A stretch of DNA of 63,980 nucleotides, the filler included, from Licmophora abbreviata (lineage: Eukaryota): assembly GCA_900291995.1 (NCBI GenBank). It is 17 parts of 17 records of this genome, joined end to end, with 100 filler letters (N's around TTAATTAATTAA, not from the genome) between each part and the next. Parts side by side here need not be neighbours in the genome. Positions count along the whole stretch, not along the records: positions 42,026 to 44,213 come from OLMU01004740.1; 16 more parts are not named here. One strand, 5' to 3'. The notes below the pieces were generated by a model. It was not told where the DNA came from. It searched no databases and saw only the letters and a program-made list of their open reading frames with translations. Position 1 is the first letter of the stretch; every line of letters starts with the position of its first letter. Both the position numbers and the translations under genes were made by a program. This document shows, piece by piece, positions 1 through 63,980 of this stretch.

Positions 1-668
1 GAAGCGAAAGCGGTACGGCGACCTATACGAACGACAATGGAGACCTTGTCACTGTCAGCTTCTCGGAAATCGAGAACGTGATCCCGTGCTTCACGCCGGG
101 CACTGTGATCGCCACCCCGAGAGGCGAGCGGCTGGTGCAGGATCTGCAGGTTGGCGACCGGATCATCACCCGGGACAACGGCATCCAGGAGATCCGCTGG
201 ATCGGGCGCCGCGATCTGCAGGGGCGCGAGCTTTTGCAGGCGCCGCATCTGAAGCCGGTTTTGATCCGGACGGGATCGCTTGGATATGGCTTGCCCGAAC
301 GGGACATGGTTGTCAGCCCCAACCACAGGGTTCTAATCAACAACGAACGCACGGCGCTCTATTTCGAGGATCGTGAAGTGCTGGCGGCAGCCAAGCATCT
401 GACCGGGCTCGAGGGTGTGGACGCAGTGGATGCGAGCTCGGTGAGCTATATTCACTTCATGTTCGATCAGCACGAGGTCGTGCTGTCGGATGGGGCGTGG
501 ACCGAAAGCTTCCAGCCGGGCGAGCAGACCATGGACGGGATGGGGCAGGCGCAGCGCGACGAGATCTACGAGCTGTTCCCCGAACTGCGGGAGGCCGACG
601 GGCTCAAAGCCTATCAGGCGGCGCGCCGGTCCCTGAAGAAGTATGAGGCCAAGCTGTTGCTGAGCTAA
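1..668 (+). CDS. Hint-domain (Hint_2 / BIL-type) protein, 3' part; frame is open back to the window start
   Basis: PCFTPGTVIATPRGERLVQDLQVGDRIITRDNG Hint N-terminal block, VSPNHRVL block and HEVVLSDGAWTESF C-terminal block. No stop codon upstream in the same frame. Confidence 0.9.
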   Translation, partial: SESGTATYTNDNGDLVTVSFSEIENVIPCFTPGTVIATPRGERLVQDLQVGDRIITRDNGIQEIRWIGRRDLQGRELLQAPHLKPVLIRTGSLGYGLPERDMVVSPNHRVLINNERTALYFEDREVLAAAKHLTGLEGVDAVDASSVSYIHFMFDQHEVVLSDGAWTESFQPGEQTMDGMGQAQRDEIYELFPELREADGLKAYQAARRSLKKYEAKLLLS

Positions 669-752
669 GACATGCAGCCGACCGGCGCGCACCCATCGGG
701 GGTGTGCCGGTCTCCGGAAACGGGCTGGGGGCTGTCCTGTTTTCAGAAACGG

Positions 753-790
753 AACAATCCCGGCGGTAACGCCGGGATTGTTTTGTGTTT
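753..790 (+). terminator. Rho-independent terminator after the Hint gene
   Basis: 13-bp stem AACAATCCCGGCG-gtaa-CGCCGGGATTGTT running into a T-rich tract. Confidence 0.85.
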
Positions 791-946
791 GATCGTTGTC
801 CGGCCCGTGGCTCTTGTGGCAGCGGGCGATCTTCCGGGCTTGGTTGCAGTCCGGTTTTCAGCCGGTCCACGCGCGCGCCAGTCTGAGCGTCTTCTTGTCA
901 TCGCCAAGGATAGGTTCCGGCCCTGTTTCCGGCAAGACCGGTTGCC

Positions 947-979
947 CGTTACAAAAGCTTCACCGGAGTGTCACGCGGC
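947..979 (+). promoter_or_regulatory. Tandem Pho boxes (PhoB sites) upstream of phnC
   Basis: Three units at 11-bp period (CGTTACA-aaag, CTTCACC-ggag, TGTCACG-cggc) resembling CTGTCAT-N4 repeats, about 50 nt before phnC. Confidence 0.7.
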
Positions 980-1030
980 TTTCGAGAATCCGGCCTAGCA
1001 CCATTGCACGACCGTTTTGGGGGATGCCTG

Positions 1031-1855
1031 GTGCTGAAGATTACCAAACTGACAAGAAAGTTCGGTCCGAACACGGCTGTCGACGCCGTGTCGTTCACTG
1101 TCGAAAAGCCGATGATGATTGGCATCATTGGCCGCTCGGGCGCCGGGAAGTCGACGCTGTTGCGCATGGTGAACCGGCTGACGGATGCGACCGAGGGTAA
1201 GATCGAGTTCGAAGGGCGCGACGTGACGGCGCTGAAGGGCGACGCCAAGCGCGCCTGGCAATCCGATTGCGCGATGATCTTTCAGCAGTTCAACCTGGTG
1301 CCGCGGATGGATGTGGTGTCGAACGTGCTGCATGGCACGCTCAATCGCCGCTCGACGCTGGCGACGATGTTCAACCTCTATCCGCAGGCGGATATCTGCC
1401 GCGCCATCGAGATCCTGGATCGTCTGGGCATTGCGGAGCATGCGCCCAAGCGCGCCGAGGCGTTGTCGGGCGGCCAGCAGCAGCGCGTCGCGATTGCCCG
1501 TGCGCTGATGCAGGACCCCAGGATCGTTCTGGCCGACGAGCCGATCGCCAGCCTTGACCCGATGAATGCCCAGCTGGTGATGGACGACCTGCGCCGCATT
1601 CACGAAGAGGATGGCCGCACGGTCATCGCCAATCTGCACACGCTGGATACCGCGCGGCGCTATTGCGACCGGGTGATCGGGATGCTGCACGGCCGGATCG
1701 TGTTCGACGGCACGCCCGAGCAACTGACCACGGGTGCCGCGCGCGACATTTACGGTGCCGATGCCGGGTTTTCCGAGACCAGCACCTCGACCTCGATCGA
1801 GAGGCTGGAGCGTGCCGAAGACCGCGCCATGCGCGCGGCCGAGGCTACGATCTGA
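1031..1855 (+). CDS. phnC: Phosphonate ABC transporter ATP-binding protein
   Basis: Walker [48 protein letters not shown] start at 1031; first gene of the phnCDE block. Confidence 0.95.
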
Positions 1856-1931
1856 CGTTCTTCGCCCTGCCGTGGAACGCGGCAGAGCAGCCCCTGAGAC
1901 CCCTAAAGACCGAAACCTGAAAGAGGATATC

Positions 1932-2831
1932 ATGAAGAAACTGCTTGCTGCCATCGTGGCCACGACCGCACTGACCGCCCCGGTCATGGCCCAGGACATC
2001 ACCGAATTCCGCATCGGCATTCTGGGTGGCGAAAACGCCCAAGACCGGATGGCATCGAACGAGTGCTACCGCGCCATGGCCGAAGATTTGCTGGGCGTTC
2101 CGGTCAAGCTGTTCACGCCCGCTGATTATGACGGCGTGATCCAGGGCCTGCTGGGAGGCACGATCGACATGGCGTGGCTGGGTGCATCGGCTTATGCCAA
2201 AGCCTATCTGACCAATCCTGATGCAGTCGAGCCGATCATGGTCAAAACCAATGTCGACGGCTCGTACGGATATCACTCGATCGGGTTTGCCCGCAAGGAC
2301 AGCGGCATCACCTCGCTTGGGGACATGCAGGGCAAGGTGTTCGCGTTCGGCGATCCCAACTCGACCTCGGGCTACCTGATCCCGTCGATCGAAATTCCCG
2401 TGGAGACGGGTGCGTCGATGGAATCGGGTGATTACTTCGGTGAAGTGAAATTCGTCGGCGGTCATGAACAGACCATCGTCGCGGTGGCCAATGGCGATGT
2501 CGACGGTGGCGTGACATGGGCAGACGGCATGGGCGCTTGGGAAGACGGCTACAACTCGGGTGCGCTGCGCAAGGCGTCGGACGCAGGCTTGGTCGACATG
2601 AACGACCTGGTCGAAATCTGGAAGTCAAAGCCGATCCCGGAAGGTCCGATCGTTCTGCGCAAAGATCTGCCCGAGCGTGTGAAGATCGACATCACCACGC
2701 TGACCGCGTCGCTGCCCTATATGGCGCCTGACTGTGCCTATAACTTCATGGCAGGCGAGGCCCTGGGATTCCAGCCGATCAACCATGACGCCTATCTGTC
2801 GATCATCGAAGCGCGCAAGTCCAAGATGTAA
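1932..2831 (+). CDS. phnD: Phosphonate ABC transporter periplasmic binding protein
   Basis: Signal peptide MKKLLAAIVATTALTAPVMA; DPNSTSGYL and GGHEQ phosphonate-binding motifs; RBS GAGG. Confidence 0.95.
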   Translation: MKKLLAAIVATTALTAPVMAQDITEFRIGILGGENAQDRMASNECYRAMAEDLLGVPVKLFTPADYDGVIQGLLGGTIDMAWLGASAYAKAYLTNPDAVEPIMVKTNVDGSYGYHSIGFARKDSGITSLGDMQGKVFAFGDPNSTSGYLIPSIEIPVETGASMESGDYFGEVKFVGGHEQTIVAVANGDVDGGVTWADGMGAWEDGYNSGALRKASDAGLVDMNDLVEIWKSKPIPEGPIVLRKDLPERVKIDITTLTASLPYMAPDCAYNFMAGEALGFQPINHDAYLSIIEARKSKM

Positions 2832-2851
2832 GCCGCAAGGCGGATACCTCG

Positions 2852-2889
2852 GCCGGTCCCTTGCGGGGCCGGCTCGTTCCTTTTTGTTC
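2852..2889 (+). terminator. Intercistronic hairpin after phnD (mRNA stabiliser or partial terminator)
   Basis: GCCGGTCCC-ttgc-GGGGCCGGC followed by a T-rich tract. Confidence 0.6.
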
Positions 2890-2924
2890 TCCCGCCCCGT
2901 CATCTCGTCAAGGAGCAAAGCCGC

Positions 2925-3800
2925 ATGGTCGATACCTCGCTGGCCCGGAACAGCGCAGCGCCGGACACCACCGCAATTCAAGACGCCTATCTGGCCATGA
3001 CGCGCACCAAGCGCATGTATGGCGGGATCATGCTGGTGATCTTCATTGCGCTGATGACATCGGGGTTCATGCTAGCCGATAGCCGCAATGCGGGCGGGTT
3101 CTGGGACGGGATCCTGAACATCTTCGCGTTTCCCGGCGAAGTGCTCGCGGAAGCGCGCGAGAAGGTGACGCTGATCCCGGCGCTGATGGTGAAATTTTTC
3201 CCGTCGCTGATCGAGACGGTGAATATCGCCGCGGCCTCGACCCTGATTGGCGGGTTGATGGCGGTGGTGCTGTCGCTTTTGTCGACGCGCGGGCTGGCGC
3301 GGTTTCCGGCGCTGGTCGGTCCTTTCCGCCGGTTGATGGATATCCTGCGCGCGGTGCCCGAGATCGTGATCGCGCTGGTGCTGATCTTCATCCTTGGTGG
3401 CGGGCCGGTGCCGGCGATGATCGCGATTGCGCTGCATACGGCCGGTGCCTTGGGCAAGCTCTTTTCCGAGGTCAACGAGAATGCCAGCCTCAAGCCGCTG
3501 GAGGGGCTGGAATCGGTTGGGGCGAACTGGACCCAAAGGATGATCCTGGGCGTGGTGCCACAGGTGGCGCCGAACTGGTTGAGCTATGCGCTGCTGCGCT
3601 TCGAGATCAATATCCGGGCCTCGGCGATCCTTGGTTTCGTGGGGTCGGGCGGGATCGGTTATGATCTCAAGAACGCCTTCAGCTGGGGGCAGGGCCGCTA
3701 CGATGAGGTGGCGGCGATCTTTATCCTGGTGTTCCTGACGATCGTGTTTTTCGACCAGCTGTCGAGCCATTACCGAAACAAACTTGTCGGAAAGGTCTGA
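2925..3800 (+). CDS. phnE: Phosphonate ABC transporter permease 1
   Basis: RAVPEIV, LGKLFSEVNE, RFEINIRASAILGFVGSGGIG PhnE motifs. Confidence 0.95.
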   Translation: MVDTSLARNSAAPDTTAIQDAYLAMTRTKRMYGGIMLVIFIALMTSGFMLADSRNAGGFWDGILNIFAFPGEVLAEAREKVTLIPALMVKFFPSLIETVNIAAASTLIGGLMAVVLSLLSTRGLARFPALVGPFRRLMDILRAVPEIVIALVLIFILGGGPVPAMIAIALHTAGALGKLFSEVNENASLKPLEGLESVGANWTQRMILGVVPQVAPNWLSYALLRFEINIRASAILGFVGSGGIGYDLKNAFSWGQGRYDEVAAIFILVFLTIVFFDQLSSHYRNKLVGKV

Positions 3801-3803
3801 CCC

Positions 3804-5156
3804 ATGAGCGCAACGGCAGAAATGGTGACTGGCGGCGATCTACGACAGGATGCGGTGGCGCGGTTCCGGCGCAAGCAGATCGCGGGCTTTGCGGTGCCTG
3901 CCGTGATCCTGGCCTATTTCGTCTATCTGTTCTTCGCCTTCGACATTGCCGGGCTGGTGGACCGTGCCCGCATGGACAACGCGAAGATCCTTGTGGCCGA
4001 TAGCTATAGCTACAAGACCCATATCACCCACGACAATCGCAATGGCGGTCTGAGCTTTGCCATCGAGGGCGAGAACAAGGGCACCTATCCCGACGGCATG
4101 ATGCCGGGGTTCGTCACCGCCACGGGCGAAGATGCCGTGACGATCACGCTGGACGCGGGCGAGGTGGCCGAGATCGAAGGCTCGACCCTGCGCTATACTC
4201 TACCCGATTTCGGCACGGTGCTGGTGACGGTCGAGGGGCGGGATATTTCGGTCGAGACGCCGGACGGGACCATCCCCGACTGGATCAGCGCCAGCAATGC
4301 CCGCGTCAACATAACGGGCGAGGGCGGTCGCGCGACCGTGACCCGCGCACGCACCGAGGTCTATGTCTATTCCTATGGCTGGGAGTTGTTCTGGTTCACT
4401 CTGGACAGCCCGTTCTACGGCAAGTCCTTTGCCGAGCTGGCGAGATTGGCGGTATCTGGCGAGCAGGTGATCGAGGGTCAGAGCAACTTTGCCGCCATGG
4501 TCGGTGAGGTCTGGAACAACAGCATGTGGCGGCACAAGGATGTGATCTGGGCGATCTTCGAGACCATCCTGATGGCCTTTCTCGGCACGATGGGCGCCGC
4601 GATCGTGGCGCTGCCGATGGCATTCATCGCGGCGCGGAATTTCAACGGTCTGGCAAGCGTGCGCTTCGCGATCCGGCGTGTGTTCGATTTCGTGCGCGGG
4701 GTCGATGGGCTGATCTGGACGATCATCCTGTCGCGCGCTTTCGGTCCCGGGCCGATGACCGGCGCGCTGGCGATCCTGATTACCGATACTGGCAGCTTTG
4801 GCAAGATATTCTCGGAGGCGCTGGAAAACGTCGACGACAAGCAGATCGAGGGCGTCACCTCGACCGGGGCGAAGCCGCTGCAACGCTACCGGTTCGGGGT
4901 GATCCCGCAGATCACGCCGGTGCTGTTGAGCCAGGTTCTGTATTACCTCGAATCCAACACGCGCAGCGCCACGGTGATCGGCGCGATCACTGGAGGCGGC
5001 ATCGGCCTGTTGCTGACGCAGGCGATCATCACCCAGAAAGATTGGGAAGAAGTGAGCTATTACATCATGCTGATCATCATCATGGTGATCTTCATGGACA
5101 CGCTTTCGGGCTGGCTGCGGCGCAAGCTGATCCGGTCCGACGAGAGCGGCGTCTGA
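3804..5156 (+). CDS. phnE: Phosphonate ABC transporter permease 2, with a large extracytoplasmic insert
   Basis: C-terminal PhnE core (GSFGKIFSEALE, YYLESNTRSATVIGAITGGGIG) preceded by an N-terminal TM helix and about 190 aa of soluble sequence. Confidence 0.92.
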   Translation: MSATAEMVTGGDLRQDAVARFRRKQIAGFAVPAVILAYFVYLFFAFDIAGLVDRARMDNAKILVADSYSYKTHITHDNRNGGLSFAIEGENKGTYPDGMMPGFVTATGEDAVTITLDAGEVAEIEGSTLRYTLPDFGTVLVTVEGRDISVETPDGTIPDWISASNARVNITGEGGRATVTRARTEVYVYSYGWELFWFTLDSPFYGKSFAELARLAVSGEQVIEGQSNFAAMVGEVWNNSMWRHKDVIWAIFETILMAFLGTMGAAIVALPMAFIAARNFNGLASVRFAIRRVFDFVRGVDGLIWTIILSRAFGPGPMTGALAILITDTGSFGKIFSEALENVDDKQIEGVTSTGAKPLQRYRFGVIPQITPVLLSQVLYYLESNTRSATVIGAITGGGIGLLLTQAIITQKDWEEVSYYIMLIIIMVIFMDTLSGWLRRKLIRSDESGV

Positions 5157-5214
5157 TCCGAGAGGCAGCGCAGGGGATGGCGCCGAGCGCACGGACCGGC
5201 AAGGGGGCAAGCGA

Positions 5215-5832
5215 ATGAAAAGACTGAACGCCGAGGCGCCGCTGATCCATCCCGAGTGCGAGATCACCGACAGCGATCTGGGCGCCTATACCGAGATCGG
5301 GCGCGGCAGCCGTGTGGCGCATTCTATGATCGGGAATTATTCCTATTGCGACAGGTATTGCGACATCGCCAATGCCGATGTGGGCCGGTTCAGCAATATC
5401 GCCAGTTTCGTGAGGATCGGCGCTACGGATCATCCGCTGGACCGGGCAAGCCTGCATCATTTCATGTATCGCTCGGCCAGTTACTGGGACGATGCCGAGG
5501 ACGATGCTGCATGGTTCGAGCATCGCCGGTCGCGGCGCGCCCATATCGGCCATGACACATGGATCGGACATGATGCGCAGATCAAGCCGGGCCTGAGCGT
5601 TGGGCATGGCGCGGTCGTAGCCTCTGGGGCGATGGTCACGAAGGATGTGGCGCCTTATACGATCGTTGCGGGTGTGCCTGCGAAGCCGGTGCGGCCTCGC
5701 CAGCCCGCTGCATTGGCCGAACGGTTGATCGCCCTTGGCTGGTGGGACTGGAGCCACGATCGGCTGCGCGCGGCACTCGGGGATTTCCGGGCGCTTTCCG
5801 CCGAGGCTTTTCTGGAAAAGTACGGCGGTTGA
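5215..5832 (+). CDS. Hexapeptide-repeat (xenobiotic acetyltransferase-like) protein associated with phn clusters
   Basis: IGHDTWIGH, VGHGAVVASGAMVTKDVAPYTIVAGVPAKP and WWDW, typical of left-handed beta-helix acetyltransferases. Confidence 0.88.
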   Translation: MKRLNAEAPLIHPECEITDSDLGAYTEIGRGSRVAHSMIGNYSYCDRYCDIANADVGRFSNIASFVRIGATDHPLDRASLHHFMYRSASYWDDAEDDAAWFEHRRSRRAHIGHDTWIGHDAQIKPGLSVGHGAVVASGAMVTKDVAPYTIVAGVPAKPVRPRQPAALAERLIALGWWDWSHDRLRAALGDFRALSAEAFLEKYGG

Positions 5833-5900
5833 CGACATTGTAAAAAAGCGCCCCTGTCCGGGGCTGCCGCCGGATTGTCGCGAAAGGATCGGAGCAAGGG

Positions 5901-7082
5901 TCACTCTGCGGCAAGAGCCATACGGTTGCCGATGGACAGGAAGCGATGTGCAGCCTCGCCTGTCAGGTGGGTGATGCGGCCTGCGACGAGCGTGGCCTCG
6001 ATCTCGCGGGTGTCTGCGTTCACGACCGTCAGATCCGCCCTGCGTCCGTAGTCGATCACGCCCCGGTCGGGCAACCCCATGATGCGGGCAGGCGTCGCAG
6101 AGATCATCGCCCAGGCCGAGGCCAGATCGAGAATGCCGTGATCGGCCAGATGGAAGGCCGCCTGTGCCAGCGCGGGGTAGTAGTAGTCCGAGACAAGCGC
6201 ATCGCAATGGCCCGATGCGATCAGGTCAGCGGCCGAGATGTTGCCCGCCTGCGAGCCGCCGCGCACCACGTTGGGCGCGCCCATGATCACCGGATCGTTG
6301 ACTGCCTTGGCCAGCCGTGCGGCGGAGCGCGAGATGGGGAATTCGCAGATCCGGGCGCCGATCATCGCAAAGGTCTCGCGGGTTTCGCCGTCGGGATCAT
6401 CATGGCTGCCATAGCGCACGCCCAAAGCATCGAAGGTTTCGGCCAGACGGCACAGATAGCGCGGCACCGCGCGGCCCTGTTTGCGCGCCTCTTCAACAAC
6501 GACGAGGTGCTCTTGCGGGCTACGGCCTGCCTCTTTGGCCCAACCTACCAGAACCTCGGGGCGGCTGTGCGACAGGGTGACGGCCTCTTCCAGGTGGTTG
6601 TTGAAGACCACGTAGCCCACGCCATGCCGTTTGACGGCGGCGATCAGACGGTCGGCAGTGTCGACGGTATGGGTCTCGCAGCGGATCTGCACCCGAAGAT
6701 CGGTCTTCATCCGGGCGCGGTAAACTGCGTGGGCCTCGAGCATCGCCTCGGCGTGATCTGGGCTGCGCCGTCCGCCTTCCCAGGACCAGCTTTGCGCAAG
6801 CCAGGCGGTTGTCACGCCATTGGCGGCAGCGTCCCGGTCGGTGCCAATCAGCCCCTGCTCAATGGAGAACGGCGCGGTGGGGCGCGGGGCGGTGTGTCGC
6901 TCGAACGCGTCGCCATGCAGGTCTATGATGCCCGGCAGGATATAATAGCCGGTCAGATCGATCTCGGGGAAGGGGCCTCTGCCGATGCAGCCGGATTCGA
7001 TTGCGACAGAGCGCGTCTGAAGTTCGCCGTCACGCAGGACGGTCGCGCCGGTCAGGCGTATATCGGGCCATTGCATGGACAT
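5901..7082 (-). CDS. phnM: PhnM-like amidohydrolase (second alpha-D-ribose 1-methylphosphonate 5-triphosphate diphosphatase paralog)
   Basis: LPGIIDLHGDAFERH, GSHDD, EFP, MGAPNVVRGGSQAGN, LVSDYY. ATG at 7082. Confidence 0.85.
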   Translation of the reverse strand: MSMQWPDIRLTGATVLRDGELQTRSVAIESGCIGRGPFPEIDLTGYYILPGIIDLHGDAFERHTAPRPTAPFSIEQGLIGTDRDAAANGVTTAWLAQSWSWEGGRRSPDHAEAMLEAHAVYRARMKTDLRVQIRCETHTVDTADRLIAAVKRHGVGYVVFNNHLEEAVTLSHSRPEVLVGWAKEAGRSPQEHLVVVEEARKQGRAVPRYLCRLAETFDALGVRYGSHDDPDGETRETFAMIGARICEFPISRSAARLAKAVNDPVIMGAPNVVRGGSQAGNISAADLIASGHCDALVSDYYYPALAQAAFHLADHGILDLASAWAMISATPARIMGLPDRGVIDYGRRADLTVVNADTREIEATLVAGRITHLTGEAAHRFLSIGNRMALAAE

Positions 7083-7158
7083 CGGACTGCTCTTGTCTGC
7101 CGTTTTCGCAAATCTAGCGCAGGATTGTATCGCCCGCATGACAAACCCTTGGACTCCT

Positions 7159-7881
7159 TCATGAATCAGAGTGGGTAAGGGTGACCCTGTCGCCGGCGAA
7201 CCAGGTGCGGCCATATTCCACCGGCTGCTTGTCCGGATCGACATTCAGCGAGACCGAGCGCAGGATCGGCGCGCCCTCGGTGATGCGCAGATGCAGCGCC
7301 TGCGTCGGGTTGGCGAGTTTCGCGGTCAGGCGCGTCCAGGCGCGGGTGTAATCGGCGACGCCCTGTGCGCGCAGAGCCTCGGTGACCGAATGCAGGCGGG
7401 CCAAGGCTTCGGGCAGTTCGGGAAAACGCTCGGCTGGAAAGACGCTGCGGAAAAGAGCGACCGGCGCGCCATCCGAGAGCGACAGCCCGTCATAGACATG
7501 CACGGCGGCGCCGGGTGCCAGGTTAAGGGCTTCGGCCTCGCGCTGATCGGCGGCGCGGGTTTCCAGACCAAGGACTGTCTTGGCCGGCATGCGCCCTGCC
7601 GCGCGCAGGTTCTGGTGAAAGCGCACGCGTCTGCCGATGGGGTAATCGGTGGGCTTGTGGGTGACAAAGACGCCCGCGCCCCGGCGGGTATGGATCATCC
7701 CGTCCTCGGCCAGTTGCGCCAGGGCCCGGCGCACGGTGTGCCGGTTGACGCCGAACCGGGTGGACAGCGCCGCCTCGGTCGGGAGCTTGTCGCCCGGAGC
7801 ATAGCGGGATGCGGCGATGTCGGCGCTCAGGGCGGCATGGATGGATTTCCAGATCGGGGTGCGGGTGGAGGTCTGGGGCAT
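7159..7881 (-). CDS. phnF: Phosphonate metabolism regulator (GntR/HutC family)
   Basis: LPTEAALSTRFGVNRHTVRRAL winged HTH plus UTRA domain; divergent from phnG. Confidence 0.95.
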   Translation of the reverse strand: MPQTSTRTPIWKSIHAALSADIAASRYAPGDKLPTEAALSTRFGVNRHTVRRALAQLAEDGMIHTRRGAGVFVTHKPTDYPIGRRVRFHQNLRAAGRMPAKTVLGLETRAADQREAEALNLAPGAAVHVYDGLSLSDGAPVALFRSVFPAERFPELPEALARLHSVTEALRAQGVADYTRAWTRLTAKLANPTQALHLRITEGAPILRSVSLNVDPDKQPVEYGRTWFAGDRVTLTHSDS

Positions 7882-7898
7882 GTCACGAAAACTTCACG
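7881..7898 (+). promoter_or_regulatory. Pho box upstream of phnG, touching the phnF start codon
   Basis: TGTCACG-aaaa-CTTCACG, 11-bp period. Confidence 0.7.
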
Positions 7899-7935
7899 CT
7901 TCGGGGATTGCGCGACTCGGCGTGTCGGCGTAATT

Positions 7936-7967
7936 ATTTGTCTAGTTGTATAGAATATTAGACAAAT
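7936..7967. promoter_or_regulatory. Putative PhnF operator (inverted repeat)
   Basis: ATTTGTCTA...TAGACAAAT 9-bp inverted repeat enclosing TTGTATAGAA, an AT-rich island resembling HutC-type GTNTANAC sites. Confidence 0.7.
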
Positions 7968-7982
7968 CCGCAAGGTGTCTAG

Positions 7983-8426
7983 ATGACCGAGATCGAAAAG
8001 AGACAGCACTGGATGAGCTTGCTGGCCAAGGCGCCTGCAGCCGAGCTGGACAGGCTGTGGTCGGCGCTTGGGTTGGTGCCCGACTATGGCTATCTGCGCG
8101 CCCCCGAAGCCGGCGGCGTGATGGTGCGTGGCCGGGCCGGGGCGACCGGCGCGCCCTTCAATCTGGGCGAGATGACAGTGACGCGCTGTTCGGTAAAACT
8201 GAGCGGGGGCGAGGTGGGGCATGCCTATGTGCAGGGCCGCGACAAGGCTCATGCCACGCAAGCCGCCCTGATCGATGCGCTGATGCAGACGGGGCAGGCG
8301 GATGCCCTGCGCGAGGCGGTTCTGGAGCCGTTGGATGAGGCGCGGCAGGCAGCCCGCACGGTTCGCGCGGCCAAGGCGGCGGCGACCAAGGTGGATTTTT
8401 TCACGATGGCACGGGGAGAAGATTGA
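7983..8426 (+). CDS. phnG: C-P lyase subunit PhnG
   Basis: RAPEAGGVMVRGRAGATGAPFNLGEMTVTRC and ATKVDFFTMARGED. Confidence 0.96.
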   Translation: MTEIEKRQHWMSLLAKAPAAELDRLWSALGLVPDYGYLRAPEAGGVMVRGRAGATGAPFNLGEMTVTRCSVKLSGGEVGHAYVQGRDKAHATQAALIDALMQTGQADALREAVLEPLDEARQAARTVRAAKAAATKVDFFTMARGED

Positions 8427-8994
8427 TGCAGGCCGAGGCACTGGACGGCGGTTTCGCTGATGGCCCGATCGATGCCGCGCGTGCGTTTCGCGCCGCGATG
8501 AGCGTGATGGCGCGGCCCGGCCGGATCGAGCGGCTGCGGGGGCCGCACCGCCCGCGCCGCTGTCGCGGGCGGCGGGTGCGCTGATCCTGACGCTATGCGA
8601 TCCGGAAACGCCGGTGCATCTGGCCGGGGCGCATGACACGGTCGCCTTGTGCGACTGGATCACGTTTCACACCGGCGCACCGCTGGTCGGGGTGGAGGAT
8701 GCGATGTTCGCCATTGGTGATTGGGACGCGCTGCAGCCGCTGGACGCCTACCGGATCGGCACTTCGGACTATCCCGACCGCGCCGCCACCCTGATCGTCG
8801 AGATGTCGGCGCTTGCGGCGCAGGGCGCCCGGCTGACCGGCCCCGGCATCAAGGAGAGCGCGCACCTCTCGCTGCCCGAGACGGCGGCGTTCCGGCGCAA
8901 CGCGGCGCAGTTTCCCCTGGGGCTCGATTTCTTTCTGACCTGTGGTGACCAAGTGGCGGCCCTGCCGCGCAGCACCCGTGTGGAGGACATCTGA
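8426..8994 (+). CDS. phnH: C-P lyase subunit PhnH (frameshift at G-run 8538-8542, probably sequencing error)
   Basis: 5' frame gives FRAAMSVMARPG; the other frame gives LTLCDPETP, GTSDYPDRAATL, LTGPGI, FPLGLD, ALPRST. Adding one G restores the frame. Confidence 0.92.
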
Positions 8995-10094
8995 TGTATG
9001 TGGCGGTGAAAGGTGGCGAGCGGGCGATCGACAACGCCCATGCGTGGCTGGCCGAGGAGCGGCGCGGCGATCTGTCGGTGGCGGAATTGTCCGTGGCGCA
9101 GATCCGCGAGCAACTGAGCCTTGCGGTGAACAGGGTGATGGTCGAGGGGTCGCTTTACGATCCCGATCTGGCGGCGCTGGCGATCAAGCAAGCGCGCGGC
9201 GATCTGATCGAAGCCATTTTCCTCATTCGGGCCTATCGCACCACCTTGCCGCGTTTTGGGGCGTCAAAGCCGGTCGATACCGCGCGGATGGCCTGTGACC
9301 GGCGCATCTCGGCCACTTTCAAGGATGCGCCCGGCGGGCAGGTTCTGGGGCCGACATTCGACTACACGCATCGCCTGCTGGATTTCAAGCTGGCCGCCGA
9401 AGGCGAGGCACCCGAGGCCCCAAGCGCCGAGCCGCAAAACGGCCCGGTGCCGCATATCACCGGGTTTCTGAACCGCGAAGGGCTGATCCAGGCAGAAGCC
9501 GCCAGTGACGACACCCCGCCAGACCTGACGCGCGAGCCGATGGAGCTGCCCGCGGAACGGCCCTTGCGGTTGCAGGCACTGTCGCGGGGGGATGAGGGGT
9601 TCGTGCTGAGCCTCGCCTATTCCACGCAGCGTGGCTATGCCCGCAACCATGCCTTCGTGGGCGAATTGCGGATCGGTGCCGTGGCGGTCGAGATGGATAT
9701 CCCCGAGCTGGGCTTTGCCATCGAGATCGGCGAGATCACCCTGACCGAATGCGAGACGGTCAATCAGTTCAAGGGCTCGAAAACCGAGCCGCCGCAATTC
9801 ACCCGGGGCTATGGGCTTGTGTTCGGTCAGACCGAGCGCAAGGCAATTTCCATGGCGTTGGTGGATCGCGCGCTGCGCTGGAAGGAACTGGGCGAGGACA
9901 ATCAGGGCGCGCCTGCGCAGGACGAGGAATTCGTGCTGATGCATTGCGACAACATTCAGGCGACCGGATTCCTCGAGCATATCAAGCTGCCGCATTACGT
10001 CGATTTCCAGTCCGAGCTGGAACTGGTGCGCAAGCTGCGCCGCGAGGCGCAGGACGGCGCGGGCGCGGCCCCCGTGCAGGAGGCTGCGGAATGA
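8994..10094 (+). CDS. phnI: C-P lyase subunit PhnI
   Basis: MYVAVKGGERAI start, RRISATFKD, HIKLPHYVDFQSEL. Confidence 0.97.
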   Translation: MYVAVKGGERAIDNAHAWLAEERRGDLSVAELSVAQIREQLSLAVNRVMVEGSLYDPDLAALAIKQARGDLIEAIFLIRAYRTTLPRFGASKPVDTARMACDRRISATFKDAPGGQVLGPTFDYTHRLLDFKLAAEGEAPEAPSAEPQNGPVPHITGFLNREGLIQAEAASDDTPPDLTREPMELPAERPLRLQALSRGDEGFVLSLAYSTQRGYARNHAFVGELRIGAVAVEMDIPELGFAIEIGEITLTECETVNQFKGSKTEPPQFTRGYGLVFGQTERKAISMALVDRALRWKELGEDNQGAPAQDEEFVLMHCDNIQATGFLEHIKLPHYVDFQSELELVRKLRREAQDGAGAAPVQEAAE

Positions 10095-10971
10095 CCGAGT
10101 ACAACTTCGCCTATCTGGATGAACAGACCAAGCGGATGATCCGCCGCGCCATCCTCAAGGGATTGGCGGTGCCGGGCTATCAGGTGCCTTTTGCCAGCCG
10201 CGAAATGCCGATGCCCTATGGCTGGGGCACCGGCGGCGTGCAGGTCAGCGCGGCGACGCTGGTGCCCGAGGACCGGTTCAAGGTGATCGACAAGGGGCTG
10301 ACGATACCACCAACGCGGTGTCGATCCGCAAGTTCTTTGAGCGCACCGCCGGGGTCGAGACGACCGAGCACACCGTCGAGGCCAGCGTGATCCAGACACG
10401 CCACCGCATCCCCGAGACGCCGCTGAGCGAGGATCAGATCCTTGTCTATCAGGTGCCGATCCCCGAGCCGCTGCGCTTTCTGGAACCGCGCGAGACAGAG
10501 ACCCGCAAGATGCACAGCCTCGAGGAATATGGCCTCATGCATGTGAAACTCTACGAGGATATCAGCCAGCACGGCGCGATCGCCACCTCCTATGCCTATC
10601 CGGTCAAGGTGGAGGGGCGCTATGTGATGGACCCGTCGCCGATCCCGAAATTCGACAATCCCAAGCTGTCTGATTGCCCGGCGATCCAGTTGTTCGGCGC
10701 AGGGCGCGAGCAGCGTATCTATGCGCTGCCGCCCTATACACGCGTCGTCAGTCTCGATTTCGAGGACTACCCGTTCGAGGCCAGCAAGGCCGATCATGCC
10801 TGCGATCTGTGTGGCGCTGGAGACAGCTATCTCGATGAGGTGATCACCGACGATCAGGGGGGACGCATCTTCGTGTGCTCTGACACCGATTATTGCCGGG
10901 CGCGGCGTGATGCGGGCCATGTGGGGACGCAGGCGCAGGATGCGCCGATGATGACAGAGGCCCAAGGATGA
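10091..10971 (+). CDS. phnJ: C-P lyase radical-SAM subunit PhnJ (frameshift near 10291, probably sequencing error)
   Basis: YNFAYLDEQTKRMIRRA, MPYGWGTGG and the cysteine cluster CDLC...CSDTDYC. Adding one C near 10291 restores the conserved IDQGADDTTNAV. Confidence 0.95.
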
Positions 10972-11820
10972 GCTCCCAACCGCTTTTGCAGGTGCGCGAT
11001 ATCACCCGATTTTACGGCACAAGGATCGGCTGCCGCGACGTGAGTTTCGATCTCTATCCCGGAGAGGTCATGGGCATTGTCGGGGAGAGCGGATCGGGTA
11101 AATCCACGCTTCTCGGCTGCCTCGCCGGTCAGTTAGCTCCTGATGCCGGCGAGGTTCTGTTCGACACCCGCAGCGATGGCCTGCGCGATACGCTGAAGAT
11201 GTCCGAGCCGGAACGTCGGATGCTGTCGCGCACGGATTGGGCTTTCGTGCATCAGCATGCGCGCGACGGGCTGCGTATGGGGGTGAGTGCGGGCGGCAAT
11301 GTGGGTGAGCGGCTGATGGCCGTGGGGGCGCNNNNNNNNNNNNNNNNNNNNNNNNNNNNNNNNNNNNNNNNNNNNTTAATTAATTAANNNNNNNNNNNNN
11401 NNNNNNNNNNNNNNNNNNNNNNNNNNNNNNNAGGCGGTCGATTGGCTGGGCCGGGTCGAGATCCCGGCGGATCGGGTGGATGACCGGCCCACGGCCTTTT
11501 CGGGCGGCATGCAGCAGCGGTTGCAGATCGCCCGCAATCTGGTCACCGGACCAAGGCTGGTGTTTATGGACGAGCCGACCGGCGGGCTGGACGTGTCGGT
11601 ACAGGCGCGGTTGCTGGATCTGTTGCGGGGATTGGTGCGCGAAATGGGCCTTTCGGCGATCATCGTGACCCATGATCTGGCGGTGGTGCGGTTGCTGGCC
11701 GACCGGCTGATGGTGATGAAGGACGGGCATGTGGTGGAAACCGGCCTGACGGATCAGGTTCTGGATGATCCTCAGCACGGGTATACACAATTGCTGGTCT
11801 CCAGCGTGCTGCAAGTCTGA
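10968..11820 (+). CDS. phnK: C-P lyase ABC-type subunit PhnK (interrupted by an assembly gap)
   Basis: GESGSGKST, GGNVGERLM, FSGGMQQRLQIARNL, LDDPQHGYTQLLVSSVL. Confidence 0.95.
11332..11431. other. Artificial contig linker, first of 16. Others start at 19291, 21633, 23785, 25267, 29140, 30704, 36086, 40127, 41926, 44214, 45368, 48228, 52562, 59703 and 62873; each is 100 nt.
   Basis: Identical N-run + TTAATTAATTAA + N-run with stops in all six frames. Several flanks duplicate 12-14 nt across the gap (rapZ, GT32-like gene, dctQ). Confidence 0.98.
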
Positions 11821-11867
11821 GACGGGCGGGCTGTCCCGATGAGAGGGCCGATAGGAAGGACAAGGCA

Positions 11868-12548
11868 ATGATCGAGATCGAAACCGTCTCAAAGCAGTTC
11901 ACGTTGCACAATCAGGGTGGCGCCGTGATCCCGGTGATGGAGGGCGCCAGCCTGAATGTCGCCTCGGGCGAGTGCGTTGCGCTGACCGGCAGTTCGGGTG
12001 CGGGCAAGTCCACGCTGATGCGGATGATCTATGGCAATTACCTTGCCGCGTCGGGCCGGATCATGGTGGGCGGGGTCGATGTGGCGCGCGCCGAGCCGCG
12101 CGAGATCCTTGCGCTGCGCCGCGAGACCCTTGGCTATGTCAGCCAGTTCCTGCGCGTGGTCCCCCGCGTTCCGACCCTCGAGGTGGTGGCCGAGCCGCTT
12201 CTGGCGCTTGGCCACTCGCGCGAGGAGGCGATGGACCGTGCCCGCGATCTGCTGGCCCGGCTGAACATTCCCGAGGGTCTCTGGTCGCTCAGCCCCACGA
12301 CTTTTTCGGGCGGTGAGCAGCAGCGGGTGAACATCGCGCGCGGCTTTGCCCATACCTATCCCGCGCTGTTGCTGGATGAGCCGACGGCCAGCCTTGATGC
12401 CGCCAACCGCGAGACGGTGCTGTGCCTGATCGAAGAGGCCAAGGCGCGGGGTGCTGCGATTGTCGGAATTTTCCACGATGTAGAGGCGCGCGCCCGCGTT
12501 TGTGACCGGGAAATCGACGTTTCGGCCTTTACGCCGAAGGCCGCATGA
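11868..12548 (+). CDS. phnL: C-P lyase ABC-type subunit PhnL
   Basis: KQFTLHNQGG, GSSGAGKST, YVSQFLRVVPRV, TTFSGGEQQRVNIARG, GIFHD. Confidence 0.96.
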   Translation: MIEIETVSKQFTLHNQGGAVIPVMEGASLNVASGECVALTGSSGAGKSTLMRMIYGNYLAASGRIMVGGVDVARAEPREILALRRETLGYVSQFLRVVPRVPTLEVVAEPLLALGHSREEAMDRARDLLARLNIPEGLWSLSPTTFSGGEQQRVNIARGFAHTYPALLLDEPTASLDAANRETVLCLIEEAKARGAAIVGIFHDVEARARVCDREIDVSAFTPKAA

Positions 12549-13093
12549 TGGCCGGGCGGCTGATCGGTGTGGTCGGCCCGTCGGGTGTCGGCAAGGACAC
12601 GGTGATGGCCGCATTGGCGGCGCGCTGTCCTGGTCTTGGCCTTGTAAGGCGGGTCATCACCCGGCCCGCGGATGCGGGCGGCGAGGTGTTCGAAGGTGTC
12701 ACCCCGGACCGTTTCGAGGCGCTCTGCCAGGACGAGGCGTTCTGCCTGCATTGGGCCGCGCATGGTTTGCGCTATGGCATCCCGCGCGAGATCGAGGGGG
12801 GGCTTGCGGCGGGCGAGGACCTGTTGGTGAACCTGTCGCGGTCGGTGCTGCGTCAGGCACAGACACGGTTCGCGGGCTTCGTGACGCTGCATCTGACTGC
12901 TCCGCGCAATGTGCTGGCGGAGCGGTTGGCGGCGCGCGGGCGCGAAAGCGCGCAGCAGATCGAGGCGCGGCTGGCCCGTTCGGAGTTTGCCTTGCCGGAC
13001 GGGTTGGAGCGGGTCATTGACGTGGCCAATGCCGGATCGCTTGAGCAAACGCTTGAGAGGATCGAGGACCGGCTTTACCCGGTGAAGGCATGA
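12545..13093 (+). CDS. phnN: Ribose 1,5-bisphosphokinase
   Basis: VVGPSGVGKDT, RRVITR, WAAHGLRYGIP, VNLSR. Confidence 0.95.
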   Translation: MMAGRLIGVVGPSGVGKDTVMAALAARCPGLGLVRRVITRPADAGGEVFEGVTPDRFEALCQDEAFCLHWAAHGLRYGIPREIEGGLAAGEDLLVNLSRSVLRQAQTRFAGFVTLHLTAPRNVLAERLAARGRESAQQIEARLARSEFALPDGLERVIDVANAGSLEQTLERIEDRLYPVKA

Positions 13094-13761
13094 CGCGAGA
13101 TCAGATGGAACCGGCCTTCGGCATCCTCACCCGCGAGGCTGAGCGCGTCGATCACGAAGGGCGCGGGCAGAAGCGGCGTGAGGACGGGGGCAAGCGCTTG
13201 GTCGGTCTGACGGGCTTGTGCGACGGGCAATTTGCCGGTCAGGGTGATATGAAAGCGGAATTGGTCCATCACGTAAGGATAGCCCCAGGCCCGCAAGAGG
13301 GCATCCTGTTCGGGGGTCAGGCCGGCCTCGCGGCGGCGGGCCATCTCGGCCTCGGTCAGGGGGGCGCGGAAGGCATCGAAGCCGCGCACAATGTCGGCGG
13401 CCAGAGCGTTAAGCGGGCCTTCGTTGCCCAAGGGGCGCAGCGCCAGAAAGCGGCCAAGTCGCGCCAGTTCCAGCCCGTCCAACGTGACGGCGGGACGCTG
13501 TGCGCAGAAGGTGGCCAGCGCGTCGTCCAGCATGGTCGGCGTCGCCCCCTGAGCCAGCTGGAAGGGCGGCTTCATGGTGGCGTGAAGCCCATATTTCCTT
13601 GGTGTTTCGGTGATCTGTGCGACCGGCAGGGGCAGCCCCGCGACATCCGGGTGCGGCACGTCCCGCCCGGTGGCCATGTCCCATCCCAGCCAGGCCGAGC
13701 ACACCTGAGTCAGTGGCCCCGGCGCGGGGGTATAGTAGATCGCGTATCGCCTGTAATCCAT
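13075..13761 (-). CDS. DUF1045 protein (2H phosphoesterase-like)
   Basis: RYAIYYTP start; two HxT motifs (YGLHATMK, FRFHITLTG); WGYPYV. The 3' end overlaps the phnN 3' end by 19 nt. Confidence 0.9.
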   Translation of the reverse strand: MDYRRYAIYYTPAPGPLTQVCSAWLGWDMATGRDVPHPDVAGLPLPVAQITETPRKYGLHATMKPPFQLAQGATPTMLDDALATFCAQRPAVTLDGLELARLGRFLALRPLGNEGPLNALAADIVRGFDAFRAPLTEAEMARRREAGLTPEQDALLRAWGYPYVMDQFRFHITLTGKLPVAQARQTDQALAPVLTPLLPAPFVIDALSLAGEDAEGRFHLISRHAFTG

Positions 13762-13811
13762 GACGTTCCCGTTTCTTTTGGACTCACCTGTCAGCAAAGC
13801 GTAACGAGCAC

Positions 13812-14954
13812 ATGACACAAGACACCATCCTCGCCAATGCCACCCTTGTTCTGCCCGACCGGACCGTGACGGGCCATGTCGTTCTGAGGGACGGGGTGAT
13901 CGCGGATATCGGCACCGGTACAGCTTGTCCCAAGGGCGCACTGAATTGCGAGGGGGATGTCGTGGCGCCGGGGCTCATTGAGTTGCATACCGACAATCTG
14001 GAGCGGCATATCCAGCCGCGCCCCAAGGTCGACTGGCCACATAATGCCGCGATCCTGGCCCATGATGCCGAGTTGGCGGGCACCGGGATCACCACCGTGT
14101 TCGATGCGATGCGGGTAGGGTCGATCCCGAGTGGGCGGGGCAGATATATCAAGTATGCCCGAGGTCTGGCCAATGAGCTGCTGGCGCTGAGGGCGGATAG
14201 TGCATTGAAAATAAGCCATTTTCTGCACCTTCGGGCCGAGGTCTGTTCCGAGACGCTGGAAGAGGAGATGGCCGAGTTCGGAGAGGCGGACCGCGTCGGC
14301 ATCGTCAGCCTGATGGACCATACCCCCGGTCAGCGCCAGTTCCGCGACATCAGCAAGCTGGAAGCCTATGTGAAGGGCAAGCTGTCGCTCAATGACGAGG
14401 AATTCCGCGCCCATGTCGCGCAGTTGCAGGAGCTGCGCGCGCTGCATGGCGACCGGCATGAGGCGGCGGCTGTGGCCGAGGCGAAACGCTATGGCGCGGT
14501 GCTGGCGAGCCATGACGACACCACCGAGGATCAGGTCCGGGTCTCGGCGGGGCATGGCATCCGGGTGGCCGAATTTCCCACCACGCTGGAAGCCGCGCGC
14601 GCCTGCCATGTGCATGATATTGCTATCATAATGGGTGCGCCCAACCTGATCCGGGGGGGCTCGCATTCGGGCAATGTGGCCGCGCATGATCTGGCGCGGG
14701 CGGGGCATCTGGATATCCTGTCATCGGATTACGTGCCTTCGGCGCTGCTGCTGGCTGCGGTGCAACTGGGCGAGATCTGGGGGGATATGGCCAAGGGGCT
14801 GGCGACGGTCACGGCGAACCCGGCGCGCAGTGTGAGGCTGGAGGATCGGGGGGTGCTGGAGCCGGGCAAACGGGCGGATGTGATCCGCTTCGCGATGCGC
14901 GGCGGGGTGCCGGCGCTGCGCGGGGTTTGGTCGCGGGGAGAGCGCGTCGCCTGA
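13812..14954 (+). CDS. phnM: Alpha-D-ribose 1-methylphosphonate 5-triphosphate diphosphatase
   Basis: PGLIELHTDNLERH, SLMDHTPGQRQF, ASHDD, AEFPTT, MGAPNLIRGGSHSGN, LSSDYVP. Confidence 0.96.
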   Translation: MTQDTILANATLVLPDRTVTGHVVLRDGVIADIGTGTACPKGALNCEGDVVAPGLIELHTDNLERHIQPRPKVDWPHNAAILAHDAELAGTGITTVFDAMRVGSIPSGRGRYIKYARGLANELLALRADSALKISHFLHLRAEVCSETLEEEMAEFGEADRVGIVSLMDHTPGQRQFRDISKLEAYVKGKLSLNDEEFRAHVAQLQELRALHGDRHEAAAVAEAKRYGAVLASHDDTTEDQVRVSAGHGIRVAEFPTTLEAARACHVHDIAIIMGAPNLIRGGSHSGNVAAHDLARAGHLDILSSDYVPSALLLAAVQLGEIWGDMAKGLATVTANPARSVRLEDRGVLEPGKRADVIRFAMRGGVPALRGVWSRGERVA

Positions 14955-14990
14955 TTCGAAGGTTAACGGCCTTGTTTTCAAGGAAAACCC

Positions 14991-15045
14991 GCATCGGTAT
15001 CACGTCGGTATCGCATCGGTATCGCGTCGGTGTGGGGTCGGTTTG
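14991..15045. repeat. Five degenerate 11-bp tandem repeats (consensus GCRTCGGTATC)
   Basis: TCGGT core at 14994, 15005, 15016, 15027 and 15038. Confidence 0.85.
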
Positions 15046-15205
15046 GGGCATGGGTTTATGTGCCGCGCGCCCTGCAACGCCCCAAGATATAGATCGAGGC
15101 TGTGTCCGGGCATGCCCGCCCACCGATGCCGGAAATGCGCTTGGGGCGGAAGGCCCGGCGTAAAGCCGCTTTGACAGGACCCGCGGCGCGGCGCATAACA
15201 CCCGC

Positions 15206-15907
15206 ATGACACAGGACATGCTTTTTGCCCCGCCCGAAAGTCTGGCCATACCGGTGGCCGGTGACAGCCGTCAGTTTCCGCTGCGGCGGATCTTTTGCGT
15301 GGGGCGGAATTATGCCGCGCATGCTGCCGAGATGGGCAATGAGGTGGACCGCGAGGCGCCGTTCTATTTCACCAAGTCGGCCCATGCGCTGTGCCTTTCG
15401 GGGGCGACGATCCCTTATCCGCCGGGCACGCAGGATTGCCATTACGAGATGGAGTTCGTGGTGGCGATCGGCGCGCCGGCGTTCCGGGTGACCAAGACGG
15501 AGGCGATGCAGGCGGTCTGGGGCTATGGCTGTGGGATCGACCTGACGCGGCGCGATCTGCAGGGGGCGGCCAAGGACAAGCGTCGGCCCTGGGATCTGGG
15601 CAAGGATTTCGAGAATTCGGCGCTGATGGCGGCATTGACGCCTGCGGATGCTTTCGGAGAGATCGGCCAGCAGCGCATCACCCTGCGTCGGGATGACGAG
15701 ATCGTGCAGGATGCCAGCTTGGGCGACATGGTGTGGTCGGTGCCCGAGCTGATCGCGCATTTGTCGGGCTATTATCACCTGTTGCCCGGAGACCTGATCT
15801 ATACCGGCACGCCAGCGGGTGTCGGGCCGGTGCAGCCCGGCAGTGTCCTTGTGGGTGAGATCGAGGGGCTGGAGCCGGTGCGGGTCACGATAGGCGAGGC
15901 CGAGTGA
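15206..15907 (+). CDS. Fumarylacetoacetate hydrolase family protein (fumarylpyruvate hydrolase-like)
   Basis: RRIFCVGRNYAAHAAEMG, HYEME, DLTRRDLQ, WDLGK, GDLIYTGTPAGVG. Confidence 0.92.
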   Translation: MTQDMLFAPPESLAIPVAGDSRQFPLRRIFCVGRNYAAHAAEMGNEVDREAPFYFTKSAHALCLSGATIPYPPGTQDCHYEMEFVVAIGAPAFRVTKTEAMQAVWGYGCGIDLTRRDLQGAAKDKRRPWDLGKDFENSALMAALTPADAFGEIGQQRITLRRDDEIVQDASLGDMVWSVPELIAHLSGYYHLLPGDLIYTGTPAGVGPVQPGSVLVGEIEGLEPVRVTIGEAE

Positions 15908-15936
15908 GGCGGGCAGTCTTCGGGCCGCGCTGCGGG

Positions 15937-16008
15937 CTTTAGCTGATCCTTTAGATGATCCTTTAGCTGATCCTTTCGGTGATCCTTTAGATGATCCTTT
16001 TGGTGATC
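15937..16008. repeat. Six 12-bp tandem repeats CTTTNGNTGATC
   Basis: ctttagctgatc / ctttagatgatc / ctttagctgatc / ctttcggtgatc / ctttagatgatc / cttttggtgatc. Confidence 0.92.
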
Positions 16009-16175
16009 CGTGCCGTTCCGACGCGCGTGATGGCATGTTGCCTATGCGGGGGTCATGGCGGGCCTGACATTTTTATCGCTCCGACATGCAGAGAGTTGCG
16101 GCAGGCTTGATCTGGATCAACGCGGCGCGCGATTTCATATGCTGAATATAGAATATATATTTGGAGCGTCCCGGA

Positions 16176-17138
16176 ATGACCGACCCGACCCACCGCTGGC
16201 TTGAGCATTATCCCGTCACCCTGTTCACCATCGTGATGGGCATGGCCGGGCTGACCCTGGCGCTGCGTGCCGGGGAGCAGGCACTGGGCCTGACATCGGC
16301 GCTGTCGGCGGCGGTCTATGTGGTCACGCTGGCCTTGTTCGGGGTGATCGCGGCCGGCTATGGCGCCAAGGCGCTGAGACATCCCGCCGCCCTGCGGGCG
16401 GAATGGGATCATCCCGTGAAGCTGGCGTTTTTCCCGGCGATTTCCATCGGCTTGTTGTTGTTGGCGGCGGCGACACTGCCGTGGTCCGAGCCTGTGGCGC
16501 GGGCGATGTGGCTGATCGGGGCGGCGTCGCAGGGCGTACTGACGCTTGCGGTGGTATCGGGCTGGATCGGATCGCGGGCCTTTCTGCATGGGCATCTGTC
16601 GCCGGCGTGGTTCATTCCGGCGGTGGGCAATGTGATCGTGCCGATCGCCGGGGTCGATCTGGGGTATGTCGAGCTAAGCTGGTTTTTCATGTCCGTCGGT
16701 CTGATCTTCTGGCTGATCCTGCTGACGCTGGTGATGAACCGGCTGGTGTTTCATGACCCACTGCCCGAGCGGTTGCAGCCGACGCTGGTGATCCTGATCG
16801 CGCCGCCTGCGGCGGGGTTCCTGGCCTGGGTCAAGCTGACCGGCGGGATCGACCATCTGGCGCATATCCTGCTGAATGGTGGGTATTTCTTTGGTCTGGT
16901 CGTGGCGGTGCAACTGCCGCGCATCCTGCGGCTGCCCTTTGCGATGTCCTTCTGGGCGCTCAGCTTTCCTGTGGCGGCGCTGACCATTGCCAGCCTGCAT
17001 TATGCCGAAGTCACCGGCTCGACCGCCCATCATCTGATCGGTCTGGGGCTGCTTGCAGCGCTGACCGTGACCCTTGGCGCCTTGCTGATCCGCACCTTTC
17101 GGGCGGTCAGTTCGGGTGCCGTGTTTCAACCCGAATGA
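16176..17138 (+). CDS. TDT (TehA/SLAC1) family anion channel
   Basis: About 10 hydrophobic helices; FTIVMGMAGL, HPVKLAFFPAISIG, PAWFIPAVGN, ILIAPP, SFWALSFP. Confidence 0.9.
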   Translation: MTDPTHRWLEHYPVTLFTIVMGMAGLTLALRAGEQALGLTSALSAAVYVVTLALFGVIAAGYGAKALRHPAALRAEWDHPVKLAFFPAISIGLLLLAAATLPWSEPVARAMWLIGAASQGVLTLAVVSGWIGSRAFLHGHLSPAWFIPAVGNVIVPIAGVDLGYVELSWFFMSVGLIFWLILLTLVMNRLVFHDPLPERLQPTLVILIAPPAAGFLAWVKLTGGIDHLAHILLNGGYFFGLVVAVQLPRILRLPFAMSFWALSFPVAALTIASLHYAEVTGSTAHHLIGLGLLAALTVTLGALLIRTFRAVSSGAVFQPE

Positions 17139-17179
17139 CGCGCGAACGTCCAAACTCCCTGTATGAAAGAGGTTTTCCA

Positions 17180-17620
17180 ATGCGTAAGACACTGACAGCC
17201 CTCGCCCTGGCGGCGGCAACACTCACCGGCCTGCCCGCTCAGGCGGAAGAATCGAGAAACCTGGTCACTGTGGTGACCTCGGCCGATCCGCAAACGCAGC
17301 TCATGTCGATGGTGCTGACCATGCAATCGGTGCAGCAAGGGGCCAAGGCGCAGATCCTGCTGTGTGGTCCGGCGGGGGATCTGGCGTTGAAAGAGGCCCC
17401 GGCCAGCGCCACCGCGCCGCAAAAGCCGAAAGACATGAGCCCGCAGGGCCTCATGCGGATGATCATGGACAAGACCGGCACCAAGGTCGAGGTTTGTGCG
17501 ATCTACCTGCCCAACAAGGGCGTGGAGGCGTCGGCGCTGCTGGACGGGATCACGGCGGCGCAACCCCCCGCGATGGCGGCGGCCTTGATGGCGGAGAACA
17601 CGACGGTTCTCAGCTTCTGA
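17180..17620 (+). CDS. Exported DsrE/DsrF-like protein
   Basis: Signal peptide MRKTLTALALAAATLTGLPAQA; ILLCGPAGDLAL and KVEVCAIYLPN motifs; ends in the DsrE-like VLSF strand. Confidence 0.7.
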   Translation: MRKTLTALALAAATLTGLPAQAEESRNLVTVVTSADPQTQLMSMVLTMQSVQQGAKAQILLCGPAGDLALKEAPASATAPQKPKDMSPQGLMRMIMDKTGTKVEVCAIYLPNKGVEASALLDGITAAQPPAMAAALMAENTTVLSF

Positions 17621-17638
17621 TCGCACAGGTCTGACACG

Positions 17639-17668
17639 AAAAAAGCCGCCCGGTAATTCGGGCGGCTT
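17639..17668 (-). terminator. Rho-independent terminator between the convergent DsrE-like gene and mcd
   Basis: AAGCCGCCCG-gtaatt-CGGGCGGCTT stem preceded by an A-run (U-tract on the minus strand). Confidence 0.8.
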
Positions 17669-17698
17669 AGCCGTTGAGTGGCGCGGCTGTTGTCTTGA

Positions 17699-19290
17699 TT
17701 AGCCCAGAAGGCGGCGGGCGATGACCTGCGCCTGAATTTCGGCAGCACCTTCGAAGATGTTGAGGATGCGGGCATCGCAGAGGATGCGGCTGATGCCGTA
17801 TTCCAGAGCAAAGCCGTTGCCGCCATGGATCTGCAGGCCGTTATCGGCGGCCGACCACGCGACGCGCGCGCCAAGCAGCTTGGCCATGCCGGCTTCGAGG
17901 TCACAGCGGTTGCCATTGTCCTTTTCCCATGCGCTGAAATAGGTCAGCTGCCGGGCCACCATGATTTCCACGGCCATCATCGCCAGCTTGCCCGACACGC
18001 GCGGGAAGGCGATCAGCGATTTGCCGAATTGCTTGCGGTCGATGGCATAGCGCATGCCGACATCCAGCGCCGATTGCGCCACGCCGATGGCGCGGGCGGC
18101 GGTCTGGATGCGGGCGGATTCGAAGGTCTCCATCAGTTGCTTGAAGCCCTTGCCCTCTTCGCCGCCCAGAAGGTTCTCGCCCTTGACGTGGAAGTTGTCG
18201 AAGGCAAGTTCGTATTCCTTCATGCCGCGATAGCCCAGTACCTCGATCTCGCCGCCGGTCATGCCGTCGGTGGGGAAAGGGGCCTCGTCGGTGCCGGGGG
18301 TCTTTTCGGCGAGGAACATCGACAGGCCGCGATGATCGGTGGTGTCAGGGATGGTGCGCGCCAGCAGGGTCATGACATGGGTGCGCGAGGCATGGGTGAT
18401 CCATGTCTTGTTGCCGGTGATCTTCCAATCGCCGTTTTCATCCTTGACCGCGCGGGTGCGCAGGCTTCCGAGATCCGAGCCGGTGTTGGGTTCGGTGAAG
18501 ACAGCCGTCGGCAGGGTTTCGGCGCTGGCAAGGCGCGGCAGCCATTTCTGTTTCTGCTCCTCGGTGCCGCCGGCGATGATCAGCTCTGCCGCGATCTCGG
18601 AGCGGGTACCAAGAGAGCCAACGCCGATATAGCCCCGGCTGAGTTCTTCGGAGACGACGCACATGGACGCCTTGCTCAGACCGAAGCCGCCGTATTCTTC
18701 GGGGATGGTCAGGCCGAAGACGCCCATTTCGGCCAGTTCCTCGATGATTTCCATCGGGATCAACTCGTCCTTGAGGTGCCACTCATGGGCATGGGGTTCG
18801 ACCTTGTCGACCGAGAAGCGGCGGAATTGCTCGCGGATCATTTCGAGCTCGTCGTCGAGCCCGGAATGGCCCACTGTCAGCTCGGCGCTGCGTTCCTGCA
18901 TGAGCTCGACGAGACGGGTGCGCGCGGCCTGCGTGTTGCCGGCGCGGCACAGGGTCTGGATCTCGGGGGTGTCGAGCAAGGCGATGTCGCTGTCGGTCAG
19001 GTCCAGATCGTGCAGACGGACCATTTCGCCCTGGTTCATCTGGATGCCGCCGCGCAGCTGTGAGAGGTACTCGCCGAAGGCGATCTGCTGGATCAGCTGC
19101 TCGACCTCGCCGAATTTTCCCATGTCGGTCAGGCGATTGGCCCAGTTCTGCATCTGGCGCAGCGACTCGACATAGGTGGCGAGCCAGGCAAGGCCGTGGG
19201 CCGCGAATTGATGCGCCTCGACCGCGCCGCCCGAGACCCGGCCATCGACCGTGACCAGATCGCGCATCCGCGCGCGGGCCTTGTCCAGCA
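17699..19290 (-). CDS. mcd: (2S)-methylsuccinyl-CoA dehydrogenase (ethylmalonyl-CoA pathway), 5' end in the gap
   Basis: Acyl-CoA dehydrogenase with the Mcd-type N-terminal extension (HQFAAHGLAWLATYVESLRQM); LPTAVFTEPNTGSDLGSL, GYRGMKEY, RILNIFEGAAEIQA. Confidence 0.88.
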
Positions 19291-19390
19291 NNNNNNNNNN
19301 NNNNNNNNNNNNNNNNNNNNNNNNNNNNNNNNNNTTAATTAATTAANNNNNNNNNNNNNNNNNNNNNNNNNNNNNNNNNNNNNNNNNNNN

Positions 19391-20070
19391 CCATCGGCAT
19401 GGTTGGCCGAGCAGTGCATTGGCATGATGCCCTTTTCGGGCAGCAGGTAGTTGAGCAGGGTGAACACGGATTTCTTGTTCTCCCCGGCATATTCGGTGCC
19501 GCCGATCAGGATCATCTTGCGGTCGAAATTCATCGCGATGACGGTTTCCGAGCGGCACCCGTGCCGTCCGGGATCGGCCCGGAAGCTGGGGCAGTTGATG
19601 ACGGTGAAATCGGCGGTGAAGCGATCCAGGGCGTCACGCTCGGGGCGGCGCAGCAGGTGACGGATGAAAAGGCCGTGCCAGGCCAGCTCGGTCACCATGC
19701 GCACATTGATCGCATGGGCCGGATCGGCCCCGCCGACCAGATCCTGCACATAATAGTCGCCCCCCTGCATATGGGCGATCATATCGGCATAAAGCGTATC
19801 GAACCCTTCGGGCGACATGGCGGCGTTGTTCTCCCACCAGATCGTATCGGCCACGCTGTCGGTCTTGACGACATGCTTGTCCTTGGGCGAGCGACCGGTG
19901 AACTTGCCGGTGGTGACCAGAAACGCGCCGCCACGACCCAGCGTGCCCTCGCCGGCCTTGAGGGCCGCTTCGATCAGCGCCGGTTCGATGAGGTTGTAAT
20001 AGACATTGCCCAGCCCCGTGATGCCCTGATCCTCGAGCCGGAATTGCGGGTTGACCCGTCCAGATGTCAT
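19391..20070 (-). CDS. pckA: PEP carboxykinase (ATP), 5' part
   Basis: [32 protein letters not shown]; divergent from chvI as is usual in alphaproteobacteria. Confidence 0.95.
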
Positions 20071-20217
20071 GTCTTTCACGCTCCTGTTCGCGATGACCGC
20101 CCGCAGGGCGGCGAAACTGTCGTGGCGCCGGGACCGGCGCCGGTGTGTCGGTGTGTACCGGCCCCCGCGCGCCTCTTAACATGACGTTTCCATGAAAGAA
20201 CAGGACGGTTTCAAGCC

Positions 20218-20269
20218 GTTAGCGCAACCACGCGAAAGTTAGCGCAACCAGATCGGCGTTGGCGCTAAC
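20218..20269. promoter_or_regulatory. Three LacI-type (CceR/GapR-like) operators at exact 20-bp period
   Basis: GTTAGCGCAACC (20218), GTTAGCGCAACC (20238) and GTTGGCGCTAAC (20258), all variants of the palindrome GTTAGCGCTAAC. Confidence 0.72.
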
Positions 20270-20453
20270 AAAAGGAGGGCAGTACCCGGCAACCGTGGCG
20301 AAAGTGAGTCAATTTAGCCATTGGTAGGATTTTTTTGCACTAATGAGAGCACGGAAAGGGGGCGATTCGCAGTTTAGGATTGATCGTAAAGGGCAAAACG
20401 GCTCATATTGTTGAAAAAAATACAACAAGCAGAGCAGTACAAGGACCAATCAC

Positions 20454-21155
20454 ATGTCAAAGATCGCCCTCGTGGACGATGATCGCAACATTCTGACTTC
20501 GGTCTCGATGACGCTCGAAGCGGAAGGTTTCGAGGTGGAGACGTATAATGACGGCCAACAGGCGTTCGATGCCTTCAGCAAGAAGCTGCCGGACATGGCC
20601 GTTCTGGATATCAAGATGCCCCGCATGGACGGGATGGATCTGCTGCAGCGGCTGCGTCAGAAGACGTCGATGCCGGTGATTTTCCTGACCTCGAAGGATG
20701 ATGAGATCGACGAGGTTCTGGGCCTGCGCATGGGGGCTGACGACTATGTCAAGAAGCCGTTCAGCCAGCGGCTTCTGGTCGAGCGGATCCGCGCGCTGCT
20801 GCGCCGTCAGGACGCGATGGATGGCAAGATCGTCGGCGACACCGAGGAAACCAAGGTGATCGAGCGCGGCCATCTGCAGATGGACCCGCTGCGCCACGCG
20901 GTCAGCTGGAAGGGTCAGGACGTGTCGCTGACCGTCACGGAATTCCTGTTGCTGCAGGCGCTGGCGCAGCGTCCGGGGTTTGTCAAAAGCCGCGACCAGC
21001 TGATGGATGTGGCCTATGACGACCAGGTTTATGTGGATGACCGCACCATCGACAGCCACATAAAGCGGCTGCGCAAGAAACTGCGGATGGTGGACGCTGA
21101 CTTCTCGGCGATCGAAACGCTTTATGGTATCGGATACCGGTACAACGAGGAATAA
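20454..21155 (+). CDS. chvI: OmpR-family response regulator ChvI
   Basis: [54 protein letters not shown]. Confidence 0.96.
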
Positions 21156-22906
21156 TGGCACTGGCCGAAGGCATCGACATGCGCGACCGAGGGGCGCCAA
21201 GGCGGGATGACGATGTCGTCCTGGGCGATGATTTCGTCGCCCCCGACAGCGTGGGTGATGAAGAGGTCCGGACACGGCGCGAAAGGCGGGGCTTCATCTC
21301 GCTGCGCGAGTCGTCGCTGACACGCAAGATCATCACCTTCAACCTCGTCGCGCTGAGTTTGCTGCTGGCCGGGGTGCTGTTCCTGAACTCATCGCGTGAC
21401 AGTCTGGCGCTGCAGCGCGCGGGCAGCATGGTGAGCGAGGTCGAGCTTGTCGCCGACGTGTTCGAGGCGCAACTGCCCAGCACCGCCCCGGTCAACCTGA
21501 TGACCGGCGACGGGATCGATGTGATCGGCACGATCGAAGGGCTGGATATTCAGCGCGGCGTCGAGGTCTTTGTGTTCGACAGTGCCGGCGCGCTGGCCGG
21601 TCGCGGCGAGGGGGACCGGGCGCCGGCGCTCTNNNNNNNNNNNNNNNNNNNNNNNNNNNNNNNNNNNNNNNNNNNNTTAATTAATTAANNNNNNNNNNNN
21701 NNNNNNNNNNNNNNNNNNNNNNNNNNNNNNNNCTCGGCGCCGTTTGATGCCGTGCTGACCAACACGCCCGAGACCACCCTGCTCGAGACCGTGAGCGCGC
21801 TGGTCGGCCCGACGCTGCAGGGCGCGCCGCAATCGCTGTCGAGCGAAGTCGGCGGGCGCACCGTTTTCGCGGCGGCCACGCCGATCATCCGGAACGGTGA
21901 GGCGGTGGGCGCGGTGGCGATGGTCAATGCCAGCGGCGAGATCGATCAACTGGTGCGCGCCGAGCATGAATGGGTGCTGCGCATGTTCCTGATCGCGACG
22001 GCGGTGTCGGTGGGGCTGAGCTTGATCCTGGCCTCGACGATCGCAAACCCGCTCTCGGATCTGGCCGCCGCCGCGGAAATCGGCGGGGACCGTAACCGCG
22101 GCAAGGGCGGCGGGCGCATCCGCATCCCCGATCTGACCGCGCGGCCCGACGAGATCGGGCGCCTGTCGGGCGCGCTGCGCGGCATGGTCGCGGCGCTCTA
22201 TCACCGGATCGACAGCAACGAACAATTCGCCGCCGACGTGGCGCATGAGATCAAGAACCCGCTGGCCAGCCTGCGCTCGGCGGTGGGCACGATGCGCGTG
22301 GCCAAGCGCCCGGATCAGCGCGAAAAGCTGCTGGAGGTGATCGAACATGACGTGCGCCGCCTCGACCGGCTGGTGAGCGACATCTCGAACGCCTCGCGGC
22401 TGGACAGCGAGCTGGTCAAGGAAGAGCAAGAGCCGTTCGACCTTTTGGCGATGCTGCGCAATCTCGGCGATTATCTAGGCGAAGAGGCCGAGAAGAAGGG
22501 GGTCGAGTTCATCACCGATTTCCCCAACGAGCCGATTGTCTTCGTCGGTCTGGAGGGGCGGCTGGCGCAGGTTTTCGTCAATCTGATCACCAATGCGATC
22601 AGCTTTTGCGAGGATGGCGACGCGATCCGGCTGTGGGTGCGCAAGCGCGACAACCGGGTTCTGGTGGTGGTCGAGGATACCGGCCCCGGCATTCCGGATC
22701 AGGCGCTGACGAAGATTTTCAAACGCTTCTATTCGCAGCGCGCGGAAAACGATTTCGGCAACAATTCGGGGCTTGGCCTGTCGATCTCGAAGCAGATCGT
22801 CGAGGCGCATGACGGGGTGATCTGGGCCGAGAATATCCGCCCGACCGATGCCGATCCGACGTCGGATCCGCTGGGCGCACGCTTTGTCGTGGGCCTGCCG
22901 GTCTGA
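21155..22906 (+). CDS. chvG: Sensor histidine kinase ChvG (spans a gap)
   Basis: SSLTRKIITFNL, HAMP (RPDEIGRLS), FAADVAHEIKNPL, FGNNSGLGLSISKQIVEAH, GARFVVGLP. Confidence 0.94.
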
Positions 22907-22909
22907 TCC

Positions 22910-23383
22910 ATGACATCGGGGCAGGGCGGCGACGCGCATCCCAGTGAGCCGACAGCGGAGGAAGACGACGCCACATGCCTGCATGCCAGCACGGTGGCCG
23001 TGAACGGCCGCGCGGTCATGATCCGGGGCGCGTCGGGCAGCGGCAAATCGGGTCTGGCGCTGCAGCTGATTGCGTTTGGCGCCGATCTTGTGGCCGATGA
23101 CCGCACGCTGATCCGGCGCGATGGCGCGCGGGTGAGTGCCGATGCGCCCCGAGCGATCCGGGGACGGATCGAGGCGCGGGGCATGGGGCTGCTCAACTGT
23201 CCGGCAAAGGGGCCCGCGCATGTGGTGCTGATCGTGGACATGGACCGCGAGGAAGAGGCGCGTCTGCCGCCGCCGCGGTGCGAGGATCTGCTGGGTGTGA
23301 GCGTGCCTGTGACAAGAAAAAACACCTGCGCCCATTTTCCCGCGGCGATCATGACTTATCTACGACACGGACGCAGCGACTGA
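22910..23383 (+). CDS. hprK: Short alphaproteobacterial HPr kinase/phosphorylase
   Basis: [28 protein letters not shown]; position after chvG. Confidence 0.9.
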
Positions 23384-23397
23384 CGGACCACGCGAAG

Positions 23398-24462
23398 ATG
23401 CCCGAGACGGCAGACCCCATAGCTTCCCGGCTGGTGCTGGTGACCGGTCCTTCGGGGGCGGGCCGAAGCACTGCGATCCGCGCGCTGGAGGATATGGGAT
23501 ATGAGGCGATCGACAATCTGCCGCTGTCTCTCTTGCCGAGGCTTGTGCCGGGCGCCGGGGTCGAGAAACCGTTGGCGCTTGGCATCGACGCGCGCAACCG
23601 TGATTTTTCGACGACGGCGCTGATCGAGGCGGTGGACCGGATGGAGGCGCCGGGCGGCGCGCCGGTGCAGCTGTTGTACGTGGATTGCGACGCCGGGGTT
23701 CTGTTGCGCAGGTTTTCCGAAACGCGCCGCCGTCATCCGCTGGCGCCGGCCGAAAGCCCCGGCGTGGGGATCGCACGGGAGTTTNNNNNNNNNNNNNNNN
23801 NNNNNNNNNNNNNNNNNNNNNNNNNNNNTTAATTAATTAANNNNNNNNNNNNNNNNNNNNNNNNNNNNNNNNNNNNNNNNNNNNTCGCACGGGAGTTTGA
23901 TCTTCTCAAGCCGATCCGCGCCAGGGCCGATATCCTGATCGATACGTCCGAGCTGTCGCCGCATGATCTGCGGGCGGAGTTGGAGCAATGGTTCGCACCG
24001 CAAGGGCAAAGCCGGCTGGCTGTGTCGGTGCATTCGTTTTCCTACAAGCGCGGCGTGCCGCGCGGGCTCGACATGGTTCTGGATTGCCGGTTCCTGCGCA
24101 ATCCCTATTGGGACGAGGCGCTGCGCACGCTCGACGGGCGGGACATGCGGGTGTCGGGCTACGTGGCGCAGGACCCGCGTTTCGCGGCGTTTCGCGACAA
24201 GGTGGTGGATCTGGTGCAGCTTCTGCTGCCGGCCTATGAGGCGGAGGGCAAGGCCTATCTTGCGATCGGATTCGGCTGCACGGGCGGCCAGCATCGCAGC
24301 GTGACCATGGCAGAAACTTTGGCGGCGGCCCTTGCGAAGGGCGGCTGGCCAGTGTCAATAAGGCATCGCGAACTGGAACGGCGAGGGGCGACCGAGGCGC
24401 CGCGCATCGGCGCGCAGCACATGGGTGATGCGGACGACCAACAGGGAGAGAGACTGCGTTGA
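23398..24462 (+). CDS. rapZ: RNase adapter RapZ (spans a gap; contig ends overlap by 14 nt)
   Basis: [52 protein letters not shown]. Confidence 0.94.
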
Positions 24463-24863
24463 TCGGTATCGTGATCGTGGCGCATGGCGGCCTGGCCCGG
24501 GAATATCTGCGGGCCATTGAGCATGTTGTGGGCGCACAGACCGGCATTCTGGCCATCACGATGGAGGATGACAGCAATCGCGCCGCGAAACAGGCCGAAA
24601 TCTGCGCCGCCGCCGATGCGGTGGATCGCGGGGACGGTGTGTTGATCGTCACGGATCTGTTCGGCGGTTCGCCATCGAACCTGTCGCTCAAGGCGTGCCA
24701 GCCTGAGGACAGGCGGATTCTCTATGGGGCCAACTTGCCGATGCTCATCAAGCTGGTCAAGAGCCGGAACATGCCGGTGCACGAGGCCGCGCGATCCGCG
24801 CTTGACGCGGGGCGCAAATACATAGACAGCCATGCCGGGTCGAGTGAAAAGGCAGACGGGTAG
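24459..24863 (+). CDS. PTS EIIA, mannose/fructose type (ManX-like)
   Basis: [33 protein letters not shown] start. Confidence 0.92.
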
Positions 24864-24870
24864 AAGACAT

Positions 24871-25149
24871 ATGTCCGACACGATCACGCGTCATCTGGAA
24901 ATCATCAATGAAAAGGGCCTGCATGCGCGCGCCGCGGCACGGCTGGTGGAAGTGGTCGAGGGATTCGACGCGCGCGCCGAGGTGTCGATGGACGGGCAGA
25001 CGGCGGGCGGAGACAGCATCATGGGGCTTTTGATGTTGGCAGCGTCGAAAGGAACCACTATTGACGTGCAGACCTCGGGGCCGGATGCCGAGGCGCTGGC
25101 CGATGCGGTGCAGGCGCTTGTGGCCAACCGGTTCGGCGAGGATATGTGA
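24871..25149 (+). CDS. ptsH: Phosphocarrier protein HPr/NPr
   Basis: NEKGLHARAAA (phospho-His) and DSIMGLLMLAA (regulatory Ser). Confidence 0.93.
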   Translation: MSDTITRHLEIINEKGLHARAAARLVEVVEGFDARAEVSMDGQTAGGDSIMGLLMLAASKGTTIDVQTSGPDAEALADAVQALVANRFGEDM

Positions 25150-25191
25150 ACCAACCGCGCAGATATGCGCGACGGGACGGGACGACGCCAC

Positions 25192-26177
25192 GTGGTAGAA
25201 CACGTTGAGGACCATGCGCCGGGGCAAGATGACGAGACGGTAAACTTCACGAAGTATGACCGTCGGNNNNNNNNNNNNNNNNNNNNNNNNNNNNNNNNNN
25301 NNNNNNNNNNTTAATTAATTAANNNNNNNNNNNNNNNNNNNNNNNNNNNNNNNNNNNNNNNNNNNNCTATGCCAATTCGTTCGACAAACCCGTGACGGCG
25401 TTCACCATACGAGCGCTCGAATGGTTTACCGGAAAGCTGACGATCCTCAGGATGATCCGCGAGTTCGAGCGGCGCGGCGCGCCCACCGGTCAGCCGTTTT
25501 GGCGCGCGGCGCTGGATACGATGGGGATCGACCTTCTGACGCCTGACGCCGAGCTGATGAATATTCCCAGCGAGGGGCCGGTGGTGGCGGTGGCCAACCA
25601 TCCGCATGGGCTGGTGGATGGGATGATCCTGGCCGATCTGATCGGGCGGCGGCGAACGGATTACAAGATCCTGACGCGGGCGCTGCTGACGGGGATCGAC
25701 GAGGTGGCGGCCTCATACATGATCGCGGTGCCGTTTCCACATGAGCCCGATGCGCAGCGCAAGAGCGTGGAGATGCGCGCCAAGGCGATGGCGCATCTCA
25801 AGGAGGGCGGGCTGATCAGTGTTTTCCCGTCGGGCGTGGTGGCGTCAAGCGACACGATGTTCGGCCCGGTGATCGAGCGCGAGTGGAACGTGTTCACGGC
25901 GCAGATGATCCGGCGGTCCGGTGCGACGGTGGTGCCGATCTATTTTCCGGGGTCCAATTCGCGCAGGTACCAGATGGCCAACCGGATATCGGCGACCCTG
26001 CGGCAGGGATTGCTTCTGCACGAGGTCGTGCACAGCTGCAACAAGCCGCAGCGCCCGGTGGTCGGCGCGCCGATCAGTGCGGAGCGGATGAAGATGCTCG
26101 ACAGTGATCCGCGCGGCTTCATGGCGTGGCTGCGCGAGCATACGCTGGCGCTTGGCGATGATGTGACCGAGCGCTGA
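25192..26177 (+). CDS. Lysophospholipid acyltransferase family protein (candidate SalA ortholog); spans a gap, start uncertain
   Basis: ANHPHGLVDG (HX4D) and VFPSG acyltransferase motifs; located between HPr and hbd. Confidence 0.85.
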
Positions 26178-26183
26178 GGGCGT

Positions 26184-26307
26184 AAATTTTCTGCGAAAAT
26201 TTGAGGCCTGCGGTGTCGGGGTCTTCGGGGGGAATTTTTGCGCCCGAGGGGGGAGAATTTTCTGCGAAAATTCATGACGGCCGGAGGTGAATTTTTCGTG
26301 AAAAATC
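26184..26307. repeat. Cluster of three AT-rich short palindromes (REP-like)
   Basis: AAATTTTC-tgc-GAAAATTT (26184-26202), GAATTTTC-tgc-GAAAATTC (26255-26273), GAATTTTTC-gt-GAAAAATC (26289-26307), plus a half site GAATTTTTGCG near 26232. Confidence 0.8.
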
Positions 26308-26402
26308 ATGCAAGGCACCCGTCGAAAGGCGGTGCCTGATCCAAGCGTGAGGCGGGGGCCCTCACGCGGAGTGCGGCAAGCCTGCCCGATCCGCGTCGCG
26401 GC

Positions 26403-27278
26403 TTACCGCGTCGGGACCGGCACCTCGCCGCGATAATCATAAAAGCCCCGTCCCGTCTTGCGGCCCAGCCAACCGGCTTCGACATATTTCGTCAGCAGCG
26501 GGCAGGGGCGATACTTGGTATCGGCCAACCCGTCATGCAGCACGTTCATGATCGCCAGACAGGTGTCCAGGCCGATGAAATCCGCCAGTTCCAGCGGCCC
26601 CATCGGGTGATTGGCCCCCAGCTTCATGGACTGGTCGATCGACTGCACGTTTCCGACGCCCTCATAGAGCGTATATACCGCCTCGTTTATCATCGGCATC
26701 AGGATCCGGTTGACGATGAAGGCGGGAAAATCCTCGGCCGAGGCGGCGGTCTTGCCCAGTTTCTCGACCACAGCGAGGCAGGCGTCATAAGTCGGCTTGT
26801 CTGTGGCGATGCCGCGAATAAGCTCGACCAGTTGCATGACCGGCACCGGGTTCATGAAGTGAAACCCCATGAATTTTTCGGGCCGGTCGGTGCGGCTGGC
26901 CAGCCGGGTGATCGAGATCGACGAGGTGTTCGACGTCAGGATCGTATGCGGCTGAAGATGCGGCAGCAATTCATCGAAAATCGCCTGCTTGACGGTTTCA
27001 CGCTCGGTCGCGGCTTCGATCACCAGATCGGTGGCACCGAGATCGGTGAGCGTGAGGGTGGGCGTGATGCGCGCCAGGGCGCTGTCCACCGCATCCTGGG
27101 AGATCTTGCCGCGGCTGACCTGACGTTCCATGTTGCGGGTCATGGTCGCGATGGCGTTGTCCAGCATGTCCTGGCTGATGTCGTTGAGCATCACCTCGAA
27201 CCCGGCGAGGGACATGACATGTGCAATGCCGTTGCCCATCTGGCCTGCGCCGACCACGCCGATTTTCCGGATCTCCAT
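26403..27278 (-). CDS. hbd: 3-hydroxybutyryl-CoA dehydrogenase
   Basis: GVVGAGQMGNGIA, SNTSSISIT, GFHFMNPVP, ANHPMGPL, GRKTGRGFY. Confidence 0.95.
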   Translation of the reverse strand: MEIRKIGVVGAGQMGNGIAHVMSLAGFEVMLNDISQDMLDNAIATMTRNMERQVSRGKISQDAVDSALARITPTLTLTDLGATDLVIEAATERETVKQAIFDELLPHLQPHTILTSNTSSISITRLASRTDRPEKFMGFHFMNPVPVMQLVELIRGIATDKPTYDACLAVVEKLGKTAASAEDFPAFIVNRILMPMINEAVYTLYEGVGNVQSIDQSMKLGANHPMGPLELADFIGLDTCLAIMNVLHDGLADTKYRPCPLLTKYVEAGWLGRKTGRGFYDYRGEVPVPTR

Positions 27279-27437
27279 TGTCGCACCTTTCCTGTCCACG
27301 CCGCCACAATAGGCCCGCAGGGGCGCAAGCCGCAAGGGCTGCTGATCGCTAAAATTCCCGGCGAATTGGCGCGTTAGCAGTTTGTCAACGTGGGGGCGTC
27401 ATCTTTGCCCCGGGTGAGTTGGAATCGGTGGGAAAAG

Positions 27438-28310
27438 ATGGATCACGACACAGCGAAGGGGCCAGCGCCCCTTGATTATGAGCCGTGCGGTTATGCCGGA
27501 TCGAACCTGGTGTTCCGGGGGCCTCGGCAGTGCCTTGCGACAGACTATGTCGCCTTTTTGGGTGGATCGGAAACCTATGGCCGGTTCATCCCGCGACCGT
27601 TTCCCGCGCTGGTGGAGGAGGGGCTGGGCATGGCTTGTGTGAATTTCGGATGGCCCAATGCCGGGCCGGATGTGATGCTGGGGGATCCGGGGCTCGAGCG
27701 GCATGTGGCGCGCGCGCGTGCGGTGGTGCTGCAGGTGCCGGGGGCGCTGAACCTGTCCAACAGGTTCTACCGGGTGCATCCGCGCAGGAATGACCGGTTT
27801 CTGCGGGCCATGCGGCCGATGCAAAGCCTGTTTCCGGATGTGGATTTCACCGAATACACGTTCACGCGACATTTGCTGAAAAGCCTGCAAGGCATGGCGC
27901 CGGACCGGTTCGATCTGGTGCGCGACGAGCTGCGCACGGCCTGGGTGGAGCGGATGGTCGACCTTGTCCACCGGATCGGCCCGCCGGTCATCCTGCTGTG
28001 GTTCGCGGCCCGCTTGCCCGAGCGCGGCGCGCAGCGGCCTGATGTGATCTATGATCCGGCTTTCGTGACGCGCGCGATGCTGGAGGGGGTGGCGCCGCAT
28101 GCCGTGCGACTTGTCGAGGTGACGACAAGTGCAGCCGCGCAGAAGATGGGCACCCGCGGGATGATTTTCACCCCGGAGGAGGCCGAGGCGGCGCGCTGTC
28201 TGCCGGGGCCGGCGGCCCATGCGGAGGCGGCGCGTGCGCTTCTGCCGGTCTTGCGCAAGGTGCTGGACATGGGCGAGAGCACAGACGCGCCCCGCGTCGT
28301 GGCGCAATAA
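27438..28310 (+). CDS. DUF6473-like Rhodobacteraceae protein
   Basis: [35 protein letters not shown] motifs recalled for this family. Confidence 0.7.
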
Positions 28311-28322
28311 GCGCCCCAGAAG

Positions 28323-28349
28323 AAAGGCCCGCCAGAGCGGCGGGCCTTT
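28323..28349. terminator. Bidirectional terminator between the DUF6473-like gene and etfA
   Basis: AAAGGCCCGCC-agagc-GGCGGGCCTTT. Confidence 0.8.
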
Positions 28350-28377
28350 GAGCGTGGTTCATTCGGATGAGGCCGGA

Positions 28378-29409
28378 TCAGCCGAGTTTTTCGGTCAGTT
28401 CCGGCACGACCGCGAAGAGATCGGCCACAAGGCCGTAATCGGCGACCTGGAAGATCGGGGCCTCTTCGTCCTTGTTGATCGCGACGATGATCTTGGAGTC
28501 CTTCATGCCCGCGAGATGCTGGATGGCACCCGAGATGCCGACGGCGATATAAAGCTCGGGCGCCACCACCTTGCCGGTCTGGCCCACCTGCCAGTCATTC
28601 GGGGCAAAGCCCGAATCGACCGCGGCACGCGAGGCGCCGACAGCGGCACCGAGCTTGTCGGCCAGGCCCTCGATCAGGGCGAAATCATCCTGCGAGCCGA
28701 CACCGCGACCGCCCGAGACGACCACGCCAGCCGAGGTCAGTTCGGGGCGGTCGGAGGCGGCGACCTTGTCTTCGACCCATTCCGACAGCGCCGGATCGGT
28801 CGCAGCAGCGATCTTTTCGACCGGGGCGGCATTGCCGGTGGCGGCGGCGTCGAAGGTCGAGGTGCGGAAGCTGACCACCTTCTTGGCGTCCGACGAGCGG
28901 ATTTTCTGCACCGCGTTGCCGGCATAGATCGGGCGTTCGAACGTGTCGGCATCGACCACGCCCGAGGCGTCGGTGATGACCATGACATCGAGCAGCGCCG
29001 CGACGCGCGGCAGGATGTTCTTCGCATCCGTGGTGGCCGGCGCGACGATGTGGCTGTAATCGGCGGCGAGGTCCGCCACCAGCTGCGCCACAGGTTCGGC
29101 CAAGCGGTGGCCGTAAAGCGCATCCTCGGCGCAGAGCACNNNNNNNNNNNNNNNNNNNNNNNNNNNNNNNNNNNNNNNNNNNNTTAATTAATTAANNNNN
29201 NNNNNNNNNNNNNNNNNNNNNNNNNNNNNNNNNNNNNNNACCTTGGACACACCGGCGATTGTGGCGGCCTCGTCGGCGGCGCCCGAACAGGTGGCCCCGG
29301 CGCAGAGCACGGTTACATCGCCCAGCTTGGCAGCGGCGGTCACGGCCTTGGCCGTGGCATCCATCGCCAGCGTTCCGTCATTGACTTCGGCAAGAAGAAG
29401 AACAGCCAT
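28378..29409 (-). CDS. etfA: Electron transfer flavoprotein alpha subunit (spans a gap)
   Basis: [43 protein letters not shown]. Confidence 0.96.
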
Positions 29410-30166
29410 CACACAGCCCCCGCTTCCTTGAGTTTCGACACGAGCTCGTCCACCGAGCCCACGATTTCACCGGCCTTGCGGGCGGGCGGTTCGATCGTCT
29501 CGAGGATCTCGAGACGCGGCGTCACGTCGACGCCGTAATCGGCGGCTGTCTTTTCATCGAGCGGCTTTTTCTTGGCCTTCATGATGTTGGGCAGCGAGGC
29601 GTAGCGCGGCTCGTTCAGGCGCAGGTCGGTGGTGATGATGGTGGGCAACTTCACCTTGACGGTCTGCAAGCCGCCATCGACTTCGCGGGTGACCACGGCG
29701 TGATCGCCTTCGACGTCGATATGGTTGGCATAGGTCGCCTGTGACCAGCCCAGAAGCGCCGACAGCATCTGCCCGGTGGCGTTCATGTCATTGTCGATGG
29801 CCTGCTTGCCGCAGAGCACGAGGCCCGGCTGTTCCTCGGCCACGACCTTGGCGAGGATCTTGGCGACGGCCAGAGGCTCGATATCGGTGTGCACGTCATC
29901 GGCAGCCACCACGAGGATGGCGCGGTCTGCGCCCATGGCCAGTGCCGTGCGCAGGGTTTCCTGCGCCTGCTTGACGCCGATCGACACCGCGATCACCTCA
30001 TCGGCCTTGCCGGCCTCTTTCAGGCGGATGGCCTCTTCCACTGCGATCTCGTCGAACGGGTTCATCGACATTTTCACGTTGGCAAGATCGACACCGCTGC
30101 CGTCCGCCTTGACGCGGACCTTGACGTGTAGTCGATCACGCGTTTGACAGGCACAAGCACCTTCAT
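29409..30166 (-). CDS. etfB: Electron transfer flavoprotein beta subunit (frameshift near 30127, probably sequencing error)
   Basis: [13 protein letters not shown] start, [39 protein letters not shown]. One missing base in the conserved YNVK. Confidence 0.95.
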
Positions 30167-30340
30167 TGGCATGGTCTCCCTATGGATGGTTGAAGCGTCG
30201 CGGGGCGACTCTTCGGAATGCTCTCCGGGGTTTGATACTGGTTTGTACCAGCGGGAAACAGGGTAAAATCGTCACGTTTGCGTCCCGCGACGTCGCGTTT
30301 GCGGTTTTGAGGCGGGAAATATCGGGACCGGGCGCGCGGC

Positions 30341-31258
30341 TTAGGCGGCGAGACCGTGCCGGGTGGCGAGCTCGCCCAGAACCGAGGTCGGTGGGGGTAC
30401 GCCGTCATATTTGATCTTGAGCAGCTGGCGGCACCGGCGCCCGTAGAAATGAATCGAAACGGTATCGTCGCGCACGAGGTTCCACGTGAGTGCTGCGCGG
30501 CGGAAATAGAGCCGCCGGTCTGCAAAGCCCACGGGGTAGAGCACATGGGGCTCGAGCGCGTGGCGAAACTCGTCATGTTTCTTGAGGAAATGCGAGAGCG
30601 CACGCGGCCCCCAGACGCCCCAGGGCATTTCGGAGACATGCATCGGATCGCCTGCAGCGTGGCGTGTCTTGATCTCGCGGACCTGTGCGCGGCGCATCCA
30701 GACNNNNNNNNNNNNNNNNNNNNNNNNNNNNNNNNNNNNNNNNNNNNTTAATTAATTAANNNNNNNNNNNNNNNNNNNNNNNNNNNNNNNNNNNNNNNNN
30801 NNNCGGCGCATCCAGACGGGGATGGTGTATTCATCGTCGCACATGTCGATCAGCGCCTTGAGCGTGGGCGAGGACGCGGGCAGGGCGAGCACGCCATTGG
30901 CCACCACGTCATCGGTTTCACGCCCGAAGAAATAGCCGTTCTTCGGTTCGAACGGCTTGAGGCAATAGGCATCGGTATCCGACCAGACCAACCCGTCGTG
31001 ACGGGCCAGAAGGTGGTAGCGGAACTTGTCGGAATAGGGCGCGGGGCTGCCGGTGCGGTCATGGCGCAGCATGGTGTCGGGATGCGGCAGGATATCCGAG
31101 GCAGGGGCCATTTCCACACCGTCGGGCACGCCTTCGACCTTGCCGTAGGAAAACAGGACCACCTTGTGACCGGCATCGACGAAGGATTTGGTGCAGAGCC
31201 GCTCGATGAAAGACAGCGGCGGGCCATCCCAGAACATGGCCACGGTGGGTAACGACAT
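30341..31258 (-). CDS. DXD glycosyltransferase (GT32 / alpha-1,4-GT-like); spans a gap, contig ends overlap by 14 nt
   Basis: MFWDGPPLSFIERLCTKSF, YSDKFRYHLL, VWSDTD, WGVWGPRALS, SIHFY. Confidence 0.75.
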
Positions 31259-31461
31259 ATCGGCGTCCTCGTACTGATCGGCCCGAAGGTGGTCCGGGTG
31301 GGCCAATAGAGCAGGGCTAGCATAATTGCCCGAACCGCTCCAGATCAGATTCATTGCGCCGGGTGAAGGACTTGGTGGATGTTCCCCAAAGGCCACTGGC
31401 CTGCATCGGGCACGTCACCGGGCCTTGCGGCCCGGCTCGGTTTGTGTGGCGCTGACAAGGG

Positions 31462-32034
31462 TCAGCGGTTGGCGCCGGGAATCCAAAGAACGTCGGATGT
31501 GCCGCCGTCATTCGAGACGCGGGCGGCGACGAAGAACCAGTCGCTCAGGCGGTTGAGGTATTTGACCGCGTCGGGGTTCACCTCTTCCATGGTGGCAAGC
31601 TCCACGGTCAGGCGTTCGGCGCGGCGCGATACGGTACGGCACAGGTGCAGATAGGACGCAAGCGGGGTGCCGCCGGGCAGGATGAAGCTGCGCAGGGGTT
31701 CCAGCGTCTTGTTCATCGTGTCGATTTCCGATTCGAGCCGGGTGACCTGATTGGCGGTGACGCGCAGGGGGGTATATTCGGCCTCGGCATCGCGGGCCAT
31801 GTCGGGACGGCACAGATCGGCGCCCAGATCGAAGAGGTCGTTCTGGATGCGGGCCAGCGCCTCGTCGGTTTCGCCCTTGGCATGCAGGCGGGCGAGCCCG
31901 AGGGTGGCGTTCACCTCATCGACGGTGCCATAGGCGGTGACGCGCATGGAATGTTTCGCCACCCGCGCGCCATTGCCGAGAGCGGTTTCGCCGTGGTCGC
32001 CTGTCTTGGTGTAGATCCTGTTGAGAACCACCAT
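31462..32034 (-). CDS. PduO-type cob(I)alamin adenosyltransferase
   Basis: IYTKTGDHGET, YGTVDEVN, QNDLFDLGADL, RTVSRRAER, YLNRLSDWFF. Confidence 0.93.
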   Translation of the reverse strand: MVVLNRIYTKTGDHGETALGNGARVAKHSMRVTAYGTVDEVNATLGLARLHAKGETDEALARIQNDLFDLGADLCRPDMARDAEAEYTPLRVTANQVTRLESEIDTMNKTLEPLRSFILPGGTPLASYLHLCRTVSRRAERLTVELATMEEVNPDAVKYLNRLSDWFFVAARVSNDGGTSDVLWIPGANR

Positions 32035-32035
32035 G

Positions 32036-32245
32036 TCACTGTCCCCCCTGTCTGCGGATGAAAACGAAAAGTAGGATGAGGATCACCGCGACGAATTGCG
32101 CGATGATGCGCCAGCGCATGAACTTGTTCGAGCGCTTGGCGTTGTCGAGACCTTCCTTGCCGAAGGTGCCGATGCCCAGTGCAAGGATCACGGCCACGCC
32201 AAGGCACGCGGCGGCGGCAATGAGGAAGAGCGGATCTGTCAGCAT
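32036..32245 (-). CDS. Twin-TM small protein (HIG1-like)
   Basis: Two hydrophobic helices around SNKFMRWRIIAQF. Confidence 0.85.
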   Translation of the reverse strand: MLTDPLFLIAAAACLGVAVILALGIGTFGKEGLDNAKRSNKFMRWRIIAQFVAVILILLFVFIRRQGGQ

Positions 32246-32343
32246 CGGGTCGGGCTCCTTCGAATCGGGTCTTTGGCCCATCTAGGGTGCCGCGACCGAA
32301 AAGCGAAAGCGAATTTTCCCCGGCCGCATGTCATACGGGGCCA

Positions 32344-33177
32344 TCAGGCCCGCGACAACACCCAGTCCAGCGCACGGGTCGGCAGGATGCGGCGCAGAAA
32401 GCCCATCATGTAGGTGGGCGTCGTGACGTAATAGCGGGGCCGGGGCCGGGGAGAGGTGAGCGCATGGATCAGTTTCGCGGTCACTGCAGAGGCGGGCAGC
32501 TCGAACGCGTCGGGGGTGCCGCTGTCCTTGTAGAGCCGTTTGCGCAGCTGGTCGCGATAGGCGTCAGCGCGCGGGGATTTTTCCCAGTCGATCCAGCGTT
32601 CGAAATGTGGAATGGAGTTCACCCGGATTTTCGAGGTGACGGGGCCGGGTTCGATCAGGATGACATGGATGCCGGTATTGCGCATTTCGATGCGCAGCGT
32701 GTCGGTCAGCCCTTCGAGCGCGAATTTCGTGGAATTGTAAGCGCCGCGCCAAGGCAGTGTGACGAAGCCCAGCACCGAGGAGCATTGCACGATGCGGCCA
32801 TGGCCTTGGGCGCGCATCACCGGGATCACGCGGCGCGTCAGCGCGTGCCAGCCGAAGAAATTGGCCTGAAAGATGTCGCGCAGTGCATCGGTGGGCAGGT
32901 CTTCGACGAGGCCGGGGCAGCCAAAGGCGCCGTTGTTGAACAGCGCATCGAGCGTGCCGCCGGTGGCCGAAAGCACTTCGGACAGGCCCGAAGCGATGGT
33001 TGCCTCGTCCTGATAGTCGATCAGCGGGCTGTCGAAGCCTTCGGCGGTCAGGCGCGCGCAATCCTCGGGGCGGCGGCAAGAGGCGAAGACGCGCCAGCCC
33101 TGCGCGCGAAGGCCCAAGGCGGCGTCATATCCGATGCCCGAAGAGCAGCCGGTGATGAGGATCGTTTTCTGGCTCAT
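32344..33177 (-). CDS. Short-chain dehydrogenase/reductase
   Basis: TGCSSGIG, NNGA, YNSTK catalytic motif. Confidence 0.93.
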   Translation of the reverse strand: MSQKTILITGCSSGIGYDAALGLRAQGWRVFASCRRPEDCARLTAEGFDSPLIDYQDEATIASGLSEVLSATGGTLDALFNNGAFGCPGLVEDLPTDALRDIFQANFFGWHALTRRVIPVMRAQGHGRIVQCSSVLGFVTLPWRGAYNSTKFALEGLTDTLRIEMRNTGIHVILIEPGPVTSKIRVNSIPHFERWIDWEKSPRADAYRDQLRKRLYKDSGTPDAFELPASAVTAKLIHALTSPRPRPRYYVTTPTYMMGFLRRILPTRALDWVLSRA

Positions 33178-33214
33178 GGCTGCAAGCTATGGCCGCAACC
33201 GCAGGGCGATGCAA

Positions 33215-33865
33215 TCAGTTTGCCGAGGCGGCCACCAGACCGCCGGCCATCCATCCGACGCGTCCGGTTTCGACCACCCGAAGTTTGAGCCAGCCATTGC
33301 CGGGGTCTTGCAGGACAGCGACTTCGTCGCCGCGTGTGAGCCGGGCGATGCGGTCATATTGCGTGCCGGGACCGGCGCGCATGTTCACGGCTGTGCCAGC
33401 GATGGTGCGAATATCGTCGGGCGGATCAGTCGGCGCGGTGTCGAGGCGGATCGGGTCCGACAGGCCGCGCAATGTGAGGCCGGCGATCTCGGTCTGGGCC
33501 ACGGCGGCGGTGACAGCGGCCTCTGCGGGTTGCGCGGTGATGACCGGCAGGCCGGTCACGGGAGCGGCAAGCGTGTCGGCATTGGCCGAGGCGAGTGTGA
33601 CCAAGGTTTGTGGGCCGGGTTCGATGCCGGGCGCGGCTTTGCGAGGCGCGGTATCCTGCGCCACGGGCTCAACCGCCGGAGCGACGTCACCAGTGCCGGA
33701 AAGCTGGGCTATGTGCGTGCGCACAGGGCGCGCCATCGGGCGCACATCATCCAGAAGTGCACGGGCCTGAATGGAATTGGTGCGGGGTGTGTAATCGGCC
33801 CCGCCACTCAGTTCGTAAAATGACCATCCCAAAAAGGCAAAAGTTATTAAAATAAAGCGCCACAT
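33215..33865 (-). CDS. Membrane-anchored SH3b-domain protein
   Basis: N-terminal TM (MWRFILITFAFLGWSFYELSGG), Ala/Pro-rich linker, C-terminal VNMRAGPGTQY...GWLKL...GWMA. Confidence 0.88.
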   Translation of the reverse strand: MWRFILITFAFLGWSFYELSGGADYTPRTNSIQARALLDDVRPMARPVRTHIAQLSGTGDVAPAVEPVAQDTAPRKAAPGIEPGPQTLVTLASANADTLAAPVTGLPVITAQPAEAAVTAAVAQTEIAGLTLRGLSDPIRLDTAPTDPPDDIRTIAGTAVNMRAGPGTQYDRIARLTRGDEVAVLQDPGNGWLKLRVVETGRVGWMAGGLVAASAN

Positions 33866-34112
33866 GCGCGTCCCCCCAATACTTAACAGTCGATGATCCC
33901 GTGACAGCAGCGCGCGGAGACCCGTCTCACTCGCCACTGTGGCGGCAGGAGCAGACACACACATCATAAACGATTCGTCCGGCAATGGGGGCGGAATCTG
34001 GCTAAAAAATGGATCTGCGGGAAATTGTGCCCCAAGGGCGGGCCTGCACTCTGGCGATGGGAGGCGGGCGCTGATATTGCGGAACGGCCTTTCAGAGGGG
34101 AGACGTGCAAGA

Positions 34113-35096
34113 ATGAGCAGCGGGCTGCACAGGGCGGGATATTTTCTGGCCGCTGCCTTCAGGGAATATGCGCCGGGCGCACGGGCCCTGGCGCGCAGGC
34201 GGCTGGCGGCGCGGCTGCCTGAGCGGCTGGAGGATGTGCCGGACGAGGTGCTGGAGCGGGTGGCCTATTACAATCGGCTGATTGCGCCGGTGGATGATCT
34301 GCCGCCGGTCCGGTTGGGCGATATGTCGATCAGCACCACGGATCGCAGCGGCAAGATGTATTACATCGATCTGATGCGTGACGCGCAGGGGTTTGGCCCG
34401 GAGTTCCGCATCGCACCGCTTTTTGGGGATGTGATCCATGTGCCCGATGCGCCGTCGCTGGTCAAAAGCCGGCCGATCGCGGGCGATGTGGCGCATTCGG
34501 TTCTGTTGCCGCTCGATGCGCTGCGGCATTTCCACTTTCCCAAGGACAGGCGGCGCTGGGCCGACAAGCGCCCCACGGCTGTGTGGCGGGGGATGTTGAA
34601 CGGGCAGGCGCCGAGGATCGCCGCCGTGCGGCTTTATGCGGACAGCCCCGTGCATGATATCGGGCAGGTCCACGAGGCCGAAGGGCTGGCGCCGCCGAAG
34701 GGCTGGCTGAGCATCGCGCAGCAGCTCGAGCATCGCTATGTGCTGTCGCTCGAGGGCAATGACGTGGCGACCAATCTGAAATGGATCATGGCGTCGAACT
34801 CGGTCGCGTTGGCGCCGCGGCTGGAGTATGAAACGTGGTACATGGAGGGGCAGTTGGAGCCGGGGGTGCATTTCGTTCAGATCCGCGCCGATCTGGCCGA
34901 TCTGGACGAGCGGATCGCGTGGTGCGAGGCCAATCCCCGTGCCGTGGCCGAGATCGTGCAAAATGCGCAGGCTTGGGTGCGGCAGTTCCGCGATCCGGCG
35001 CGCGAAAGGCTGATTGCGGCGCTGGTCTTGCAGAAATACGCGGAGTTTACCGGCGGGCTGGGCTTGACCTCCTCCCCTGTGAGGCTGTTTACGTAG
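34113..35096 (+). CDS. GT90 (CAP10/LpsA-like) glycosyltransferase
   Basis: VKSRPI, AVWRG, YVLSLEGNDVATNLKWIMASNS, ETWYMEGQLEPGVHF. Confidence 0.8.
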   Translation: MSSGLHRAGYFLAAAFREYAPGARALARRRLAARLPERLEDVPDEVLERVAYYNRLIAPVDDLPPVRLGDMSISTTDRSGKMYYIDLMRDAQGFGPEFRIAPLFGDVIHVPDAPSLVKSRPIAGDVAHSVLLPLDALRHFHFPKDRRRWADKRPTAVWRGMLNGQAPRIAAVRLYADSPVHDIGQVHEAEGLAPPKGWLSIAQQLEHRYVLSLEGNDVATNLKWIMASNSVALAPRLEYETWYMEGQLEPGVHFVQIRADLADLDERIAWCEANPRAVAEIVQNAQAWVRQFRDPARERLIAALVLQKYAEFTGGLGLTSSPVRLFT

Positions 35097-35159
35097 ATCA
35101 AGCACGAACACGCGGCGGGGGCTGGCCTTGATCCCTGCCCAGAGGGTATCAAGAGCAGC

Positions 35160-37687
35160 ATGAGCGACCTGATCGACGACGGGGCCGAGCCCGCAACCGA
35201 ATTCGCAGAGCCGCTGCGCCGCGCGATTGGCGAGCGGTATCTGACCTATGCGCTGAGCACGATCATGCATCGTGCGCTGCCCGATGCGCGTGACGGGCTG
35301 AAGCCGGTCCATCGGCGCATTCTTTATGCGATGCGCGAGCTGCGCCTGTCGAGCACCGGGGGGTTCCGTAAATCCGCCAAGATCAGCGGCGACGTGATGG
35401 GCAATTACCACCCGCATGGCGATGCCGCGATCTATGACGCGATGGCGCGTCTGGCGCAGGATTTCGCCGTGCGTTACCCGCTGGTGGATGGTCAGGGCAA
35501 TTTCGGCAATATCGACGGCGACAACCCCGCCGCCAGCCGATACACCGAAGCGCGCATGACGGCGGTGGCCGAGGCGCTGCTGGACGGGCTGAACGAGAAC
35601 GCGGTTGATTACCGGGACAATTACGACGGCACGCTGCGTGAGCCGATCGTTTTGCCGGCGTCCTTTCCCAACCTGTTGGCCAATGGCTCGTCGGGGATCG
35701 CGGTGGGCATGGCCACCAACATCCCGCCGCATAACATTTCGGAACTGGTGGATGCCTGTCTGCATCTGATCAAGGTGCCCGATGCGCGCGACGATACGCT
35801 GCTCAATTACATCCCCGGACCGGATTTCCCGACCGGTGGCGTGATCGTGGAGCCGCGCGAAAATATCGCGCAGGCCTATCGCACCGGGCGCGGCGCGTTC
35901 CGGCTGCGCTGCAAATGGGAGGTTGAGGATCTGGGCCGGGGCCAGTGGCAGATCGTTGTCACCGAGATCCCCTATCAGGTGCAGAAATCCAAGCTGGTGG
36001 AAAAGCTGGCGGAGGTGATCCAGACCAAGAAGGTGCCGATCCTCGCGGATATTCGCGATGAAAGCGCCGATGACGTGCGCATGGTNNNNNNNNNNNNNNN
36101 NNNNNNNNNNNNNNNNNNNNNNNNNNNNNTTAATTAATTAANNNNNNNNNNNNNNNNNNNNNNNNNNNNNNNNNNNNNNNNNNNNAGAACGTGGACCCCG
36201 AGGTGCTGATGGGGATGCTGTATCGCAACTCCGATCTGGAGGTGCGGTTCAGCCTGAACATGAACGTGCTGATCGACGGGGTCACGCCCAAGGTCTGTTC
36301 GCTCAAGGAGGTGCTGCGCGCCTTTCTGGATTTCCGGCGCGAGGTGCTGGAGCGGCGGTCGCGGCACCGGATGGCCAAGATCGACAACCGGCTGGAGGTG
36401 TTGCAGGGGCTGATTACCGCCTTCCTGAACCTCGACCGGGTGATTGAGATCATCCGCTATGACGACGATCCCAAGGTCGCGCTCATGTATGAGGACTGGA
36501 GCACACCGCATCAGGCCTCGTTGAGCCGGGCGATGACCGAGGCCGACTACCGCTCGCCGCTGGAGGGGGTGGATATCGCGCAGCTGGTGCTGATCGCGGA
36601 TCCCGAGGCCGAGGCGATGGGCGTTCTGGCCGAAAGCACCGCCGCCACGCCGCGCGAGGTGCCGCACAGCTATGCGGGCCGGGAGAACGGGCTGTCGGAT
36701 GTGCAGGCCGAAGCGATCCTGAACATGCGCCTGCGCAGCTTGCGGCGGCTGGAGGAAGATGCGCTGGTGCGCGAGCGCGACACCCTGATGGAAGAGCGCG
36801 CGGGGCTTGAGGATCTGCTGGAGGATGAGACGCTGCAATGGGATGCGATCTCGGAGCAGCTGCGGCAGGTCAAGAAGACATTCGGGCGCGACTACGTGCT
36901 GGATGGCAAGAATGTGGGCGTGCGCCGCACCCAGTTCGCCGAGGCCGGAGAGGTCGAGGAGGTGCCGCTGGAGGCGATGATCGACCGGGAGCCGATCACG
37001 GTGGTCTGCTCGAAGATGGGCTGGATCCGGGCGATGTCGGGCCATATCGACCTGAACCGCGAGTTGAAATTCAAGGATGGCGACGAGGGACGCTTCGTGT
37101 TCCATGCCGAAACCACCGACCGGCTTCTCGTGTTCGGCACCAACGGGCGGTTCTACACGTTGAGTGCCGCCAACCTGCCCGGCGGGCGCGGCATGGGCGA
37201 GCCGCTGCGCCTGATGGTCGATCTGCCCAACGAGGCCGAGATCGTCGATCTGTTCATCCATCGCCCCGGCACCAAGCTGTTGGTGGCGTCAAGTGCGGGC
37301 GATGGTTTCGTGGTGCCCGAGGACGAGGTCGTGGCCCAGACCCGAAGCGGCAAACAGGTGCTGAACGTGCGCGACGATGTGCGCGCGAAAGTCTGCACCA
37401 AGGTCGCGGGGGATCACGTGGCCTGCGTCGGTGAAAACCGCAAGGTGCTGATCTTTGCGCTCGATGAGCTGCCCGAGATGGGGCGCGGCAAGGGGGTCCG
37501 GTTGCAGAAATACAAGGATGGTGGGCTGAGCGATGCCACCACCTTTGCGCTGGCCGACGGGTTGAGCTGGCGCGATCCGGCAGGCCGCACCCGCACCGAG
37601 ACCGATCTGGCCGAGTGGACCAGCAAGCGCGCGAGCGCGGGCCGCATGGCCCCAAGGGGCTTCCCGAGGGACAATCGCTTCACCTGA
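35160..37687 (+). CDS. parC: DNA topoisomerase IV subunit A (spans a gap)
   Basis: [31 protein letters not shown] (catalytic Tyr); C-terminal pinwheel ending [14 protein letters not shown] with no GyrA box. Confidence 0.95.
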
Positions 37688-37802
37688 TTTTCCTGCGAAT
37701 CGCCGCTCTGTTGCCATAAACTTTGCCAAAATTCGGGATATCCCGAGCGTGTCGATCCGCCTGAGCCACAACGGGTGCGAGTGCAACGCGAGAGGTAACG
37801 AG

Positions 37803-39014
37803 ATGGCGACGCAGACGATGGCAGAGCCCGAGAAGGTCCTGCACGGGCAGTATGACGGAGAGCGCGGCGCGCTGCTGCGGCTTGCCGTCGTGACGGCGCT
37901 GCTGACCACGGTGACATTGGGGATTTACCGGTTCTGGGCCAGAACGCGCATCCGGCGCTATGTCTGGTCGTCGATCAGCGACGGGCGCGACAGTTTCGAA
38001 TATACCGGCACCGGGCTTGAGAAATTCCTCGGCTTCCTGATGGCGGTGGTGCTTCTGGCCGTCTATCTGGGCGTGGTGCAGATGATCCTGTTCTATTTTG
38101 GCCTGACGCTGTTGGGTGAGCCGCAGACACCGGAACAGGCGATGCTGCAATCGGTGGCGTTCTCGATCACCTTCGTCGCGGTCCTGCCGCTGATCTTTTT
38201 CGCGCAATACCGCGTGCGGCGCTACAAGCTGGCGCGCACCCGCTGGCGGGATATCCGGTTCGGGGCCGAAAAGGGGGCGTGGGGCTATGCGTTTCGGGCT
38301 ATGGGGCACTGGCTGCTGACGATCCTGTCGCTTGGGCTTTTGCTGCCATGGCAGACATGGCGGCTCGAGCGCTACATGACCGACCGAAGCTGGTACGGAG
38401 ACGCGCCGTTCCAACAGGGGGGCCGGTGGACCGCCCTGCTGCCGGCGATGAGCCATATCTATGCCGGTCTTTTCATCATGATCGGGGGCGGCATGCTGGC
38501 GGGGCTTCTGGGCCAGCCGGAAAGCGGTGGCGCGGTGGCGGTGCTTGGCTTTGTGTGGTTGCTGGTGGGCATCGTCGTTTACCGGGTGAAGGCGTTCATC
38601 TACCTGACCGAGAACAAGATTCTGGATGGCAATATCTGGTTCGAGCTGCACATCCGCGCGACGCCCATCGTGTCGACGGTGTTCCTGGGCGGTCTGATGG
38701 TGGGAATTATCACGGTGCTGATCTTTGGCGGGCTGGGGGCGGCGGTCATGTTCCTGCTGGTGCCTGCGGTGATGCTGGGAGAAGGCGCGGTGTTCATCGC
38801 TGTGGTGGCGATCGGGGCGCTGTATCTTCTGGCATATGCGGTCTCGGCGTCGCTGGTGCTGGTCTGGATTCTGCAGCCGATCATCCATCAGGTGGTCGAG
38901 GCGGTCACGATCCGCAATGCCGACGAGTTGGACTATATCGAGCAGCGCGGCCATGACACCGGCGCGGATGCCGAAGGCTTTGCCGATGCGCTGGATGTGG
39001 GCGGCGCGATCTGA
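37803..39014 (+). CDS. DUF898 / YjgN-family inner membrane protein
   Basis: TLGIYRFWA, FEYTGTGLE, RTRWRDIRF, LSLGLLLPW; multi-TM. Confidence 0.85.
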   Translation: MATQTMAEPEKVLHGQYDGERGALLRLAVVTALLTTVTLGIYRFWARTRIRRYVWSSISDGRDSFEYTGTGLEKFLGFLMAVVLLAVYLGVVQMILFYFGLTLLGEPQTPEQAMLQSVAFSITFVAVLPLIFFAQYRVRRYKLARTRWRDIRFGAEKGAWGYAFRAMGHWLLTILSLGLLLPWQTWRLERYMTDRSWYGDAPFQQGGRWTALLPAMSHIYAGLFIMIGGGMLAGLLGQPESGGAVAVLGFVWLLVGIVVYRVKAFIYLTENKILDGNIWFELHIRATPIVSTVFLGGLMVGIITVLIFGGLGAAVMFLLVPAVMLGEGAVFIAVVAIGALYLLAYAVSASLVLVWILQPIIHQVVEAVTIRNADELDYIEQRGHDTGADAEGFADALDVGGAI

Positions 39015-40126
39015 TGCCGGGTGTGAGGGCACGCTATTTTGACGGACAGAGTGCCGGGCGGCACGAGGTTGAACTGGTGCTGGACGAGGTGGGCGGGCAG
39101 TTGGTGTTCGATGGTCCGACCCTTGGGGATGGCCCGCATCATTGGCCCTTCGCTCGGCTGCGCAGGCAACGGGATCAGGCGCGCAAGGGCGGGCTGACCC
39201 TGATGTTGCACGCGGCAACCGAGGACGAGGTGCCGCGAGATCCCGCGCGGCTGACGGTGAATGATCCGGGCACCATCGCGCGGCTGCGCCGTCTGTGCCC
39301 CGATCTCGACAAGCGCGACCTGCACCAAGGCACATGGGGGACGGATCGCGAGGCGCGGTGCGCTGGCGGTGGCGGCCGTGGGGCTGATCCTGTTCGTGAT
39401 CCTGCCGCACATGGCCGACACGATGGCAGACCTGATCCCCATCGAGCGCGAGATCGCCTTCGGCAAGGCGGTGACCGCGCAGCTGGAACAGGCGCTCGGG
39501 GCAGGGCGCGAAGAGGGGCTGACCTGCGATGATCCGGCGGGACATGCGGCGCTTGCGCGGATGCTCGCGCGGCTGACCGAGGGGCGGGACCTGCAGTACG
39601 ATCTTCAACTGCGGGTGTTCGATCACGAGATGGTCAACGCATTCGCCGCGCCCGGAGGTCAGGTGGTGATCCTGCGCGGATTGCTGGACGAGGCCAGCGG
39701 CCCCGATGCCGTGGCCGCCGTGCTGGCCCATGAGATCGGTCATGTGGAACGGCGCGACGCCACGCGCCATGCGCTGCGCGCGGCGGGATCGGCGGGGATC
39801 TTGTCGATGGTGCTGGGGGATGTCACCGGCGGCGCCTTTGCGGTGTTCCTCGGAGAGCAGCTGATCCACTCAAGCTATAGCCGCGAGGCTGAGGCACGGG
39901 CGGACCAGTTCGCTTTGGAGATGCTGAACGCGGCCCGGGTGGACAGCGGCGGGATGGCCGAGTTCTTTGACCATATCGGCGAGATGGAAGGCGAGGGGCT
40001 GCGCCTGCCCGAGTATCTGGCAAGCCATCCGCCAAGCGCCGACCGTGCCGAGGCCGCGCGCCGCAATGCAGATGCCCAAGGGGCCACCATGGCTGTGCTG
40101 GGGGATGAGGACTGGCAGGCGCTCAA
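39014..40126 (+). CDS. M48-family metallopeptidase (frameshift at G-run 39336-39340; 3' end in the gap)
   Basis: YFDGQSA N-terminus, VNAFAAPGG, AHEIGH (HExxH), YSREAEARAD, YLASHP. Confidence 0.88.
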
Positions 40127-40226
40127 NNNNNNNNNNNNNNNNNNNNNNNNNNNNNNNNNNNNNNNNNNNNTTAATTAATTAANNNNNNNNNNNNNNNNNN
40201 NNNNNNNNNNNNNNNNNNNNNNNNNN

Positions 40227-40976
40227 GGTGTCGGGGTCTTCGCCATCCATCAGCAGATCGAGGAGATCGGGCACCGCGTCTGGCTCGGTCTGGCTGCGCG
40301 CGCGGCGGGCTTCGATCGCCTCGTCGGCGACGCGTTTCATTTGGGCCACGGCATCACCCGACATCACCCGCCCCGGACGCGGCACCCAGTCGGGAAAGCC
40401 CAGGATGTCGAATAACGAGATCTTGCCCGCCTGCGCGATATAGGCGTCGATCCCCTGATGTACGGCATCCGCCGCAAAGCCGCCATCGCCCGAAAAGGTC
40501 ACGTCGGCGATCACGTCGAAGGTGGTGCGGACCATGTCGGCGGCCATGTCGACGGCACGCGGACCGGCGGCAGTGATCCGGGCGCAACTGCGTTCAGCGG
40601 CGGCACTCATGATGGGCGCGAGGTTCATGACGTTGCGATGCGAAAACACCGGCGCTGCCGTGCGCCGCTGCCAGCGCCAATGCGCGCCTTCGGCGATGAA
40701 GAGCGACTCTCCGATCGCGGGGCGCAAAAGCGCCTTGGTGATCACTGATTTGGGATAGGTGTCGACCTCTTCCAGAAGCATTCGGCGGATCGCCGTAGGC
40801 TCCATCACCATGTGCCAGCGCTTGCCGGTGCGGCCCGAGACGATCGGCTCGGTCGTGGCGAGGCGTGGAATGATGCCCAGAATGTTACGGCGCGAGGCCT
40901 GAAGGCTGGCGAGGATGCCCATCGGCTCATCCACCAGCGGGACATGGACGGGCAGCGAGATGTCGGTCGGGATCAT
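40227..40976 (-). CDS. Cytochrome P450, 5' part
   Basis: GESLFIAEGAHWRWQRRTAAPVF (C-helix WxxxR) and PDLLDLL before the I-helix. The heme Cys lies in the gap. Confidence 0.82.
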
Positions 40977-41102
40977 GGCGTCCTCAAACGGTGTCCATGG
41001 GAATATAGGTGGCGCCGGGTGCCGGGCAACGCGCCGCCCAAATCGTTGCGCATGAGGGATGCGTGGGGTATGGGGCGCAAAGATGACCTGAGGGGGACGA
41101 AG

Positions 41103-41804
41103 ATGCTGCGCCTTTTTGCCATGCTGGCCATGATGACGATCGTTGCGGCCTGCACCAATCCCGATGATCTGGATGAAGCGCCGGTTTATCTTGGGGATTT
41201 CAATCTGGCGCATAATGTCGTGGTGGCGCCCAATCTGACGCGGGGCCCGGTGTCGCGCGAGGCCACCGAGGAAGAGTGGATCGAGGCGATGACCAGCGCC
41301 ATCGACGAGCGGTTCGGACGCTACGAGGGTACCCGTCTTTATCATCTGGGCATCAGCGTCGAAGGCTATGTGCTGGCGATCCCGGGCCTGCCGTTGGTGG
41401 CGTCTCCGCGCTCGGCCCTGATCTTGCGGGTCACCGTCTGGGATGATGCCAAGCAGGAGAAGCTGAATGCGGAGCCGCATCAGGTGACGGTGGTCGAAAG
41501 CATGTCGCCCCGCACCATGCTGGGCTCGGGGCTGACGCAGAGCAAGGCGCAGCAGATGCGCAATCTCAGCCGCAATGCCGCCAAGCTGATCCAGAACTGG
41601 CTGGTGCGCGAGAATGTCGACAAGGGCTGGTTCGAAGGCGGTGAGCAGGGCCGTGCCGAGGCGCTGGCCGCGCTGCAGGCGATCGAGGCCGCCGAGGCGG
41701 CGCAAGCCGCGTCGGAAACGCCCGGCGAGACACCCGAACCCGCAAGCGACGAGAGCGCTGTGGCGCCTGAGGAAGACATTGGCGAAACACCCGTCGCCGA
41801 GTGA
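41103..41804 (+). CDS. Putative lipoprotein of unknown function
   Basis: Lipobox IVAA-C after a hydrophobic signal; acidic low-complexity tail. Confidence 0.75.
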   Translation: MLRLFAMLAMMTIVAACTNPDDLDEAPVYLGDFNLAHNVVVAPNLTRGPVSREATEEEWIEAMTSAIDERFGRYEGTRLYHLGISVEGYVLAIPGLPLVASPRSALILRVTVWDDAKQEKLNAEPHQVTVVESMSPRTMLGSGLTQSKAQQMRNLSRNAAKLIQNWLVRENVDKGWFEGGEQGRAEALAALQAIEAAEAAQAASETPGETPEPASDESAVAPEEDIGETPVAE

Positions 41805-41915
41805 TGGCGCGCGCCCCGCACGAACTGCTTGATTTTCACCCCGCAAGCCAATAAACGGCGCGCGGAGCATCAAACGGGCCGGATGGCCCCCCAACTGAAC
41901 AAGGCGCCCGGAGAC

Positions 41916-41925
41916 ATGGCAAAGG
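41916..41925 (+). CDS. tuf: Probable start of elongation factor Tu (remainder in the gap)
   Basis: GGAGAC-ATG GCA AAG G (MAK...) with a strong RBS at the contig end, ahead of the secE-nusG-rpoBC region. Duplicated tuf genes commonly break assemblies. Confidence 0.55.
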
Positions 41926-42044
41926 NNNNNNNNNNNNNNNNNNNNNNNNNNNNNNNNNNNNNNNNNNNNTTAATTAATTAANNNNNNNNNNNNNNNNNNN
42001 NNNNNNNNNNNNNNNNNNNNNNNNNGGTATCCGATAGGTCTTGC

Positions 42045-42072
42045 AGGGGGCGTCCTTCGGGGCGCCCTTTTT
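42045..42072 (+). terminator. Rho-independent terminator
   Basis: AGGGGGCGTCC-TTCG-GGGCGCCCTTTTT with a cUUCGg loop. Confidence 0.85.
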
Positions 42073-42376
42073 GCTTGGACCGGCGCGCAAGGGCGTCACG
42101 CGCCGAGGATTCGGGTGGATGTCAGGCCCGATCCGTCAAGATGCCGCAGGTGCGACCCTGCCCGCGGCCTGTGTTTTCACATGCAGAAACCGGGATGTTC
42201 GGCAGGCCAAGGCGCCGTGCCGGGGGGACGGATTAGTGATGCAAAACAATGGCAAGCCGGATGTTTCTGCAGGTGCGAGAACGCCATCTGCATACGACGG
42301 TATTCCACTAAGCCATTGAAAACTTGACTTTTTTCAGCATTCCGTCACTCTTTGCGCAGATGTCGGGGAGACGCGG

Positions 42377-43237
42377 ATGGATCAGTTGAATGTCAGGGCT
42401 TGGGAAGGCCGTACGGAGTTGCAGGAGGGGTGTATATCGCCAGCTCAGGCCGCGCAGATCCATGCAACTCTGGGGACGCCGGGCAGCAGACCGCCAGCGA
42501 TGGGTGACCTGCTGGAGCCGCTGTGGCACTGGTGTGCGTTCAATCCCACGGCGCCCTTGGCGGAGCTGTCACGCGACGGTCATCCGGCGCTTGGGGATTT
42601 CCTGCCGCCGGTTCGTCTGGAACGGCGGATGTGGGCCAGTGGGGCGCTGAGCTTTGGCGCGCCGCTCAGAGTGGGCGAGCGGCTGACAAAGCGATCTTTC
42701 ATCCGCAGCGTGGTGGAAAAGGAAGGCAAGACCGGGCCGATGGTTCTGGTTTCGGTCGATCACCGGATTTACGGCGAACAGGGTCTGGCGATCGAAGAGC
42801 GGCAGGATATCGTCTATCTCGACATCCCCGACAGGTTCCGCCCGCCCGCTGCCCGCCCGCTGCCCGAGCGCCCGGCGCTGCACAAACAGATCCGGTTGAG
42901 CGAGGCGCTCTTGTTCCGGTATTCAGCGCTGACCTTCAACGCGCACCGCATTCACTACGATCTGCCCTATGCGCAGGAGGTCGAGCATTACCCGGGTCTT
43001 GTGGTGCACGGGCCGATGCAGGCGACCTGGCTTATTCAGGCGGCGTGTCAGTACAAGGGCCGACGACCCAGCCATTTCGATTTCCGCGCCGTGCATCCGG
43101 TGTTCCTGAGCCGCGGCGAAAGCCGCGATCTGGAGATCATGGGCACCGAGGACGAGACCGGCGCGGTACTGCTCTGCACCGGCCAGCAAGGACATCAGGG
43201 CATGCAGGCCACAGCCATTTGGGAGGAAACGGTATGA
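42377..43237 (+). CDS. meh: Mesaconyl-C4-CoA / itaconyl-CoA hydratase family (double hot-dog fold)
   Basis: PLWHW, DGHP, RRMWASG, EERQDIVY, LFRYSALTFNAHRIHYD, GLVVHGP; translationally coupled to mct. Confidence 0.78.
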   Translation: MDQLNVRAWEGRTELQEGCISPAQAAQIHATLGTPGSRPPAMGDLLEPLWHWCAFNPTAPLAELSRDGHPALGDFLPPVRLERRMWASGALSFGAPLRVGERLTKRSFIRSVVEKEGKTGPMVLVSVDHRIYGEQGLAIEERQDIVYLDIPDRFRPPAARPLPERPALHKQIRLSEALLFRYSALTFNAHRIHYDLPYAQEVEHYPGLVVHGPMQATWLIQAACQYKGRRPSHFDFRAVHPVFLSRGESRDLEIMGTEDETGAVLLCTGQQGHQGMQATAIWEETV

Positions 43238-44213
43238 ACAGGTTGCTCAACGGAATGCGGGTGGTCGAAGGCTCGGCGTTTGTAGCCGTGCCGCTGGCGG
43301 GAATGACGCTGGCGCAGATGGGGGCCGAGGTGATCCGCTTTGACCGGATCGAAGGCGGATTGGACGCAGGGCGCTGGCCGCTGGCCCCCTCCGGGCGCAG
43401 CTTGTTCTGGGCAGGGCTGAACAAGGGCAAGAAATCGATCGCGGTGGATATGCGCAGCCCCGAAGGCAAAGAGCTGGTTACCCGGATCATCACCGCCCCC
43501 GGAAAGGATGCGGGACTGTTCCTGACCAATCTGAGGGTGCGCGGCTGGATGGATTACGAAACGCTCAGCCAGTATCGCCGCGATCTTATCATGGTCACGC
43601 TGATGGGCGACCGACATGGCCGCCCGCAGGTGGATTACACGGTCAATCCGGCACTTGGCATCCCCGAGATGACCGGTCCCGAAGGCCATGACGCGCCCGT
43701 GGCCAGCGCACTTCCGGCATGGGATCTGATCGCAGGAAACATGGTGGTGTCGGCGCTTCTTGCGGCCGAGCGTCACCGCCTGCGAGAGGGCGAAGGCCAG
43801 GATGTGGAAATTGCGCTGAAGGACGTGGCGGCAGCAACCATCGGCCATCTGGGCATGATCGGCGATGCGCTCGTCAATCAGACGGAACGCGGCAAATCCG
43901 GCAACGCGCTTTATGGCGCGTATGGGCAGGATTTCGAATGCGCCTGCGGGCGGCGGGTCATGGTGATCGGGCTGACGGGGCGGCAATGGGCGGGGCTGGT
44001 GAAGGTGACCGGCACCGGAGACGCGATGGACCGGCTGGCCAAGCGCACGGGCCACGATCTTGAGGATGAAGGCGTGCGTTGGGAGCTGCGGCACGAGATC
44101 ACCGAGATTCTCCGGCCCTGGTTCGCGGCGCGCCGGGTCGAGGAGTTCGCCGAGCAGTTCGAGGCCCGTGGCCTGACATGGTCGATCTTCCGCAGCGTGA
44201 AGCAAGCGGTGCG
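43234..44213 (+). CDS. mct: Mesaconyl-CoA C1-C4 CoA transferase (family III CoA transferase); 3' end in the gap
   Basis: GMRVVEGSAFVAVPLAGMTLAQMGAEVIRFD, RWP, SLFWAGLNKGK, VDYTVNPALG, LPAWD (catalytic Asp), YGAYGQDF; these match Chloroflexus Mct as I recall it. Confidence 0.85.
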
Positions 44214-44508
44214 NNNNNNNNNNNNNNNNNNNNNNNNNNNNNNNNNNNNNNNNNNNNTTAATTAATTAANNNNNNNNNNNNNNNNNNNNNNNNNNNNNNN
44301 NNNNNNNNNNNNNATCTTTCGGGATCGAAGGGCACGTCGCTGAAGGATGCCCCGGACCCGTTCGAGCGACTGGCCAGAGAGGCCCGCGACGACTGAGCGA
44401 GGGCAGCATCGCCACATGGCTGCCTTCTGCTGGAGCGTGGCCCCTTGAATTCGCGCGCCCGCCCGAGTATGTCGCCCGTCAACCGGTACAGGAAAGTAGA
44501 CAGCGCCC

Positions 44509-44706
44509 ATGGCACGCACAAATCCGCTTCAGTTCATTCAGCAGGTCCGCGCAGAAGTGGCGAAAGTGGTCTGGCCCACCCGCCGCGAGGTTCTGTTGAC
44601 CACGGTCATGGTGTTCATCATGGCGGCCCTGACGGCGGTCTTCTTCGCGCTGGTCGATCTTGGTATTCGCAGCGGGCTGCAGGGCCTGCTGTCGATATTC
44701 GGCTGA
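44509..44706 (+). CDS. secE: Preprotein translocase SecE
   Basis: FIQQVRAEVAKVVWPTRRE plus a single TM helix. Confidence 0.95.
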   Translation: MARTNPLQFIQQVRAEVAKVVWPTRREVLLTTVMVFIMAALTAVFFALVDLGIRSGLQGLLSIFG

Positions 44707-44921
44707 CAGGCCCCCGTGAGACGGTGTGAGGGGCGAGAAAAGTGCGCCTTCGCCCTTGAAACCGCAAGCGATCACGGGTAAGCCGCAGGTCACTTCGGAA
44801 TATGGCGCGCGGCGATTCGGGTTGCGCGCCGATTTTTGTTTCGGGAACTCCGGGTTCATATCCGGAAGGAATTCTAGAATATCGGTCGAATGGCCGGCAG
44901 CGACAAGGGCATGGGTCGGAC

Positions 44922-45367
44922 ATGGCGAAACGGTGGTACTCGGTCAGTGTTCTCTCGAATTTCGAAAAGAGGATCGCCGAGCAGATCAGACAATCCGTTG
45001 CCGAACAGGGGCTCGAAGAGGAAATCGACGAGGTTCTGGTCCCCACCGAAGAGGTGATCGAGGTGCGGCGCGGCAAGAAGGTGACAACCGAACGCCGTTT
45101 CATGCCCGGCTATGTGCTGGTCCATATGGAAATGTCGGACCGCGGGTATCACCTCGTTAATTCGATCAATCGGGTCACCGGCTTTCTGGGTCCGCAGGGT
45201 CGCCCGATGCCGATGCGCGATGCCGAGGTCAATGCCATCCTGAACCGCGTTCAGGAAGGCGAGGACTCGCCGCGCACTCTGATCCATTACGAGATCGGTG
45301 AGCGGGTGAAGGTGAACGACGGCCCGTTCGAGGATTTTGACGGCATGGTCGAGGAAGTGGACGAAGA
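44922..45367 (+). CDS. nusG: Transcription antitermination factor NusG (3' end in the gap)
   Basis: MAKRWYSV, FMPGYVLV, VTGFLG, KOW motif VKVNDGPFEDFDG. Confidence 0.96.
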
Positions 45368-45477
45368 NNNNNNNNNNNNNNNNNNNNNNNNNNNNNNNNN
45401 NNNNNNNNNNNTTAATTAATTAANNNNNNNNNNNNNNNNNNNNNNNNNNNNNNNNNNNNNNNNNNNNGAGTGAAACT

Positions 45478-45996
45478 GTGGATAGAGCCCAGAAAGAGAA
45501 AGTGGTCGAGGAACTCGGCCAAATCTTTGAAAGCTCTGGCGTCGTAGTGGTTGCCCACTACGCGGGTCTTACAGTTGCCGAGATGCAGGATCTTCGTGCA
45601 CGCGCCCGCGCGGCCGATGCATCCGTTCGCGTCGCCAAGAACAGGCTCGCCAAGATCGCCCTTGAGGGCAAGCCGTGCGAAAGCATTGCTGGCTATCTCA
45701 CGGGTATGACGGTTCTGACCTATTCGGAAGATCCTGTGTCCGCCGCCAAGGTGGCAGAGGGTTTCGCTAAGGACAACTCGAAATTCGAGATCCTCGGCGG
45801 TGCGATGGGATCGGATCCGCTGGACCGTGCCGGTGTCAAAGCCGTGTCCGACATGCCGTCGCGCGAAGAGCTTCTTGCTCAGATCGCTGGCATGCTGGGC
45901 GCACCCGCTTCGAACATCGCCGGTGCAATTGGCGCCCCTGCTTCTAACATCGCGAGCATCCTTTCGACCATCGAAGAGAAGGCCGAAGCTGCGTAA
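45478..45996 (+). CDS. rplJ: 50S ribosomal protein L10
   Basis: [34 protein letters not shown]. Confidence 0.96.
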
Positions 45997-46070
45997 GCGA
46001 GCAACTGGAATATCCGCGTTTGGGGAATGCCCGACGTTGGAACACATCTTAAAACGGAAAGAGCTGAACA

Positions 46071-46451
46071 ATGGCTGATCTGAAAAAACTTGCTGAAGAG
46101 ATCGTTGGACTGACGCTTCTCGAAGCACAGGAACTGAAAACCATCCTGAAAGACGAGTATGGCATCGAGCCCGCCGCTGGCGGCGCCGTGATGATGGCTG
46201 GTCCGGCTGGCGACGCAGGTGCTGCGGCAGCTGAAGAGCAGACCGAATTCGACGTCATCCTGAAGTCGGCAGGCGCGTCCAAGATCAACGTGATCAAGGA
46301 AGTCCGCGCAATCACCGGTCTGGGCCTGAAAGAAGCCAAGGACCTGGTCGAAGCCGGTGGCAAGGCCGTCAAGGAGCAGGTCTCCAAGGACGAAGCCGAA
46401 GAGATCAAGAAGAAGCTTGAAGAAGCTGGCGCAGAAGTCGAGCTCAAGTAA
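46071..46451 (+). CDS. rplL: 50S ribosomal protein L7/L12
   Basis: [24 protein letters not shown]. Confidence 0.98.
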
Positions 46452-46485
46452 TCGGTTTGCCAGGGCAACCTGGCGACACATCACA

Positions 46486-46554
46486 GGCTGGGTCCGGATT
46501 TCCGGGCCCAGCCAAACCTGTCTCAGCAAGGCCCTGATTTGTCAGGGGTTTTCT
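46486..46554 (+). promoter_or_regulatory. rplL-rpoB intercistronic hairpins (attenuator or processing site candidates)
   Basis: GGCTGGGTCCGGA-tt-TCCGGGCCCAGCC followed by GGCCCTGA-tttg-TCAGGGGTTTTCT. Confidence 0.55.
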
Positions 46555-46691
46555 AAGGCGAGGTTTTCACGATCGGGAGGCTTCTGGTGGGACAGAGGCC
46601 GGGAATGGATCGAACCCGCCATCTCGGATGGGCGTGCTGCTGTGGCCCGACAGCAGGTGCGACCGGTGAGAAACGAAAGGTGACCAGACAC

Positions 46692-55250
<8,559 letters not shown>

Positions 55251-55269
55251 GACCGGTCGCAAGACCATC

Positions 55270-55304
55270 AAAAGGCCCCGCAGACCCATCTGCGGGGCCT
55301 TTTT
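55270..55304 (+). terminator. rpoC Rho-independent terminator
   Basis: AAAAGGCCCCGCAGA-ccca-TCTGCGGGGCCTTTTT. Confidence 0.9.
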
Positions 55305-55374
55305 GCGTCAAGCGGGGTCCGCAGCAGTGACGATTCTTGTTGCAATCAGGGATGATCCTGACAATCGATAGGCC

Positions 55375-57105
55375 ATGCGCCGGTCTCAAACCCTTCTTGC
55401 CGCATTGGCGGTTGCCTTTGTGGCGGCCTGCATTTTCTGGGTTTCGCTGAGCTATTTCCAATCCGAGGAGCGCAGCAAGGCGCAGGGGCGTTTGTCGCTT
55501 TATCGCAGCACGGTCCTTGCCGAGTTGGAGCGATTTTCGCACCTTACATATGTCTTGGCGCGTGATCCCTTCGTGATCGAGACATCGCTTGGCGCCGACA
55601 CCCGTGCCTTGAACCGCCGGTTTGCCGCATTCGCCCAGAAGTCAGGGCTGGACGCGATTTATCTGATGCGACCTGACGGGTTGACGATCTCGGCGTCCAA
55701 TGCCGGAGAACCAGGCAGTTTCGTCGGGCAGGATTATTCGTTCCGGCCCTACTTCAAGGATGCCATCAAGGGACGGCAAGGGCGCTTTTACGGGATCGGG
55801 GCGACAACGGGCTTGCCGGGATATTTCATCGCCGATGCCGTGCGCGGGCCAGATGACGCGGTGTCGGGGGTCGTGGCGATCAAGCTGGATCTGTCCGGGC
55901 TGGAAGCAAGCTGGCGTGAGGCTGGCGAACAGGTGATCCTTGCCAATGACGATGGTGTCGTGCTGTTGGCCTCGGATGCGGACTGGCGCTATACTTTGCT
56001 GACAGACATCACGACCGAGCAAAGCGATGCCATCCGCGCCTCGCGTCAATTCCCTGGACAGGCTCTGGACCGGCTGGATTGGCAGCCGAAATCCGGACAA
56101 CGCGCCGTGATTGGCGGCGGCGAGCGCATCCATCTCAGCGCGCATGATTTGCCGCATGGCTGGGTTTTGCACTACTTCACAAGCGATGACCGCGCCGTGG
56201 TGCGAAGCCTGTTGGTCACGGGCATCGCCGTGATCCTGGCGGCGCTGGCATTCATCTTCTCGCAATTGCGCAGGACCCGCCGGATCGGGGCAGCGTTGCG
56301 CAAGTCGGTGGCCGAAGAGGCACAGCTGCGGCAGGCCAACGAACGGCTGGCCTTCGAGATCGAAGAGCGCAAGGCGGCGGAGCGGCAACTGAAGCGGACC
56401 CGCGGTGAATTGGAGCGTGCCAGCAGGCTTGCGGCACTTGGGCAGTTGGCGGCGTCAGTCACACATGAGTTGGGACAGCCGCTTGCTGCAATGCGCAACC
56501 ATCTGGCGGCGGCTGAATTGAGCGGCGCGGCAAATCGCGGGCTGCTGCCGCGCATCGGCGGGTTGGTGGACCGGATGGAGGGGATCACCCGACAGCTGAA
56601 ATTCTTTTCGCGCACCGATGGCGAAGGGTTTCGCGAGGTTGACCTGCGTCAGGCGGCACAGGCCGCGCTAGAGCTTGTGGCTCCGAATATCGAACAGGCC
56701 GAGGCCAGCGTGACCCTTGAGGTGCCGGATGAACCCGTCCTTGTGAGGGGCGATCAGTTGCGCCTCGAGCAGGTGATAACCAACATTTTGCGTAATGCCA
56801 TGGATGCGCTGGAAGACAGCACGGAGCGACATCTGTCGGTGCGGATCGGCACCACTGGCGACAAAGGCTGGTTCGAGGTCCGCGACACTGGACATGGACT
56901 GGGCGACGCGACCCTGTCGGATCTGCAGGAGCCGTTTTTCACCACGCGAGAAAGCGGGCGGGGCATGGGTCTTGGGCTTGCGATATCGGCCAGTATCGTC
57001 AAGGAACATCATGGCCGGATGTCGGCATGTAACGCCTCTTCGGGCGGCGCCGTGTTCCGGGTGGAAATTCCGCTCAAAGAGACCGAAGAGGAGGCCGCCG
57101 CTTGA
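55375..57105 (+). CDS. dctB: C4-dicarboxylate sensor histidine kinase (DctB-like)
   Basis: Periplasmic dCache with SFVGQDYSFRPYF and GATTGLPGY; ASVTHELGQPL, LRNAMDA, EPFFTT, GMGLGLAIS. Confidence 0.88.
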   Translation: MRRSQTLLAALAVAFVAACIFWVSLSYFQSEERSKAQGRLSLYRSTVLAELERFSHLTYVLARDPFVIETSLGADTRALNRRFAAFAQKSGLDAIYLMRPDGLTISASNAGEPGSFVGQDYSFRPYFKDAIKGRQGRFYGIGATTGLPGYFIADAVRGPDDAVSGVVAIKLDLSGLEASWREAGEQVILANDDGVVLLASDADWRYTLLTDITTEQSDAIRASRQFPGQALDRLDWQPKSGQRAVIGGGERIHLSAHDLPHGWVLHYFTSDDRAVVRSLLVTGIAVILAALAFIFSQLRRTRRIGAALRKSVAEEAQLRQANERLAFEIEERKAAERQLKRTRGELERASRLAALGQLAASVTHELGQPLAAMRNHLAAAELSGAANRGLLPRIGGLVDRMEGITRQLKFFSRTDGEGFREVDLRQAAQAALELVAPNIEQAEASVTLEVPDEPVLVRGDQLRLEQVITNILRNAMDALEDSTERHLSVRIGTTGDKGWFEVRDTGHGLGDATLSDLQEPFFTTRESGRGMGLGLAISASIVKEHHGRMSACNASSGGAVFRVEIPLKETEEEAAA

Positions 57106-58439
57106 GCCGCAGCCAGATACGAACCATCCTGCTGATCGATGACGACCGCTCCATGCGCGAGTCGCTCGTCGATCTGCTTGAGGCTGATGGATGGCGGGCA
57201 GAGGCCGTCTCGCGGGCGCAAAAGGGCGTCGACCTGTTGCCGGACCTGCAGCCAGATGTGATCCTTTCGGATGTCAAGATGCCCGGCATGTCGGGCCTTG
57301 ATCTGCTGGGGCAGCTTGCGCCTGATATCTCGCCGCCTCTGGTGCTGATCTCGGCGCATGGAGACATTCCGATGGCCGTCAAGGCCATGCAGGACGGGGC
57401 GTATTCCTTCGTCGAAAAGCCATACGAGCCGCGCCGCCTTTTGACGATTCTGCGCCATGCGGCCGATCAGCACCTCATGCGGCGCACGAATGAACGGCTC
57501 AAGGCGCGGCTGATGAGACTGTCCGGGCTGGACCGCGCCTTGTTGGGACAAACACCCGAAACCCGCGCCTTGCGCGAGGATGTTCTGGATTTGGCCGAAA
57601 GCGATGCGCCTGTTCTGGTTCTGGGGCAGACCGGCACCGGCAAGGAACTGGTGGCCCGAGCGCTGCACGATCTCAGCCCGGCTGGGGATGGACCCTTCGT
57701 GGCTTTGAACTGCGCGGCGCTTTCGGTGGATAGTTTCGAGACCGAGATGTTCGGCGGTCATGCAGGGCAGGGCAGTCGCCTTTTGGCGGCGAATGGTGGG
57801 ACCTTGTTTCTGGACGAGATCTGTTCCTGCCCTCTTCAGGTGCAGGCCAAACTGCTGCGCGTGATCGAGGACAAACAGATCTTGCCCACGGCGGGCGGCC
57901 CTCCCATTCCACTTGCGTTTCGCGTGGTATCGGCCACGAACGAAGACCCCGAGCAGGCGGTCGAAGAGGGCCGTTTGCGCCGTGATCTGCTGTTTCGGCT
58001 GAATACGATGATGGTCAGCCTGCCAACTCTTCACCAAAGGCGTGATGACCTGTTGCTGCTCTTTACGCATTTCACGCAAGAGTTCGCCCGCGTCTACGAG
58101 ACAGCGCCCCCGCCCCTGACGCAAGAAGACATCGCCGCCCTGATGGCCCATGACTGGCCCGGAAATGTGCGTGAATTGCGCAATGTGGCCGAACGCCGGG
58201 TGCTGGCGTCGCGTCGCGGGGGCGGGTCAGTGGCGCAGGCCATGCGGATCGATCCCACAGATGATATTCCAAACACCTTGCGCGAGGCTGTCGCCTCGTT
58301 TGAGCGCGAGTTGATCGCAAAGGCGATCAAGGCGCATGAGGGCCGCATGGATGCCGTGGCAGAGGCTCTTGGTATCGGGCGGCGCACTTTGAACGAAAAG
58401 ATCGTCAAGCTCGCCTTGGACAAGGAGGCGCTGTTGTAG
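57102..58439 (+). CDS. dctD: DctD-like NtrC-family response regulator lacking the GAFTGA loop
   Basis: REC domain, GQTGTGKE, GGTLFLDEI, WPGNVRELRN and Fis HTH. FETEMFGGHAGQGSRLL stands where ESELFGHxxGAFTGA normally is. Confidence 0.85.
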   Translation: MSRSQIRTILLIDDDRSMRESLVDLLEADGWRAEAVSRAQKGVDLLPDLQPDVILSDVKMPGMSGLDLLGQLAPDISPPLVLISAHGDIPMAVKAMQDGAYSFVEKPYEPRRLLTILRHAADQHLMRRTNERLKARLMRLSGLDRALLGQTPETRALREDVLDLAESDAPVLVLGQTGTGKELVARALHDLSPAGDGPFVALNCAALSVDSFETEMFGGHAGQGSRLLAANGGTLFLDEICSCPLQVQAKLLRVIEDKQILPTAGGPPIPLAFRVVSATNEDPEQAVEEGRLRRDLLFRLNTMMVSLPTLHQRRDDLLLLFTHFTQEFARVYETAPPPLTQEDIAALMAHDWPGNVRELRNVAERRVLASRRGGGSVAQAMRIDPTDDIPNTLREAVASFERELIAKAIKAHEGRMDAVAEALGIGRRTLNEKIVKLALDKEALL

Positions 58440-58454
58440 ACCGGCACTTCCAGC

Positions 58455-58472
58455 CCTGCGGATTTCCGCAGG
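58455..58472. promoter_or_regulatory. DctD-type upstream activator palindrome before dctP
   Basis: CCTGCGGATTTCCGCAGG resembles the rhizobial DctD site TGTGCGGAAATCCGCACA. Weaker GCGGAT half-sites follow at about 58478 and 58516. Confidence 0.72.
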
Positions 58473-58571
58473 ACCTTGCGGATCTTCCCGGCGGTTTTCT
58501 TCGTTGGAGCGACGCGCGGATTTACCGATACTCGCGCCATCGATCCGCATGATACCTTGGGAGGAGACACC

Positions 58572-59588
58572 ATGCAGAAGTTACTTGGCTGCACGACCGT
58601 GGCCGCAATCAGCCTTGCATTCGCCACCGAAGCACTCGCGACTGAATGGAATGTATCGCTTTGGGGAAAGCGCCGGGCGTTCACCGAGCATGTCGAAAAG
58701 CTTGCTGAACTGGTCAGCGAGAAAACCAATGGCGAATTCACGCTGAACATCAGCTATGGGGGTCTGTCGAATAACCGCGAGAACCTTGACGGCATCAGCA
58801 TCGGCGCCTTCGAGATGGCGCAGTTTTGTGCCGGCTATCACCGGGACAAGAACCCGTCGATCACCGTGCTGGAGCTGCCGTTCCTCGGGGTCGAGACGCT
58901 GGAGCAGGAACGCAAGCTGTCCATGGCGCTCTATGACCTACCCGCCGTCAAAGAGGATCTGGGGCGCTGGAACGCGACGCTTCTGATGCCATCGCCCATG
59001 CCGCAATACAACCTTGTCGGTATGGGTGAGCCGCCGCGCAGCCTCGAAGAATTCGCGGGGCTGAGTGTCCGGGCAACGGGTGGCATCGGTGCGGCGATGG
59101 AGGCCGTGGGCGCGGTGCCCACATCGATGTCGGCCACCGAAGTGCGCCAGTCGTTGGACAGCGGCGTGATTACCGCAGCCTCGTTCGCTCCGCACGCGCA
59201 TATGGCTTTTGGCACGATCGAGAACGCGACATGGTGGACGACCAATCTCAACCCCGGCACGGTGAACTGCCCGGTGGTGGCCAATACCGATGCGTTGAAC
59301 GATCTGCCGGACGCACATCGCGAGGCGCTGCTGGGGTCGATCGACGAGGCCCTCGACCATTATGTCGATTATTACACGAACGAGACGATGAAAGCCTGGG
59401 GCCCTGCGCTGGATGAGCGTGGCATTGAACGCATCAGCTATGACGCCGATGCGCTTGCCGCCTTTGAAGGTGCTGTTGCCGGACCTGCAGCCAAAGCCTG
59501 GATCGAGGACATGAGCGCCCGCGGTCTGCCGGCACAGGAGCTGTATGATTTCGCGACCAGCAAGCTGGCGGAACTCAAGGGCCAGTGA
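58572..59588 (+). CDS. dctP: TRAP transporter substrate-binding protein
   Basis: Signal peptide, ENLDGISIGAFEMA, LELPF, GLSVRA (conserved Arg), EVRQSLDSGVI. Confidence 0.9.
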   Translation: MQKLLGCTTVAAISLAFATEALATEWNVSLWGKRRAFTEHVEKLAELVSEKTNGEFTLNISYGGLSNNRENLDGISIGAFEMAQFCAGYHRDKNPSITVLELPFLGVETLEQERKLSMALYDLPAVKEDLGRWNATLLMPSPMPQYNLVGMGEPPRSLEEFAGLSVRATGGIGAAMEAVGAVPTSMSATEVRQSLDSGVITAASFAPHAHMAFGTIENATWWTTNLNPGTVNCPVVANTDALNDLPDAHREALLGSIDEALDHYVDYYTNETMKAWGPALDERGIERISYDADALAAFEGAVAGPAAKAWIEDMSARGLPAQELYDFATSKLAELKGQ

Positions 59589-59616
59589 CACCGGGTCGTT
59601 CCGATCGAGGATGAAC

Positions 59617-59654
59617 GTCCACCGCGCCGGGCTGTTTTGACCGGCGCGGTGGAC
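59617..59654 (+). other. 14-bp perfect intercistronic hairpin after dctP
   Basis: GTCCACCGCGCCGG-N10-CCGGCGCGGTGGAC with no U-tract; likely an mRNA stabiliser. Confidence 0.7.
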
Positions 59655-59685
59655 ATGCAGACTATCCGGAAAAAAGGGGACCGAT

Positions 59686-60442
59686 ATGGCAGGTGTTGCA
59701 TCNNNNNNNNNNNNNNNNNNNNNNNNNNNNNNNNNNNNNNNNNNNNTTAATTAATTAANNNNNNNNNNNNNNNNNNNNNNNNNNNNNNNNNNNNNNNNNN
59801 NNAGGTGTTGCATCAGTACTGTCAGATGATAGCCGACTCAGCCGTCTGGATCGTGGCTTTTACAGGCTGGAACGGTTCTTCGCACTGCTGAGCGGTATCG
59901 CCGTGTTCGTCTTGATGCTGCTGGCCGTATACTCGGTGACGGGTCGCAACATTTTTAACCAACCTTTGCCGGGCTATGTGGATTGGATCGAACAGATCAT
60001 GCCGCTTATCGCCTTCATGGGCGTGTCCTATACGCAGCGTGACGGCGGACATATCCGCATGGATATTCTGGTCGGCGCATTGAAGGGGCGCGCGCTGTAT
60101 CTGGCCGAGTTCATCACCACATTCGCGATCCTGATCCTGATGCTTCTGCTGGTCTGGGGAAGTTGGGCGCATTTCGAGCGCAGCTTCGATTTTTCGTCGC
60201 CGCTCTGGAGCAGGGACAGTTCGATGGATATCGCACTTCCGCTTTGGCCGGCGAAACTGCTGGCGCCAGTGGCGTTCTCGGTGCTCTGCGTTCGTCTTGT
60301 TCTGCAGCTTTGGGGATACATGCGGGCCTTTGTACAGGGCATGGATGAACCGGTCGGTGTTCCGCTGGTGCTGGATGCCGCGACCGTGGCTGCGCGCGAG
60401 GCCGAGCATGTGAGCCGCCGCGAAGATGAAGGGGCCAACTGA
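59686..60442 (+). CDS. dctQ: TRAP small permease (spans a gap; contig ends overlap by 12 nt)
   Basis: Four TM helices, GGHIRMDIL. Confidence 0.9.
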
Positions 60443-61842
60443 TGGAACCTATCGATATCGGCCTTGTCGTGACCGGTGGACTGCTGGTTTTCGTGGTTCT
60501 CGGGATGCGTGTTGCCTTTGCCGCCGGGCTCGCCGGTTTGGTCGGGCTGATCTGGATCTTCTGGTCCAAGAAGGGCTATGATCCCGACGAATTCGGCTGG
60601 GCGCTGACGGTTGCAGCCAAGACGGCAGGTCAGGTGCCGCATTCCAAGGTCAGTTCGCAGGCGCTCAGTCTGATCCCCACCTTTATCCTGATCGGCTATC
60701 TGGCCTATTACGCCGGGCTGACCCGGGCGCTTTTCGAGGCGTCCAAGCGATGGATCGCCTGGGTTCCTGGTGGCCTTGCGGTATCGACGGTCTTTGCCAC
60801 CGCGGGCTTTGCTGCAGTTTCCGGCGCAAGCGTCGCCACCGCGGCCGTGTTTGCGCGCATCGCCATCCCGGAGATGCTCAAGATCGGCTATGACAAGAAA
60901 TTCGCCGCCGGTGTCGTGGCGGCGGGCGGCACTCTGGCCAGTCTGATCCCGCCCTCGGCGATCCTTGTGATCTATGCGATCATCGTCGAACAGGATGTGG
61001 GCAAGCTGCTTCTGGCGGGGTTCATTCCCGGAGTATTCTCGGCGCTGGTCTATGCGATTCTGATTATCGGTATGGCCCTGACGATCAAGGGTTTCGGGCC
61101 GCCGGTTGGGGGCTTTTCGTGGCGTGAGCGGTTCGAATGTCTTCCCGCGGCCCTGCCGATCGTTCTGGTCGTCGTGACCATCGTCTTTTTCGTCTACAAC
61201 CCGTTTGGCGGGGATGCTTGGGGTACGCCTACCGAAGGCGGGGCAATCGGCGCGTTCATTGTGTTCCTGATGGCGGTGTATCGGGGCATGAGATGGGCCG
61301 AACTAAAGGATGCGCTTCTGGAGACGGCAAAGCTGAGCGTGATGATTTTCACCATCATCTGGGGTGTTCTGATCTATGTGCGGTTTCTGGGCTTTGCGGA
61401 ATTGCCAAGCGCCTTTGCGGACTGGATCACGTCACTGACCATGTCGCCCATGGTGATCCTGATCTGCATTCTCTTGGCCTATGCGGTGCTTGGAATGTTC
61501 ATGGATGCTATCGGTATGCTTCTTCTGACGCTGCCCGTTGTCTATCCTGCGGTCATGGCGCTGAACGGCGGCGTATATGTCTCTGCCGAGGACAGCGCAT
61601 TCGGAATGTCTGGACCGATGTGTGCGATCTGGTTCGGCATCCTCGTGGTGAAGATGGCCGAGTTCTGCTTGATAACACCGCCTATCGGGCTGAACTGTTT
61701 TGTCGTGGCCGGCGTCAGGCCCGATCTGAGCGTGCAGGACGTGTTCAAGGGCGTCACGCCGTTTTTCATCGCGGATGGCATCACCATCGCCCTTTTGGTC
61801 AGTTTCCCGATGATCGTGCTATGGCTGCCGGGCTTGGCCTGA
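60442..61842 (+). CDS. dctM: TRAP large permease
   Basis: FAAVSGASVA, GGTLASLIPPS, TPTEGGA, LITPPIGLN. Confidence 0.94.
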   Translation: MEPIDIGLVVTGGLLVFVVLGMRVAFAAGLAGLVGLIWIFWSKKGYDPDEFGWALTVAAKTAGQVPHSKVSSQALSLIPTFILIGYLAYYAGLTRALFEASKRWIAWVPGGLAVSTVFATAGFAAVSGASVATAAVFARIAIPEMLKIGYDKKFAAGVVAAGGTLASLIPPSAILVIYAIIVEQDVGKLLLAGFIPGVFSALVYAILIIGMALTIKGFGPPVGGFSWRERFECLPAALPIVLVVVTIVFFVYNPFGGDAWGTPTEGGAIGAFIVFLMAVYRGMRWAELKDALLETAKLSVMIFTIIWGVLIYVRFLGFAELPSAFADWITSLTMSPMVILICILLAYAVLGMFMDAIGMLLLTLPVVYPAVMALNGGVYVSAEDSAFGMSGPMCAIWFGILVVKMAEFCLITPPIGLNCFVVAGVRPDLSVQDVFKGVTPFFIADGITIALLVSFPMIVLWLPGLA

Positions 61843-61882
61843 GCATGTCGGGGTCGCGACGGTCAAGGCCGCCCGCGCGCAA

Positions 61883-62329
61883 TCAACGCAAGTCTCGGAT
61901 ATGGCGTGCAACGAAAGCGGCATCGCCGGAACTGGCCAACAACTCGGCGGCTTGCTCCGCCGAGGCCCAGATCACGCTATGGCCCGGTTCTGTAGGTTCC
62001 GAGAGCTGCAGGACTGGCGTTGCCACGAAGATCGTGCAGATCTTTTCCGCCCAGATGTCATATTCCGGCATGTAGGCGAAACGGCGATACACGCCAAGCC
62101 GCCGGGCGCCGGCAATCTTCCAGCCGGTTTCCTCGCGCACCTCACGGTGCAGCGCTTGCAGGGGGGACTCGCCGGGATCGATGCCGCCGCCCGGCAGTTG
62201 CAACTCGGGCTCTGGCGCTTCTTGGAAGGTCAGCAGAAGGCCTGCGTCACTTGGCAGTATGGCATAGACGCCGGGGCGCGGACGGTAGGCCTGATGACGC
62301 ACAGGGGGCGTGCCGAATCTGGGGGTCAT
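61883..62329 (-). CDS. NUDIX hydrolase
   Basis: Nudix box GGGIDPGESPLQALHREVREETG. Confidence 0.92.
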   Translation of the reverse strand: MTPRFGTPPVRHQAYRPRPGVYAILPSDAGLLLTFQEAPEPELQLPGGGIDPGESPLQALHREVREETGWKIAGARRLGVYRRFAYMPEYDIWAEKICTIFVATPVLQLSEPTEPGHSVIWASAEQAAELLASSGDAAFVARHIRDLR

Positions 62330-62405
62330 GCGGGGGCTCTCCGTTTCCTGATCCTTGGCCTTGCGTCGCATAATGCGCTTGCAATAGCCAGCGCGTGATA
62401 CCGTG

Positions 62406-62651
62406 TCAGCCGCCCTTGAGGCGCGCCAGAAGCACGACTTCGCTGTCGTCCTTGATCGGCGTGAACCAGCTGTCGTTGTAGATCCGTCCGTCGATGGCGA
62501 CTGACACGCCGCGATCCAGTTGCGGACGCATTCCGGGATAGCGGTCTGCCAGAGCATCCAGCAATTCCCGCAGGGTCGACGCGTCGATCTCGACCTCGCT
62601 TTTGTCGTCGGTCGCGGCCTTCAGAGAGCCGAAGATCTGCACCTTGACCAT
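62406..62651 (-). CDS. MoaD/ThiS sulfur-carrier family protein
   Basis: 81-aa beta-grasp protein ending in GG. Confidence 0.88.
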   Translation of the reverse strand: MVKVQIFGSLKAATDDKSEVEIDASTLRELLDALADRYPGMRPQLDRGVSVAIDGRIYNDSWFTPIKDDSEVVLLARLKGG

Positions 62652-62657
62652 GGCGTG

Positions 62658-62872
62658 TCAGGACTGACCCGACCGGATCGCCGCCAGCAGCTTGGGCGGT
62701 GACATCGGCAGGCTTGTCATGCGAACCCCTGCTGCATCGGACACGGAATTGGCAACCGCCGCCAAGGGCGGCACGATCGAGGTTTCGCCAACTCCGCGCA
62801 CGCCGTAAGGGTGGCCGGGATTGGGAATTTCCAGAATGACCGTGTCGATCATCGGCAGGTCCGAGGCCACGG
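62658..62872 (-). CDS. Xanthine dehydrogenase-family molybdopterin subunit, 3' end
   Basis: HPYGVRGVGETSIVPPLAAVANSVSDAAGVRMTSLPMSP. Confidence 0.88.
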
Positions 62873-62972
62873 NNNNNNNNNNNNNNNNNNNNNNNNNNNN
62901 NNNNNNNNNNNNNNNNTTAATTAATTAANNNNNNNNNNNNNNNNNNNNNNNNNNNNNNNNNNNNNNNNNNNN

Positions 62973-63835
62973 TCATTGTCGTTGGTTGTCAGCATGGTCG
63001 TAAGAGCGTCCTCGAATTCCTCGCTGACGGGCAACGCTACGTCGTCCGGGGCAGTCACAGACGGGGGTACGGAAGGAGCTTCCTCATCCGTGCTAATAGT
63101 CCCATGTTTCATTGCAGTAGTTGCCGTCCTTGCCTGCCCAGCGTTCGTCTTGGCCGTCTCGTAGGGATTGTATCCAAGCTTCGCGGTATGCTCTGACTCG
63201 TCCTTCTTCGCAGCCGCAATGGCTTGTTTCGCCTCCTCTGACATTGGTTCGGTAGATCCCTGTTGCGACGGCACTGGTATTTCTTTCTTTCCCTGCCACG
63301 CTCCCGATTCCTTTTTGGCGATCGGTTTGGTCCACTTCTTGTTGGCCTTCTCCCTTGCTTCTGCCGCTGCAATGACAGCCTGCTTGCGCGAAAACGCCTC
63401 GGCCGACGCTTGCGATGCAGAGGTCGTCGACTTTGCCTTGATGCGCCGTACGTCAAAGACAAGAGGCCTCCGATCGGACGCCGCCATGGCAATGAACTGA
63501 TCGTACATGATTTCTTCTTCTCCATCGGATCCCGCATGACACAAGATATCACCGCGTTGCAAGCCCGCCGCGTCCGCCTGACTGCCCGACACCACCATGC
63601 TGACAATCGCGGTTCCTTGAGAGTTGGGCCGTTTCTCAATTTTCAATCCTAGCGATCCAGGCTGCTCCAGTGTTACGGAAATCAATCGTCCCGGTCGACT
63701 TCCGCCCAAGCTCTGTCCTTCGCCTCCGAACGTGCGATTGCCTTTTCCGACTCGAGCGAGAGGATTCTGAAAGGGCTGCTGATTCTTCTTTTTCTTCTGT
63801 TTGTCATCCTTGTTCTTATTGAAAAAGTTGTTCAT
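62973..63835 (-). CDS. Eukaryote-like protein with an SHP box and a PDZ domain; 3' end truncated
   Basis: FGGEGQSLGG (SHP box); PGSLGLKI...VVSGSQADAAGLQRGDIL...RPLVFDVRR (PDZ). Lower GC and relaxed third-position codon use compared with contigs 1-16. Confidence 0.72.
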
Positions 63836-63980
63836 AGCTTCAGTCTACTGTCAAGTGGTAGGAGGAGCAGAATGAATGGGAATAGCAGCAGTAACAACGA
63901 CTACACTATAGCAACACAGTGGTGGCGAACGCAGTCACAAACCTTCCTTCTCATTCTTGACGGGTCGTGCTAAGCGACTC

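Follow-up and report, generated by a model that had tools for sequence, protein, structure and literature searches.

Two adjacent genes of a marine Roseovarius-like bacterium, located in the window (the whole stretch of 63,980 nucleotides analysed here), encode a hydratase and a family III CoA transferase which, to judge from their sequence relatives, probably convert mesaconyl-C1-CoA into mesaconyl-C4-CoA and then into (S)-citramalyl-CoA, the precursor of pyruvate and acetyl-CoA. The two genes, here called meh and mct, are likely to constitute a self-contained operon whose products would handle C5-dicarboxyl-CoA esters one after the other. Such enzymes have been described in a different bacterial group, and a role for them in heterotrophs of this kind was already proposed earlier.

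The window consists of 17 contigs with N44-TTAATTAATTAA-N44 spacers between them, and the pair lies alone on a contig of 2188 bases (42026-44213). As a previous sequence-only reading had stated, the genes form a coupled two-gene unit (table 1): ORF2 begins before ORF1 has ended, the start codon of the one and the TGA of the other sharing bases within the sequence ATGA. The assignment of the products to a hydratase (ORF1, PF13452) and a family III CoA transferase (ORF2, PF02515) was likewise confirmed. The 3' end of ORF2 is lost at the contig end, 326 of 412 codons being present; the full form of 412 aa is that found in G001, the nearest genome compared (34% of sampled words in common and 96% nucleotide identity along the full 2188 bases). 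The pair's contig, 5' flank included, showed no promoter-like or terminator-like site, and when the corresponding stretch of G001, rather than the window itself, was scanned against Rfam, nothing beyond tRNA-Trp came up.

Table 1. Coordinates of the features discussed, counted along the whole window
Feature	Position	Strand
5' flank of operon (contig start to start codon)	42026..42376	+
ORF1, Ich/Meh-type double hot-dog enoyl-CoA hydratase (by model and PaIch comparison), 286 aa	42377..43237	+
ATGA start/stop overlap coupling ORF1 and ORF2	43234..43237	+
ORF2, Mct-like family III CoA transferase (predicted mesaconyl-CoA C1-C4 isomerase)	43234..44213	+
(2S)-methylsuccinyl-CoA dehydrogenase (Mcd), 5' end lost at its contig end	17702..19288	-

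PF13452 is the sole Pfam match of ORF1, and no NCBIfam model matched it. Among solved structures, a phmmer search related residues 7-243 to the 'Itaconyl-CoA hydratase' of PDB entry 8khg (E 8.2e-50), the Pseudomonas aeruginosa enzyme PaIch (PA0878; 8khg, 8huc). The AlphaFold model of ORF1 (pLDDT 90.8, pTM 0.90) has a double hot-dog (MaoC-like) fold, and its top Foldseek matches were the two PaIch entries (TM 0.83-0.93, rmsd 1.8-2.6 Å, 35-37% identity; E 4.6e-31 and TM 0.88/0.93 for 8khg), with MaoC-like double hot-dog dehydratases ranking below them. PaIch and ORF1 also have the blocks DGHP, RRMWA and FRYSAxTFNxHRIHYD in common, but their identity is limited and ORF1 lies outside any ict-ich-ccl cluster. 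Based on the PaIch comparison, which sets the type, ORF1 is predicted to be a mesaconyl-C4-CoA hydratase and/or an itaconyl-CoA hydratase; PaIch-type enzymes are reported to carry mesaconyl-C4-CoA hydratase activity (PMC12290011, available in part). In the literature searched, we found no description of the catalytic residues of PaIch.

ORF2 carries the family III CoA-transferase domain over residues 5-325 (E 2e-47), and its best NCBIfam match is TIGR04253, with the runner-up more than 300 bits lower. The equivalog cut-off of this model, 725 bits, is missed by the window fragment (430.5 bits) as well as by the full-length G001 protein (521.7 bits), and it was reached in none of the 201 genomes, each of a different genus, sampled from the family and in none of the 301 genomes sampled from the class. 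Against the PDB, the two leading matches of ORF2 were 7xkg (E 5.3e-121, 407 bits) and 8apq (E 1.6e-119), the third-ranked one being far weaker (E 8.4e-23). The likeness to the Chloroflexus and Roseiflexus enzymes (E 1e-119 to 1e-121) spans the whole preserved part of ORF2, which marks it, by sequence, as closely homologous to these mesaconyl-CoA C1-C4 transferases of the intramolecular type (Mct).

In the Mct of C. aurantiacus, Asp165 is described as catalytic, Arg47 and Tyr136 as binding the free carboxylate, Leu/Ile43 as narrowing the active-site entrance and Phe101/Ile74 as sandwiching the adenine ring (PMC9813914, available in part). The window ORF2 keeps L43, R47, N99, Y135 and D164, corresponding to Leu43, Arg47, Asn100, Tyr136 and Asp165 of Mct, and these five positions are matched in 79 of 79 Rhodobacterales homologues; the equivalent of Arg104 is conserved as well. 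The adenine sandwich is not kept: ORF2 has Leu100 and Met73 for Phe101 and Ile74, and the Phe101 position is occupied by Leu in all 79 Rhodobacterales sequences. G001 has five further transferases of family III, of which four have Asp at position 43 and just one keeps the Tyr. The sequence-only reading had held that a transferase clustering with generic CaiB/Ict proteins would speak against it; ORF2 instead probably groups with the Mct type by sequence, in a tree that had 40-44%-identity relatives and the five G001 paralogues for comparison and no Chloroflexota sequence among its taxa. There, the Rhodobacterales proteins, those of Actinomycetota/Binatota, P0121 and P0122 (566.6 bits against 7xkg) form one clade with support 1.0, within which the stem of the Rhodobacterales is long (0.50 substitutions per site). 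Taken by sequence, intramolecular transfer of CoA from C1 to C4 is the predicted reaction of ORF2.

The meh-mct pair was found in 32 of the 201 sampled genera of the family. In 30 of these 32 genomes, the gene immediately upstream of mct, on the same strand, is that of the hydratase, as it is at 76 of the 80 named Rhodobacterales loci (the best 80 of one scan), and the pairing of ORF1 with ORF2 is thus not due to chance. Two recurrent settings of the pair were observed, one linked to tuf/secE and the other to mtkAB. From the contig end onwards, G001 has the hydratase gene followed by Mct, tRNA-Trp, an ORF of 265 aa, secE, nusG, rplKAJL and rpoBC. In the best 80 named loci, tuf is directly upstream of the pair in 14, as it also is in G025 and G046, and nusG is downstream in 28. 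The placement of the pair between tuf and secE, which the sequence-only reading had taken from contig order, therefore stands for relatives but not for the window, where separate contigs are concerned, nusG is on the next contig (44922-45365) and tuf is absent (tblastn with EF-Tu, E<=1e-5).

In the second setting, seen in 8 of the 32 genomes, mtkA precedes the pair at a distance of no more than about 3 kb, the order reading mtkA-mtkB-meh-mct, and the ligase adjoining the pair reaches 650-735 bits against the malate-CoA ligase equivalog, above its cut-off of 604. A longer order, sga-mclA-mtkA-mtkB-meh-mct, occurs in 4 of the best 80 named loci and in G031. The MtkA equivalog was detected in 19 of 32 pair-bearing genomes versus 29 of 169 others, a count that, the genomes being related, is no independent test, and it is missing from 13 of the pair-bearing ones. 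Ccr is above cut-off in 183 of 201 family genomes and in 31 of the 32 with the pair; since it is nearly universal in the family, its co-occurrence with the pair is uninformative. Neighbour clustering in the best 80 loci revealed no universal third gene beside the pair, only lineage-specific synteny (nusG/L11/L1 and Marivita-specific genes). In the organism studied here, no lyase gene adjoins the pair. In other taxa, Mct adjoins Mcl-like and Mch-like genes, and locus L204 has the order meh-mcl-mct. The best 80 loci of a second scan belonged to Actinomycetota/Binatota; in the main text of the Binatota paper (PMC8262859) we found nothing on the isomerase. Cultured carriers of the pair include Planktotalea frisia SH6-1, Cognatishimia activa, Shimia aestuarii, Roseovarius halotolerans and a Dinoroseobacter strain. 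One metatranscriptome contained short contigs that resemble portions of the two genes at 90-99%, which is no proof of their transcription. Complementarity with the beta-hydroxyaspartate cycle, BhcA being above cut-off in 21 of 32 pair-bearing genomes and in 66 of 169 others, was rejected and lends no support to a glycolate/glyoxylate role.

With regard to mcd, the identity given by the sequence-only reading was upheld, whereas its linkage to the pair was not. The ORF matches PDB 6es9 with 845.4 bits and 8ciw, '(2S)-methylsuccinyl-CoA dehydrogenase', with 299.5 bits, and its NCBIfam matches are generic acyl-CoA dehydrogenase models, all under cut-off; as the pair is alone on its own contig and mcd lies on another, the link between them is not physical. 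Mch, Mcl1, MclA and Ccr were not found in the window by tblastn, and the partner enzymes were located in G001, that is, in a relative rather than in the window's own assembly. That genome encodes Ccr (614 bits, above cut-off), two B12 mutases, of which the second (MM_CoA_mutase), at 1.7 kb from ccr, is probably Ecm, Mch (428.5 bits to 8hgn), an Mcl1 orthologue (617 bits to 4l9y), an MclA-like lyase (410 bits to 5ugr) and, as a CitE-like gene adjoining mch, a probable Mcl2. It also carries a sga-hpr-mclA-mtkAB cluster apart from meh-mct. The absence of mch and mcl, which the sequence-only reading had held would count against it, was thus not observed, and of the further genes it had pointed to, ccr, mch, mcl and probably ecm were recovered, while the best matches to GlcD, PrpE and AcuI fell under cut-off (447.8/567.9, 703.7/827.4 and 414.3/440 bits, respectively). 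In sum, G001 has all four enzyme types of the glyoxylate limb of the 3-hydroxypropionate bi-cycle (Mcl, Mch, Mct and Meh), and the ethylmalonyl-CoA set is represented by Ccr, the second mutase, Mch, Mcl1 and the probable Mcl2 in G001 and by Mcd in the window.

In the pathway that we infer, from its substrates, intramolecular transfer and direction of flux to the acting lyase and the physiological role, the Mct-like transferase would shift CoA within the molecule from mesaconyl-C1-CoA to mesaconyl-C4-CoA, to which the Ich/Meh-type hydratase would add water, giving (S)-citramalyl-CoA. A malyl-CoA-type lyase coded elsewhere, the Mcl1 orthologue and/or the MclA-like paralogue, would then release pyruvate and acetyl-CoA; the Mcl of R. 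sphaeroides is reported to make and cleave citramalyl-CoA reversibly (PMC3832036, available in part). Mesaconyl-C1-CoA could be supplied by the ethylmalonyl-CoA pathway (Ccr to Mcd) or from glyoxylate and propionyl-CoA via Mcl and Mch. Because both sources are coded in G001, the unit may represent the glyoxylate-assimilation limb of the bi-cycle within a heterotroph that uses the ethylmalonyl-CoA pathway. The three roles suggested by the sequence-only reading, namely diversion of mesaconyl-CoA to pyruvate, co-assimilation of glyoxylate with propionyl-CoA and the use of itaconate or mesaconate, are inseparable by sequence. We found no enzyme assay on any member of the Rhodobacterales in the literature searched.

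Several known systems resemble the pair in part. The system of Chloroflexus also has a mesaconyl-C4-CoA-type hydratase gene alongside the transferase, but its Mct differs from ORF2 at the adenine-binding positions and in its relation to the equivalog cut-off, its host is an autotrophic phototroph and not an aerobic marine heterotroph with the ethylmalonyl-CoA pathway, and mcl, mch and smt are not adjacent to the pair in the organism studied here. Another is the incomplete bi-cycle of heterotrophic or mixotrophic Proteobacteria, namely Ca. Riegeria santandreae, Ca. Kentron, the Olavius gamma1 symbiont, Erythrobacter sp. NAP1 and Porphyrobacter, with Mct, Meh, Mch and Mcl but without the autotrophic key enzymes, for which co-assimilation of acetate, propionate, succinate, malate or glyoxylate was proposed (PMC6486704, PMC6593406, PMC10674011). 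Those systems have Smt (succinyl-CoA:malate CoA transferase), whereas malate thiokinase genes precede the pair in the eight mtkAB-linked roseobacter genera; in the organism studied here, by contrast, the pair is isolated beside tRNA-Trp and secE. Ca. Riegeria santandreae, another alphaproteobacterium, also joins its partial bi-cycle, Mct and Meh included, to the ethylmalonyl-CoA pathway, so that the C5 shunt put forward as possibly new by the sequence-only reading has a published precedent. The canonical ethylmalonyl-CoA pathway (Ccr, Ecm, Mcd, Mch, Mcl1, Mcl2) has mesaconyl-C1-CoA and possibly the lyase Mcl1 in common with the proposed route but lacks Mct and Meh, and the pair would add to it a branch to pyruvate and acetyl-CoA.

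Among the alternatives, catabolism of free C5-dicarboxylates (itaconate, mesaconate, methylsuccinate or citramalate) seems unlikely to us. The hydratase would then be an itaconyl-CoA hydratase, the transferase would put right those esters in which CoA had been attached to the wrong carboxyl, or move CoA between molecules, and activation of the free acid would fall, in some genera, to the MtkAB-like ligase next door. The nearest solved relative of the hydratase is indeed an itaconyl-CoA hydratase, an MFS transporter gene is directly upstream of the pair in G063, and the ligase adjoining the pair in 8 of 32 genomes is ADP-forming; that ligase, however, passes the malate-CoA ligase cut-off, the aminotransferase and hydroxyacid reductase of the same clusters suit glyoxylate metabolism and not itaconate, and the Leu43/Arg47 'cork' of intramolecular Mcts is conserved. 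The itaconate/methylsuccinate cluster of Pseudomonas, Cupriavidus and Yersinia, composed of Ict-Ich-Ccl with or without methylsuccinyl-C4-CoA dehydrogenase and methylsuccinate isomerase, uses the same hydratase family and reaches the same end products via (S)-citramalyl-CoA. Nevertheless, its Ict, Ccl, MmgE/PrpD and acyl-CoA dehydrogenase genes are not adjacent to the pair, whose transferase is of the intramolecular Mct type, and membership in such a cluster is ruled out by the neighbours (tRNA-Trp, secE, nusG) and by the scores of the three CitE-like proteins of G001 (162-189 bits versus the RipC_Ccl cut-off of 375). That the enzymes act on another dicarboxyl-CoA, such as a substituted fumaryl- or succinyl-CoA, the names Mct and Meh being misleading, strikes us as improbable: the missed TIGR04253 cut-off, the change of Phe101 to Leu throughout the Rhodobacterales, their long stem and the precedent of ThnP, described as an intramolecular family III transferase with a different substrate (PMC11659651, available in part), point that way, but neither the catalytic Asp nor Arg47 and Tyr136, which bind the carboxylate, show any variation, the partner hydratase family acts on mesaconyl-C4-CoA and itaconyl-CoA, and the genomic links are to enzymes making or using mesaconyl-CoA.

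In another reading, flux would run backwards, from acetyl-CoA and pyruvate through (S)-citramalyl-CoA, mesaconyl-C4-CoA, mesaconyl-C1-CoA and beta-methylmalyl-CoA to glyoxylate and propionyl-CoA, as a CoA-level 'citramalate cycle' remaking glyoxylate for C1 assimilation of the serine-cycle type. The pair does stand beside serine-cycle-type genes (sga, hydroxypyruvate/glyoxylate reductase, mclA, mtkAB) in G031, G068, L096, L109, L113 and L115 and adjoins gmaS-like and glutamate-synthase-like methylamine genes in G011, and every step is reportedly reversible (PMC3832036 and PMC9196870, both available in part). We nonetheless give this direction little credence: citramalyl-CoA synthesis needed a 200-fold excess of pyruvate with the equilibrium still towards cleavage (PMC3832036, same part), nearly all the genomes already have the ethylmalonyl-CoA pathway for glyoxylate regeneration, and MtkA is missing from the 13 pair-bearing genomes mentioned above. 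Very improbable, in our view, is a salvage or repair function, in which the pair would clear mesaconyl-C4-CoA or itaconyl-CoA, arising as side products where there are two B12 mutases, to pyruvate and acetyl-CoA. Its appeal lies in the housekeeping neighbours (tuf, tRNA-Trp, secE, nusG) of the pair in G001, G005, G025 and G046, in the frequency of nusG downstream among the best named loci, in the two B12 mutases of G001 and in a preprint proposing that a citramalyl/malyl-CoA lyase protects B12 enzymes (10.1101/2024.09.25.614871, available in part). Against it, the operon fusion with mtkAB-mclA-sga elsewhere suggests a flux-carrying pathway, and a patchy spread over 32 of 201 genera, in a family where the ethylmalonyl-CoA pathway is nearly universal, does not fit a general need for repair.

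Returning to the route from mesaconyl-C1-CoA to pyruvate and acetyl-CoA, a bolder extension of it is conceivable, though we advance it tentatively and consider it somewhat doubtful: the roseobacter pair may close an O2-tolerant route from acetyl-CoA and CO2 to pyruvate and, with sga-mclA-mtkAB, form a self-contained malyl-CoA/glyoxylate/propionyl-CoA module. Two acetyl-CoA would be carried via Ccr, Ecm and Mcd to mesaconyl-C1-CoA, from which Mct, Meh and an Mcl-type lyase would give back one acetyl-CoA together with free pyruvate. If true, this would be a net CO2-assimilating C2-to-C3 shunt without glyoxylate or decarboxylation of C4 acids, and in the mtkAB-linked lineages malate thiokinase would take the place that Smt has in Chloroflexus.

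Acetate, glycolate from algae and C3 units derived from DMSP have major consumers in the roseobacters. If mesaconyl-CoA were branched off to pyruvate and acetyl-CoA, this would alter models of their carbon yield and CO2 co-assimilation, and it would explain the mct/meh '3-hydroxypropionate bi-cycle' markers that appear in KEGG-based surveys of marine heterotrophs. As the concept is already known, the value of the present data is that they allow an old hypothesis to be tested in a marine group that is abundant, for which the distribution over 32 of 201 genera, the two recurrent settings, the partner enzymes of G001 and the cultured carriers provide the handles.

The two-gene unit described by the sequence-only reading is real, and its identification as a hydratase gene (ORF1, meh) followed by a family III CoA transferase gene (ORF2, mct) was borne out, as was the ATGA in which ORF2's start codon overlaps ORF1's stop codon. 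Both enzymes are members of known families. ORF1 matched PF13452 alone in Pfam and no NCBIfam model, and it is similar to the P. aeruginosa itaconyl-CoA hydratase (PaIch) with an E value of 8.2e-50. A structure model built from 26 aligned homologues (pLDDT 90.8) superimposed best on PaIch (TM 0.88/0.93, rmsd 1.8 A, 35-37% identity), followed by double hot-dog MaoC-like dehydratases. [quoted passage not shown] Paralogues with 37-50% identity to the hydratase are far commoner than the pair, being found in 123 of 201 family genomes, and G001, the nearest genome, which we used as a proxy, has one as a second copy.

ORF2 is cut by the contig end after 326 codons, the full gene of G001 having 412. 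Besides its family III CoA-transferase domain, it has TIGR04253 (2-methylfumaryl-CoA isomerase) as top NCBIfam match, with 430.5 bits against 93.6 for the second-best family. Among solved structures, the mesaconyl-CoA C1-C4 CoA transferases (Mct) of Roseiflexus (7xkg, E 5.3e-121) and Chloroflexus (8apq, E 1.6e-119) came first and a formyl-CoA transferase next (E 8.4e-23). According to PMC9813914, the Chloroflexus enzyme has Asp165 as catalytic residue, holds the free carboxylate with Arg47 and Tyr136, binds CoA with Asn100, Arg75 and Arg104, places the adenine between Phe101 and Ile74, and has an entrance narrowed by Leu43, with Leu or Ile kept in intramolecular enzymes. Aligned to Mct, the ORF2 protein carries L43, R47, R74, N99, R103, Y135 and D164, but differs in that L100 replaces Phe and M73 replaces Ile. 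L43, R47, N99, Y135 and D164 are invariant in 79 Rhodobacterales homologues, all with Leu at the Phe position, whereas position 43 is Asp in four of G001's five further family III transferases, and only one of the five keeps the Tyr. Many of these roseobacter proteins are publicly annotated as '2-methylfumaryl-CoA isomerase'. The TIGR04253 equivalog cut-off (725 bits) was reached by no alphaproteobacterial sequence in either the 201 family genomes or the 301 alphaproteobacterial ones, the full-length G001 protein scoring 521.7 bits.

Features of the window and of compared genomes
Feature	Location	Strand	Remark
Spacers	window 11332-11431, 19291-19390 and 14 further		N44-TTAATTAATTAA-N44
PhnM, C-P lyase pathway	window 13812-14951	+	535.8 bits, over cut-off; same contig as mcd
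TehA/dicarboxylate-transporter-like gene	window 16161-17135	+	same contig as mcd
mcd	window 17702-19288	-	
P450-like ORF	window 40227-41924	-	fills contig preceding the pair
Contig of the pair	window 42026-44213		2188 bases
ORF1	window 42377-43237		286 aa; Ich/Meh-type hydratase
ATGA overlap	window 43234-43237		ORF2 starts at 43234
Conserved transferase segment	window 43267-43339		contig ends stack
Hydratase paralogue of G001	L036:7492-8283 (G001:C1:393521-394189)		near LysR regulator and OYE/FadH-type oxidoreductase
L035, sga-hpr-mclA-mtkAB cluster	G001:C2:249000-267000		
L204, meh-mcl-mct	G317:C200:6757-10956		

The placement of the pair between tuf and secE, also claimed, holds for relatives, as the gene order of G001, G025 and G046 indicates, but is only implied in the window. 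The latter consists of 17 short contigs separated by spacers and is not one molecule, so that adjacency across spacers is not physical. The pair is alone on its contig, nusG is on the following one, and tblastn with an EF-Tu (E<=1e-5) found no tuf within the window. The contigs are arranged in syntenic order with G001 and G025 (P450 contig, meh-mct, secE-nusG, rplJL-rpoB, rpoC). G001 is 96% identical across the full contig of the pair and has the order contig end, hydratase, Mct, tRNA-Trp, 265-aa ORF, secE, nusG, rplKAJL, rpoBC, while tuf is immediately upstream of the pair in G025 and G046. A collapsed tuf repeat would account for the contig break. G025 has a P450 gene just past tuf and upstream of meh-mct; the position of the P450-like ORF in the window fits a missing, collapsed tuf contig. 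Within ORF2, contigs from several public runs stack and end (depth 43-48, compared with about 9 in the rest of X6) at a conserved N-terminal CoA-transferase segment common to many organisms, which probably causes assembly breaks. The mcd gene reported by the earlier reading is genuine (845 bits against 6es9; 299.5 bits against 8ciw, '(2S)-methylsuccinyl-CoA dehydrogenase'), but lies on another contig than the pair.

In 201 genomes, one per genus of the family of G001, an Mct-like gene was found in 32 (448-581 bits), with the hydratase directly upstream on the same strand in 30, the exceptions being G195 and G037. Four loci, those of G195 (L023) and G037 (L024) and two of Roseovarius spp. (L097, L114), have an Mct-like gene without a detectable upstream hydratase; in G195 mct directly follows mtkB and precedes a GntR regulator, and in G037 it is flanked by a DUF1638/TetR pair and an MM_CoA_mutase gene. 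The sampled genomes are related, and the following counts are thus descriptive only: Ccr was present in 31/32 pair-bearing genomes and 184/201 overall (same threshold, E<=1e-100), and the malate-CoA ligase beta equivalog exceeded its cut-off in 48/201 (19/32 pair-bearing, 29/169 others). In eight of the 32 (G031, G043, G068, G095, G124, G138, G195, G201) mtkA lies at most about 3 kb upstream, which we read as the order mtkA-mtkB-meh-mct; the genes between mtkA and meh were annotated in G031, G068 and G195 only, the last having no hydratase at the locus. Genes of the loci were called by a simple GC3-based script that missed some of them. Among the best 80 named loci, all from Rhodobacterales and the closest from Roseovarius halotolerans (89%), the hydratase was upstream in 76, tuf upstream in 14 and nusG downstream in 28; sga-mclA-mtkA-mtkB-meh-mct was found in four and sga-mclA-meh-mct in one.

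The Mct tree, which held 136 sequences out of an alignment of 181 (45 taken from loci and outside 380-520 aa were left out) and no Chloroflexota, placed all Rhodobacterales in a single clade (71/71; support 0.64, stem support 0.92), with the mtk-linked ones as a subclade of nine (support 1.0). Strong Mct matches occurred in 34 of the 301 alphaproteobacterial genomes, from 26 families. One alphaproteobacterium of another family (L204) has an Ich/Meh-type hydratase, an Mcl-like lyase and Mct in succession, the Chloroflexus order. A second large Mct-like group, from Solirubrobacterales/Thermoleophilia and Binataceae (L119-L198), shares 50-57% identity with the roseobacter protein and is nearer to the Roseiflexus enzyme (566.6 bits against 7xkg for P0122); there the gene comes after Mcl-like and Mch-like genes, and the 5-kb flanks yielded no Ich-type hydratase. 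Clustering at 50% left only two full-length representatives above 50% identity, the next ones, at 40-44%, being without Leu43.

Partner genes were read from G001; tblastn found no Mch, Mcl1, MclA or Ccr within the window itself. G001 has Ccr (614 bits, over cut-off), Mch (428.5 bits against 8hgn, a beta-methylmalyl-CoA dehydratase) and, 1.7 kb from ccr, a second MM_CoA_mutase gene that is probably Ecm. Its three CitE-like lyases are an orthologue of R. sphaeroides Mcl1 (617 bits against 4l9y), an MclA-like protein (410 bits against 5ugr, from Methylobacterium extorquens) and, beside mch, probably Mcl2. The MclA-like gene is clustered with a BhcA-like aminotransferase (577 bits, under the 650 cut-off), a glyoxylate/hydroxypyruvate-reductase-like gene, mtkA and mtkB, and the cluster adjoins a type III glutamine synthetase (gmaS-like). 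This gene and the glutamate-synthase-like genes beside the cluster (L035), both kinds of which also adjoin meh-mct in L028 (G011), hint at a link to methylamine metabolism. [quoted passage not shown]

Sequence, fold and context all lend good support to the enzymatic reading. We think it rather likely that the pair converts mesaconyl-C1-CoA into mesaconyl-C4-CoA, then this into (S)-citramalyl-CoA, which an Mcl-type lyase would cleave to pyruvate and acetyl-CoA. Mesaconyl-C1-CoA could come from the ethylmalonyl-CoA pathway via Mcd, or from glyoxylate and propionyl-CoA via Mcl and Mch. The link with mtkAB/mclA/sga connects the pair with the metabolism of malyl-CoA and glyoxylate; a role in the catabolism of free C5 acids is possible, if unlikely, and action of the enzymes on a substrate other than mesaconyl-CoA appears doubtful. 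Citramalyl-CoA thermodynamics, as reported in PMC3832036, lean towards cleavage, which makes the forward direction likelier than the reverse, glyoxylate-regenerating one, a flux we hold improbable; metabolite salvage seems more improbable still. Replacement of the beta-hydroxyaspartate cycle was considered and is unsupported, BhcA being commoner with the pair (21/32 against 66/169).

The shunt from mesaconyl-CoA had been proposed as new, which we cannot uphold because the concept has published precedent. The alphaproteobacterium Ca. Riegeria expresses the ethylmalonyl-CoA pathway together with Mch, Mcl, Smt, Mct and Meh, as PMC6486704 reports, and an incomplete 3-hydroxypropionate bi-cycle for co-assimilation has likewise been put forward for heterotrophs in Ca. 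Kentron (PMC6593406) and for Porphyrobacter and Erythrobacter NAP1 (PMC10674011). In a Thalassococcus-related Rhodobacteraceae MAG, the occurrence of mcl, mct and meh was called 'surprising' and their role uncertain (PMC8139981). In the literature searched, which excluded most subscription journals and supplements, we found neither enzymological or genetic work on the pair in Rhodobacterales nor a description of the mtkAB-meh-mct arrangement. In contrast to Ca. Riegeria-type systems with Smt, some related roseobacter genera have malate thiokinase in its place, and this replacement beside meh-mct may merit follow-up.
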